The position numbers and the translations under genes were made by a program. A DNA stretch of 64,000 nt from Eledone cirrhosa (lineage: Eukaryota). The notes under the pieces were generated by a model. It searched no databases and was not told the origin of the DNA. It saw only the letters and a program-made list of their open reading frames with translations. Of this stretch, positions 1-64,000 are shown piece after piece (position 1 is the stretch's first letter; every line of letters starts with the position of its first letter). The stretch spans positions 22,506,001-22,570,000 of the forward strand of contig OZ024743.1 of NCBI GenBank assembly GCA_964016885.1, given 5' to 3'.

Positions 1-939
1 CAAGTTTGTTTTTAATCTGCAAGCTGTGTACCAGAGGGTGAAGGAAAACAGTATCCTTGTTTAAAAAAAAAAAGCCCTGCTCGGGAAAATTTAAAATCAT
101 TTTGGTTTAAAAGATAGACTTTAACCAGGATGCATCATGGTTGAATACAATAAAGACAGAATACTATATCAACAATAAAATTTATACAATTGATTTTGAA
201 ATTTTCAGTAAAACTATGAGGAAGCTATATAATAGGAAGACACCAAATAGTTAAATGCTGGTATAAGAGGTTGATGTTCTACAAAAAGTCACTGATTAAA
301 AAAAAAATATGGAAAGACAGATTGACATATGAAATTGGCATATCATATCACAAGTGAAACTTGAAGCCAAAAATTAAAATACTGGCTTGGCAAAAAACTA
401 CTAGTTCTGTGCTTGCCAAAACATTATGTATAAACTTTAGAGAAGTGGCTTCAGCCAATTACCCAAGATCATTGCAGGACCAACAGTGTAACAATCAATG
501 AGCAGGCAAGTGGAAGAACTGAAGTGTGGGTCTGTGTCAAACGTCATCGTCATCATCATCATTATTGTTGTTTTCATTTCGTCTTTTCTATCCTGGCATA
601 GGCTGGACAGGACTTTTTGATGCAATATTTTACAATTGAATGCCCTTCCTGAAACTAGCCCTTTTAGTACCTTCTTACAACATGCATGTATACAATGTAC
701 CTATTCTAAACCAGATACACATGGATAACTTTTGATAAATAAAGATGTGATGTTTAAAGTCAGCAAATGCTGCAGAAACCTGGTAATAGTATAGCTTAAT
801 TAGAGAAAATCATTCAGTTCTTTTCCCTACTTTTGGTTATTTAAGTCACTGCACTTGAAAAGAGGACCTGATTCTTTGGTCACTGTCATTCAAAAGCTCA
901 CAAATACCTGGTCAACTATCATTATACTTAAAGCTGAAA

Positions 940-1058
940 TTCTGAGTTCAAATCCCGCCGAGGTTAACTTTGCCTTTTATCCTTACGGGGTCGATAAAAT
1001 AAAGTACCAGTAATGTACTGGGTAATTTCTGGCCTTGTGCCAATAGTAGAAACAATTA
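940..1058 (+). mobile_element. SINE-A, 5'-truncated copy with a 19-bp target-site duplication
   Basis: Starts at the B box GAGTTCAAATCC, has the core GCCTTTTATCCTTACGGGGTCGATAAAATAAAGTACCAG and ends GGCCTTGTGCCAATAGTAGAAACAATT. ATTATACTTAAAGCTGAAA occurs at both 921-939 and 1055-1073. Confidence 0.9.
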
Positions 1059-1430
1059 TACTTAAAGCTGAAAGTAGAACAGAACACCTGAGGAGGTCTG
1101 GGCCATTGAAAAAAAATCAAACTCAATCCAAAACGTGTTCATATCATTTACCAAAAAACACAAGGGCATTCACTGTTGGCTCTTTGATTGATGAAAATAA
1201 CACTCTCCATGATCATGTAGCATGGGTGAAATCCTGTTTTCAGCAATCCTGACATGGTTAGTCTGAGCTGTATCAGTGATGTTAATCCCCAACACACTAT
1301 ATCTGACATAACATTTTGCACCTCTCATATATTAGTAGTAAAAGAAAAAAAAAAAAATTAAACCCAACCCAACAGCAGGGCCAGTATTGAGTACCTTACT
1401 TAATGTGGTTACCTCAGATTGAACCCAGGA

Positions 1431-1520
1431 TACACACACACATATATATGTATGTGTATATATATATGTATATATATATATATATATATTGTGTGTGTGT
1501 GTATGTACACACACACACAC
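1431..1520. repeat. (CA)/(TA)/(TG) compound microsatellite
   Basis: Directly visible dinucleotide runs. Confidence 0.9.
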
Positions 1521-2189
1521 AAAGACACTATTTCCTTCTATAAACTGTTTTAACTGTTCAACATATAGGGAAAAGGAATAGATAAGAAAAAAAATATAAT
1601 AAATATGTAAAAAAAAGTAAATGATAAAAAGATCTGGAATGAATTTGTTTGAAATACCACTGAATTGGTTACATGTTATGACTACAAGATCTTAAAGGCA
1701 AAGTAGTAAGAGCATAGCTATATTCTAGCATTTACTGAATCAGCCAAAGTAAACAAGCTCATTGACAATGGTACAAAAACAAGAACTTTTCTTTTATCAG
1801 AATACACCATTTAGCAGAAGAATTTTAATTACTTTCACAGCAGCAAATTCTATATCATTGCTTTAAATGACAACTCTCTCTTTCTCTCTTTCAAATGAAA
1901 TAGATACCATTTGAACATCTATTCATTCCTAATATAAGAAGGGATAAGCTTCTTTCCATTCATAGGAGCTAAATCTCTAATCTGGGATACCACATGCAGC
2001 AACACATTCTCCCCCCTCTCCCACTTGTTGCTTCAGATACAAACCCTGACAAAGAGGGGAAGATAGTCAAACACCAGAACTTGACTGATTGCTTCCTTTT
2101 CATGCCAGTTGCTGTCATGACCTCTGCTGTCATCAGTCCTCAAATTGTTGTTTTCTTCCACAAAATTGAGAGTAGTGCATCCAGCTTGT

Positions 2190-3025
2190 ATAGTAGTAGT
2201 AGTAGTAGTAGTAGTAAAAGTAATAGCGGTAGCAGGAGTAATAGCGGTAGCAGTAGTAATAGCAATTGTTTCTACTTTAGGCACAAGGCCAGTCAATTAC
2301 CCAGTGCATTACTGGTACTTTATTTTATCGACCCCGTAAGGATGAAAGGCAAAGTTAACCTCAGCGGGATTTGACTTTGCCTCTCATCCTTACGGGGTCG
2401 ATAAAATAAAGTACCAGTAATGCACTGGGTATTTGCTGGCCTTGTGCCTAAAGTAGTAGTAATAGTAATAGCAGCAGTCATAGTAATAACAGCAGCAGTA
2501 GTAATAGTAGTAGTAATAGCAGCAGCAGTAGTAATAGTAGTAGTAATAGCAGCAGCAGTAGTAATACCAGTAGCAGCAGCAGTAGTAGTAGTAATAGCAG
2601 TAGCAGTACTAGCAGCAGTAGTAGTAATAGCAGTAGCAGTACTAGCAGCAGTAGTAGCAGTAGCAGTAGTAATAGCAGCAGCAGTAGTAATAGTAGTAGT
2701 AATAGTAGTAGTAATAGCAGCAGTAGTAGTAATAGTAGTAGTAATAGCAGCAGTAGTAGTAATAGTAGTAGTAATAGCAGCAGCAGTAGTAGTAGTAATA
2801 GTAGTAGTAATAGTAATAGCAGCAGCAGTAGTAATAGTAATAGTAGTAGTAATAGTAATAGCAGCAGCAGTAGTAATAGTAGTAGTAATAGTAGTAGTAA
2901 TAGCAGCAGTAGTAGTAATAGTAGTAGTAATAGTAGTAGTAATAGCAGTTGTAATAGCAGTAGCAGGAGTAGTAGTAGTAGTAGTAATAGCAGTAGCAGC
3001 AGTAGTAGTAGTAGTAGTAGTAGTA
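2190..3025. repeat. Compound trinucleotide tract (TAG/TAA/CAG)n interrupted by a SINE fold-back
   Basis: AGT/AAT/AGC units in constant register. This tract produces the spurious poly-V/T/L/Y ORFs. Confidence 0.95.
2264..2456. mobile_element. Two SINE-A 3' halves joined in inverted orientation (fold-back)
   Basis: 2272-2358 is the reverse complement of 2371-2456 with few mismatches, separated by a 12-nt spacer. Confidence 0.9.
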
Positions 3026-3334
3026 AGGAACCCCATGAGATAGAGTGGCTAATGCAATGGGTATTACTGTCTCTTCTCCACAGCAATGTCTGCCATATTG
3101 TCCAGTGTACAACTGAGATATACCACCATGACTTGAGTGTTGATCCTGCTGATTCCTAACACTTACCCTTACTTTTGCTATTTGAGTTTTGCTCCTTTTT
3201 ATGTTTTTTTTTTATTACAAATATTCTATACTTTGACTAAAATTTGTTGAATAAAAACTCATTTACTTAGCATTTTGTCCCATGATTTAATGATTCTGTC
3301 AATCTACTACATTCAACAGGCATAATAATAATGA

Positions 3335-3590
3335 TTATTTCTACTTTGGCACAAGGCCAGCAATTATTCCAGTATTACTGGTACTTTATTTTATTGACAA
3401 TGTTTTCTTATATAGGCACAAGGCCAGCAATTTTGGGAGAGGGGAAAGTCGATTAAATCGACCCTAGTGCGTGACTGGTCCTTTATTTTATCAACCCCGT
3501 AAGGATGAAAGGCAAAGTTAACCGTGGCAGGATTTGAACTCAGACCGTAAAGGGCCGCAACTATGCTGCAATACATGGTCTCTGACACTA
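3335..3590 (-). mobile_element. SINE-A 3' fragment followed by a long-variant SINE-A
   Basis: Two GGCACAAGGCCAGCAATT termini. The second copy carries the extra TTTTGGGAGAGGGGAAAGTCGATTAAATCGACC segment. Confidence 0.85.
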
Positions 3591-3743
3591 CTGTTCTGTT
3601 TTTATATTACCTCAAAAGCAATAAAAATACAAAACATTAAAATATCTAGCAAAGAACATCTTAATATTAATTGTTTTACTATAGACAGAAGATTATACTT
3701 TCAGACATTGTAATATTAATAATATATTAATATTATATATATT

Positions 3744-3926
3744 AATTGTTTCTACTTTAGGCACAAGGCCAGCAATTACCCAGTGCATTACTGGTACTTT
3801 ATTTTATCGACCCCGTAAGGATGAAAGGCAAAGTCAACCTCGGCGGGATTTGAACTCAGATCGTAAAGGGACGTAACTATGCTGGAAAACATGGCGTCCG
3901 ACCCTCTACCGATACTGCCAATCCAC
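3744..3926 (-). mobile_element. SINE-A, full-length tRNA-derived copy
   Basis: On the minus strand: A-box-like TGGCAGTATCGG, B box GAGTTCAAATCC, central GCCTTTCATCCTTACGGGGTCGATAAAATAAAGTACCAG (resembles, from memory, the Meta/MESC SINE core), and an ATT tail. Confidence 0.92.
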
Positions 3927-3943
3927 ATTAATGATATTGATAA

Positions 3944-4125
3944 TAATTGTTTCTACTTTAGGCACAAGGCCAGCAATTACCCAGTGCATTACTGGTACTT
4001 TATTTTATCGACCCCGTAAGGATGAAAGGCAAAGTCAACCTCGGCGGGATTTGAACTCAGATCGTAAAGGGACGTAACTATGCTAGAAAGCATGGCGTCC
4101 AACCCTCTACCGATACTGCCAATTC
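3944..4125 (-). mobile_element. SINE-A, full-length copy head-to-tail with 3744-3926
   Basis: Nearly identical to the preceding copy and flanked by ATTGATAAT(A/G)AT on both sides. Confidence 0.92.
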
Positions 4126-4728
4126 AAATTGATAATGATTTTTTTATTGGTCACAAAAATATAAGGACAAAATACAAGCAGCAGCAGCAAAGCAGTAGCA
4201 GTGGTAGCAGCAATTGTTGTTGTAGCAGCAGTATTAGTAGTAGTAATAAAAAATATTTCAATAATTTACCAAAAGAATAGAGTCTCTGTTGCATTCAAAG
4301 CTAATAACTATAGCCACCTTTGTAAAGTTTGATAAACACACACCATATGTCCTATGTCATGTTTATAAAACTTTATTACAAAGACTGACATAGTATGTAA
4401 AAGAAACTTTAGTAAAGAACCAAATTTAGAAATTTTATGAGTCTGACAGTGGATAATTGAAATAATTTATCCTTTTGACAGGCCTTTTGGTAAGCTTTAG
4501 TGCAAAGCAGGACATTTTGTGTGGTGTGGGTACTCTTTCACAAAGAACATATTTTCATTAACTCTATTTTCTAAATCTTAGGGTGCACCATTGAAAAGTA
4601 GCAGTGCCATTCAGTAGTCTGCATCCTGAAATCAAGAAATAATTATTTCATTCTTTGGTATAAGGTCTATTTGTAAGAAATTACCTTTTTTTAGCATTTG
4701 TTTGTTTTTCTTAAAATTCAGTATTTAT

Positions 4729-4869
4729 TTAACCCTTGAGCATTTAAACTGGCCATAACTGGCTGCTCATACTTATGTTAAGGTATTGTTCTCAAAATAG
4801 ATAATATCAAAATCTTGTAGATTTAATATTATGTGAGATAAAGTGTTTACCATGAAAATACAATAGTAA
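4729..4869 (+). mobile_element. piggyBac-type MITE, partial
   Basis: Left end TTAACCCTTGAGCATTT and internal sequence matching 56094-56319. The right TIR is missing. Confidence 0.75.
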
Positions 4870-4914
4870 GCAAAAAATAACCCTGCCAAATATTGAACCA
4901 GCATGCATTTACCA

Positions 4915-5142
4915 TTAACCCTTTAGCATTCACATTACTCTATATATACTATTATATTTTCATAGTAAAGGCTTTACCTCACATAATTATCTCACATAAT
5001 ATCGAATCTATGAGATTTTAAAAGTATTTATTTTCAGAACAATACCTTAACATCAGTTTGAGCGACCAGTTACAGCCAGTTTCAACAGAAAGAGGTAGAG
5101 AATTCTGGCCGATTTTGGCCGGTTTGAACACTAAAGGGTTAA
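4915..5142 (-). mobile_element. piggyBac-type MITE (~230 bp)
   Basis: TTAA-CCCTTTAGCATT ... AACACTAAAGGG-TTAA. A TTAA target and CCC...GGG termini are the piggyBac hallmark. Confidence 0.85.
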
Positions 5143-5324
5143 TACCAAAAGATCTACCAACTTTATTAACAATTTATACTTTAAAGAGTTTGTGATTGAC
5201 CTAAAAACTGCAACCAAATGTTTCTCTAATTACATCCTACTGTCTTTAAAAACAGGAATAACACAATGTAATGTATAATGCATGGTAGGACATACTAGCA
5301 AGTCATACTTGATTGTGAATGACA

Positions 5325-5910
5325 GTAGTAGTAGTAGTAGCAGCAGTAGTGGTGGTGGCTGTAGTAGTTGTTGTAGTAACAGTAGTAATAATAGTAGTGG
5401 TGGTGGCTGTAGTAGTAGTTGTTGTAGTAACAGTAGTAATAATAGTAGTGGTGGTGGCAGTAGTAGTAGCAATTGTAGTAACAGTAGTAATAGTAGTAGT
5501 GGTGGTGGTGGTGGTAGTAGTAGTAGTAATGGTGGTAGTAGTGGTGGTAGTAGTAGTAGTAATGGTGGTAGTAGTGGTGGTAGTAGTAGTGATAGTAGTA
5601 GTGGTAGTAGTAGTAGTAGTAGTAATAGTAGTAGTGGTGGTGGCTGTAGTAGTAGTGGTGGTAGTAGTATTAGTAGCAGTATTAGTAGTGGTGGTTGTGG
5701 TAGTCGTAGTAGTGGTGGTGGTGGTAGCAGTAGTAGCAGCAGCAGCAATAGTAGTAGTAGTAGTAGTAGTGGTAATAGTAGTAGCAGCAGCAGTAATAGT
5801 AGTGGTAGTAGTAGTGGTGGCTGTAGTAGTAGTGGTGGCTGTAGTAGTAGTAGTGGTGGCTGTAGTAGTATTGGTGGCTGTAGTAGTAGTGGTGGCTGTA
5901 GTAGTAGTAA
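5325..5910. repeat. Compound trinucleotide tract (TAG/TGG/CAG)n
   Basis: Visible AGT/GGT/AGC units, which produce the spurious poly-S/G, poly-V and poly-L ORFs. Confidence 0.95.
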
Positions 5911-6023
5911 CAGCGATATAGTATATGATTATGGTATCTTACAATCAAGCTCAGCAAATATCAGGCTTATTAGTTTGTTGCTAGTTAGCATGAGGGAAAA
6001 TTTAGCAAAATAGCATTTACTAT

Positions 6024-6202
6024 AATTGTTTCTACTTTTGACACAAGGCCAGCAATTACCCAGTGCATTACTGGTACTTTATTTTATCGACCCCGTAAGG
6101 ATGAAAGGTAAAGTTAACCTCGGCGGGATTTGAACTCAGAATGGTAAGGGCCGTAACTATGCGTCAAAGCATAGCGTCCAACCCTCTACCGATACTGCCA
6201 AT
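6024..6202 (-). mobile_element. SINE-A
   Basis: Same head, core and tail as 3744-3926. Confidence 0.9.
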
Positions 6203-6382
6203 AATGTTAATCAGGCAGTAAAGTGCAGGAATTGATAAAACAAAATCTTATCGTTGTATCTAACCCTGCTGTGCTTAGTGAATAATGTAGTCATAGATAT
6301 TCAATATACTTGCAAAAAATAGTAGATCACAACTGTAACCCTTTGTATCATGTCTATTTGATTAGGGTCAACTTATGAAACA

Positions 6383-6563
6383 GTGGATTGGCATTATCGG
6401 TAGAGGGTCGGACACCATGCTTTCGAGCATAGTTACGTCCCTTTATGGTCTGAGTTCAAATCCCGCCGAGGTTAACTTTGCCTTTCATCCTTACGGGGTC
6501 GATAAAATAAAGTACCAGTATGTACTGGGTGATTGATGGCCTTGTGCCAAAAGTGGAAACAAT
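6383..6563 (+). mobile_element. SINE-A, inverted relative to 6024-6202
   Basis: GTGGATTGGCATTATCGGTAGAG ... GAGTTCAAATCCCGCC ... CCTTGTGCCAAAAGTGGAAACAAT. Confidence 0.9.
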
Positions 6564-6869
6564 ATTAGATTATCACAGATACAGATAAAAAAACATACTC
6601 CATAACACATATAAAAACTAGTTACATCATCATCAGATTCTCTTAACAAATGTAAATTGTCAGATTTGTATGAGGTTATAAATTTGTAAGTGATTGGTAG
6701 AATCAACTGAATAAGCCCCTGGACATGTTAAAAAATGTCAAAGTCTGCCCTCACCCAGAGCTTATACTGGTTTCCTCAATATCAAAAGTCCCCCCTGGAC
6801 AGGACATAAGTCCATAACAGGGTTAACTCCCAGTATCTGTTAGTACACATTTTCAGTTAAGTGTACTCA

Positions 6870-7116
6870 AAGCATAGTGTTTGACGCTCTACCGATACTG
6901 CCAATCCACCGCCCTCAAAATAATTTAATAATTGTTTCTACTTTTGGCGGCACAAGGCCAGCAATTACCCAGTACATTACAGGTACTTTATTTTATCGAC
7001 CCCGTATGGATGAAAGGCAAAGTTAACCTCGGAGGGATTTGAACTCAAATCGTAAAGGGATGTAACTATGCTGGAAAACATGTCCGACCCTCTATCGATA
7101 CTGCCAATTCACCGCC
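6870..7116 (-). mobile_element. SINE-A (6929-7116) plus the head fragment of a second copy (6870-6913)
   Basis: Both heads abut the same CTCAAAATAAT(T/C)TAATAAT spacer. Confidence 0.88.
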
Positions 7117-8249
7117 CTCAAAATAATCTAATAATAAAAGTGAAAAAGTAAGAAAAAAATTGAAGAGATGTAGAGTAAAGCTGAAGTGTTTCAGTACTTA
7201 TATTAGATAACCAGTTCATAGAGTAAGGACTTCAGGCATATTGTTGCATATTTGGCAAGTTCACACTTCTACATGGCTCAGTTCACATAGCTGATGGGAT
7301 TGGGTCAAAGTAGCAGATTATCTTGTAATGCTACTGGAAATAAAGTGGTGGTCTATCCAGAAGAAACATACATCTATCTGATTATGACAATAAGATCAAT
7401 GAAAAACAATGGCTCTTAAAAATCTCCTTTGAGCTTAAGAGACATTTGAATGTGTTTTTATAGACCAGGTGGAAGAAAATAGATGGATACCATTAGCTAT
7501 GAAACCAAGTAAAATCAGATATTTCCAACCACAACTATGGTTAGCCACATGACTAAGGCTTTTTGTCAATCATTTCATATTTTGCTGCCAGCCTATTGCT
7601 TGGCAACTGAGGTTGCTTTTGCTTTCCCTACCTCATCCCCATTCCATACACAACCCAGTAAAGTGCTGCTTTGGCAAACAGGATCCAAAGCAATATAGTT
7701 TGATATATCCGATTCATAAAGATAAGTAAATTGATTGGCAAGTAAATTCACAAGCAAAACAAAGGCTTATCTTTTATTAGTTCTTACTAAGACTGGAATC
7801 TCACCTTTCCAAATCTTTATCAAAAAGATAGGATTACTATATTACTATTACTATTTATTCAGCCATTGAGGGATGAGTGGCTATGTTGGCCTTGATAGGA
7901 TTTTAGCTAGAACCAAGAAACATCAGACAAGAATACTGTAAAATATCTAAGTTGATGCTCTTACATGTCTGCCAAATTTAAAATGACAAGAACTAATAAT
8001 ATAATAACAGTATTATGAAATGAGAACTAATCAGGATAAGTAAACAAATTATATTGCCAAAGTAATTTTGCCACATGATGTTATTAATTGGTTATCTGAA
8101 AATTGAAATTTGTACTTATTCTGTCATATGTATGTATGGCTATATGTGTATGCATATTAGCTTAGATGATCATATGCATGCAATTGTAATTATATGCAGG
8201 GCATGTGTGGGTGTTTATATATTCTTATAGGCTCATATGTCTGTCACAC

Positions 8250-8682
8250 ACACCTCTCCAAGACAATGTCACTGGACCGAGATCTTTGGCGCTATGCAGT
8301 AATGCAGAAGACCCGCCTTGCCTAAGTACAAAGCGAAACCTACAGTCAGTAGGCACCTCTTAACCAAAATACACCCCCGTCCCACTACCTCCACCACCAT
8401 CTACACCACCCCTTTCGATGTAAAGCTATGTTGGTACCACAACATCCAGTCCTAAATAAATGAGGTCATGTAGGTGTCACGACAAAAAAAAAAACACAAT
8501 CCACGCTGTAATGTGGCCGTGTAGGTAACACAGTAAAAACCTCCCAGTCCACGTGGTTGGTGTTAGGAAGGACATCCGGCTGTAGAAAACCTGCAAGACA
8601 ACCAATCTTACCTCAAGTGGGACAATTCCCGTCCCAGACCTATGCTAGCGTGGAAGATGGACGTTAAACGATGATAATGATG
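8250..8682 (+). mobile_element. RTE LINE 3' fragment, diverged relative of 12254-16256
   Basis: CACCTCTCCAAGACAATGTCACTGGACCGAGA (HLSKTMSLDRD), stop codon, 3' UTR and a (GAT)n-like tail. Confidence 0.85.
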
Positions 8683-9163
8683 CATCATATATACAGGGTG
8701 AGTACATGTGTGTGTGCTTACATAAGATTTGCTGTATAAGTCATGTGTAACAATTTGGAAAATGTGACACAATATGTGACAAGGTTAGCCCTTTGAATCA
8801 AAAGTATAATCCATCCACCCATGTAAATGTTTGATCTTAAGAAAGCAGCAAATAGAACACTCAACAAATTTGTAACTGCTTTAGAAATGGAGATTATATA
8901 TCCTACAAGTTAGAATTTATACTAAGATTAGCATACAAAATGTTTCATTTACTATGATACCATACAGCTACAGATTGATTGGAGGTGCCAAATAAAAAGA
9001 GAATATGGTCAAACACAGAATTTCTGCATTAATGTATTAAATTTACACAAACCCTGAATATAAATATATCAGTTAAACTAATGAAAGACCTACTACACTG
9101 TTTGATCTGCTAGAAATGTCAGCCAAATTTCCTCAAATTAAACACTATTATCTTAAAAAGGGA

Positions 9164-9350
9164 GGGCGGTGAATTGGCAGTATTGGTAGAGGGTTAGACA
9201 TGCTTTCCAGCGTAGTTACATCCCTTTACGATCCGAGTTCAAATCCCGCCGAGGTTAACTTTGCCTTTCATCCTTACGGGGTTGATAAATTAAAGTACCA
9301 GTAATACACTGGGTAATTGCTGGCCTTGTGCCAAAAGTAGAAACAATTAT
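9164..9350 (+). mobile_element. SINE-A with a 21-bp target-site duplication, nested in an older repeat
   Basis: ATTATCTTAAAAAGGGAGGGC occurs at 9147-9167 and 9346-9366. Confidence 0.93.
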
Positions 9351-9978
9351 CTTAAAAAGGGAGGGCACACTATTCAATGGCAAATGAAGAGAAGCTGAAC
9401 AGCAACAGGATGTAAATAGGTACTATGGATATGTACAAGGTGAACTCGGTCTTTTGACATTGAGGTGTTTTAGACGTGTGTATATTATTGTGCATAAAAG
9501 CATGAGGCTTACTGGTTAGGGTGCATTGCTCATAATTGAAAGGTTCAATTCTCTGTGGTACACTGTGTCCTTGAGAAAGTCACTTTCTTTCATGTTCCTG
9601 TCCACTCACTGGATCTCCTTCCTATCACTAACAATGTAAATATGAAATGAACAAGTGTTCAGCATAATACATAAATCCTTAACAACCAGCATACTCTGGA
9701 ATTTGTCAACCATTAGACAACATTTTTCTTAGTCTCTTCAAAACCTACTACAATGACTTCTAGTCATGTGCACTTAGCTAACTATATTCAACTAATACCA
9801 TTCAATGCACCTGCTACTCATTTCATTAGAGTCTGCTATCATGATAATTGATGATGTCATATTTGAAGAATATTTTGAAATATGTCATCAAATATTGAAA
9901 TATTAATTTTCTCTATCATTTAATGAAAATAACATTTAAAATTTCCTTGCATTAATTAAAAACATTAATTTTAAAAAA

Positions 9979-10163
9979 GGTGGATTGGCAGTATCGGTAG
10001 AGGGTCGGACGCTATGCTTTCTAGCATAGTTACGTCCCTTTATGATCTGAGTTCAAATCCCGCCGAGGTTAACTTTGCCTTTCATCCTTACGGGGTCGAT
10101 AAAATAAAGTACCAGTAATGCACTGGGTAATTGCTGGCCTTGTGCCTAAAATAGAAACAATTA
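9979..10163 (+). mobile_element. SINE-A with an ATTAATTT-A-rich target-site duplication
   Basis: Full head, core and tail. ATTAATTTTAAAAAA precedes it and ATTAATTTAAAAAAA follows it. Confidence 0.9.
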
Positions 10164-11474
10164 ATTTAAAAAAAATAAAAAGGAATATCTTCATTTCAGC
10201 AGCTCCTTGCATTCTGAGTTCAAATCCTAGCATGGTCAACTTTGTCTTTCATTCTTACAAAGTCAATAAAGTCAAGGGTGGTAGACTGGTAGAGCCAAAA
10301 AGGATGCCTTGTGATATCTGTTCTGGTTTTTTCCATTCTCAGTCTAAATTCACTTGAATAGCAACTCATGGAAACCATGAGCTTCTCAAAATTATTAAGC
10401 TGATTGTGGCACATTCAAATTGGATTTTGTAAGTAATTTAAATTGTTTAGTCAAGGGAGAAAACCATGTCTAAGATCTTTCTCAGAAGCCTTTAAGATCA
10501 GTTGTATAGAGGAGGGAGCAGTTATCTTGGGAGCAAAGACCTTGCCTGAATGCATGCAACAGAGATGACCACTAAATATACTCAAGAGCCAGATAGTGAT
10601 GTCTCCCTTAAATCACACTACCATATTAAAGAAAGGAAGAATATATCATAGATCTGCTCAATCAGAGCTGATCTGGGCTTAAACAAAAGTTAGCCTATTG
10701 TGAGTAACTTTCCTTGATATACTACAACTTATTCCCTGTCACCTAGGTGAACTGAATCATTGTTTTAAAAAGATACATACTAATAGTTGTAAGATATAGA
10801 ATAGAATGTTTTGCCCAGAGACACAATGTAATGACTCCACAGAAATATTGCCAATATATGTGCCAGTCACTTTTCTATGTTGACAGATTGAGCAAAAGAA
10901 ATCATGTACAACATTGAAATATTGCATAATTTTCCATGAATTTCCCACCACTGGTGGAATGATATAGTATTCTGTCATTGTATCTTTTCAAAACAATTGA
11001 TCTTCTAAAACATGCTCTTACATGCACTTATTCAGATTACCCAGGGTGTTTGTTTTTAGTTAGTTAGCCAGCTAAAATCAGCAGCTAAATTTCTTCAAAT
11101 TACACATTGCTGTATTAGAAAATGGAAGAACATATTGGATAATGTAGTCCTAGATATACAAAATAATATCACTGCTGGAATGTATTTGGTCATAGGTTTT
11201 TCTCTTTTTGATCCAATAGCAAATTGATAAATAATCCCACAAATCTACATGTTATACAATCCGTTGTCCTATGGTAGTCAATTTTTATTTGATTTTCTCA
11301 CTTCCGTGAGACTATTCTTGGAAATATCACAGACCAATTTTATTTCATTCACTTCACAAATAGTGTTTTCATACCAGATTTTTCAAAACATCTGCACAGA
11401 ACTTTACCAATTTTACCAATTTTCTCCATTGGTGTTAGTTAAAAACATTTCTTTCCCAGTTGATCTCCCTTATT

Positions 11475-11664
11475 AAAACCGGCCCTATCCAAACAAAATT
11501 CTCACCTCTTTCTGTTCAAATCAGCTACTCAAATTTATGTTAAGGTATAGTTCTCAAAATAAATAAAACCTTGTAGATTCGATATTACATGTGATAATTA
11601 TGTGAAATAAAGTGTTTACTAGGAAAATGCAATAGTATATATGGAGTAAATGCTAAAGGGTTAA
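11475..11664 (+). mobile_element. piggyBac-type MITE, left end eroded
   Basis: Ends AATGCTAAAGGGTTAA and the interior matches the other copies. Confidence 0.8.
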
Positions 11665-11948
11665 ACTGGTTTCAAAAAGGAATTTACACTATCCTTAAAT
11701 TACATATTTGGTCTAAGCTGAGGATGATTTCCACATACAAGCATCTGCTTCAGAATTTTCTGATAATGTATTAATACAAGGTGTTAGGTTCACACTTAAC
11801 AGTGTTTGTCTACAATTGCATCAGTGCTCAAGATATTCACTCCTCTTAAAGCTTCTGTGTCTAGAGTCTGTAATGACAAGATAACATTCAGAATATGTTT
11901 TAAACACTTCTGATGAAAGTGCTCAAAAGCCTTTAAATGCATGTATTA

Positions 11949-12253
11949 ACACACACATTCATATATATATATATATATACACATACATACACACACACAT
12001 ATATATACATACACACACACATACATACACACACACACACATACACATATATACATACATACACATATATATACATACACACATATATATACATACACAC
12101 ATATATATACATACATACACATATATATACATACATACACATATATATACATACATACACATATATATACATACACACACACACACATATATACACACAC
12201 ACACACACACACATACATACACATATATGTACATACACACATATATACATACA
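11949..12253. repeat. (TA/CA/TACA)n microsatellite
   Basis: Directly visible. It forms the 3' flank of the RTE element. Confidence 0.95.
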
Positions 12254-15200
12254 CATCATCATCATCATCATCATCAGGTTTAGCGTCCGTGTTCCACGCT
12301 TGCATGGGTTTGGACGGGGGTTTTCCCACTTGAGGCAAGAGTGGTTGTTTTGCTCGCATAGGACTGTCTGGCGGGTTTTCTACAGTTGGATGCCCTTCCT
12401 AACACCAACCACATTTACAGTGTGGGGCTGGGAGGTTTTTACCGTGTTGCCTACACGGCCACATTACAGCGTGGACTGTCTGGCGGGTTTTCTACAGCTG
12501 GATGCCCTTCCTAACACCAACCACATTTACAGTGTGGGGCTGGGAGGTTTTTACCGTGTTGCCTACACGGCCACATTTACAGCGTGGACTGTGTGTTTTT
12601 TTGTCGTGACACCTACACGATCTCATTTGTTTCGGCCTGGATGTTGTGGGACCAACATAATTGTACATTGAAAGGGGCGGTGTGGATGGGGTGGAGGTGG
12701 TGGGACGGGGGGTGTTTTGATAGAGATGCCTACTGACTGTAGTAGGTTTTTACTTTGTATTTAGGTAAGGCGGGTCTTCTCTATTACTGAGTACCGCCAA
12801 AGGTCTCGGTCCAGTGACATTGTCTTGGAGAGGTGTAAGCGTGTGAGGTCGGAATTTATCAGCTCGTCCCATGTTTTTCTGGGTCTGCCTACTCCGTGGC
12901 TACCGTCTATCTTTATTGCCCTGCACTTTGTTATACAGCTGTCGTCTTTCATGCGCATCACGTGACCGTACCAACGTACCCTTCTCTCGAGTAAACAACA
13001 TCTGATCCCTCTTATTTCTAATTTTTTCCTTAGTTCGTTTATGCTTTGCCGTTCACGTATATTACTATTGCACATCCAGCGGAGCATGCAAGCTTCGTTC
13101 CTCTCTAGTCTGCGTATATCCTCTGCACACAATGCCCAGGTCTCACTGCCATGCAGCATTGCTGTTCGTATGCAGGCATCGTATAACCTGCCTTTCATTT
13201 TTAGGGAGAACCCTCTAGCGGCTAATAGTGGTATAAGCTCTCTGAACTTTTTCCATCCAGTTCTGACTCTAGCTACTGTACTTTCAGAGCACCCTCCCCC
13301 ACTGCTGATTTTGTCACCCAGGTAACGGAAGCTGTCCACTATTTCTATAGAACCCTCTGCGCAGTTGAAGGAGCTAGTATTTTGTGGGCACTTGCTGCTA
13401 CTTATTGCACCAGAGCACCGGCCACATGTAAAATCTATGTTCTTAGTTAGCTTACCTGTGATCCCACTACATCTTTTATGCACCCATACTTTGCATTTGG
13501 GACATAAAATGGAGTTTCTACCTACGCCTTTCCTACACACTGAGCATGGCCATTTCCCAGATGGGACTGCCGCCATATTTTCTTTCCTACAAACTAGAAC
13601 TTTTGTCTTAGCCAGGTTAATTTTAAGGCCTTTTGATTCTAGGCCGTGCTTCCATGTTTGGAATTTCTTCTCTAGTTCGGTCATTGATTCAGCTATGAGG
13701 GTTAGATCATCTGCGTATAGGAGTTCCCATGGGCAGCCGGTCTTGAACTCCTCTGTTATAGCCTGAAGGGCAATAATAAATAGTAGGGGGCTAAGAACAG
13801 AGCCCTGATGGGCAATAATAAATAGTAGGAGGCTAAGAACAGAGCCCTGATGGACACCAACTTTTACGCTAAACTCTTCACTATATTCGTTGTTAATTCT
13901 AACCTTACTGACTGTTTCTTTATAGCTCTCACAAGCCATTCGTCAACACCTAGTTTTCTAAGAGACCACCAGATAATGGAACGGGGGACTCTGTCGAAGG
14001 CTTTCTCCAAGTCGACGAAAGCTAAGTATAGGGGTTTACTTTTAGCTAGGTACTTCTCCTGTAGTTGTCGTACAATGAAAAGAGCGTCTGTGGTACTTTT
14101 GCCTGACACAAATCCGAACTGCATTTCATCTAGATCAATTCTCTCTCTGATTAGTTGCGCTATTACTTTTTCCGTGACCTTCATGACCTGGTCGATTAAT
14201 TTAATGCCTCTATAGTTACTCCTATCTAGGGCATCTCCTTTTCCCTTATAGCAGTTAACGATGATGCTGCTACGCCAGTCCTTCGGAACAACCCCATTCT
14301 GTACGACTTGGTTAACTATCCGGGTGACCATGGTGTGTCCCACCGAACCAGATGCCTTCAGCATCTCAGCAACTATTTCCGAAGGACCAGCCGCCTTACC
14401 CGTCTTCATATCTTTGATTGCCTTGCTTATTGTACTTCCCTGGACCAACACTGCTGGTCCCTCTATTGGGTCGATGTGGGGGAGACTGTCTTTCTCCCAT
14501 TTGTTCTCCTCATTTAGAAGCCTTTCGTAGTGACACTTCCAAGCTACCTTCTTATCAGTGTCGGTGATGGCAAGTATGCCATCATCGTTAAGCACACACT
14601 TCTCCCCGACAATATCACGGTTTTCCTTGACACATTGCCTGGCAATCCTGAACACCTCACGTTTTTGGTCCTCACGTTGTAGAACATGCTTGAACTTTCT
14701 TTCCTCTGCTTCCCTTCTTGCGAAGTACACTTGTCTCCTAGCTTCCCTCCTAGCTACCTGATAGTCTTCTCTACTTCCCCCATCTCGCCATGCTTTCCAA
14801 GCCTGCTTTTTGGCCTTAATTGACTCCTCCACCTTACTGTTCCACCACCATGTTACTCTCCTCCTACCTACAGGCCTGCTCCAGCCACAGACTTCGTCTG
14901 CCGCCGTCAGCAGGTTTGCTCTCAGGAATTCCCACTGTTCCTCTATATTATACGACTCTAATTGCTCTGCCTTACTGTCGAAAGCGTCAAGTAATATGCT
15001 TTGAAATTTATTTCTGGCTATGGGGTCCTTTAGCTTCCATATTTTTCTCCTGAGGATAGTCCTCTTCCGCTGTCTAGTACGTCTCGTCCTGACTATGAGG
15101 TCGCTAATTATCAGTCTATGTTGGGAGGTGAATTCTTCATGGGGGAGGGATTTAGTGTTAACAACAGACACTCTGTCACGTCTTCTGGTAAGGATATAAT

Positions 15201-16253
15201 CTACCTGGCTTGTGTGTTCCCCCGATCTATAGGTGATCAAGTGATTGTCTCGTTTTTTGAAGTTAGTGTTACAGATAGTTAAGTTATTTGCGTCGCAGAA
15301 TTCCAGGATTCTGGAGCCTTCCTCATTTCTAGTACCGAACCCATAGCCTCCATGGATTCCGTCATAGCCGTCACAATGCTGTCCAACGTGACCATTTAGG
15401 TCGCCTGCAATAACTATATAGTCACTGTCGGTTATTTGGGAGGTAGCGAGCATCAGTGTCTCGTAGAATCTGTCTTTTATAGCACCGGGCAGTCCGGATT
15501 GTGGTGCGTACGCAGATATTACTGTCACCGTAGTTTTATTGAGGACAAGTCTTATTTTAATTATTCTGTCGTTCATTCTATTTACGTCTATTATCTTATC
15601 TGCCCACTTTTCTGCTACCATGATTCCTACCCCACCCAACCCATTGTCATTTCCCACCCAGAAAAGCTTATAGCATCGTTCTTTACCCACGATCTAGCCG
15701 ACCCTCCCCTCCACCTGGTCTCTTGAATACAACAAACATCGACCTCCTTACGTTCAAGCATTTCTACAACCTCGTTAGAGCGACCCTTTAAGGTGCCTAC
15801 ATTCATGGTACCAACTCTGAAGTTTTGGATTGCGTTTGGAGGGTGGGAGCGGTGGGGCGCGGGGGGGATGGGGTTATGTTAGCCATCCTGGGCCGAAACA
15901 AGGCGGAGTGCTTGCATTCTCGTCCACGAGGTGAATTTGTCTTTATCTTTGGCATTGTCGCTGAGCGTCCACATTTTTCTCTCTTCAACTCTCCAGAATT
16001 CCGTAGTCCATCCATCATATCGAAAAGCAACCAGTTAGGCAATAGTATAGGCCTCTGACTTATGATTGGTCCACGTAATAATGGTGGTGCGTGGGGGCGG
16101 GTGGGAGGGATGATGTGTTGTTAGCGAGAATGTAAGGTTTAAGATAAGATCGCCGTATTTTGGGCATAATTTAACAATAAACGAAAATACAAGATTTGTT
16201 TTGTTTAAGAAAATACGATAGAGAAAATGCGGTGATAGGGAAAATATGATTTT

Positions 16254-16256
<3 letters not shown>
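12254..16256 (-). mobile_element. RTE-clade non-LTR retrotransposon, near full length
   Basis: Single APE+RT ORF, a 3' UTR with a 112-bp internal duplication, a (GAT)n tail at 12254-12276, and a ~450-nt 5' leader. Confidence 0.95.
12761..15806 (-). pseudogene. RTE APE-endonuclease/reverse transcriptase ORF, frameshifted
   Basis: APE motifs MNVGTLKGR..IQETRW, SAYAPQ, GDLNGHVG, QVDYIL, SQHRL. RT motifs NYRGIKL, QFGF, FVDLEKAFDRV, HQGSVLSPLLF, LYADDL, FRYLG. A PHD-like Cys cluster and the RTE C-terminal GRPRKTW. Frameshifts near 15692 and 13920; stop at 12761. Confidence 0.93.
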
Positions 16257-16291
<35 letters not shown>

Positions 16292-16854
16292 CATATATAT
16301 ATACATATATATACACATATATATACATATATATATATACATACACATATATATATACATATACATACACATATATATACATATATATATATACATACAC
16401 ATATATATACATATATATATATACATACACATATATATACATATATATATATACATACACATATATATACATATATATATATACATACACATATATATAC
16501 ATATATATATATACATACACATATATATACATATATATATATACATACACATATATATACATATATATATATACATACACATATATATACATATATATAT
16601 ATACATACACATATATATACATATATATATATACATACACATATATATACATATATATATATACATACACATATATATACATATATATATATACATACAC
16701 ATATATATACATATATATATATACATACACATATATATACATATATATATATACATACACATATATATACATATATATATATACATACACATATATATAC
16801 ATATATATATATACATACACATATATATACATATATATATATACATACACATAT
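16257..16854. repeat. (TA)n plus about 16 perfect copies of the 30-mer ATATATATACATATATATATATACATACAC
   Basis: The 60-nt lines from 16381 to 16800 are identical. Confidence 0.95.
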
Positions 16855-19800
16855 GGTGGCTGCCAACTCGTTTTCGAGTACGGCCACTACTTTATATCCA
16901 TGTAGGAGAACCCCTACCGATGCGCTGAACATACACATATATATATACATACACACATACATGTGTGTATCTATATAGACATACATGCTTCTAGACATAC
17001 ACCCACATATATTTACACACACAGTAAGTTACGCAGTAATTCATTATTTACATCATCTTGTTCCTTCCCTTAAATCTATGTCAAGTTGTCTGACATTTAG
17101 TGATCTCAACACCACAACTTTTGTCACATTGAAACTAAACTTTTATGAATGACCATAATTTTTTTTTCCTTTTCCCCCCCTTTTTTTTTTTTTCAACTCA
17201 CACAGAGTATTTTATATCTGCTTGGTTGTAACTTTGAACATAGTTTATTTTTCTTTCTTTTTTACAGAAATAGTAAATCCATTTTTTCTTTGTTTTTCTT
17301 TGTTTTTCTTTTAATTGATTTACATCTATTTTTCAATGCTAAAAGAAATCAAAGGATTTTGTTCATTCGGTCATTTATATCTTGTTACAGCAACTAATTT
17401 TTTATAATTAAATGCCAATCCTTTAGTTAATGACGTAATCATAAAATAGAAATATAAAGTATGTTTGTTAGACAGACAGAGAAACAAGTGGAGATGTTGG
17501 TGGTAGAACAACTAAAATAACTGAAGTGGTAGTTATATTTGATACCATAACCAAGTAAGTAGTCAAAAGTCAATAGAAGAGCAATAACCTTATAACCATT
17601 GTATGTCTAGAAAATCTTTTTTTCTCTATACATTTTCTGTATCAACATAATTAAGGGAAATAATGTTTGCACAATTCTTTTGCATGTTTAACTTGCTCAA
17701 TGCAGACTAGCAACCAAAAGCAGCCAAATGCCACTTAAAACATACTTTACTATCTACAAAATAGAAGGACACATTGAAGAATGTAGCTATGGATAGCTAC
17801 AATGTCTGAAAATTAGATTAGATGGCCATAACTGGAATGCTTTGATCATTTGCCTACTTTATCAGAACTGACCATGTGTTAAACAGCAACAATGACAATT
17901 TGTCAGCTATATGTTCTTTATAGTATGAATAAATATTTCTACTTGTTTTACAAGCTTGAGACTTACAAAGTTATTCCTTAGACTGATACCAAAGTGTTAG
18001 TTTTTATTATGCTTGAGTATCCTAGTCTTAACTAAATTGAGCCATTGTAATACAGACTGAAAGAAATCTGGCACAACAAGAGCATGAGCTGATCAAGAGA
18101 TATAAATAATACAAAACTGGCAGTCTTGATAACATATAATCTTCACTTGAATCAAAAGTATGATGCTGTATCTATGTATTCTTTCATAGGTTTCAGTCTT
18201 TGACTGCGGCCATGCTTTTTTTCTTTTTTTTTTTCTTAGATATTAGCTCAGTACTTATTCAATCCCAATTTATTGAATGGTTAAGTTACATTTTGACAAA
18301 GGACAGCATTGATTTACATCAGTATACACAAACATAAACACAACCACACAGACACACACACACATAAATACTAACACCACCGTTCACACAAATGTACCAT
18401 CATTGTTTTTATGTCAACTTTTCTATGCTGGCATTGGTTGCACTGAAGCTTTTGAAGCAGTGTTTATGGCTGGATACCCTTCCTGATTCAAAAACCTATA
18501 ACTGCTTTTTGCAACATACAGGAAGATATATGTGTTTTGTGCATGTGTAGCTTTATATCAACAATAATTAAATCAGGCAATGATGTTTACTTATGTCCCA
18601 TATAACAATACGTTCTGAAACTTTGGGGTCCTATGAAGGTCAGTAATATATATACCACATTTAAAAATAGAGTATAGGATAGCATCAATAAAGGCATCTT
18701 CAAAAAAGTCTCATCCAACCCATGCCAACAAAGAAGAGTGGACATAAAAACAACGATGACTGACTTCTATAGAGTTGCCATCTTCGAAATCTGATTCCAA
18801 AGACATTGATCAATGTGAGGCTACATACAGTGGAAGATATTTTCCCCATGGTTCATCATAGTCGGACTGAATAAAAAACTCAATGCTTGTTGATAAAAAT
18901 TCATTACTATATAGCCATGCCTCTGCCTAAAAGTAAAAGTGTGGGCTAGAATTAAGGGATGTAGATATGGCCAAATCAATAAAATACTTGAGAACCAGCC
19001 AAGAGGTCTGTAGTTCATATCTTACCTCTAGCACCATGTGTTTTAGTACTAAGAAACTTAACTTGCAAATAGCTTAGTACAAGAGGAAGAAGATAGGTAC
19101 CACAGAGTAAAAGTAATGCATATCTAACAGTACCAAGTTTAGTACCTATTGTAGGTAACACAACTTTGTAGTCAACCTCAGATCGGCGAACTTTATTTGT
19201 CGTACCATACCTTTCTAATAGAATCAGCCATTGTCTCTGATTTTGAGCATCATGTAAAGGCGGATGAACAATATCTTACCAATGTTAAGTTGATCAGGAA
19301 AAGTTTTCCCTGCTAGGATGAATTCCTCACTATAAAGTATTCTACACTTTTTCTTTTTTACTTTGTTCAGGAATAAAGGGCAGTGCCTATAACCTTTTCC
19401 AGGGCCTCAAAGACAGACTATAGGAAGAGAGGAATATATCCTCAAACCAAGTACCATGTCCAAATGAATGCAATGTAGCAAGTTCAACTAAAGACACCCA
19501 AAGATCAGGTGGTGGTTATAAACTGTGCAACAGATTATATCTACTCCCCAAGTGAGCCACAGCAAGATTTGGATTCAGAACACAAAGAAGAAGAGGAAAT
19601 ACTGCAAACATTCTGTCCAATGCTCTAATGATTTTGTCAGTCTCCACCTTAGACTGGTATTTTATTTGTCGACCCTAGAATAAGGCAAGCAAAAATGTTC
19701 AATTTTCTAACAACCCTGCCAATTTTCTCTCTAATACTGTAACAGAACAAAGAAACATGTAAAACCACATAGTTGGATGCAAGGAGTTGTAGATAATAAA

Positions 19801-20030
19801 ATGGATATGAAATAAAATGTGCTTGAGCACATTGAAAATTTAACCCAAACAATTACTCAAAAACATGTTAGAAATTAGTTTGTAAGGAAAATAAATAAAT
19901 AAACAAACATGTTGGAACAGAATAGTTTGTTAATGTTTAAAACTTGGATCAAAATAGAAAAGTGAAATATAAGAAGGATTGGCAAATTTTACATTAAGTT
20001 AATTCTTTTATAAAACCAAGGAAAATATAC

Positions 20031-20192
20031 CTTTTCATCTTTTACATCAAAAGGTTCATCTTTCCCACTGAACTTGTTGACTGTCTGTGCAACACCAATC
20101 ACTTCACCATCTCGATCTTTAATTGGCATGCTGAGAATACTATGTGTCTTATAGCCAGTCTTCAGGTCAATCTCATCATTAAAGCGAGGATC
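20031..20192 (-). CDS. PDE11A: Internal coding exon (162 nt, phase 0-0) of a GAF-domain cyclic nucleotide phosphodiesterase, PDE11-like (PDE5/11 group), GAF-A domain
   Basis: Translates to [54 protein letters not shown], which matches the PDE11/PDE5 GAF-A pattern (D.RFN.EID..TGYKT.S.L.MPI....GE.IGVAQ.INK...F...DE, the NKFDE motif). Acceptor TTTCTTTCTTTATTTCCAG|GAT and donor AAG|GTATAT. PDE11 versus PDE5 is judged from recalled similarity only. Confidence 0.9.
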
Positions 20193-20947
20193 CTGGAAAT
20201 AAAGAAAGAAACAAAGGATAGAAATCACATTTATTCAAAATCTAAAACATCTCAAGAGCGAACCAATTAAAATATTCTATGTTGCAAATATTGAACAAAT
20301 TCATAATTAAAAATATTTGTTGTTTTTGTTTGCTATAGATCTCAAAACAAAATGAATGCAAATGAAATTGAAGCCAACCAAATAAACTGCAGCTAATTAT
20401 AAGATGTTGCATAGAAAGATAAAATTAGTTCATTTCATGCTAACTTCTTTTCTAATTCAAAAGTTGGTATCAGAAAAAAAAAACAAATTTCAAAGACTAT
20501 TTATCTGCCTGAAGCTAAACCTACATATTTAATCTTATAAAGTATTTCAATGCCAATTGTTAATGTTGCAGTTTAAATACAGAGTGATATTTAAATATAT
20601 GCTCTGTTACCTACTTTAAGATTAACAATTTGAAATTCATGTGCTAAATGTGTAGGAATAAATCTGCTAGAAAGAAGTTAAGTGAAATTCACAACTTTAT
20701 TTGGTCTTACAAAAATCAGTAACTGCTATTTATAATAGTTTCATTTTGAATCATTAGTTTTGCCCATGGACACATGTATTTATATGATATCTTACTTATA
20801 AAAATGTAAAAAGGTTTGAAGCTCAGAGAAAATATCTTAATGGCCCACATATTGGCAACCTTTGTTCTAGACAGAAATATATATTTCAAACTTGATTGAC
20901 AAACTAAATCAAAAACATTACAAATTAACAAGAACACTTATAATAAT

Positions 20948-21129
20948 AATTGTTTCTATGTTTGGCACAAGGCCAGCAATTACCCAGTGCATTACTGGTA
21001 GTTTATTTTATCGACCCCGTAAGGATGAAAGGCAAAGTTAACCTCGGCGGGATTTGTACTCAGAAGGCCGTAACTCTATGCGTCAAAGCATGGGGTCCGA
21101 CCCTCTACCGATACTGCCAATCCACCGCC
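20948..21129 (-). mobile_element. SINE-A directly downstream of the Tx1-like LINE tail
   Basis: Full-length copy with (AAT)n on both sides. Confidence 0.92.
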
Positions 21130-21449
21130 ACAAATAATAATAATAATAATAATAATGATTTCTTTATTGGCCACAAGGGCTGACATCAAGAAAAACATTA
21201 CAGACAGCACAGGACGGTACGATGTGGGTTTTGTGCGTGTAAAGATTTTTATTATTTATATAAGAAACGAAGAAAAAAAAAGACATAGAAACATATATAT
21301 ATATAAACAATAAAAATGAAAATTGAAACAATGAAAAATTCCCCAATAGGGGGGAAAACATCCGAGAGTTACACGTGGCGAAAACCACACAAAAGACCAG
21401 GGCCACCCTGACCACCAGGGTAAGTGCCCTCTCTCAATTTTTCCATTTC

Positions 21450-24400
21450 TCAAACTACAGGCGTATACTCGGACCATTCTCGCTACATTCACCCACCTTT
21501 CAACAAATTTGATTTTCCTGATTTTCCTCTTCAAGTGAAACTTGAAAAAGTTAATTAGGGATTCACCGAAGAGGAAAGTGTCTGTCTTTAACCCTTTCAA
21601 CCTTGTCTACCACATAATCTCATTCGCCATGGCCACCAGGCAGATGAAAACTGCCTACTCCTCCTGCTTGAAGGAAGACGGCGAGACCATCTGCACAATG
21701 GACTCAGTCGATAACCGGATCAGTCCTACACATGACAGCAACTGTTCGACATAGCTCCACAAGTCAGCAATGCTCGGGCACTGAACAAGTGCGTGCACGA
21801 CAGTTTCATCGCTCTGCGCTCATCTCGGACAGGCTCAGCTGACGCAACTTCCGTGCCTGTAGAGCTTATCTCGAACCGGCAACGATCCCCGGTAGCACTG
21901 CCAGGCCAGGTGTTTTTGGAAGTTATCCATAGGCCCTGGGCTGAAAGTTCTCCGGAAGAGAGCAAACAGCTGATCTTCTTCGACACCCAGGATCTCTCTG
22001 AGAACGTCGTCGATCTTCTCCTCCACTAGTCCTCTATAGAACGCCGAGGTGGATGACCACCGATACTGGTGCCCAGCTGGCAGAGAGTGCCTGGAGACAT
22101 TCCAGTTTCCAAGCGCTATCCCTCGGTCTTTTTCTGACCCAGGACTGCAGCTCCGTCAAGGAGACGAGCTGTGGGAAAACGTACCTGGTGAATGGCGACC
22201 ACACCTGTTCACCATCAATGTCGCAGCCTCAGTGCATGTTTGTGCGTCATCAGCGATGGCATACCCAGTCCTCCACGCAACAGGTGTTGACAGTAGATGG
22301 ATCGTCTGACCTTGGGAGCGCGTCCCTTCCACAAAAAGCGGAAGAGGAGGCGCTCCATTTTGGTGAGAGTTGGGCCGGGGCAAGGGATGATGGTGAGGCG
22401 GTAGCAGATGACGGATGCGATCTACGCATTCGCCACCTCCGCCCAGCCTTTCAAGGACAGCTTCCTCTCGGCCCATTTCTGGGTGAGGGAGGCCACATTG
22501 CACATCACCTCGCTCCAGTTTTTCTCCATCTGAAGGTCCGGTCCGAACCAGACCCCGAGCAATTTAAGCGGTCCGTCCGTCCAACGTGCCACGACGCTGT
22601 CGGACAGTATGAACTTGCCTCTCCAGGTGCCAAGCTGCAAGCCCACCGACTTTTCCTGGTTTATCTTTGCTCCTGTCACCGCTTCATATTCCTTGAGAGC
22701 AGTGCCGAGCATCTGGATGTGTCTGGTGCTCGACACCACTACGGTGAAGTCGTCGGCACAAGCCGCGTCGGATTTCCCGAATCAGATTTTCGCGTGGGAC
22801 GCCCCTCATTGCCCCCAGTTTGTGCAGTAACAGCTCGAGAGCCAATACGTACAAGAGGGATGAGAGGGAACAACCCTGGTGGACCGAGCGCATGATGCTG
22901 AATGGCTGCAACAGGTGACCATTCACCCTCACAACTGAGCAGATGTCACTGTACATCGCAACGATCCAACCCCTGAAAACGAGCCTGAAACCGGCTGCCT
23001 CGAGGACCGCCGCCAGGTAGCGATGGTTGACCCTATCGAATGCTTTGGATTGATCCAAGTTGATCAGGGCCCCACCCGTGCCAGGTTCCTTAACCACCTT
23101 CTCGATGATGTATCGCATGAGGTGGCGGTTTTCGTGTATGGATCTGTCAAGAATGTCACATGTCTGTAATTCTCCCACCAGACCCTTGACGACAAGAGCC
23201 AACCTCGTTGCTAACACCTTGGCCTGAGGTTATCGATAACATGCCCCTTGTTCGGGTCTTTTCTCAGCAATGCCACCGCTCCCCGGCTCACAAAACTGGG
23301 AATGCTCTCGTTCTGCTGCCAGTTGCAGTAGACGTCTGCCAAGAGGTCACCGAACAAGTCTGGCATAAATGCATAAAGCTCGTACGGCAGACCATCCAAA
23401 CCTGGCGATTTACCCCTCGTGCAGTTAGCTATCGTTTCCCGCATTTCACCGGCTGTTATTGGCTTTTCGCAACACTGTGCTGCGGTTGCCAAGAGCCGAG
23501 GCAGTCCGTCGAGGTATGCACTGAAGTCCATACCCCGATCCGGCCTGCCGCTGCTCCCGAACAGTTCAGCAAAGTGCTGCTGAAAAGCTTCACACATCTG
23601 CTCGGGTTCGAGCAACACGCGCCCGTTTTGGTCAGATAAAGATCGAATTGTGGCTTTGTTTCCACGCCGTGCCTTTGCCACCCGGGCCCATTGGACGGCT
23701 TTTGTCCCCACGTGTTTCAGAGCATGCGCTCTAGCTCTGACAACGCAGCCTTCGTGTTTTGCGTTGAAGAATTGGTCGAGTGCCAATCTCGCCGCAAGCA
23801 CGTCGGTTGCGATGCCTGTCCTAAACGCCTTTTCTAGCTTTCTGACTAGCTCTCCCTCTACCCTATTTTCCTCTATCATTAGTCCTTTGATAAACCTAAT
23901 CGAATCTACTTTAATTGCCCTTTTCAGGGCGAACCACCACCTGTTGTTGACGACCGCTCCTGTCAACGCCCGCTTAACTAATACGCTAATCCGGTCTCTG
24001 TAGGCTTTGCGCGCCGGGAAAGACGTGTTCAGCTTCCAGTAACCAGGCCCTTGTCTATGAAGTCTGTCTATGTCGATCTCACAGATCACAAATTTGTGCT
24101 ATGTGTAGTCGACTATTTTAAATTGTGGACAACTTATACTAGCCGTATCTAGTCCTCTGCAGAATACCCTATCGCGATACAATCTGGATGACCCGATGCG
24201 GTTTGTCCATGTCCACATTGGCACATTCGGGTGATCCAGACGATACCTGTCAGACAGTTCAAAACGTCTCAGCAGGTTGGTGAGGCTCTTGCACCCTCCT
24301 CCCCTATCCACAAGCCCCACACAATCCCAGCGTGAATCCAAGATACCGTTCCAGTCGCCCACTAACTCTAAAGAGCGGGACGTTCTAAGAAAGGTTTCTA

Positions 24401-24782
24401 GACGTCTGAAGAAATCTGGCCGCCCTGTCCTTTTCGGGGCATAGACGGCTACTAGCCTGAAAGCGTTGCCTTCGGTGCCGCTTATGTCCAGCACCACCAA
24501 CTCACCTTCTGGGTCCAGGAAGATGGTCCGCATGGCGAGACCCAAGCCTTTCCGAAACACAGCCACTCTGCTCCCGGACGGCTCGGAGATGCGTACACCT
24601 CGTAACCGTCGAAGATCGGTGCGAAAGCTTGCGTTTCGGAGATTCTCGTCTCACTGATGGCCACCACTTCTATGTTTAGTGACCTGAGGTCGTTAAGCAA
24701 GTGACCCTGCTTCCAAGTGACCCTGCTTCCAAACTGAGCTCAAGCAACGCACGTTTACATTTTCGATCCTGAATACGACCAT
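21450..24782 (-). pseudogene. Tx1-like ORF2 (APE endonuclease, reverse transcriptase, C-terminal CCHC finger), multiple lesions
   Basis: Begins MVVFRIENVNVRCL (ATG at 24782), then AISETR, VAVYAP, GDWN, GPGYWKLN, KSPGLDGLP, LDQSKAFDRVNH, QGCSLSSLLY, CADD (for YADD), KLLGVWF and CPR*..DETVVHALVQCP. A 16-bp duplication at 24701-24732 and other frameshifts or stops break the frame. The 3' end is approximate. Confidence 0.9.
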
Positions 24783-26650
24783 GTTGGGTGAGGAACGGGG
24801 CAGGTGAGTATCCCTCCTAGGTCTCTGAAATCACCAACTGCGTTGGGGAATTTCATTTTAATGTTTATGTATTGTTTCTGTGATATTCTTACCAGTCTTA
24901 TGTTCGTTGGTGTTTTGATTGGTGCTGGTATTATGTAGTCGTGCTGTGAAATGTCTGTGTTCAATTATGTAAATCATTAGTTTCTTGTTGCATGTATTTA
25001 TTGCTGTGCATTTCTTTTTCTGGGGGTGGGGTGTGGTTCTGCTATTTTCTTGTCGTTGTTGCTGGGTGTGTGTATTTTGTTGTGTTTGTGATGTTGGTGC
25101 TTGTGGTGTTGTTGGCGGTGGGGTTGCCGCCGGTGGTGATGGTAGTGCTAGTGTGGGTGGTGATGGTGGTGTTGCTGCTGTAAGTCTCTTTGCAGTAGCC
25201 TTCACAATTTTTTTCATTTCTTTCCTCCCTTTTCGAAGGCGACGATACGCTGCTTCTGCGTCTGTGCCTTCTTGCGACCTTTTGCCATCCCTCTCCCACC
25301 TCATGTCCGATTCTGTGAGGTCAGGGAGGGGTACCAGGTCCACTCTTTCACTTGTTCGTGATGGTTGCAGTGGAGTCTCTGTTGCAGCTGCAGTTGGTAT
25401 TACTGTTGTTAATACTTCCACTGCTGCTGCTGTTCTTGATTTCTATGGTGTGGGTATGGGTGCCACAGACCTATTCTTCCTGCTTGCCGCCTGTCCTGTT
25501 GCTGGTAGCAGTGGAGCCGGTTTCGGAAGGTGGGGGGGGGGGGGGGGTTTCTCCGTTCTCAGGGTCTTCTCATTGCAGAAGGCCCTGAGGTGAGTCTTCG
25601 ACCCACAGCGAAAGCATTTCAGGCATCTGCCCTCAACACTTATGGGAAGTTGAGTGCCGTTATCAAAGTCTATCACATCTGGGATAGCTTTGATGCACTC
25701 CTGGTTGGTTTGAATTAACATCTTAATGGTGGCACCGACCCAATCTTCTCGTGCTTTTTTCTGTACTTGCAGTACGGTTGTTTTGTCCTCGATTCCGACA
25801 AGGACAGACGTGGCCAGCCCGGTGGGGACTTGGGTCAGTTTGACCCTCACAATTTTTTGCCTGCAGTAGGAGGGCACCAACACCATTTCCTCGCTCCTTA
25901 GGGTCACTAAGGATTGAGCCTTTGCCTCCTGGAGTGTGGCAAAAAGCACGTCCACGGTGGCATATTTCTTGCCTCGGGTGATATGCGTTTTCCGCTGCCA
26001 CAGAGACCCTAAGGCTTTTTGTATTTGAGCCTCTGTAGCTCTTTCAACCCTACGTGATTTTGTGCTTACTGTACGGTACTGCTGTTGGGTTTCGAAAAAT
26101 TCTTCGGCTGCCTTGCAGGTTGCTCGGTGTCCGGTTTTCGTCACCATCTTCTGTGGTTCCTGTAATTCCTCATTTGTTATAAGGATGGTTTCAAGGTTCT
26201 TTGCGAACCCTGCAAACAAGATTGGTTTTTCTTTCTTGTTGTTGTTGTCGTCAGAGCTGCTGTTACTATACCGCCGCCGCCGCTGTTGTTGTTGCTGTTG
26301 TTGTTGCTGTTGCTGTTGCTGCGACTAGTATTTTCCTCACAAATGTTGCTGCTGCTATTATGGTTGTGGCTGCTATTCTTATTTACGTCAGATGAATGAA
26401 ATGGCTTTCCGTATTTACTGCACACATCTTTCGTCGTTGTCGTGGAGAAATGTTCCACGGTACGCGTGTTCTTTTGATGAAGAAACTACATTTTTCTTTT
26501 TCTTTAATGGCATCGCTTGCGAAAGAGGCGATACCACATTTAGAGAAGGGAAGGAGAGAGAGACAATCTTTTCTGACGTAATGACGATTGAGGAAGAAGA
26601 AGACGGAAAGAGTGGTAGTGACTTGTGAAAATTCTTTTTTGTAGCCATGT
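24755..26650 (-). pseudogene. Tx1-like ORF1 (gag-like nucleic-acid-binding protein), frameshifted
   Basis: The 25443-26219 segment has the CX2CX4HX4C knuckle CFRCGSKTHLRAFC followed by a Pro/Thr/Gln-rich region. The start position is uncertain. Confidence 0.75.
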
Positions 26651-26863
26651 TTTTTTTACGGTTTAAAATGAATATTGAGCACAAAACCCCAAAAACCGGT
26701 TATTTAACCCGGAAGGGCCAAATAACGGGCAGAAAGACCCCTCTCACGAGGAGGAGGGTGTCTTTATCTACAATTTGGTTCAAGTTTTAAACAATTTACA
26801 ATTGTTATAACGGTTAAAAATTACTATACCTTACAGAGCTGAGCCTACGTCAACCATGGCTTC

Positions 26864-27050
26864 AATAATAATAATAATAGTTTCTATTTTTGGCACAAGG
26901 CCAGCAATTGCCCAGTGCATTACTGGTACTTTATTTTACCGATCCCGTAAGGATGAAAGGCAAAGTTAACCTCAGCGAGATTTAAACTCAGAATGGCAAG
27001 GGCCATAACTATGCATCAAGGCATGGCGTCCAACCCTCTACCGATACTGC
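26864..27050 (-). mobile_element. SINE-A directly upstream of the Tx1-like LINE
   Basis: Its (ATT)n tail is the LINE's 5' flank, and another (AAT)n follows at 27052-27081. Confidence 0.92.
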
Positions 27051-27086
<36 letters not shown>

Positions 27087-27944
27087 GATAACGGAATTTA
27101 ACATAAATCAATATATTGTATTTTTCAAGGCAAAACATTTTATATGGTTTAACTCGATTTTTTTGGGGGGGGGGGGAAATATGACACGCCCATTACATTA
27201 AGTCATTAACATCAAGATGATATAGCAAAATATGATTGTCTCATGATGGTACTAATGTTAAAACCAATATGGTCATTATAATGAAACTGTTCTCATGACT
27301 TCGTTTGTTACAATCATTGTCTCCACCACCAACAACAACAACAATATTGCCACCAGCAGCAGAAGCACTATCATCATAGCCACCATCAAGTGTCTTTCAT
27401 TTAAGCAGTGACATTACAACTTGATAGCAGTTGAAAGAATACCTAAAATGAAAGCATGTTGAAAGCTAGTAACATTTTATGTACAAATAAAGTGGTCAAA
27501 TACATATTTCTATACAGGACACTGTATTTAACATTGTTCCATTACACCTAGCTGCCAAGAATATGTACCATATTTTCTGGGGAAATGTCAAGAGCTGCAC
27601 AACCATTATTGTATAGGACAAGTAACTGACAAATTTTCACACTAACATATGGAATAAATAAATATTTATATCAGCTTAATTCATAACATTTCTTTTATGT
27701 AGTAAAATATATAGGACTAATTTATGGTATGATGCAATCGCCAAACCAGCACTGAGTTAGTACCAAATTATTTATGAGAGCAATATGCCAGGATAATGAC
27801 ATCCTTCATACTTTTGGTCCAGCCAAAAAACTAGTCAGCAATACAGTAACATTCATACTAATTTTTTTTTTACTAGTCATATGTTGAATTCTTATAGAAA
27901 AAATATTGTTGACTACATTAATTGATATATTAATGGTTCTTAAT

Positions 27945-28142
27945 AATTCTTTCTAAAATTAGAACAAGGCCAACAATTTTATGGAACAGTAAAGTCAGTA
28001 TTTTACTGGTACTTTATTTTATCAACCTCAGAAGGATGATAGACAAAGTTGATGTTGGAGGGATTTGAACTCAGAACATAAAAAGTCGTAACTAAATGCC
28101 ACAAAATATTTTGTCTCATGCTCTACTGATACTGCCAATCCC
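27945..28142 (-). mobile_element. Old, diverged SINE-A-related copy
   Basis: ACAAGGCCAACAATT..ACTGGTACTTTATTTTATCAACC..GGATTTGAACTCAG..GATACTGCCAATC. Confidence 0.75.
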
Positions 28143-28264
28143 CCATTTTTTAAATTGTTCTTGATAATATTACCAGTAATATTCTAATCAAAGTTCACCT
28201 GCATGATTTGAATGCAAAATTATAACAACATGCTACATAGCATTTAGTCTAGCATTCCACCACT

Positions 28265-29050
28265 GCCATCATCATCATCATCATCATCATACTTCCAATT
28301 TATAATGCTTGCATGGATTTGTCAGATTTTATCTAGCACAGTATTTTGCCACTTGCTGTTCTTTGTTATTTCTATTTGTCAATCAGTTTTCACCACTTCT
28401 CCCATAGATTCCTTCCAGTTGGATCATCTGATGCTTTTGTACTCATCAATAGTCATAACATGGCCATATCAATGAACTCTCTTGCACACTACATGTGATT
28501 ACTCTCATGCACAGTCTTTTTCTCAAATCATTTATGCTCTGTTGCTCATACACACTAAAGAATTATGCTCAATCAAAGTATTTATAATTTGGTTCCACAC
28601 ACCTTTACATCACATATAATCATGCATACAACCCTTTTAACTTGCTTTCTATGTTACTAATATTGCAGAGAACATGTTAATCTTTTATCTCTCTATATAT
28701 TTATATCATGTTAATCTTTTGTAAGATAAATAGTATATTAATACAGTTCCTTTTGGTGTTATTGATAAACTCTGTATTTTTTTTTAAATTGTTTTTACAT
28801 ATTTAGAGCATCATTAATTTCACAACTCCCTAAACATTTTCTACATCATTCTTACTGTGGTTAGGATGCTTTTGGAAAACCCAACTCTACTGTTAATTAT
28901 GTCATTCCAGTAACATAAGCTGTCAACTACTTCTAGGGAGCCTTCTGATTATTTGAAAGAATTTATTTCATGGCAGTTCTTTCTACTAGTTACTCCTAAA
29001 GGTCTTCCTGCTTTGACTGCCTGCCTGTGATATCATTTTTATTAAATCTA
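28265..29050 (-). mobile_element. Highly decayed RTE-like 3' fragment
   Basis: A (CAT)n tail at 28267-28290 followed by patchy similarity to the RTE ORF end, e.g. ACATGGCCATATCAATG and AGCTGTCAACTACTTCTAGGGAGCCTTC. Confidence 0.55.
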
Positions 29051-30182
29051 TTGTCTTCATAAAGCCTATTTTTATAAGTACAATCTTCAAAATGATTGGT
29101 GATAAGCGGGGCATCCAGCTGTAAAAAACTTAGTAAACAAAGGGCCAGAGGGACTCTTCAGCTAACCTCTCTCATATTGGTGATTTACACGATAAATGCA
29201 CCCAGAACACTCTGTAAAGCCATTCACATTAGGTAGAGCATACAGCCATAGAAAACCTGCCAAGAAGACTCTTCAACTGAGTCAAAAACATGACAGCTTC
29301 CCTTTTGCTGGTGGCATGACAAAATGCACTTTATAGTGTGTGGCACCATATGTAAGAGAGTTGTGGGCCACTGGCACATATGTGAAGTCAGTACATCAAC
29401 TTGTGTGCCAGCTTGGTCTATTGATGGCTTATTCAACCCTTGCTAACATAGAAAGCAGCAGGCATTAAACAACAATGAAGTAGAGTTGACTGCATCAACA
29501 TCAATTTATAGCTGATAACTATTTTGTCATCCCCACAAGAGATTTAATCTCAAGCATAAAACTCTTAATCTGAGTATCATCAGTTTGAATTACATTTTAG
29601 ATACCATGAGCTAACAAGGGAGCCTCTGTGTGGTAGCATGACCAAATCCCCTCAAATTACCCTCTACCAGCTTAAAAAAAAAAAAAAGAAAAAAAAGAAA
29701 GAGCACAGTAGACACCATTTCCACCAGCTGCTTTGCCCTTGTAGTGCAATGTTTACACTACACTTTATAATACCATGTACTTCTTATCACTTAACTGTTG
29801 GGAATAAATACTAGACTTTCTACAAGTGTTCAATGTAAAGGACATGAAGAGTTAAAACAAAGTGCACAGAGACAACAAACTGTATCATATAAAAATTGGT
29901 GGAGTTACACCAAGTTCTCAAAAATTTATGTATTAGGCCTTTTGATACTAAACTGTCTGGAACTGTAATTCTATGATACAAAGATATTTATACTTATTTA
30001 AAAACCTTACATCATAAGTGCATGTTAAACCTTTTTTATGTTCCAAACTGCATCTTAATAATGGGGAAGATATATTACTAACCCTTCCAAAGCATTGATT
30101 ATTTTCAAAGTTATTTGAAACACATTCAACAATAATTTGTCACTATTAAGTGACAGACAGAGGGACTTAATCTTTCTTCTGC

Positions 30183-30416
30183 TTAACCCTTTAGCATTTA
30201 GCATTTAAACCAGCCATATCCAGCCAGAACTCTCACTTCTTTCTGTTCAAACTAGCTGTAACTGGCTGTTCATACCTACATTAAAGTATTGCTATCAAAA
30301 TAAATAACATCAAAATCTTATACATTTGATAGGATGTGAGATAATTATGTAAGATAAAGCCTTTACTGTGAAAATACAATAGTATATATAGAGTAATGTA
30401 AATACTAAAGAGTTAA
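30183..30416 (+). mobile_element. piggyBac-type MITE
   Basis: TTAACCCTTTAGCATTT ... AAATACTAAAGAGTTAA. Confidence 0.85.
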
Positions 30417-30689
30417 TGTCAATACTAGCACCAGCCCTATAGATCCTTGTAATTCAGAAAATCAGCTCAGTAAAGCTTCTGATTAAAGAGAGGAGTCTTA
30501 TCAACAAGTAAATACACAATCATAGATTAAAAATAAACTGGTAGTGAAGTCTCAAAACACCCTAAAAATATTAAAAAGACAAATTTGAATTTTATGATTT
30601 ACTATATAAACTTTTTCCTTATTAGAGAGCGCAAACATGCTGTAGTGCTGATAGAAATTATTAATTAGCGGATGTTAAAAATGAGGATG

Positions 30690-30691
<2 letters not shown>

Positions 30692-30754
<63 letters not shown>

Positions 30755-30759
30755 AACAG

Positions 30760-30804
<45 letters not shown>

Positions 30805-30833
30805 TATACACACACACACATATATACATATAT

Positions 30834-30877
<44 letters not shown>

Positions 30878-30900
30878 GTGTGTGTGTGTGTATGTATGTA
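30692..30900. repeat. (CA)n(TA)n(TG)n microsatellite
   Basis: Directly visible. Confidence 0.95.
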
Positions 30901-33211
30901 TTCAGGTGTACTAGATAAACTGGAGCAACTAATAATATGAGTAGTCTTGGATATCTCCTACTAGTTTGGAATGGATAAATTCCAGTTACATGACATAATT
31001 AGTGCTTGAAGGGGAGCCAGTAATAGCATTAATACTGAAGGTGTGAGGTTGGTGGAATAAGTTTAGAGAACAGCTATCTCTGTTGGCAACAAACAGTTAG
31101 TTATTCTTTCTAGGTTATGAAAGGCAGGCTACATGAGGTATGTTTAAGCAGCATGGGAATGTAATGCTGTACAGGAATGAAACATGGGTAATGTGAACAG
31201 AGGATTTGAAAAAATAAAGAGTAATAAGCTGATGATCTGCTGGAAATACAGTTTTAACTCTGAAAATAACATGTGAACAAAAATTAGTTGAGAATGCTGC
31301 AACTGAATAAATAATTTATTAATTATCTGGTTTAGAATAGGTACACCAAAACCCTGCCTGTCGTAAGTGACTAAAACAATTAGAGTCAGGAAGAGCATCT
31401 GACTATAAAATATTACCCCAAAAGGTCCCATCCACTCCATGCTAGCATGCAAAAATGACAATGATGGTGATGAAGATAATATTAGAAATGTGACATTATT
31501 GTAGTTTTCTTTCTCATTTCGTTTTGATTTATTTCTAGTGTAATGTGCTGGCAGAAATGTCTTTTAATTCTCTTTAAAATATAGGGAGGTCTTGTTCACA
31601 TTTCTTTTATTCAGGAGAAATATTAAGAAGGTATTGTAAGTGAGAGGTTTTGATCATCGCATCTAACTAAACAACCAATTTGAATGATTATTAGGAATAC
31701 ATGTACTATTGCTTGGTAGCGAAACCGTCTTCAACTGTTGAAGGGTCCAGAAGGATATTAGCATATACTAAGAATTTGGCCAACCAATTCCGAAGACATA
31801 GTTTTCAGTGATACAACAGCGAAAATTATAATATATTCTTTTCTTACATAGACATTAAAAATGTAACCAACCCAACTTGTAAAGTGGTAGCAATATGCCA
31901 CAATAAAAAGCACCAAATCCACACTGTAAAGTGTTAGTTCTGGTGCCATGACAAAAAGCACTCAGTCCATTCTGCAAAATAGTAGTGTTGATTTCAAAAT
32001 AAAATGCTGTAAACTGGTTGGCATCAGGAATGGCTCCAAGCCAAAAGTGGAGTGTATTAGCAAGACATCATCACCAGTCCAGTTTAAACTTAGTGCATGA
32101 CACCCCTTCTAATCCATGCAAGCAGAGAAAATAGATGCTAAATGATACCTGTGAGAGGTAAAGTATAGTTGAATGTTATTCCCTCAGTATTTATGCTGCA
32201 TTGAGTATAGTCTTCTGTACTTAATCTATCACCCTAACTGACACTAGTAGCCTACAACAATTAGCTGGATAGTGCAGAATTCATTTCCTGCCATAAAAAG
32301 GTTAATGGTAGGAGATGGAGATTGAATTCAGAATGTAAAAAGTCAGAACAGATACCAGAATGTATCTCATCCAACACTGTAATGATTCTGCCAATACACC
32401 ATTCTAGATCAAAGAATGAAAGGAAAAATTGACATTGCAGTGATTTGAACTTAGCACAGAGGGATCTAGAAAAAAATATTACAAATGACTGCCTTAATAT
32501 ATAGTTGACTATATCGACTGAAGTTATAAGTGATATTTTCTAGTCTTACAACTTCTGAAAGTAAAGTGGTATTTGGTTCTCTTAATTCTTCAATTTCAGT
32601 GAGTCAAGTGTAATACTTGAACTCCAATTTAGTTAGTTTCTCTTCTTTTTATTGTTGAATTTTGATATTGTTTTTTTGCCTATTAGTTTTATTTTCAAAA
32701 TATGTCTGGTGCTGGCATTTGAGTCAGAAAGGTACTAAATTGTTATATAGAAAATGTTCATTCTATAGCCACGTTTATTTTCTTCTTTCTAGCATTGAAA
32801 ACAATATAATGAGCATGAATCTTAAGCCAGAATAATTATCCACTCCAGACAATGTTTAATAGAATGTTGGACTATTAATATAAAATATTCAATAAATTTA
32901 TATGCAAGAATTTACAATTCCTTTTTTTAAAGCTACTAATCCTCTCTTCCTCATGGGATTCAAACAGATATGCAAGAAATTGCAAAGAAAAAATAACACT
33001 ATTTGTTTATAGATTAATATGGTAAAAGAAATTAATTCTTAATTCAGCTGACAGAAGCAAATAGAATAATCCTCTTTATTTAGTGTCACAACTTAACATT
33101 AAATGTCAGTATTCGAAATTGTCACCTTCAATGTAAAACATTATGCCAAGCTTATACAAATTTAATGTTTTCTTAAAATTGAAGAATGTTTAGATTTCTA
33201 TCAATTTAATG

Positions 33212-34063
33212 GGAGTTGTCACCTCTCCAGTCATTATTTTCATGAACAGGATTGACATGTGCAGCCTGGTTGGAAATGGTATCACAACTGGCAGGTGTAA
33301 AATCAATCAGCTGGAATTTGCAGACGACATGGCGTTACTTAACTCAACAGAAGGTGATCTCTAACTTACACTTGATAGGTTTGATGTCGAATGCAGCATG
33401 GCTAGAATGAAAATCAGAGCTGTGAAAACTCAAAGACGCCTGTGCAGTGCACTCTACATGTGAATAGAGTTGCACTGTAGCAGGTAGAGAAGTTCAAGTA
33501 TCTTGAGGCCATGTTCACAAATGATGGAAAGCAGGAGGCTGAAGTGCAAGAATTGTAGGAGCTGGTGCAGTAGTGTGCCATCTTAAGCATTCAGTAATCA
33601 GGAGAAGGGAGGTAGGTGTAAAAGCTAAACTTGACACCTTCAATTCAATATTTGTGACAACCCTTACTTATGGTTATGAATTTTGGGTAATGACTGAAAG
33701 AATATGATTGAGAATACAAGTAGCTGAAATGGGGTTCCTCTGAAGGGCCTTTGGAGTAACATTACTCAGAGTGCATAGCTCAGAAATCAGAACCATTCCC
33801 GGTAGAGCTGCTACTTCTCTGAACTGAGAAACCACAGCTCCGATACTATGGGTGTGCAGTCAGAATGTCTCAAGAAAGAATCACTGGACAGATTTTATGG
33901 GCAAAACCAACCAACAGGAAAACCAGGGGTAGACCTCGAGCAAGATGGTTGAATAACATCCACGAGCTTGGGAATGGTTGTTTCTGACAGGACCCACTAG
34001 AAGGAATATTTCAGGACACTGCTGCCATGACCCTTTCAGGAATATGTGGGTGAAGAAGAAGAT
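33212..34063 (+). mobile_element. Second RTE-clade LINE family (Rex3/Expander-like), decayed 3' portion with a (GAA)n tail
   Basis: Remnant motifs FADD, VEKFKYL, TLTYGYEFWVMTE, MGFL*R and RGRPRARW. Ends GAAGAAGAAGATG. Confidence 0.8.
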
Positions 34064-34852
34064 GAAAAAAAAAAAATCAATTTAATGAAAGACAGGCAAG
34101 ATGAGGGTAGGGAATCAATATTCTATTAATTTATAATGAGTAAATATGCTCCTACAAAGTCAAACCTATCACCTGGCTTCAAATTTTGGCTACAGCCATT
34201 TCAGTTCACATATGACCATTTCAACATAACACTTATGTACTTTTCCATAAAAATATATTTTGTGCTTACTCAAAAGAAATCAATATTTCTCTTATTACTG
34301 CTAGTCAAAGAAGGGCAGTGATAGGTAAAAATCAGAGCAAAGAACAAAATGCTTTTCACCATTCCATCATATCACATCCTTCTATGTTCTGAATTTAAAT
34401 CTATCACACTCCAGTCAACTTTACCTTTTATCTTATCAGAGTAATAAAGAAGAAATATTTAAATACTGAGTCAATTTAATCAACTATTTTCTTTCCTAAA
34501 ATTGATGGTGTTGTGCTAATAGTAGGAGTTGTTATTGTTAGGCAAGAAGTATGCAATGGAAAAGTTAAAAGGGTACACATTTTGTTCGAGACCTACCTAC
34601 ATTCTGAGTTTGACTACTGCCAGCTTTCATTTAGCTTTAATCAGGCCAAGCTTGATAAAATAAGTACTAATCATGTACTGAAGCCAACTTAGTCAACTAT
34701 GCCCAACTCCTACAGGTTTATGGCCATATGCCAATGTAAAGAATCATTATATTTTTTTTCTTTTTAGACACGAAAAGAAATTTTTATGAATATTTCATTA
34801 TATATATAAGACGTTGGTGGAGATAAACAAGAATGTTGAACTAAGAGCAGCA

Positions 34853-35040
34853 GTGGATTGGCAGTATCAGTAGAGGGTCAGACACCATGCCTTGCAGCAT
34901 AGAGTTACGGCCTTTTATGGTCTGAGTTCAAATCCCACCGAGGTTAACTTGGGCTTTCATCCTTATGGGGTCGATAAAATAAAGTACCAGTAATACACTG
35001 GGATAATTGCTGGCCTTGTGCCAAAAATAGAAACAATTAT
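34853..35040 (+). mobile_element. SINE-A
   Basis: Full head, core and tail. Confidence 0.88.
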
Positions 35041-35899
35041 TTCAACTAGTTCATAGTTGCACTGCCCTGAGTTCAAATCCCACCAAAATCTAAATATGTA
35101 CAAGATATGATCTATAAGAATGATCATATGTTTTTGTCAGTTGAATGAAGCTAATAGTTTATATGAGTAATTTCTAATTTAAGCACAAGATCAGCAATTT
35201 GAGAGCAGGAGAAAGTCAATGAAATTCATCCCAGTACTTGACCGATACTTTATCAGAAGGATGAAAGGCAAACCTCTGTAGGATGGATTTGAACACAGGC
35301 TATAAAGAGCCAGAATTAAACAGCACAAAGTATTTTCTCCAATACTCTGACAATGATAAAATCAATTACATGATAAAATCAATTACCTGATTATCAGAGA
35401 CATTTAAAGTTTGATCATATTTCATATTTCAATGGGGGGAAAAGCAATCTTATTGCAATTAGCAATATTATTGAAGTGAAAGAGCTTCACTCAGGGTACT
35501 TCACCACAGGTTTGGTTCACCATGAGGCTAACTTCTAATCAAAAGCATGCACCATGTTACATTAATAACATAAATTATCAATGTTTAAGTGAAGTGAAGG
35601 ATATACAAAAATGTATAATGAAATATCTGTCAAATATAAAGTATTGAAGAGTAGTGGTAAGTTAGCAGATACAATGTGTTGAACTAAATCCATTACAACA
35701 ATTTTTTTGTTACTCAGTAAGGAGGGTATGGCAGTACCCATGATCCTTTTAAGAGCCTTCAAGACTGGTGTGAGAGAGGAAAGAAGGCATCCTTAAACCA
35801 GAGAATTCATCTGAAAGATTGCAACAGAGTGAAATCCACTAAAGGCATCCAAGGGCCAAGTAGTAACATTGAACTGAGTGACAGATTAAGTCTACCACC

Positions 35900-36730
35900 T
35901 AGTTAGATTATGAAAGAATTTGAACACAGAACACAAAGAACTTAATGGCAAGATCTTGGAAAAGCTGAATCGATTCAAGTATCTTGGCACCTCTTTCATT
36001 GCTGCAGGCCAAAGTAAAAGTGAAGTACTGTCCACTTCATGTGTACACATATTATATTCAATGTTAAATTTAACATTGAAAATGTTATTGTTAGAGCTTT
36101 CTCAGTTGCTTAACAAAAAGTTTGGTTTGCATATTAATTCTGTTTTCATTAGACATGACAAGCTCACAAAAACGTTACCCTGCTTATCAGTGTATGCAGC
36201 TATATCATATTTTATTCAAAGCTCAAAGCTCCATCTGGCCACAAAAATTCACAACTAGCAATTGCTTGTTTGCACCATCCTTTCATCTGGCTGAGGGACA
36301 AAGCCCATTAAAGTCACAGACTTAAGCAAAGTGGAAATATTTGACCACTTTTGCCTTCACCAAATCCTCCATGTCTATGCATTGGATTTTGAGCCAACCT
36401 CTGCAATAAATGGTAGCTGGATTAATTTCTTCCTGCAACTCCTAGTGAAAAGGCACCCCTGTTGATTTCGTCATACACTCTGCCACACATGAGGTAAACC
36501 CATCTGTGATGCAATCATGCCAAAACTCTGCCAGGTGTTGTGTAAAAGGTGAGATGGACATGTGAAAACATGGATTGACCTGATCAAGTCAGATGTAAAG
36601 CTAATCTCTGGTCTCTGCATAGATAGTGTTTGTTGTCATCACTGCCTGAGAATGCAGGGTCAGCTTTTGTTAGTGAGGCATTCATTGCTTAGAACTGGTT
36701 CAAACCATCATGACTGAGTGCTGACACCTG
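35900..36730 (+). mobile_element. Very old LINE fragment (RTE-like)
   Basis: LEKLNRFKYLG motif at about 35955. The rest is heavily decayed and the boundaries are approximate. Confidence 0.45.
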
Positions 36731-37354
36731 TCCAATTACAAGTATTTCAAATAATATATAAATATATATCTCAAAAGTTATTTTAATAAAAGCTAGCTAT
36801 TTTACTAAATCTCAAAAAATTCTTAAATATAAAAAAATTCTCTTTTTTTAACCTCAGGTGAGCCCACATAGAGCAGGGTTCAAAGGTATCTTTTTTTTTT
36901 TTTGTATATCAGAGACTACGTCATCTAATGTATTCTTCTTTTTGTAAGATGGTAGGGTATGATTTGAGTGAGATTTAGCTGCTATTTCTAATAAGTCAAG
37001 CAACTGCATAGAGGCTTTTTTTTTATTTTTTTTTTATTAATATCCAATAGGTACAGTTGTTTTGTTACAACGATAATCAGGAAAATGTTAATGTCTCTTC
37101 TGAAACTATCCCAGTTTTTAGAGAGAGAAAACTATCTATAAAGAAAAATCGTTATCTTAAGGGAAATTAGATAGTAAAAATATAGCATAATTGCTTATAG
37201 AGATTTATTTCTTCAAAGATTTTGAGGAGGTAAACAAAAATTACAATAAAATGAATTGTTCTACAAAGAGTTGCAACTATATTGTTGAACTCATTATCTA
37301 TAAACTATTAACATTAAGATGTAAATAACATTTTTTTTTTTCTTAGAAGAGAAT

Positions 37355-37820
37355 GCATACACATAAACACACATACAGACACATACACACACATACTCAC
37401 AGACACATAAATACACACACACACACACATATTCACAGACACATACTCACAGACACATACCCACAGACACATAAATACACACGTACTCAGACACACAAAC
37501 ACACACACTCACAGACACATAAATACACACATACTCACAGACACATAAATACACACATACTCACAGACACATAAATACATACACACAGACACACATACAC
37601 ACAGACACACACATACTCAGACACAAACACACACATACTTACAGACACAAACACATACTCACAGACACAAATACACACATACTTACAGACACAAACACAT
37701 ACTCACAGACACAAATACACACATACAGACACACACATACTCACAGACACAAACATACTTACAGACACATAAACACACATACTCACAGACACAAATACAC
37801 CCTCACAGACACATATACAA
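37355..37820. repeat. CA-rich degenerate minisatellite (ACACATACTCACAGAC-like units)
   Basis: Repeated CACATACTCACAGACACA. Confidence 0.9.
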
Positions 37821-38504
37821 ACATGAAAACCAAAAGGAAATCTAACTTATATGAATTACTTCCTTTCTTAATGAGGCCTATTTCGATTAATTATATGACT
37901 AATCCGTTTACAGAAGAACCATAGCTATGAGACAGATTTTAAATCTTGTAACAGCTATTTGTGATTGCACTATAGTAAAAGCACTTAACCTCACATCTCA
38001 ACTGGAATAGTAGACAATATTTTCCACTCAAAATACACAGCATAGAGAAGTTAGCAAAATAAAGAACTTAATCAATATAATAAGCATGGAAGTTTTTCCT
38101 TTTTGTCTTGAAATAAATAACTGCCTTTTCTTAAACCTTTTGATACTAACTTGACCAAAAGCAGCTTTGGTTCTATAAAACAAAACCACATATTTTGAAA
38201 TGAACTATTTAAATTAAAATCTTCCAACATAAGTTTATGTATGTACCATATCTTATTGATGAAATAATTAATAATTTTGATAAATCCTACAAAAGTTTTC
38301 AAGAATTAATTGGAACAGAGGATATTTCATTAGAAATAAGGACACACAAAGGTTAATAAATCTATACAAAATTGTGTACATTGGTCCAGTTCCATCTCAG
38401 AGTATTCCATGACAAACAACGGAGTATAAAGGGATAAATCCAGCAAACACCTGCAAAAAGAGTTCAGCTATGCCTTGAAAGCTTATGGAACTGATCAGTA
38501 AATT

Positions 38505-38689
38505 AATTGTTTCTACATTTTGGCACAAGGCCAGCAATTATCCCAGTGTATAACTGGTGCTTTATTTTATCGACCCCGTAAGGATGAAAGGCAAAGTTAA
38601 CCACAGCGGGATTTGAACTCAGGCCATAAAGAGCTGTAACTCTTTGCTGCAAAGCATGGCGTCAGACCCTCTACCGATACTGCCAATCC
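38505..38689 (-). mobile_element. SINE-A
   Basis: Full head, core and tail. Confidence 0.88.
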
Positions 38690-38947
38690 AAATGTTTCTA
38701 TATATAACTATTCACAGCTGTTCTGGACTATTGAGAATCAGGTGATTTTGCCATGGACACAATACCAGTAAGAGGATATGAAACATTGATTAACTCTCCA
38801 TCTTGTAGTCTGGCACTCCCCAACCTTATGCCAGCAACAACTCCAACAATCTATGTCAACACACCATTTTCAAATATTGGTTTCCCCTCAGTAACAAATA
38901 TGATCTGTTCTCTAAGAATCAATATAAAAATTCAATAAATGCTTGTA

Positions 38948-39440
<493 letters not shown>

Positions 39441-39930
39441 TTTACACTAACATAAATGTCTGTGCCTATGTGTATGTATGTGCTGACACACACCCACCCA
39501 CAGAGAGTATCTATGAACCTTGTTTCTGCAAATATTAATTCTTCAGAAAAGATTTCATGTCTAAATAGTAAAGTATGTATCTTTTTACATAAGTTGGTCA
39601 GTTCCTTTCATTCTCAGTAGACTAAGCAGAAAATTTCACTGATAATCTTAAACGATCCACAGGCAGAAACAGATGTCTCACCACCATTTTATATCCACAT
39701 TGTTCGTTTAATAGTTACTGCCTACTTCTATAGTCTTTGAAATATTTGTTGAAGAATATCATGCTGGTGTTGTTATGGTTCACATCTGTGTATAATTAGC
39801 TAGCCCTCTATGATGTTGCATCTCAGTGAATGTGTCTCAGGTGTTTTAACCTATTTTATATCAGCATGCCTGAAACTGCCTTGGTTTTTATCATATAAAA
39901 TTACCAAATTTAATGGTTGTACATATATCT

Positions 39931-40003
39931 TGACTTGCAGTTCAATGGATAATACACCTGACTAGGGATCTGGAGATTCAAAGTTCGACTTCTGTCAACC
40001 TTC
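39931..40003 (+). pseudogene. Degenerate tRNA-Arg(ACG)-like sequence, probably the head of a short SINE
   Basis: CAATGGATAATACACCTGACTAGGGATCTGGAGATTCAAAGTTCGACTTCTG aligns by eye with eukaryotic tRNA-Arg-ACG (CAATGGATAACGCGTCTGACTACGGATCAGAAGATTCCAGGTTCGACTCCTG). The acceptor stem is broken. Confidence 0.7.
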
Positions 40004-40087
40004 ATATGCTTCAGTTTTGAAGATGTTTTTTGTAGTGCACCTGAGTACTGTACACAATAATTTTCATATTTCATAATTATCCTCCTC

Positions 40088-40402
40088 ATTTTTACGTCCG
40101 CTTTTCCCTGCTTGCAAGGGTGGGACGGGAACTGATTCTGGCTTGATTTCTACAGCTGGATGCCCTTCCTAACACCAACCTCATTTACAGTGAGTGCTGG
40201 GTGCTTTTTTTCCGCGGCGCCTCCACATCCTCTTTGCAGTGGAATGATATGGACCCCAGTCCCTATCATCTCATTTCTACAGCTGAGTAAACTGGAGCAA
40301 TGTGAAATAAAGTGTCTAGCTCAAGGAAACAACACATCACCCGGTCTGAGAATCGAACTCACAACCTTTCGATTGCAAGGCCAATGCTCTAGCCACTAAG
40401 CC
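40088..40402 (-). mobile_element. SINE-B (~315 bp): tRNA head, CORE/V-like centre, RTE-derived 3' end
   Basis: A box TGGCTTAGTGG, B box GAGTTCGATTC, centre TTCCTTGAGCTAGACACTT. The 3' part GGTTGGTGTTAGGAAGGGCATCCAGCTGTAGAAA..GGACGTAAAA is shared with the RTE 3' UTR. Confidence 0.88.
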
Positions 40403-41455
40403 AATTATATTTATGAAATTTTTAAAGGAATATTCCAAACGTCAGATAACTACTAAAATAGTTACTTCATAAAATGTCTCCAAATTTATTTTTTATTATT
40501 TTTAAAATTAATCGAAACGTAGATTATTTCATTAGAAATATGGTAATAAAAGGGTTAATGATAGGACCTCCAAGGTTCCAGCCCTGTCAATGGGCCACAA
40601 TTATATCATGGTCCCCATTCTTGTTACAGAGCCCTAGACCTATCAAAGGGCCTCATATTATGTTATTTCCGCTAATTACAAAGAAATAATTAGCATTTCA
40701 CACACACTCCTTGCCATAGATTACTAAATTTAGATAAAATAAGACAACATAGGATGCAAGTATTTTAACTTCCTAACGCCAACCACATTTACAGTATGCT
40801 GGGTAATTTTTGTCACACACACACACACACACACACAAAAGATAGCCCTGACAATAAACATTAAAAGATACAGCAATGTAGAAGACATATACATACATAA
40901 TATGAAAGAATACTGGTGGAATGTTCCAGTCAACACTCCAATAAAATGCAAGCATAACAGACCAGATATAATATAGGACAGGGAAAAGAAGGCATGCACA
41001 GTAGTGGAAGTCAGCTGCCCAGCAGATGCCAATATATCAAAGATTAGTGAAAAGGAGAACATCTATGCAGAACTAATGAGAATTCTGCAGATACTCCACC
41101 CTGACTATGCCTTCAGATTTATACCTATGATTATTGGGGCACTGGGGTAAGTTACTAACTGCCTCCGTACAAATCTTAAGAAGCTAGGCTTGATAGAACT
41201 AGAAAGAATACAACTAGTTAGGAAATTACAAATACAATCCTGTAAAACATTCCAAAATTTCATCATGTGATAACTATCACATGTATGGATACAAAACATA
41301 CACATATACACATAATTAGAAACATACAGATCTCCACATACAATAACATCCAAACCTGCATACACACACACTGACATATATACATATTTACCTAGTTGAT
41401 GTTGTCTAAATTTGAATGAGAGAGTCTTGTGTCTATTGGTAAAAATTCATGAAAT

Positions 41456-41609
41456 AATTGTTTCTACTTTTGGCACAAAGCCAGCAATTATCTCAGTGCA
41501 TTATCAACCCCGTACGGATGAAAGGCAAAGTTAACCTCGGCAAGATTTGAACTCAGACTGTAAAGGGACATAACTATGCCAGAAAGCGTGGCATCCAACC
41601 CTCTACCAA
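41456..41609 (-). mobile_element. SINE-A, internally deleted
   Basis: Tail, core and B box are present. About 20 nt are missing before ATCAACCCC. Confidence 0.8.
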
Positions 41610-44600
41610 TGAACATACATACTATCATACATACATACATAGATTTATGTATGTATGCATGTACATATGTGCAAAGCCTTTCCTCACTTAAAAAAGCTTC
41701 ACACACAGGCATTACTTGGAATCGAGTTGCAACCATCATGTGTGTATGTATAAAAGAGAAAAAGAAAGAAAAAGAATCATTATATAATTGTAGGTCTAGG
41801 AATGACTGAGTATTTAAGAAGTCTTTTCGCAATAATGAGATACCAATTACAATCCCAATGAGTGGCATATTGGGCAAATATCTTTACCATAAACCCTATA
41901 TTGAACCAAACCTTGTGATTGAAATTGGGTAGATGGAAAGTGTAGAAGCTCATCAGATGGATTGTGCCTGTAATTCAAAGATCCAGCCTGGACACATTGT
42001 GTTATGTTGATTTGGCTTGGGAATCACATAAACTGTACGCATGTTTGTAGAATACTCAACCACATCATCATCGCTTAACGTCCACTTTCCACACCAGCAT
42101 GGGTTAGACAGGTTGTCCCATTTGAAGCAAGTTGGGTCAGGTGAAAGTGTCTTGCTCATATAGAACTGTTTCTGGCTAGATTTCTACAGCAAAATACCCT
42201 TCCTAATACCAACCACATTTACAGTGTGGGCTGGGTACTTTTTGTATTCATACATATAAATTTAGAAATTGGCAGTTGAATTGTGCTAACAAGTGAATGC
42301 TCATCGTCAAAACCCATGAATGATCCATCATTATATTATTGTGTTTCATGCTGCTGGTTTTTATTTTGAATGCTTGAATTACTAGTGTGCTGCCATGGCC
42401 TATTAGCATCATATAACATTTGTGGTATCAGGATGACTGTCTCATGTGACATTTGTATGTACTGGATGAATGATTCTTATAAATATTATGAAACTTCCAC
42501 TATAGTTTAGCATAAAATGATTACTGAAGTGTAATTATAGATATGAGGAGCCTTGTATTATGGTTGTAACACTGTCTCTTTTTATATAGCTATATAATTT
42601 GTGAAGAATATTTTAGTTTTACAATATCATCTTTAGTCTGTTAGTATTTTATTGGAGTATATTTAGCTTTTTGTATTATGCTTCAGGGGAGTAGATTGTA
42701 CATCTTAAGTATCCATCAGTCTTGGGTCACTAGACTAGGGTTGTTACCTGTTTACAGGGCACAAAACCTGTGTGGATTAGAGTTAGGGTATGGGAGACAG
42801 ATTGTTATCCATGCAGTAGGTCTGAGTCTTAATATTGTTGAAATGGCAAGTGCTGAAATGTATAGTTCTAATAGTGTCACAGGATTTGTCATGATATTGT
42901 TGGTTACAGCCTTGAATGCATTAGGGATTCCAACTGCAGATTTTCCCTTAGGCTCAACTACTGACGCCTTTCCCATGAGTGACTATAGCTGCAAGGCATA
43001 GTTGCAAGTCATAGCTGCAAGGCAGGGGAGTTTTTAAATCAGTGTACATACATAGCCACCCCCAATGTAACTACTTTGTGGGTTATGTAATTAATTTGTA
43101 ATCTAATTGGGATTCTTGAGTAATTGTTACTGTTTAGACCCAGATAAATCCTGATTAAACAAACTTGAGATGATAGCATTCTAGTCATGATACCCTGTCT
43201 TTTTTAAAGTGCAGTTAGTATATCTAAAACTACATTATCCAATATGTAATTAATTCATTTTCAACCCTTATATGCTGCTTCAAACCGATTCTGGTTTTGC
43301 CATGAAAAACTACTGGTTTTAAAGTGTTCATATTCAAATCTTCCATTATAAATTTATGTAAGAAACTTTTGTTAAGCTATGTTCCAAACACCAGCTTAAT
43401 AATAAAAAGGTACTTATTTTACTGAATCCTTCCAAATTATTTATTATTTATAAAATTAATTTAAGCAGAGAGGCAATAAATTTAATTCCTAATATAGTAA
43501 GAAAATCATATTTTTTGTTTTCTATCTCTGTCAGGCATAATGTGTCATCATCATCACTGTTTTACAACATGTTCCATGCTTGCATGGGTTAGACATGCCA
43601 CATTCTTAGGTAAGAGAATCAGGCCAGGCAACTATGTCTTGCTCATATGTTCCATTTTGGCACGATTTCTTTGGGTGCCTTTCCTAATGCCAACCACTTC
43701 ATGGCATGTACCAGGTTCACTTTTTCATAACACCACTACAACCTGGCAAGGTGGACTGAGTGCTTGTTTGTGGTACCAGCACTTACACTCTACAATGTGG
43801 GCTGGGTGATATTATCAAGGCACCAACACTACTACTTTACAGAGTGGGCTGGGTGCATTATATTGTGACACCTCAGTGTACATTATAAAACATGCTCATT
43901 TGTTAAGATTGTGTGATTTGGGGAGATTGACTGCTGATTCTTGTAGGATCGAGCAGCCACAGTTAAAACAAGGGTTAGAGGGGTATTAACAGATGTTATT
44001 AATAGGAATGCAGCATAAGCAAGAAAAAACACTGTGTTTTAGGTAAGGCAAACAGCTAAATATAATCATTTCTAACATTCTGAAAGTTTGAGGGTTAGGT
44101 CAGAGTTGATTAAATTAATCCTAGTACTTAAACATTACCTATTTCATCAATGTTGTAAGTATACAAAGCTAATCAGGATTTGAACACAGAGACTCAAAGT
44201 ACTGCAAGATATTTATTCAAGCAATCTATTGATTTTACCATCTATAATATAAGCTAGTGATAGTTATTCTCTGGTTGTAAGTTGGAAATAGGAAAAGAAC
44301 AGAAAAAGATATTAGTAAACGGTGAAGTCCAATAAGGATTATTAGTGTGCTTGAGATTACATTCGTAGTAATTAACTTAATTTGAGTGTTATTAACATCA
44401 TAATATTCATCTTAACAACTAGAATAAGCTTATGATATATAACGACACTTAATATTATATAATGAATGATGAAAGAGGGCACTTAAATATACAGATTGGT
44501 TGAGAGTATAGAATAGCAATTTCTGTCTGCACCCTTTGTATATGTTAATATAGTTTTCTCAAATTGGTAATAAGAGCCTAGGTTAGAAAATAGAGCATTG

Positions 44601-44859
44601 TCTGTCACGAAACAAAAATATATATCTCATATCACCAAACTGACAGGGTACCCGACAACCAGCCAGGCAGCAATTATATCCTATTACTAATACGATGCAG
44701 TATTTTCCTGAAATGACATTCAATAGCCCCATCCACCTGTGGTAGGATCCTCCATTGGTTTTCAGCAATGAGCATTTAGTTACTTAATCAACAGAGCATC
44801 CTATTTGTGAAACTAATGAGTAAAGTAGCACGAGTCCCCTTAACAATTCTTGTACAGAA

Positions 44860-45075
44860 TTACCATGACACAATATGTGACAAGGCTGGATGTTTGAATT
44901 ACAGATACAATCCATCTGATGGGTTTCGCATACAGTTTCTGTTTACTACTAAATCTTGTTCACTTGATTGAGTTGAGCTGAGGCTATGGTAAAAGACACT
45001 TGCCAAAGATATCACACAATTGGATCAATCAAGAAACCTCATGCTTATAAAGCCAACTTCTTAATCACTCAGCTA
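44860..45075 (-). mobile_element. Old tRNA-derived CORE-like SINE remnant
   Basis: Minus strand reads TAGCTGAGTGATTAAGAAG..TGGCAAGTGTCTTTTACCATAGCCTCAG. Confidence 0.55.
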
Positions 45076-46708
45076 ATTCCTGTGTCCTGAGTTTAAGAAG
45101 GTAGCATTGCCCAGCACTGTTAGCAATGACACCACAGTAGGTTGGATGAATATTTCATTGTGTTGCAGTTGTCATTTCAATTCTTTGAATGAAATAGTTA
45201 CCCCCTATCAAGAAAGGATACAGATTTATCTCAGTTACTTATTCTTTGTTGTTCTGACCTATAACTCCTGATAGAGTTGTATGGACACTGTAGTGACACA
45301 TGGTGTTTATTGGACGTATTAAACCTAGCAGAGCCCATCCTTCTCCAAGTTGGAACACACCTGATTCTTTCAGAGAAAGAAGAAATGAAAATGATCTATA
45401 GAGGAAGAATCGATTCCAGTACTTGACCGGTATATGTTTTTATCAACTTCAAAAGGATGAAAGACAAATTTGACCTTAGTGTGCAGAAAACTGGAACAAA
45501 TACTGCTATGCATTCTATCTGAAATTCTAACAACTGTCAATTTGTCTACTTATTACTAAAAAGCAATCTAATGAGACTAGAACTACTTAGTTGCTTGATC
45601 AGCTAGGAATGGACAAATTGCACTTAAATCACATCCTACCATCTTAGAAAAGGACACATTGGATAATGTGATTCTGGGTTTCCTATACATAGAAAGGGAT
45701 ATTCACAACTGGCATGCCATTGATCATAGATCAGTTTGATCAAAGCTGACCTAGAGTTAAGCAACAATCACAACAAATATATCACAATAAAAGGAGAGAG
45801 AGACGGGGGCTAATGAGAGAGAGAGAGTGAGAAAGGAAGATTTATAGCAGATGCACTTTTGCAACCTACACCACCAAAATTCAAATGTTATCTTCAAATT
45901 TACTTACTGCTTTGTTTAGGATGCATGAATATGTTCAGTGTTTTTATACAGTAATTATAATAAATCTGATGAAGACCTTGGCTTTCCATGCACCATAATA
46001 CAAAAGAAAAGTTATAAAAGAGAGACAAGCTTATGTGTACATTTTTCTTTTTATATTATCCAAAGTGGTGGATTGGCAGAGTTGTTAGAATGTCAGATAG
46101 AAAGCTGGAAGGATTACAGCAAAACATTCTATGCTCTCCGAGTTCAAATCACCCTGAGGTCGATAAAAAAGTACTTGTTCAATACCAAGGTCAATTCATC
46201 TTCTATATCTGTCTCACTTCCTTGCTGTAATTCTCTCTCTCTCTCTCTCTTGCTGGGAGAAATCAACTGTGTTCAAACCTGAAGAGGGGATGGTTTCTGT
46301 CACATTTAAAATCCCCAAGGTGTCATGATGGTGCCTCTAAGATACCATTAGGAGTTATAAGAGTGGTAGATAAGCAAAGCAAAACATCTTGCATGTTAAT
46401 TGCATAGCTTTATATTTGGAGTTAACATCCTGTTGAGCTCAACTTTACATTCCTGAATGAATGTATTTGCTAAGTACTAAGGTTGATCTCTTTTTTAGTA
46501 CCCATCTCCAAAATTTGTAACTTTGTGCCTATGTGAGAAAGGAATACTAAGCATCAAAAGAGTTCAAGATTAACGTGTGAGTAGGGGTGGGGCAATGGAA
46601 ATGGACACAACAATAATGAAACATATTACAAAAAAAAAGAAGAAATAAAAGTAAAGAGCAACTATTTTATTCATATTTTATTTAAATTGGAATTACTAAC
46701 AATAAGAA

Positions 46709-47217
46709 ACTGGTGCAGTAATGCACCAGCTTCAGCATTCAGTAATCAGAAGAAAAGAGGTAGGTGAAAAGCCACTGTCTTCAAGCCAGCCCTTACCAAT
46801 GGTCATGAATCTTGAGTAATGACCGAAAAAATACAATCACAAAAACAAGCGACCAAAATGGGATTCCTCCGAAGGGTCTTTGGAGTAATGTTACTCAATA
46901 AAGTGCATAGCTTGGAGATCAGAGAGTCATTCCAGATAGAGCCACTACTTCTCTGAATTAAGAGATCACAGCTCTGATACTATGGGCATGTGGTTTGAAT
47001 GTCTGGATGAAAGAATTGCTGAACAGATTTTAAAGAAACCCAAGGATAGACCCCGAGCAAGATGGTTGGATAACATCCATGAGCTTGGCTGGTCATGCTT
47101 GGGGATCCAGCCAAATCAGTTGGAGATGGCTGCTTCAGACAGGATCCGCAGGAAGGAGTGTTTGAGGACTCTGCTCCTACGACCCTCACAGGAATAAGTG
47201 GGCAAAAAAGAAGAAGC
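46709..47217 (+). mobile_element. (GAA)-tailed RTE family 3' fragment
   Basis: Homologous to 33560-34063, with RPRARWLDNI. Confidence 0.8.
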
Positions 47218-47332
47218 AATAAAAAGCATGAAACCCACTACCTAATGAATTCTTCACAGTTCATTCTGAGCATTCTCATTAACAAACATAGCAACTGTTA
47301 TCAAGTAAGATAGCTCACTACACATACTCCCA

Positions 47333-47845
47333 GTATGTGTGTGCATATATGTGTGTGTGCATGTGTGTGCAGGTGTGCATGGGTGTGCAGGTATGCATGT
47401 GTTTGTGTGTATGTGTTTGTGCATGTCTGCATGTATTTGTGTATGTGTTTGTGCCTGTCTGCATGTATTTGTGTATATGTTTCTGTGCATGTCTGCATGT
47501 ATTTGTGTATGTTTCTGTATATGAATGTGCATGCATTTGTGTGTGTTTGCATATTTGTGCATGCATGTGTGTTAGGGGTGCTTAAGTGTGCGTTACGTTT
47601 ATGTGTGTGTGTGCATGCATGTGTCTATACATGTGTTTGTGAGTGTTGTGAATCTGTGTGTATCCGGGTGTGTATGTGTGGGTATGTATTAGTATGTGTT
47701 TAGTAGTGTGTTAGTGTGTGTGTGGAGGGTGTTAGTATGTGTGTACCTCTGACAGTGTGCATGTGTGTGAGTGTCCATCCATGAGTGTGCAGGTGTATGT
47801 GTGTCCCCATCCATATGTGTGTCCGTGTGTGTCCATGTATATGCA
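47333..47845. repeat. GT-rich degenerate microsatellite
   Basis: Visible TGTG/TGCATG units. Confidence 0.9.
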
Positions 47846-48407
47846 CACAGTCGATGATGTATGTGGGGGATCTAAATGTTTAATTTATTTTATGTTACAA
47901 AGATGGCAGAAACAGCAGATAGAGAAAAAAAAAGTAGGTTATCAATAAAATAAAATTTAAAAAATGTGCTTATCTAATAAATAAAAATAAATAAATCTCC
48001 TTATGTCCTAATGGTTGTTTGGTTGGTTGCTGAAATGGTTAGTTTTCTTGATTTTTTTCCTTGTTTTTTATATAAATAATCATATTTACTTATTTTCATG
48101 CGTGCACTGACTTAGAGAAATAGCATATATAAAGCCAAATGAAAAGGAGACCCTGAAACTTCGAAGTCACTGACAATTTTCTTCAAACAAAATAAAATTA
48201 ACACTATGAACCAGTATTGAGTACTCAATCAGTTAATGTTTGAAAATTTTAAATAATATAATATTTTAAACACACTGTAATATGTGTGTGTATGCGGTGC
48301 TGTGTGGTGCGGTGTGTGGGGTGGGTGTGGTGTGTGTGTCATCGTTTAATGATGATGATGTATATATGTAGGTATCATGATGATGTATATATATATATAT
48401 ATATATG

Positions 48408-49410
48408 TATCATCATCATCATCATCATCACTACTGTTTAACGTCCATTTTTTCATACTAGCATGGGTTAGACAAGTTATCTTGTTGTGAGACAAGCCAT
48501 GTCAGGTGACCGTGTCTTGCCTATACAGAACTGATTGTGGCTTGGTTTCTACAGCTGAATGCCCTTCCTAATACCAACCTCATTTACAGTGAGTACTGGG
48601 TGCTTTTTGTCATGATACCTACATGACCACTTTACAGTGTGTACTGGGTGCTTTTTGTCATGACACCTACATGACCACTTTACAGTGTGTACTGGGTGCT
48701 TTTTGTCATGACACCTACATGACCACTTTACAGTGTGTACTGGGTGCTTTTTGTCATGACACCTACATGACCACTTTATAGTGTGTACTGGGTGCTTTTT
48801 GCATGACACCTACATGACCACTTTATAGTGTGTACTGGGTGCTTTTTGCCATGACACCTATATGACCACTTTACAGTGTGTATTGGGCTTTTTGTCGTGA
48901 CACTTACATGACTACTTTCCAATGTGTATTGGGTGCTTTTTGTCGTGACACTTACATGACCACTTTACAGTGTGTGCTGGGTGCTTTTTGTTGTGAGACC
49001 AACATGGCTACTTTACTGTGTGGGCTGAGGACTTTGGTCGGAGAGGTGGGTATTTGGGCACATGTGAGGGGCTGAGTCTTAGGACATAGGAGGTAAGTGG
49101 AAGAGGTGAGAAAGGATAGAGCACACTAGAAATATTCTTCAACCTGTGCTCATGAGAGGTATGGATGAGTGGGGTGGGGTGGGTGGTGTTGAGGTGAAGT
49201 TGGTGTATACAAGTCTTCTGCACAGCGCCTAGGTCTCACTACCATGCAACAAGGTTGTTCGTATACATGCATCATTCAGTCTGCCTTTCATTTTGAGGGA
49301 AAAGGCTTTTGTAGCTAGCAGTAGTAGTAGTTCCCTGAACTTCTTCCATCCTCTTCTCACTCTGGCTACTGTACTTTCAGAACACCCACCTCCGCTGCTA
49401 ATTTTGTCTT
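48408..49410 (-). mobile_element. Internally deleted RTE derivative containing a 48-bp tandem array
   Basis: (CAT)n tail, RTE-type terminus, the array, then an ORF fragment (49215-49410) homologous to 13125-13320. Confidence 0.8.
48580..49022. repeat. 48-bp minisatellite, about 9 copies (CCACTTTACAGTGTGTACTGGGTGCTTTTTGTCATGACACCTACATGA)
   Basis: Visible repeat. It produces the 16-aa periodic ORF KKHPVHTVKWSCRCHD. Confidence 0.93.
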
Positions 49411-49878
49411 GTATATGTATGTGTGTATGTATGTATTTGTATGTGGTTGACTGCTGAAAGGACTACTCAATACCAAAGTAGAGTCATCTAATGACCTTGT
49501 GATAAATCAGCAAAACTCCAGAATAACACGACATTAAGCCTTAATAAAATGAGTATGTGTATATGTAAGTAGTTTTGATATAATAGATCATCAGAAAAAA
49601 TGAATAAGAATCTTTATTTTGAAAATATATAAAGTGTTTGAAATACATTAATTGGATATTGGGACAAAGAATTAAATTATGGAGTCTTACAATCGAAGAT
49701 GAAAAAAATAAAAGTAAAAAACGAAAAAGATAATATGACAAATGCTTTCTTAAGAAAGAAAATTGGATTGATAAAGTTGTACATCATCTTATCTTGTTAG
49801 AATTTTTACTGCCATACTCCACGAAGTTCTAACAGTATTAGTGAGCCTACCATAGAAAAGTAGTTACAAGTCTCTCTC

Positions 49879-49914
<36 letters not shown>

Positions 49915-50114
49915 GAAAATATAGAAATTATTGTGAGCAAGACGCCAACAGTATTTCATAATATATAAGTGATTATAACGTCAAAATGGAAAAGAATTAA
50001 CGTAAGATATGGGGAAATAATTCAAACTCAATTTAAAAAAAAAAATCAAAAATCCAAAAAAAAAAAAAAAAAAAAAATCAAAAAAAAAATCGAGAGATTT
50101 TACCCACAGATTTT

Positions 50115-50145
<31 letters not shown>

Positions 50146-51504
50146 CGTGCGTGCGTGCATTAAAATAAATTTTTATATATATATGGGTGATGGCAGTAAT
50201 ACAGAAGACCCAACTTCCCACTGGTACATCCAGCTGTAGAAATCACCTGCCATTGCCCACAACAGGACAACCCGTCTAACCCATGCCAGTGTGAAAGAAT
50301 GGATGTAAAACGGAGCGCGCGTGCGTGTGCAAAATGTAAAGAAAAGGACAAAGTAAACAAGAGAGTACACATATTTATATAGGCATAAAACCATGTGTTA
50401 ATTAAGATGTAAACCCATGCTATCCACTGACTCAAGCAAATACCCTTATTCACCAATCACTAAATTCAAACATGTCCTTCAAAACCATACTCTAGTCCTC
50501 TCAGTAAAACAATAACTAAGCTGCTCCATCTGGTATTGGGAAGATAAACATTATTAGACTGCAGCCATTGTTTTATGTAGTTTCTATATTAATCTGCAGA
50601 GACTACATATATACATCATTAAATTAAAGTCATTTATCATTCGTAGCTGGGATGTTATTTAACCCAAACATAGTATACTATATGTAGTTATATTATATCC
50701 AACTGCTAGTGAATTGCAAGAGAAAATAGATCAGTGTTCTCCAGTTGACAATTACCAGGGCTTAATTCAATTTGTCTTTTTTTTTTTGCATTCTTTCATT
50801 TATTCTTATTTTCTATACTCTTTCTTTTCTTCTTTCATGCATTTACGTTTTTTCTCTCTTTCACTTCTCTTCTTTTATTCTTTTCTTTTTCACATTTTGG
50901 TATTTGAGTTATTTTCTTTAGGTTTAGTTTTTCCTCATAAGCACACACATGCAGACAGCCCACACATTTGCTCATTCTATAGAACATGATGTAATATGAT
51001 AAATGTGTACACATGGGTAATAATGTTTATTATATGCTATGTATTTCAGGTTCTGAATATCTAATATTCACATTTTCATCGATGGTTACAGAATAACACA
51101 TTTCCTCGAGCAAAATAAGCTACAATTGATTGTATTAATGATATTCTTTCAAGTACACATTATTATTTTTATGTCTTTATGATAACAATATTGATACCGT
51201 GTTGTACCATATTGGTACAGTGTTCATACTTTTCTAAATATTCTTAACTTTTCCAATTTCAGCACTGACATATATAGATTAGTGCATCTGAATATCTAAC
51301 ATATAGCTGCCTATGATAGAAACTGGACTTTTCGAACTACAGGGCAGTTACTTTTAATATCCCACCTGCTGATTTGTGAAAGGACATTACAAAGGGAATT
51401 TTTCGTCTTTTGAATTGAAGTGGAACATTAGTAGAAATGATAGAATTCCTCAGAATCACTACACATGCAGCCTGTTCTCTAGTAGGAGGCAGAATTAAAT
51501 GCAA

Positions 51505-52023
51505 GAATTGCTGGAGCTGGTGCAATAATGTGCCAACTTCAGCACTCAGTCATTAGAAGAAAAGAAGTAGGTGTAAAAGCCAAACTCGCTATCTTTATTT
51601 CTACCCATGCCTATGGTCATGAATTTTGAGTGATGACTTCCCCACCACCACAAATAAAAATACGATTGTAAATACAAGCAGCTGAAATGGGGTTCCTTCA
51701 AAGGGTCTTTCAAGTAATGTTACTCAGTAGGGTGCATAACGCAGAGATCAAGGATAGTCGCTCTATGTAGAGCTGTTGCTTCTCCAAATTGATAGATCAT
51801 AGCTCCGGCACTACAGACATATTAGAATATCTAAGGAAAGAATTGCTGGACAGATTTTATGGGTAAAGCCAACTAGCAGAAGGTGAAGAGGTAGAGCACA
51901 AACAAGATGGTTGGATAACATCCATAAGCTTGGTTGGTCTTGCTTGGGGATCTAGCTGGAACAATTGGAGATGGAAGGAGTGTTTGAAGATTCTGCTCCC
52001 ACAACCCTCCCAAGAAGAAGAAG
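51505..52023 (+). mobile_element. (GAA)-tailed RTE family 3' fragment
   Basis: Homologous to 33545-34063 and 46709-47217. Confidence 0.8.
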
Positions 52024-53292
52024 GAGATGATTTTAACATGAAGATAAATATTCTCAAATGATGAGTTTTGTATCAAAGAACCACAGGCAGCTTCAACTGC
52101 TTTGGTATCAAAAAGGTTAACACAACCAAGTGTGATTCTTGTAGTATTTAGAAAGCTTTGGGAGAACCAACTCTATCAGTTTATCGACAGATAAGTCGAG
52201 TATACTCATTGTTCCTATGTCAATACAGTTTGGAGCATCTGCTTTCAATTTTTTACACTGCCTAGTTACAGCAGCTTTTTGCAAATTGCCCAGGTAATCA
52301 ATGCCAATGGACTCCGGTGTTTGTAGATAAGTGCAATTTTGTGACCTTTCTCCAAAGATATGATGAGTTTAGTGAAGCCTTAAATTCATCAGTTTGTGTG
52401 TCTCATGGAATACCAAGAATCTGCTGGCTAAAGTTAAAGATGTTCCTTCCATTATCTTTTAGTTTCTATAGTTATCTTGTAGTGACCTCTCTAGAGATTT
52501 TAGTGCTAATTTGTGAGCCATTGTACACTCATCCTAAATAATAATTCTACATTTTCTTAGAATAATAATTCTACATTTTCTTAGAATCTCTGTCAACCTA
52601 GTTTATTTTCTGATATTGTATGCAACATTTTCATTTGTTGTAAAGCTAATGGAGAACTTGAATGCAAAATGGATTGTCATGCCACTAGGCAGAACTGTTT
52701 TGATTCCAAGAGAAGCAGCTATAAAGTACAATTTGCTGATTTTGCTAAACTTTTACCTATCACAGGTTGTAAGAAATATTTTCCTAGCTCCTTCTGGTGC
52801 ATCATTGGAACATATGCTACATTTCAAAAATGTATGAATGTGCTGTTCTTTGATAAAGTCACAACATATTCACACTAGTTGTAACTTTTTAGTGAAGCCC
52901 TTCAGTGTTAAGTGTTTCATACAGAACTTCATGAAGACACTTCTATTTTCTTATTTATTTCACTAGCCATATATAAATTTATAATTTAAAAAAAGGTGCA
53001 TAAAAGAAGAAAAATTACAAAGAAGAAAATAAAAAGTACTTAGGAATGGAATGGTTCATTATTGAGAATGCACTAATCAAGCTAGTGAGACCATAGAGAA
53101 GGATTATAGTAACAAAAAAAAACTACCATCCTTTTCATGATGGCCTGTAAAAGAAGTCATTTTTTATTTTATTTACAGATTTTGAAATATTGTTTAATGT
53201 TACTAAAATATCACTAATTCCATTTAACCATAACAGGACTAAATGATGGATGCTCCTTTCTTCCAAATGATGATACTTTATATTCATTTGTA

Positions 53293-54246
53293 AAAAAATG
53301 AAAGGCAGGTTATACGATGCCTGCATACGAACAGCAATGCTGCATGGCAGTGAGACCTGGGCATTGTGTGCAGAGGATATACGCAGACTAGAGAGGAATG
53401 AAGCTTGCATTCTCCGCTGGATGTGCAATAGTAATATACGTGAACGGCAAAGCATAAACGAACTAAGGAAAAAATTAGAAATAAGAGGGATCAGATGTTG
53501 TTTACTCGAGAGAAGGCTACGTTGGTACGGTCACGTGATGCGCATGAAAGACGACAGCTGTATAACAAAGTGCAGGGCAATAAAGATAGACGGTAGCCAC
53601 GGAGTAGGCAGACCCAGAAAAACATGGGACGAGCTGATAAATTCCGACCTCACACGCTTACACCTCTCCAAGACAATGTCACTGGATCGAGACCTTTGGC
53701 GGTACTCAGTAATAGAGAAGACCCGCCTTACCTAAATACAAAGTAAAAAGCTACTACAGTCAGTAGGCATCTCTATCAAAACACCCCCCCCCGTCCCACC
53801 ACCTCCACACCATCCACACCGCCCCTTTCAATGTAAAGTTATGTTGGTCCCACAACATCCAGGCCGAAACAAATGAGATCGTGTAGGTGTCACGACAAAA
53901 AAACACACAGTCCACGCTGTAAATGTGGCCGTGTAGGCAACACGGTAAAAACCTCCCAGCCCCACACTGTAAATGTGGTTGGTGTTAGGAAGGGCATCCA
54001 GCTGTAGAAAACCCGCCAGACAGTCCACGCTGTAATGTGGCCGTGTAGGCAACACGGTAAAAACCTCCCAGCCCCACACTGTAAATGTGGTTGGTGTTAG
54101 GAAGGGCATCCAACTGTAGAAAACCCGCCAGACAGTCCTATGCAAGCAAGACAACCACTCTTGCCTCAAGTGGGAAAACCCCCGTCCAAACCCATGCAAG
54201 CGTGGAACACGGACGCTAAACCTGATGATGATGATGATGATGATGA
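53293..54246 (+). mobile_element. RTE LINE, 5'-truncated young copy, nearly identical to the reverse complement of 12254-13205
   Basis: The 145-aa ORF remnant differs at 2 residues from the full copy. It has the same duplicated 3' UTR and a (GAT)n tail. Confidence 0.95.
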
Positions 54247-54853
54247 ATAAGTGCCATATTGAAAATGGCAACATTGGAGCCAAATTCTATATTTAGATTT
54301 CTCACTTTAACTTACTGTTTGAAGTTTTCTGACAGATCTTGTCTGTAAGTTTTTGTTAATATAAGTGGGTTAGAAATACTATGAATTTGGCCAACAAACA
54401 TCAGAGAAGGTGTCTGGAAGAATCACAAAATAATTATTTTTGAAAAGTAAATTATGAAATATTGGCTTCTGTATAGAACAAAACCATAAATGTGCAAAAA
54501 AAATAAAATAAATAAATAAATCTGCAGATGGTGGAATCCCTTCCAATATATAATAAATTAAATTAAAATAAGAACAAATATTAAACATGTATCTTTAAAT
54601 AGGGGGTGGGAGGGAAAGGAGAGGTGAATAGATTAGAGAACAAAGAAATGTTTAGCTAAATATAATTATCTAGTAAACTTTCAGATGTTGCTTCATGATC
54701 ATGGTGGAGAGAATTACCAGTATTTATTTTCTTTATTCCCTCTAGGACAAAAAGTAAGGTATGTTAAATCCAATGAAACTTGAACCAAACAGGTAAAGTA
54801 ACATAACTAGTTCAAAACACAACCTATCACACTACTGCATCTGCCATCTCTAG

Positions 54854-55043
54854 ATTGGCAGAATTGGTAGAGCATCAGACAACATGCTTAGTGACAGAGT
54901 TAAGGCCCTTTACGCTGAGTTCAAATCTACCAAGGTTAGCTTTGCCTTTCATCCTTACAGGGTTGATAAAATAAAGCACCAGTAATGCACTGGGGGTCGA
55001 TTTAATCAACATTCCCCTCCCTCCAAAATTGCTGGCCTTGTTC
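54854..55043 (+). mobile_element. SINE-A, long variant
   Basis: Contains GGGGGTCGATTTAATCAACATTCCCCTCCCTCCAAAATTGCTGGCC. Confidence 0.85.
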
Positions 55044-55261
55044 CTAAAGTAAAAAAAAATTATTCCGATATTTTATTTCTTGGTGAAGGTATTGGCACGG
55101 TGCACAGCCAGTGATACCCATGGTTTCAGCCACTCCATCTCATGGGGCTTCTTCCTCAGACAAGTCTAACAGAAGTAACATTTTAAGAATATCTACAACC
55201 TGTTTCCCACAGCCAGATTAAGAAAGGCTCAATGGCTTAGCTATGTCTCGCTCATACGGAA

Positions 55262-55557
55262 GTGTCTGGCAGGATTTCTACGGCTGGATACCCTTCCTAA
55301 CACCAACCACATTTACAGTGTGGACTGGGAATCTTTTTATTATGTCGCCTACACAACAACCACTTTACAGCGTGGACTGAGTGCTTATTGTTGTGTCACC
55401 TACACAGTAGACGGAAATGGGAGGATGGGGTAGGGTGTGTGGGATGGGGTGTATATTGGGTTAAGAGGTGCCTACTGACTGTAGGTTTGTATGCAAGGGA
55501 AGGCTGGTCTTCTGTATAACTGCATGGCACCAAAGATCTTGATCCAGTGACATTGTC
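55262..55557 (-). mobile_element. RTE LINE 3' fragment, diverged
   Basis: Matches the reverse complement of 8260-8600. Confidence 0.75.
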
Positions 55558-55722
55558 AGAATATGTTAAATGACTACTTGGTGCATATGTTCTGCATCAA
55601 GTTTTGCATCCTTGTAAATCTATAAGACTTCTGTTTCTAAGAGTTCTGTAAACTAATTAGTTTTCATCAAATATTTGGTTTTCCTACTGCATAGAATTGT
55701 GAATTGTTCAAACCCATGAAAC

Positions 55723-55951
55723 TTAACCATTTAGCATTTAAACCGGCCATATCTGGCCAGAATTCTCTCACCTCTTTCTATTGAAACCAGCTGTAACTGG
55801 CTGCTCATACTGATGTTAAAGTATTGATCTCAAAATAAATAATATCAAAATCTCATAGCTTTGATATTATGTGGGATAATTATGTGAAATAAATTGTTTA
55901 CCATGAAAATATAATAGTAAATATAAAGTAAGGTAAATGGTAAAGTGTTAA
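55723..55951 (+). mobile_element. piggyBac-type MITE
   Basis: TTAACCATTTAGCATTT ... AAATGGTAAAGTGTTAA. Confidence 0.82.
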
Positions 55952-56093
55952 AGTTATTTAGACCTGACTATTGTGAAACTGATGAATCTTTGTCATGAAG
56001 ACAGAACAGTAAAATACCCATGAGCAAGAGCATAAAAACTACTGATTTGGTTTTATTCAACAGATTCACTAAAAAGAGAAAAATGCTGAATTG

Positions 56094-56319
56094 TTAACCC
56101 TTTAGCATTTAAACAGGTCATATCTGGCCAGAATTCTCTCATCTCTTTCAGCTCAAACTGGCTGTAACCAGCTGCTCATACTGATGTTAAGGTATTGTTC
56201 TCAAAATAAATATCAAAATCTCATAGATTCGATATTATGTGAGATAATTATGTGAGGTAAAGCCTTTTCTGTGAAAATATAATAGCAAATAAAGAGTAAT
56301 GTAAATGCTAACGGGTTAA
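56094..56319 (+). mobile_element. piggyBac-type MITE
   Basis: TTAACCCTTTAGCATTT ... AAATGCTAACGGGTTAA. Confidence 0.88.
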
Positions 56320-56805
56320 GTATCACAGACTCATCAATTTTGATTTCAAATTTAACCTCATGTTAACCATAAGGCTATTAAAAACAACAATTTCTAATTT
56401 AGGCACAAGGCCAGCATCTTGTGTGTGTGGAGGGGTGGGGCTCATTCATAGTGACCACAATAGTTTACTGGTACTTTGTTTTATCAACCTTGAAAGGTAA
56501 ATTTGACCTTAGCAGGATTTGAACTCAGAACAAAAAGAAACATAACCAAATACCACCAAAACATTTTGTTCAGCACACCAATGACTGCCAGTCCATCCAA
56601 AATAATGGTTTTTACTTCAGGCACATGGCCACATGTTTGTTAATTTATCTCATTGACTCCATAAGGATGAAAGGCAAAGTACCTCAGCAGGATTTGAACT
56701 CAGAACATAATGGAACTAAGAGTTATTTCATTATAAATACTACAATGTGGAAGGAAAGGGTTGACAAACCAATCAGTCAGTTAATTGCTAGTATATTTCC
56801 AGTAT

Positions 56806-57019
56806 TAAAGGATGTTAAGAGTTAAATGTAAAAAAAAATGTTTACAATGTAGTTGGAGATTCTTGTTTCCAAATTTCATACAGTTGTCATTGATATTTTA
56901 TTAATTGCAAAAATAATAAAATGTCTGATGACAAATTTCTGAAATCTGGAAACACAACTCCAACTAGATTGTAAGAATTCTTTTTTTTTTTTTTTCAGTT
57001 TAACTCTTAACGTCCTTTA
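56806..57019. repeat. ~215-bp imperfect palindrome (fold-back)
   Basis: The arms pair along their whole length around a central TTGCAA. The terminal 21 bp have one mismatch. Confidence 0.85.
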
Positions 57020-57365
57020 CCACATGAAATCACATTAGTAAGACACTCTTGAAAAGTACAAAACAACACGATGATTGCATCATGTTAAAAACCAGTCTTT
57101 TACTCTAATACTGCAAATTTGTACAATCTGTTCACTAGAAAAGTGATATAGCATGAGCATAAAGTCTTTCCCTGATTATAAACCTTTATTAAGCAAAACA
57201 AACAGTCTTCGGGACACTTCTAGCATAGAAGTTTTTTTGATTCAAAGATAAACTTCAGTGAACTTCAATATGGGCCCCACTCGTCACTGAGGGCACATCT
57301 AAGCGATATTCAATTTCACACCATGGAAAAGACTTTATGCTCACTTTGTATAATAAACATTTGAG

Positions 57366-57553
57366 TTAACCCTTTAGCATTTAAACTGGCCATATCCGGC
57401 CAGAATTCTCTCACCTCTTTCTATTCAAACTGGCTGCTCATACTAACATTAAGGTATGTTCTCAAAATAAATAACATCAAAATCTCAGATTCGATATATT
57501 TACCACAAAAATACAGTAGTATATATAGAGTAGTGTAAATGCTAAAGGGTTAA
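57366..57553 (+). mobile_element. piggyBac-type MITE, internally deleted, perfect TIRs
   Basis: TTAACCCTTTAGCATTTA ... TAAATGCTAAAGGGTTAA. Confidence 0.9.
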
Positions 57554-58949
57554 CAAACCCAATTTTAGGTTTTTTTTCTACTAAATTATTACAGAACTAA
57601 TTAACTTTGCACAAGCAACATTTAGAAAAAAAAACCATCACATTAAAAATCAGTGTCTTTAGTCTAATACTGCAAATTTCTATGATCTGTCCACTGGTAA
57701 AGATACTATAAACATTTGAATTAAACTTAATTTGAGATATTTTCTGCTAAACCATTATAGTATGTCTAGAACTGATATTCTTAGAAAATGTACAAGATGC
57801 AGGACATGGGGTGATTAATTGTTCATTCGTTGAGTTATTTAATGAAGCAATAATGTATCTGAAGGTAAGTATGTATCTTAAGTGGAAATACATAAATACA
57901 TAGTTAGTTTTGGAGAACTAATCAGTCTGCATGTAACATCCGTAATAACACATGCCACACTCACACAGATGCACATGCAAATATAAATACATACCCACAT
58001 ACACAAATACACTGATACACATGCAAATATAGATACACAAACAAATACACTGATACACACAAACACACACACAAATACTGATACACACAAATACAAATCC
58101 ATACACGCAGACACACACATATATAGTGAAAGAAAGAATAGAAACTTCTCATTTAATACATGGTTATATAATTATATCAAGAAAACAAACAGGAACCACA
58201 AACATATGTATATTATTGCTATGTTCTACAATACCATACACAACACATTACTGAGAGGTTGATAAATTTACCAGGATCTATACTCATATTCTAAAAAAAC
58301 ATTTTGTCTACAATAGAGTACAAGTAAAGCATTACTAAATTATAAACTACCTGAATTAGAGCTGATGGAATAAATACAAGATGTAAAAAAATATATTTTT
58401 AAAATGCAAATGAAAAGAAAATACTTGATGTAGTAAGATTCAACCCATGTTAATGTTTAAATGATTATGCTGTCTTTCCTTTAATTTTTTAATCCCTTTC
58501 ATTTTAAAAGACTTTTCCATGTCTGTCTCATCATCATGATGGTTTAATGTCCATTTTCCCAGCTAGCAAGAGTTGGACATGTCAACACAGACTGGTCAGT
58601 ACTTAAGCAGAGCCTTTCACCACATGGTGGACCTAACATATGACCCTGCACTCTACAGAGTGAATTTTATTGTGGTTTCAACACGAGGGAAATAATCATG
58701 CCTTTGACTGAAGAGCCATCCCAACCCTTTAACCGGTTTTCTACAGCAGGATACACTCTGTATCATCAACCACTTTATAGAGTATATTGAGTGTGTTTTT
58801 TCTATAGTTCACCAACACTTAAGATATGATTTGCTAGTAATAAGCTACTCTACCTAGCATTCACTGATCTGAAGAAGGAAGGCATTTTAAAAAGGTTCTA
58901 CACATTGAGAATTCTTGTATGTTGGTCTTGTATGTTAGTGACCTAGTTC

Positions 58950-59300
58950 TCATATCAAAGATTTAGAGAGGAAATTCCAAACTTGGAAACAAAACTTAGA
59001 ATTGAGAAAGCTAAATGTAAACATAACAATGACAAAATGTTTAGTGAGCAGGAAAGAAGAATGATGTGAGGAAAAAAGCCTTGCTCAATGTACAGAGAAA
59101 TAGAAAGTAAAATTCCATATTGTGTACCTATTGTGAACTATGGATGCAAAAGAGATCTAGTGGAATCACAAGGAGACTGGCAAAAACAGGAAACTGCATA
59201 TGTGATAGAATCACATGCAAAATATATTCCTTCAAATGCTCAGAAGGTTCTCAAAAAGTAGTTGATATGTTTGATATTTTTCGATACTGAGATGACATTA
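58950..59300 (+). mobile_element. Decayed RTE ORF fragment
   Basis: RKFQTWKQNL.., TKCLVSR.. and GATCTAGTGGAATCACA resemble the 13330-13680 region. Confidence 0.55.
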
Positions 59301-60359
59301 TTAAAAGTAAAAGTAGGTGATGGTGATGATAATACACATTGTCAGGTAGATAGATATTTAATGTTTTGTTTTTTAAATCTGCAGAGAAGATAAGTAAAAA
59401 ACATTGTGATCATTATTTCCTTTGTATAGACTTATAGTTTCATGAACAATTCAGTCACGACTGAAGATGTAAAATAAAAGAAAAATGTCTTAAAACTTAA
59501 TTTTACTCTATTATTTTATCTAGATTTTGTGATTAATAAAAGAAAACATGCACAATTTGTCTATGGCAAATCAATATTATATTTTCATTGTCATTCAATT
59601 TTTTACGTGATTATTTTGATTGAGTCATTGTATTTTACTGTCAGTGAGACAAGGATTGTTGTAGCATTCAGAATCCAGTATTTTAGACATGTCAACTATT
59701 AAATAAATGAAAAATAAATCAACTGAAATAACATTAAAATGTTTAGAGGCAATTGTAGCTAGAGGCATTTTTCATAGCAAAATTACTGAGATGAGGATCT
59801 TTTATGCTTTTTCTCAATTACAACAGAGTTTACAGTTATGTATTGTAGAAGGTTATACATTTGTGTAAAATAGTTGCCAGCTCAACTGATGTAATGCTCA
59901 ACCTATTGGCTGAACAGTCAGCACTCAATATCAGTTAACTACCGCTACATTGTGTCGCTCACAACTAATGTAAAAAAATTGTGTCCAAATTTTAACAGCC
60001 AGTAATTAAGTATAGGTACATGGCATTTTCTGCCAGAAGTTGCGACTGGTAGATAGTATCAGCAATGGAAAGATCAATGGAAACATTGTTTCTTTGGTTT
60101 GATTTGACAAACAAATGATGTCTTGGATCTTGTTGATTGATCAGTGTGAGCAAGCGAGAGTGAACATGGCATTAAGGGGGAAATGTTACTGATCAATCTT
60201 ATACAATATTTCCAAAATATTTGGTAACTATCCCTAAACTGCTAGGTTCTAAGGGAACTGAGATATATAGAATAAGATGAATAGTTTAAATATATATGAA
60301 TTTCATTGTTTTAACAACAGGTTTTAAAATTTTCAAAAAATTCATCTAATGCTTCTGGA

Positions 60360-61500
60360 AAAAATTGCTGCTAGTGATATGAAATTAAAGCTCTACTTAT
60401 GTATCACCATCCAAAATCTAAGGGTAGTAAAGGGAGAAGCTATGTTTACTTTGGTGCTCAATTAAGAACACATGGAGTACTGATAAGCGTTTTGAAGACT
60501 GATTTATGTACCTTTTTTTATTTTACCCTCACGTAGAATGGTACAGTGCCAGGCATAATATTTCCAACAATGTATTGTTCTTTTAGACAATGAATCAAGC
60601 CATTCATCATCATTTTACGTCCGCTTTTCCCCCAATTGCAAGGGTGGGACGGGAACTGATTCTGGCTTGATTTCTACAGCTGGATGCCCTTCCTAACACC
60701 AACCTCATTTACAGTGAGTGCTGGGTGCTTTTTTGCCGTGGCACCTCCACAACCACTTTGCAGTGGAATGATAGGGACTGGGGTCCCCATCTCATTTCTA
60801 CAGCTGAGTAAACTGGAGCAATGTGAAATAAAGTGTCTTGCTCAAGGAAACAACACATCACCTGGTCTGAGAATTGAACTCAAAACCTTTCAATTGCAAG
60901 GCCAATGCTCTAACCACTAAGCCATGGGCCTCCATTCAGTGAACTTAAATTATATTTCTGATAATATGAAAAAAGAATATACCCCATAAAACCTAACTTC
61001 TTTGTTCCAGTCAATGGATCACTGTGTGAGGGCTAATTTTAAGGCATAGTATCCAAGAAATTAGAAACAACAGATAACATACAGTTAGAGACTTCTGTTC
61101 AACTTTATATAGCTAAGTTATGACATGAAGTAAAACCATCATATATGAATGGTATTTAGAAAAATATGCAGTCAGACTGTATCTGCACATTTACAAGTTT
61201 TTCACCAATAAAAAAAAAATGCATCAAATTTGTCAAAATATTGAGACACTGGCAAATAATGTAGGGTTTAAAGAAGTCATAGAAGATGTAGTTGAGATGC
61301 TAGTCAAAAGTTTGTCTAATGAGGAGCTGCTATTGGAACAAGAGTGTGCTGCAGGGCCAGAAGAAGATATGGAAGCTCCACTAACTCCATTTAAGTTGAC
61401 TCCAAAGAATATTGCTAAAAGGTTGGCATTTATAGACGAGGGTCTGAAGGACCCTTGCTATTAACAATCCTAATTGTGAACATAAAGATTACAAGAAGAG
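60360..61500 (+). pseudogene. Tigger/pogo (TIGD1-like) DDE transposase relic, interrupted by SINE-B
   Basis: Remnant motifs in order: AASDMKLK.LLMYH..QN.R (cf. NAAGDFKLKPLLVYHSENPR), VLLDNESSH (cf. LLLDNAPGH), TSLFQSMDHCVRANFKA*Y (cf. TSLIQPMDQGVIANFKAYY), and GFKEVIEDVVEML..LSNEELL. Confidence 0.75.
60603..60931 (-). mobile_element. SINE-B with a 7-bp target-site duplication (CCATTCA)
   Basis: Highly similar to 40088-40402. CCATTCA occurs at 60600-60606 and 60932-60938, and there is a (GAT)n tail. Confidence 0.9.
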
Positions 61501-61616
61501 TTATATCGAGTTTCTTTCTTACACTGAGCTGCATTATAAGCACCAAAGAATTTAGACGTTCTTTACACCTCAAGTAAATATTGATGATAAACTATAAGGC
61601 AGAAGATAGTGTCCAA

Positions 61617-61676
61617 CATCATATGTTCGTGTAGTATGGCATAACTAACGATATGCCATACTACACACATATAATG
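61617..61676. other. 60-nt hairpin with a 15-bp perfect stem
   Basis: GTGTAGTATGGCATA (61629-61643), an 8-nt loop, TATGCCATACTACAC (61652-61666), extended by ATATGT/ACATAT after a 2-nt bulge. Confidence 0.85.
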
Positions 61677-62505
61677 AATGCAGGCAGAAAGGTGCAATGA
61701 CATTTTTAGGTACCTATACTACCCCCCTCACTATCTAGTTCTCTTCAGATAACCTTCCACTTCTCCCACTTAGTCCACCAACATCTTTGATCACTTCTTC
61801 CTCATCCAACCCATACTAACAAGGAAAGTTGGCTGCACCTTAGCAGAGCAGTGTCAGGTGCTGCTTGTTCACCCTCTTACTTCAAAACTAACCTCCTGAC
61901 CCAACACCCCCACCCCATTCACATCCCTGATTTCCCAAGTATGGAAAGAAAGATGAACCCACCACCATTAAAATGTACCATCCAACATCACTCTTTCAGG
62001 CCACCATACTAAATATATGATCCTGTGATTTAGTAATTGTTATAGAATAAGTTAATCTAAATAAAATCTAAGTTCTTTGTAAAAGTTCAGTTTGACAGAT
62101 GACAGTTAATCACACTGAAGCACATGCATTAAATAATTGACATTTTAAATATAAGGAATTTTATTTCAGTAAAAAGAAAGTATTCTTCAACATCCTTCCT
62201 TATCACACCCACAAACACTACATATCAATGCCATTAGATTAAAAGATACTGCAGTTCTCAATGTATCACATATGTGAGTGCAGGTGATTATATGTCTGTA
62301 AATAACATTCCCTTTTACTGTTAAAACCATTTTCCCCTCCGATAAACACTTCTCTCTCTAACTGCGTAGCATATTCTCAGTAAATTGCGTTCTCTTCCTT
62401 TCAACTTTACAACGTACCTCAGAAAAACATGCACGTTCTCTCTCTTTCTTTGCCTCCGTCTCCAGCTCCATAACATACATATGTACATAAGCATATTAAT
62501 ATTAA

Positions 62506-62660
62506 GGGCGGTGGATTGGCAGTATCGGTAGAGGGTCGGACGCCATGCTTTGAGGCATAGAGTTGCCATTCTGAGTTCAAATCCCGCCGAGGTTAACTTT
62601 GCCTTTCATCCTTACGGGTTCGATAAAATAAAGCACTTGTGCCAAAAAGTAGAAACAATT
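62506..62660 (+). mobile_element. SINE-A, internally deleted, with an ATTAATATTA target-site duplication
   Basis: GGCGGTGGATTGGCAGTATCGG head, and ATTAATATTA on both sides. Confidence 0.88.
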
Positions 62661-62914
62661 AATATTATAGGTTGCTATATAAGGTGGTGGATTGGCAAAA
62701 TTGGTGAACTATCGGATAAAATTCTATTGCGATGTTTGTTATGGCGTTTTGTGTTCAAAACTATCAGAAGTCAACTTTGTCTTTCATCCTTCTGTAGTCA
62801 ATAAATAAAGTAGCAGTCAAGTACTGGGATTGATTTAATCAACTATGCTCTTCTTCCAAATTTGCTGGCCTTGTGCTGCCTAATTTTAGAAATCGATAAA
62901 ACCACACGTTATAG

Positions 62915-63490
62915 GTGCTAGACATGACAGCTAAATAGCTCTCAAATCACATTCTACTGTTTTTGTTTTTTTTAAAAAGACATTAGATAATGTAGTCCTA
63001 TTTAGCTTAAATATTGTAGTCCTATTTAGCACTAAAAAGGAGGATAGTCTCGCAATCCTGATTAGATTTAAGTAACAACATTAAAGCAGCATAAAGGAGC
63101 TTTCTATGTAGTCGTTTGACCCTCTAGAAATAGCAACCAAACTGTTACTCATATACTCATGCTCTACTATTTTTAAAATGGTATCTAATACAACACTGGT
63201 TAATGATACCCGGGATGGATATGGATGGATGCTTTTAACTGTAGGTTTCATAACGGTCTCAACAAAAACCTAATTTACATACACAAACAATAACAAGTAG
63301 GTTACGCTCCTCGCAGTCGTTTAACATGCTAGAAATAGCAGCGAAATTTTCCTTAAAGCATACCCTATCATTTAAAAAAAAATGAAGGCCACATTGGATA
63401 ATGTTCTTCCAGATAGATTGTCTCAAACTAAAAAGAGGGCATGATCAACGTTTTCTCAGTCAGGTTGACTTGTAGGTAAACAATAAAACT
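62915..63490 (+). repeat. Three head-to-tail decayed copies of an unclassified ~200-bp interspersed repeat
   Basis: Recurrent CTAGAAATAGCAGCCAAAT..TCAAATCACA..AAAAAG..ACATTGGATAATGTAGTCCTA. Also seen at about 9100, 11080, 17705, 36900 (-), 43130 (-) and 45600. Confidence 0.7.
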
Positions 63491-64000
63491 TGATTGGAAA
63501 ACATTTTTAAACTAAAGTAATTGCATTTTAGTAATTAAAAGTTACATTTTACTCTTTAAAAGAAAAAAGAAACACACGAAACAACTTATATTCACTTTAT
63601 ATACATTTCGTGTTGTCAAAACGTCGACGAACTTTTTGCACCTGGTCACCGACAATATTCCTATTGTTATGTCTGGTCAGTAACGCAGTATTTGATCCAA
63701 TATTTACCCCGTTGAAGTCAACTTTACTTTCCCTTTCCCTCCAAAATGTCTGGCCTGTGTAAGAAATGATTATGTCTTGTAAGGAACGAAGCAGCTCCAT
63801 TGTTGGAATGTGGTTAGAGCATCTATTGGTTTTAATTCGGCCCTGGTGATGTTACTACAAAAAACATAACACTGGCAAAACTTCCCACCTCCAGAAAATA
63901 CGAATGTGTTCTATGAGCAGATCTAGTATTTTTCCTGGAATCTCTAGTAAATAGTTTGGCTCCATTTTCAGCACAACTAGTGTATTGAGGATGAAGAGGA

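Follow-up and report, generated by a model that had tools for sequence, protein, structure and literature searches.

A LINE and two SINE copies arranged head to tail between ATT runs

The window analysed here, a stretch of 64,000 nucleotides from Eledone cirrhosa (contig OZ024743.1 of assembly GCA_964016885.1, positions 22,506,001 to 22,570,000), contains an array in which a LINE and two copies of a SINE, called SINE-A, are separated by ATT runs (Table 1). Along the minus strand the array runs (ATT)10 - SINE-A - (ATT)5 - LINE - (ATT)8 - SINE-A - (ATT)3, and the coordinates of the runs and elements bear out the single-strand arrangement that an earlier note had claimed. This layout is typical of the E. 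cirrhosa genome and not confined to the window. The LINE is a dead copy, with 8 stops within its aligned ORF2 segments and at least four frame changes. Its 3' end is GCCCTTGTGGCCAATAAAGAAATC-ATT, exactly as first quoted, and the two SINE-A copies end in GGCCTTGTGCCAAACATAGAAACA-ATT and GGCCTTGTGCCAAAAATAGAAACT-ATT; the SINE end quoted earlier is a common form of the family and is identical to neither of them. Judging from the pattern of SINE target-site duplications (TSDs) described below, the (ATT)3 run is likely to be the short target from which the stack originally grew.

Table 1. Components of the array, in minus-strand order
Feature	Position	Strand	Remarks
(ATT)10, upstream of SINE-A copy 2	27052..27083	-	
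SINE-A copy 2, short form, ~10 nt missing at 5' end	26879..27051	-	loop 26895-26899, 16 nt to ATT run
(ATT)5 separating SINE-A copy 2 from LINE 5' end	26864..26878	-	
LINE, L1-group (Tx1-like), family a, 5' type A	21157..26863	-	full-length but broken
ORF1 remnant, broken, one CCHC knuckle motif	24800..26648	-	lacks ~100 bp at end that other copies have
ORF2 remnant: APE endonuclease, reverse transcriptase, C-terminal zinc region	21451..24782	-	RVT_1 E 1.6e-10; domain order taken from unbroken relative
LINE 3' module: GCC stem, CTTGT loop (21173-21177), GGC stem	21157..21180	-	loop-to-ATT 16 nt; AATAAA inside
(ATT)8 separating LINE 3' end from SINE-A copy 1	21133..21156	-	
SINE-A copy 1, short form	20951..21132	-	pol III A/B-box-like motifs by eye; 88% identity to window copy 3746-3935
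SINE-A copy 1 3' module: GGC stem, CTTGT loop (20967-20971), GCC stem	20951..20974	-	loop-to-ATT 16 nt
(ATT)3 run 3' of SINE-A copy 1	20940..20950	-	

Classification of the LINE

ORF2 of the window LINE aligns at 54-72% along that of an unbroken relative, L100, whose 1,153-aa product matches Exo_endo_phos, RVT_1 and, weakly, zf-RVT. The best solved-structure match of the reverse transcriptase is human L1 ORF2p (165-174 bits, versus 72-88 bits for R2), in a limited PDB panel whose matches included no CR1, RTE or L2 ORF2. On these sequence comparisons the LINE can be assigned to the L1 group, with an ORF2 predicted to encode an APE endonuclease followed by a reverse transcriptase.

Support for the narrower label Tx1, rather than just L1 group, is only indirect. 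No named Tx1 element appeared among the matches of homology searches or in cluster look-ups, and the reverse transcriptase tree, made by a quick method, likewise contained none and left out the RTE row. None of four ORF1 pieces matched Transposase_22, and one of the four matched zf-CCHC with an E-value of 0.0035, below the curated cut-off; the look-alikes of ORF1 in Atlas were CCHC and ZCCHC3-type RNA-binding proteins (0.90-0.93). Excerpts of a published account describe the Tx1-clade ORF1 as being of the RRM/CCHC type, not Transposase_22 (PMC5203782). Metagenome relatives are distant (24-40%), and none of the 10 inspected carries a comparable end.

SINE-A and its target-site duplications

SINE-A is a non-coding element of ~185 nt with 145 matches in 800 kb and is the commonest short repeat among those tested. 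ARAGORN found no tRNA in it and Rfam no family, including U1/U2; its A/B-box-like motifs were recognised by eye against a consensus. Identity among 36 copies of the short form has, by a rough estimate, a mean of 89% and a maximum of 98%.

The earlier note reasoned that the LINE and the SINE each leave an ATT tail behind, so that every insertion would create a new target. This fails for SINE-A, which adds almost no ATT: 52 of 56 copies end in only one or two perfect ATT units, and at least three are present in just 4. TSDs of at least 9 bp flank 39 of the 56 copies (median 14) and 12 of 16 in a fresh 200-kb sample; in 32 of those 39 the duplication begins exactly at the tail junction, the TSDs there starting with ATTAT. 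The terminal ATT of SINE-A thus forms the start of a ~14-bp TSD, and the stacks therefore seed through target duplication. The ATTAT start alone does not identify the endonuclease, because in RTE systems the start of the TSD follows the RNA tail (PMC6007223). Derivation of an ATTATTT target from a pol III U-run was considered and rejected, since T follows ATTATT in 14 of 34 copies against a background of 38% (p 0.42).

A 3' module common to SINE-A and five LINE families

An ungapped 3' module composed of a 3-bp stem with a CU(U/G/A)GU loop, a spacer of 16-17 nt and ATT is present both in SINE-A and in five families of LINEs. The common sequence is short, at only ~24 nt. The distance from loop to ATT is 16 nt in 49 of 61 SINE copies (16 of 17 in the fresh 200-kb sample) and 16-17 nt across the LINE families. 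When the last 28 nt of SINE-A were compared with 7,669 ATT-anchored sites, the LINE 3' ends were the best non-SINE matches. Families a, c and d scored 14.5-17, compared with 1.5 for CR1-like, 0 for RTE-like and at most -1.5 for Dong-like ends, against a null with mean -3.1 and sd 3.2 (n=4,541); unanchored chance matches reached 12.5. The proposed sharing of a 3' end between the SINE and a Tx1-like LINE is therefore upheld, and a search for a better match among the sampled CR1-, Dong- and RTE-like families yielded none.

MAFFT places the module in the same register across the SINE and LINEs with one gap, and RNAalifold independently yields the 3-bp hairpin, with both-side changes in two of three pairs. 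The named stem register is 86% paired, versus 16-59% in all slid registers. The SINE stem and the LINE stem differ in a compensatory way at both members of a base pair, although the covariation amounts to about two events (SINE versus LINE, and family b) in the same sequences from which the structure was proposed. With z-scores between -1.7 and +0.7, not one of them significant, the hairpin is weak, and single-sequence folding of all three SINE sequences gives a different minimum-energy structure. A shared stem-loop is accordingly predicted from the alignment and its covariation, but not from the SINE sequences folded singly.

A radiation of L1-group (Tx1-like) LINEs inserts at ATT in a fixed orientation and shares the 3' module of SINE-A, and we consider it likely that their ORF2 proteins copy SINE-A by recognising this module. 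One alternative is that the SINE tail, inherited from a Tx1-like ancestor, has become a relic, and that any LINE compatible with ATT now makes the copies by pairing with the tail and does not recognise the hairpin. In favour of this account, a different fold is predicted for young SINE copies, and their match to the LINE ends is poorer than that of the old form (8.5 versus 14.5 against family a); however, the stem, the loop and the 16-nt spacing are retained in both old and young forms, and the both-side change in the stem is unlikely to have arisen by drift. We judge it improbable.

Somewhat less probable still is a true partner from a clade outside our samples, such as L2, Nimb, Hero or RTEX, with a longer match to the SINE end. 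The unselected genome sample comprises 0.8 Mb, from which rare LINE clades may be absent, and for the RTE-like family L104 no 3' end was located; yet no such end occurs among the 7,669 anchored sites or in the fresh 200 kb. L2 and Nimb are also absent from the recently active LINEs in the excerpted Table 1 for a different species, Octopus vulgaris (PMC13282606).

Mobilisation of SINE-A by a young CR1-like LINE, the likeness of SINE-A to Tx1-like ends being due to chance, is very unlikely. This LINE ends in a genuine (ATT)n tail and is both abundant and young, its copies being 95-100% alike; in molluscs, LINEs of the CR1 group often partner SINEs, and Tx1 does not figure among the mollusc partners listed in the excerpts (PMC11481361). 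However, the score of its last 31 nt against the SINE is reached by 9% of null sites. Its insertion signature, which largely refutes its candidacy, is also unlike that of the SINE: each copy adds 2-9 new ATT units, no ATT runs lie directly at the 5' junctions (20 copies), and the apparent duplications have a median of 6-7 bp, reaching 9 bp or more in 5 of 20 copies, a count that includes L317 with a wrong end assigned, and never beginning at the tail junction.

Target preference and polarity of the stacks

On the sense strand, (ATT)n precedes all 44 full-length 5' ends of the Tx1-like LINE. Three or more ATT triplets adjoin every one of these 44 junctions and 63 of the 68 junctions at 3' ends, compared with only 0.057% of the positions sampled at even spacing over 600 kb of the genome. 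The LINE thus has a target preference by Kojima's rule (over 20% of flanks being of a single type), and the ATT targeting proposed for this L1-group LINE is supported. Near the 5' junctions of 5'-truncated copies, (ATT)2 is present in only 10 of 30, and a CTT run lies at the 3' junction of two LINE copies (L011 and L140). The ATT arrays around full-length LINEs are long (median 8) and are likely to be part target and part RNA-derived or slippage products; for LINEs inside pure arrays a duplication length could be read only in L132 (19 bp). The scarcity of (ATT)2 at truncated copies and the difference between short SINE targets (three or more ATT in 4 of 56) and full-length LINEs lying in long arrays were counted against the partnership.

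Among the neighbours of the LINE at 112 junctions, SINE-A copies share its orientation in a ratio of 27:0 and sister LINEs in a ratio of 39:0, which supports the polar head-to-tail stacking described earlier. R4/Dong-like elements, which are of the restriction-like lineage and have R2 as their best PDB match, occupy the same arrays in the opposite orientation (20:0). Nested duplications at L120, L130, L100 and L351 represent insertion into the target of an older copy. The least probable explanation, that the stacks arose passively by recombination, slippage or tandem duplication at unstable microsatellites with no common machinery, can draw on arrays longer than one duplication explains and on 5' ends exchanged between ORF2 lineages, an exchange from which recombination in the stacks follows, but it conflicts with a polarity that is strict and particular to each clade (66:0 for the SINE and Tx1-like elements together, 0:20 for the Dong-like ones), with neighbours that differ from site to site and with the nested target duplications.

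Proposed mechanism and candidate mobilisers

Under the proposed recognition of the module by Tx1-like LINEs, ORF2p would bind the hairpin and so set the start of reverse transcription 16 nt downstream. The strand reading ...AAT-3' would be nicked, and its 3' end would pair with the AUU end of the RNA in target-primed reverse transcription. Because a second nick 10-20 bp away would duplicate the target, each insertion would leave two same-sense target copies, one per end, and later LINEs and SINEs entering these would build head-to-tail stacks.

The evidence does not single out the window family as the mobiliser that the earlier note had proposed. The module is present in at least four sister families that also target ATT, two of them outscoring the window family against the SINE (16.5-17 versus 14.5), and in the unselected sample a different sister outnumbers the window family and is younger. 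Family a has a mean identity of 95% (34 selected copies; a rough value), and two unselected copies of family b are 98% alike across 3.1 kb; copy identities indicate, again roughly, that the activity periods of SINE-A and the Tx1-like LINEs overlap. Several ATT-type families probably served as mobiliser over time, and the window family is unlikely to have been the main one. Family e, which has an unbroken ORF2 and a SINE-like duplication at L100, was rejected as partner, with 20 of its 23 copies followed by TATCT and none by ATTATT.

A young sister family retains the hairpin yet occupies (ATCT)n. Such sisters, alike in hairpin but unlike in microsatellite target, allow the roles of the endonuclease and of RNA-tail pairing in setting the target to be told apart. 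It is tempting to see here an undescribed animal case of stringent hairpin-dependent 3' recognition in the L1 group, in which families of a cephalopod Tx1-like radiation using a single conserved CU-N-GU ruler switched between ATT and ATCT targets and drive a SINE of about half a million copies, although we rate this broader reading at slightly less than an even chance.

Relation to known LINE/SINE systems

No such Tx1-like LINE/SINE pair was found in the published literature, Repbase and Dfam being outside the search. The comparisons that follow draw on excerpts of the papers cited. Kibi, Koshi and the crocodilian microsatellite Tx1 elements are likewise APE-type L1-group LINEs in microsatellites, but they target (TC)n, (TTC)n, (TTCC)n and (TTTC)n instead of (ATT)n or, for the sister family, (ATCT)n, and the excerpts describe no partner SINE (PMC4494074, PMC3812793). 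Mobilisation of a SINE by Tx1 has been inferred for crocodilian SINEU and Tx1-Mar from shared target preference and overlapping age (PMC4494074), a precedent that was counted in favour. SINEU has U1/U2 heads and a Mariner target, whereas SINE-A has no U1/U2 match in Rfam and lies in ATT flanks; for SINEU-1, no known LINE is reported to be significantly similar at the 3' end, whereas SINE-A shares the LINE 3' module (PMC4494074).

L1-clade pairs with a common 3' end, as here, are ZmSINE2/3 with LINE1-1_ZM and SINEX-3_CR with L1-1_CR, the maize/sorghum pair having a hairpin with compensatory changes, of the 'stringent' type (PMC3747384). Those pairs come from plants and green algae and have A or T tails, in contrast to the animal, target-specific case with a shorter (~24 nt) and weaker module; of the 58 SINEs surveyed just 3 had L1 tails, and these came from plants and algae (PMC3747384). 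UnaL2/UnaSINE and other L2, CR1, RTE and Nimb pairs also have a common 3' end, a stem-loop and a short repeat, but belong to other LINE clades, the shared regions in bivalves being 35-61 bp at 72-95% (PMC3747384, PMC11481361). An animal Tx1-like case with a covarying predicted hairpin bears directly on how the ancestral L1-group element recognised its RNA, whether by a particular 3' structure or by poly(A) alone.

SINEs are a main component of octopus repeats, for which the excerpts name no partner (PMC8967140, PMC13282606). SINE-A may be one of the OK/OR1/OR2, tRNA-Core or tRNA-Deu families, the dominant tRNA-type octopus SINEs, for which again no partner LINE is named in the excerpts (PMC4824008, PMC4758252, PMC8967140). 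A motif search of the literature brought up nothing of relevance to the conserved central domain of the CORE/Deu type (OR1, OR2). If the partnership is real, it would supply the missing partner for the dominant octopod SINE and would be a rare animal instance of its sort, explaining the head-to-tail piling.

Tandem insertion of SINEs and microsatellite-specific LINEs are both already known, and the stacking itself is less surprising. Tandem Alu copies lie on the same strand, the A-tail being used as the site. Such insertions also place new SINE copies beside older ones, but Alu uses poly(A) and relaxed mammalian L1 recognition (excerpts of PMC3415434). Dong, of the R4 clade, is TAA-specific and thus uses the same microsatellite (excerpts of PMC3812793), the Dong-like elements here being reversed in orientation and of the restriction-like lineage.

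SINE and LINE arrays on one strand

Read along its minus strand, the window carries (ATT)10, a copy of the dominant short repeat SINE-A, (ATT)5, a 5.7-kb LINE, (ATT)8, a second SINE-A and (ATT)3, as the earlier note had proposed in describing an (AAT)n-SINE-LINE-SINE array on a single strand. Both reading frames of the LINE are broken: ORF1, which has a CCHC motif, and ORF2, which has endonuclease and reverse transcriptase domains. Such SINE/LINE arrays are real and occur genome-wide in this 3.0-Gb Eledone cirrhosa assembly. A homology search returned a protein named from Argonauta hians as a 66% identical relative. About 750 bp from the array, on the same strand, lies a GAF-domain exon that likely belongs to a phosphodiesterase gene, and the stack likely resides in an intron, in the sense of that gene.

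Coordinates of features in the window and at other loci of the same genome (L-numbers)
Feature	Location	Strand	Remarks
GAF-domain exon	window 20040-20192	-	Pfam E 8.8e-6
RTE-like LINE	window 12254-15693	-	PHD-finger match after RT; 112-bp duplication in 3' UTR; (ATG)n tail
3' 950 bp of RTE-like LINE, repeated	window 53294-54245		98.6% identical, opposite orientation
Second short repeat	window 40080-40403 and 60604-60924		tRNA-like head, RTE-like tail by eye
Second small stack	window 3739-4136		SINE-A head-to-tail dimer right behind decayed Tx1-like 3' end
SINE-A, older long form	L080:8406-8625		~30 extra nt before 3' module, compared with window 3746-3935
Fused head-to-head SINE pairs	window 2257-2456; L003:3083-3183; L173:7972-8061; L121:5703-5960
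Resembles 5' inversion	L095:6241-6354
Family e	L100:2525-6286; L291-L315; L353, L357
CR1-like family	L097:3296-6214; L316-L345
R4/Dong-like families	L157:3-2390; L144:6148-9110

A radiation of Tx1-like LINEs

An unbroken relative from the unselected sample (L100) has an ORF2 of 1,153 aa with Exo_endo_phos, RVT_1 and weak zf-RVT matches, and its top solved-structure match is human L1 ORF2p (165 bits; R2, 72 bits), an outcome that a second structure search repeated. Among four ORF1 pieces, Transposase_22 was not found and zf-CCHC appeared in one, below threshold; the look-alikes are CCHC/RNA-binding proteins. ORF1s of this kind in non-mammalian animals have been described as consistent with Tx1 (PMC5203782); 'Tx1-like' is an indirect label.

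Five families, a (that of the window), b, c, d and e, are distinguished by their 3' UTRs. A quick tree unites a, b, c, e and two database proteins in a single clade (SH-aLRT 100), within which c is nearer e (support 92, not starred). Copies of family a average 95% identity, the window copy being 85-90% identical to its best matches. Family b, which turned up most often in the unselected sample (3 loci), is young, with two copies 98% identical. Two different 5' halves occur on family a, and one of them, 5' type A, also stands in front of ORF2s that resemble family b. The 5' UTR/ORF1 halves have been exchanged between ORF2 lineages (L171, L174, L185-L188 versus L132, L168), a pattern that would fit recombination or read-through favoured by the stacks.

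Insertion at ATT microsatellites

LINE copies were collected by 5' end (30 loci, 20 of these extended to greater length), by ORF2 (40 of 133 matches listed) and by 3' end (30 loci, with a query that included 7 nt of the ATT run). Examination of 90 loci recognized 68 distinct 3' ends and missed 20; at least three ATT triplets adjoin 63 of the 68. Among 70 loci examined for full-length 5' ends, 44 distinct ends were found and 25 loci lacked one. All 44, window copy included, follow at least three ATT triplets (median 8), and none follows (AAT)3. Against a background of 0.057% of positions, these counts sustain the ATT bias suspected earlier. The suspected polarity holds as well, in that the neighbour beyond the ATT run was SINE-A 27 times and a sister LINE 39 times, same-strand in every case. 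Dong-like elements were neighbours 20 times, always on the opposite strand, a CR1-like element once and unclassified sequence 25 times. Against strict targeting, (ATT)2 lies no more than 12 nt from the 5' junction in only 10 of the 30 copies with truncated 5' ends, compared with a background of 1%; some of the others may be later rearrangements.

A shared 3' module

SINE-A, old and young, aligns with families a-e without gaps, bar one extra base in c, in the common order stem, CT[T/G/A]GT, stem, 16-17 nt containing AGAAA or GAAA, and repeat. RNAalifold predicts a 3-bp hairpin: pair one is C-G in all 11 rows, pair two is C-G in 6 LINE rows and G-C in 5 SINE rows, and pair three is G-C in 10 rows and A-U in family b, with a possible fourth pair failing in 6/11. 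This covariation amounts to about two independent events, because the rows are related and the structure was derived from them. In single-sequence folds the five LINE ends retain the loop, the three SINE ends are predicted to adopt other structures, and none of these eight folds has significant energy.

Scored against the last 28 nt of SINE-A, families a, d, e and b reach 14.5, 16.5, 12 and up to 10.5, and a c variant 17. Only 4 of 4,541 null sites attained 14.5 or more, all unmasked SINE fragments, and the next scored 10.5. An unanchored scan of the replicate, a fresh 200-kb sample, gave chance matches up to 12.5 and, above those, another ATCT-type LINE end. The shared 3' end is supported, and no better-matching rival emerged among the sampled CR1-like (1.5), RTE-like (0) and Dong-like (-1.5 and -5) LINEs.

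Family e, a very young sister family whose 25 matches are for the most part 98-100% identical, is a natural target switch, with the hairpin in common and a different target: TATCT follows 20/23 copies, hairpin and spacing are kept, and (ATCT)n flanks them. At least one further ATCT-type family exists (L295 upstream, L353).

Insertion signature of SINE-A

SINE-A gave 112 matches in 600 kb and 33 in the replicate, or 2.4% of sampled bases, which extrapolates to roughly 5 x 10^5 copies or fragments. It was the commonest window short repeat tested (108 matches versus 45 for the next unrelated one). The CTTGT loop lies exactly 16 nt from ATT in 49/61 intact-tail copies (replicate 16/17). Among 56 copies with ATT at 15-18 nt, and with one mismatch allowed, 39 have duplications of at least 9 bp (median 14; replicate 12/16), part of which are chance microsatellite matches. 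Of the 39 duplications, 32 start at the tail junction (replicate 10/12) and 29 begin with ATTAT. Because 52/56 copies (replicate 13/16) also have only 1-2 perfect ATT units, the SINE-A 'tail' is mostly duplicated target, contrary to the earlier view that the SINE deposits it.

Sixteen matches lie within 60 nt of another (null mean 2.5), 13 same-strand, 3 head-to-head and 0 tail-to-tail (replicate 8, 7 same-strand). The excess over the null is overstated, because several of these are split fragments of one copy.

The older long form has a tail nearer the LINE ends than that of the young form. Four fused head-to-head pairs, and no tail-to-tail pairs, occurred among 314 SINE matches; both partners are 5'-truncated with 3' tails and join near internal palindromes. 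Fold-back synthesis or priming at both nicks are candidate origins for these fusions.

Probable mobilisation of SINE-A by Tx1-like LINEs

The shared module, fixed polarity, duplication pattern and nested duplications indicate that the Tx1-like radiation probably mobilises SINE-A. L1-group elements use target-primed reverse transcription, from which it would follow that hairpin binding sets the start of synthesis 16 nt downstream. The AAT-ending strand would prime on AUU of the RNA, a staggered second nick would duplicate the target, and both target copies would be open to reuse in the same sense. Endonuclease choice and tail pairing are not separable here, because the RNA tail of RTE elements influences where the duplication starts (PMC6007223).

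That the true partner is a LINE of an unsampled clade seems quite unlikely. Mobilisation by a CR1-like LINE that ends in (ATT)n is more improbable still: in 30 copies, 20 with both ends, insertions add 2-9 new ATT units, apparent duplications have a median of 6-7 bp (at least 9 bp in 5/20, none of those at the junction), and the tail hardly resembles SINE-A. This family makes ATT arrays instead of reusing them, and its tails may supply fresh targets to Tx1-like and Dong-like elements. It is young, its fresh (ATT)n tails arise at sites unrelated to one another, and in one subfamily the ~130-nt 3' UTR is duplicated.

Relation to known systems

Microsatellite-specific Tx1 elements are described for TC, TTC, TTCC and TTTC (PMC4494074, PMC3812793), whereas the target here is ATT, and ATCT in family e. 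A Tx1-mobilised SINE is already known by shared target (PMC4494074). Hairpin-bearing L1-tailed SINEs are reported from maize, sorghum and a green alga (3/58 surveyed; PMC3747384), in a text that mentions neither 'octopus' nor 'squid'. Listed mollusc SINE partners are CR1, CR1-Zenon, L2 and Nimb (PMC11481361, PMC4824008, PMC4758252), and octopus surveys describe L1-Tx1, Dong-R4 and large SINE families with partners not named (PMC13282606, PMC8967140). Searches confined to the open literature found neither a Tx1-SINE pair from a cephalopod nor a Tx1 element specific for ATT or ATCT; family-level entries may exist in Repbase, Dfam, SINEBase or subscription papers.

Other LINEs

The names 'CR1-like' and 'RTE-like' are ones we presume from motifs plus Pfam. 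Two R4/Dong-like families (20 LINE junctions) share this microsatellite with the Tx1-like LINEs but face the other way, and many lie tail-to-tail with one of them; the label 'Dong-like' reflects a best match to R2, AAT flanks and the reported TAA target of Dong (PMC3812793). The RTE-like window LINE has look-alike short repeats of its own, and the second short repeat is likely its SINE.
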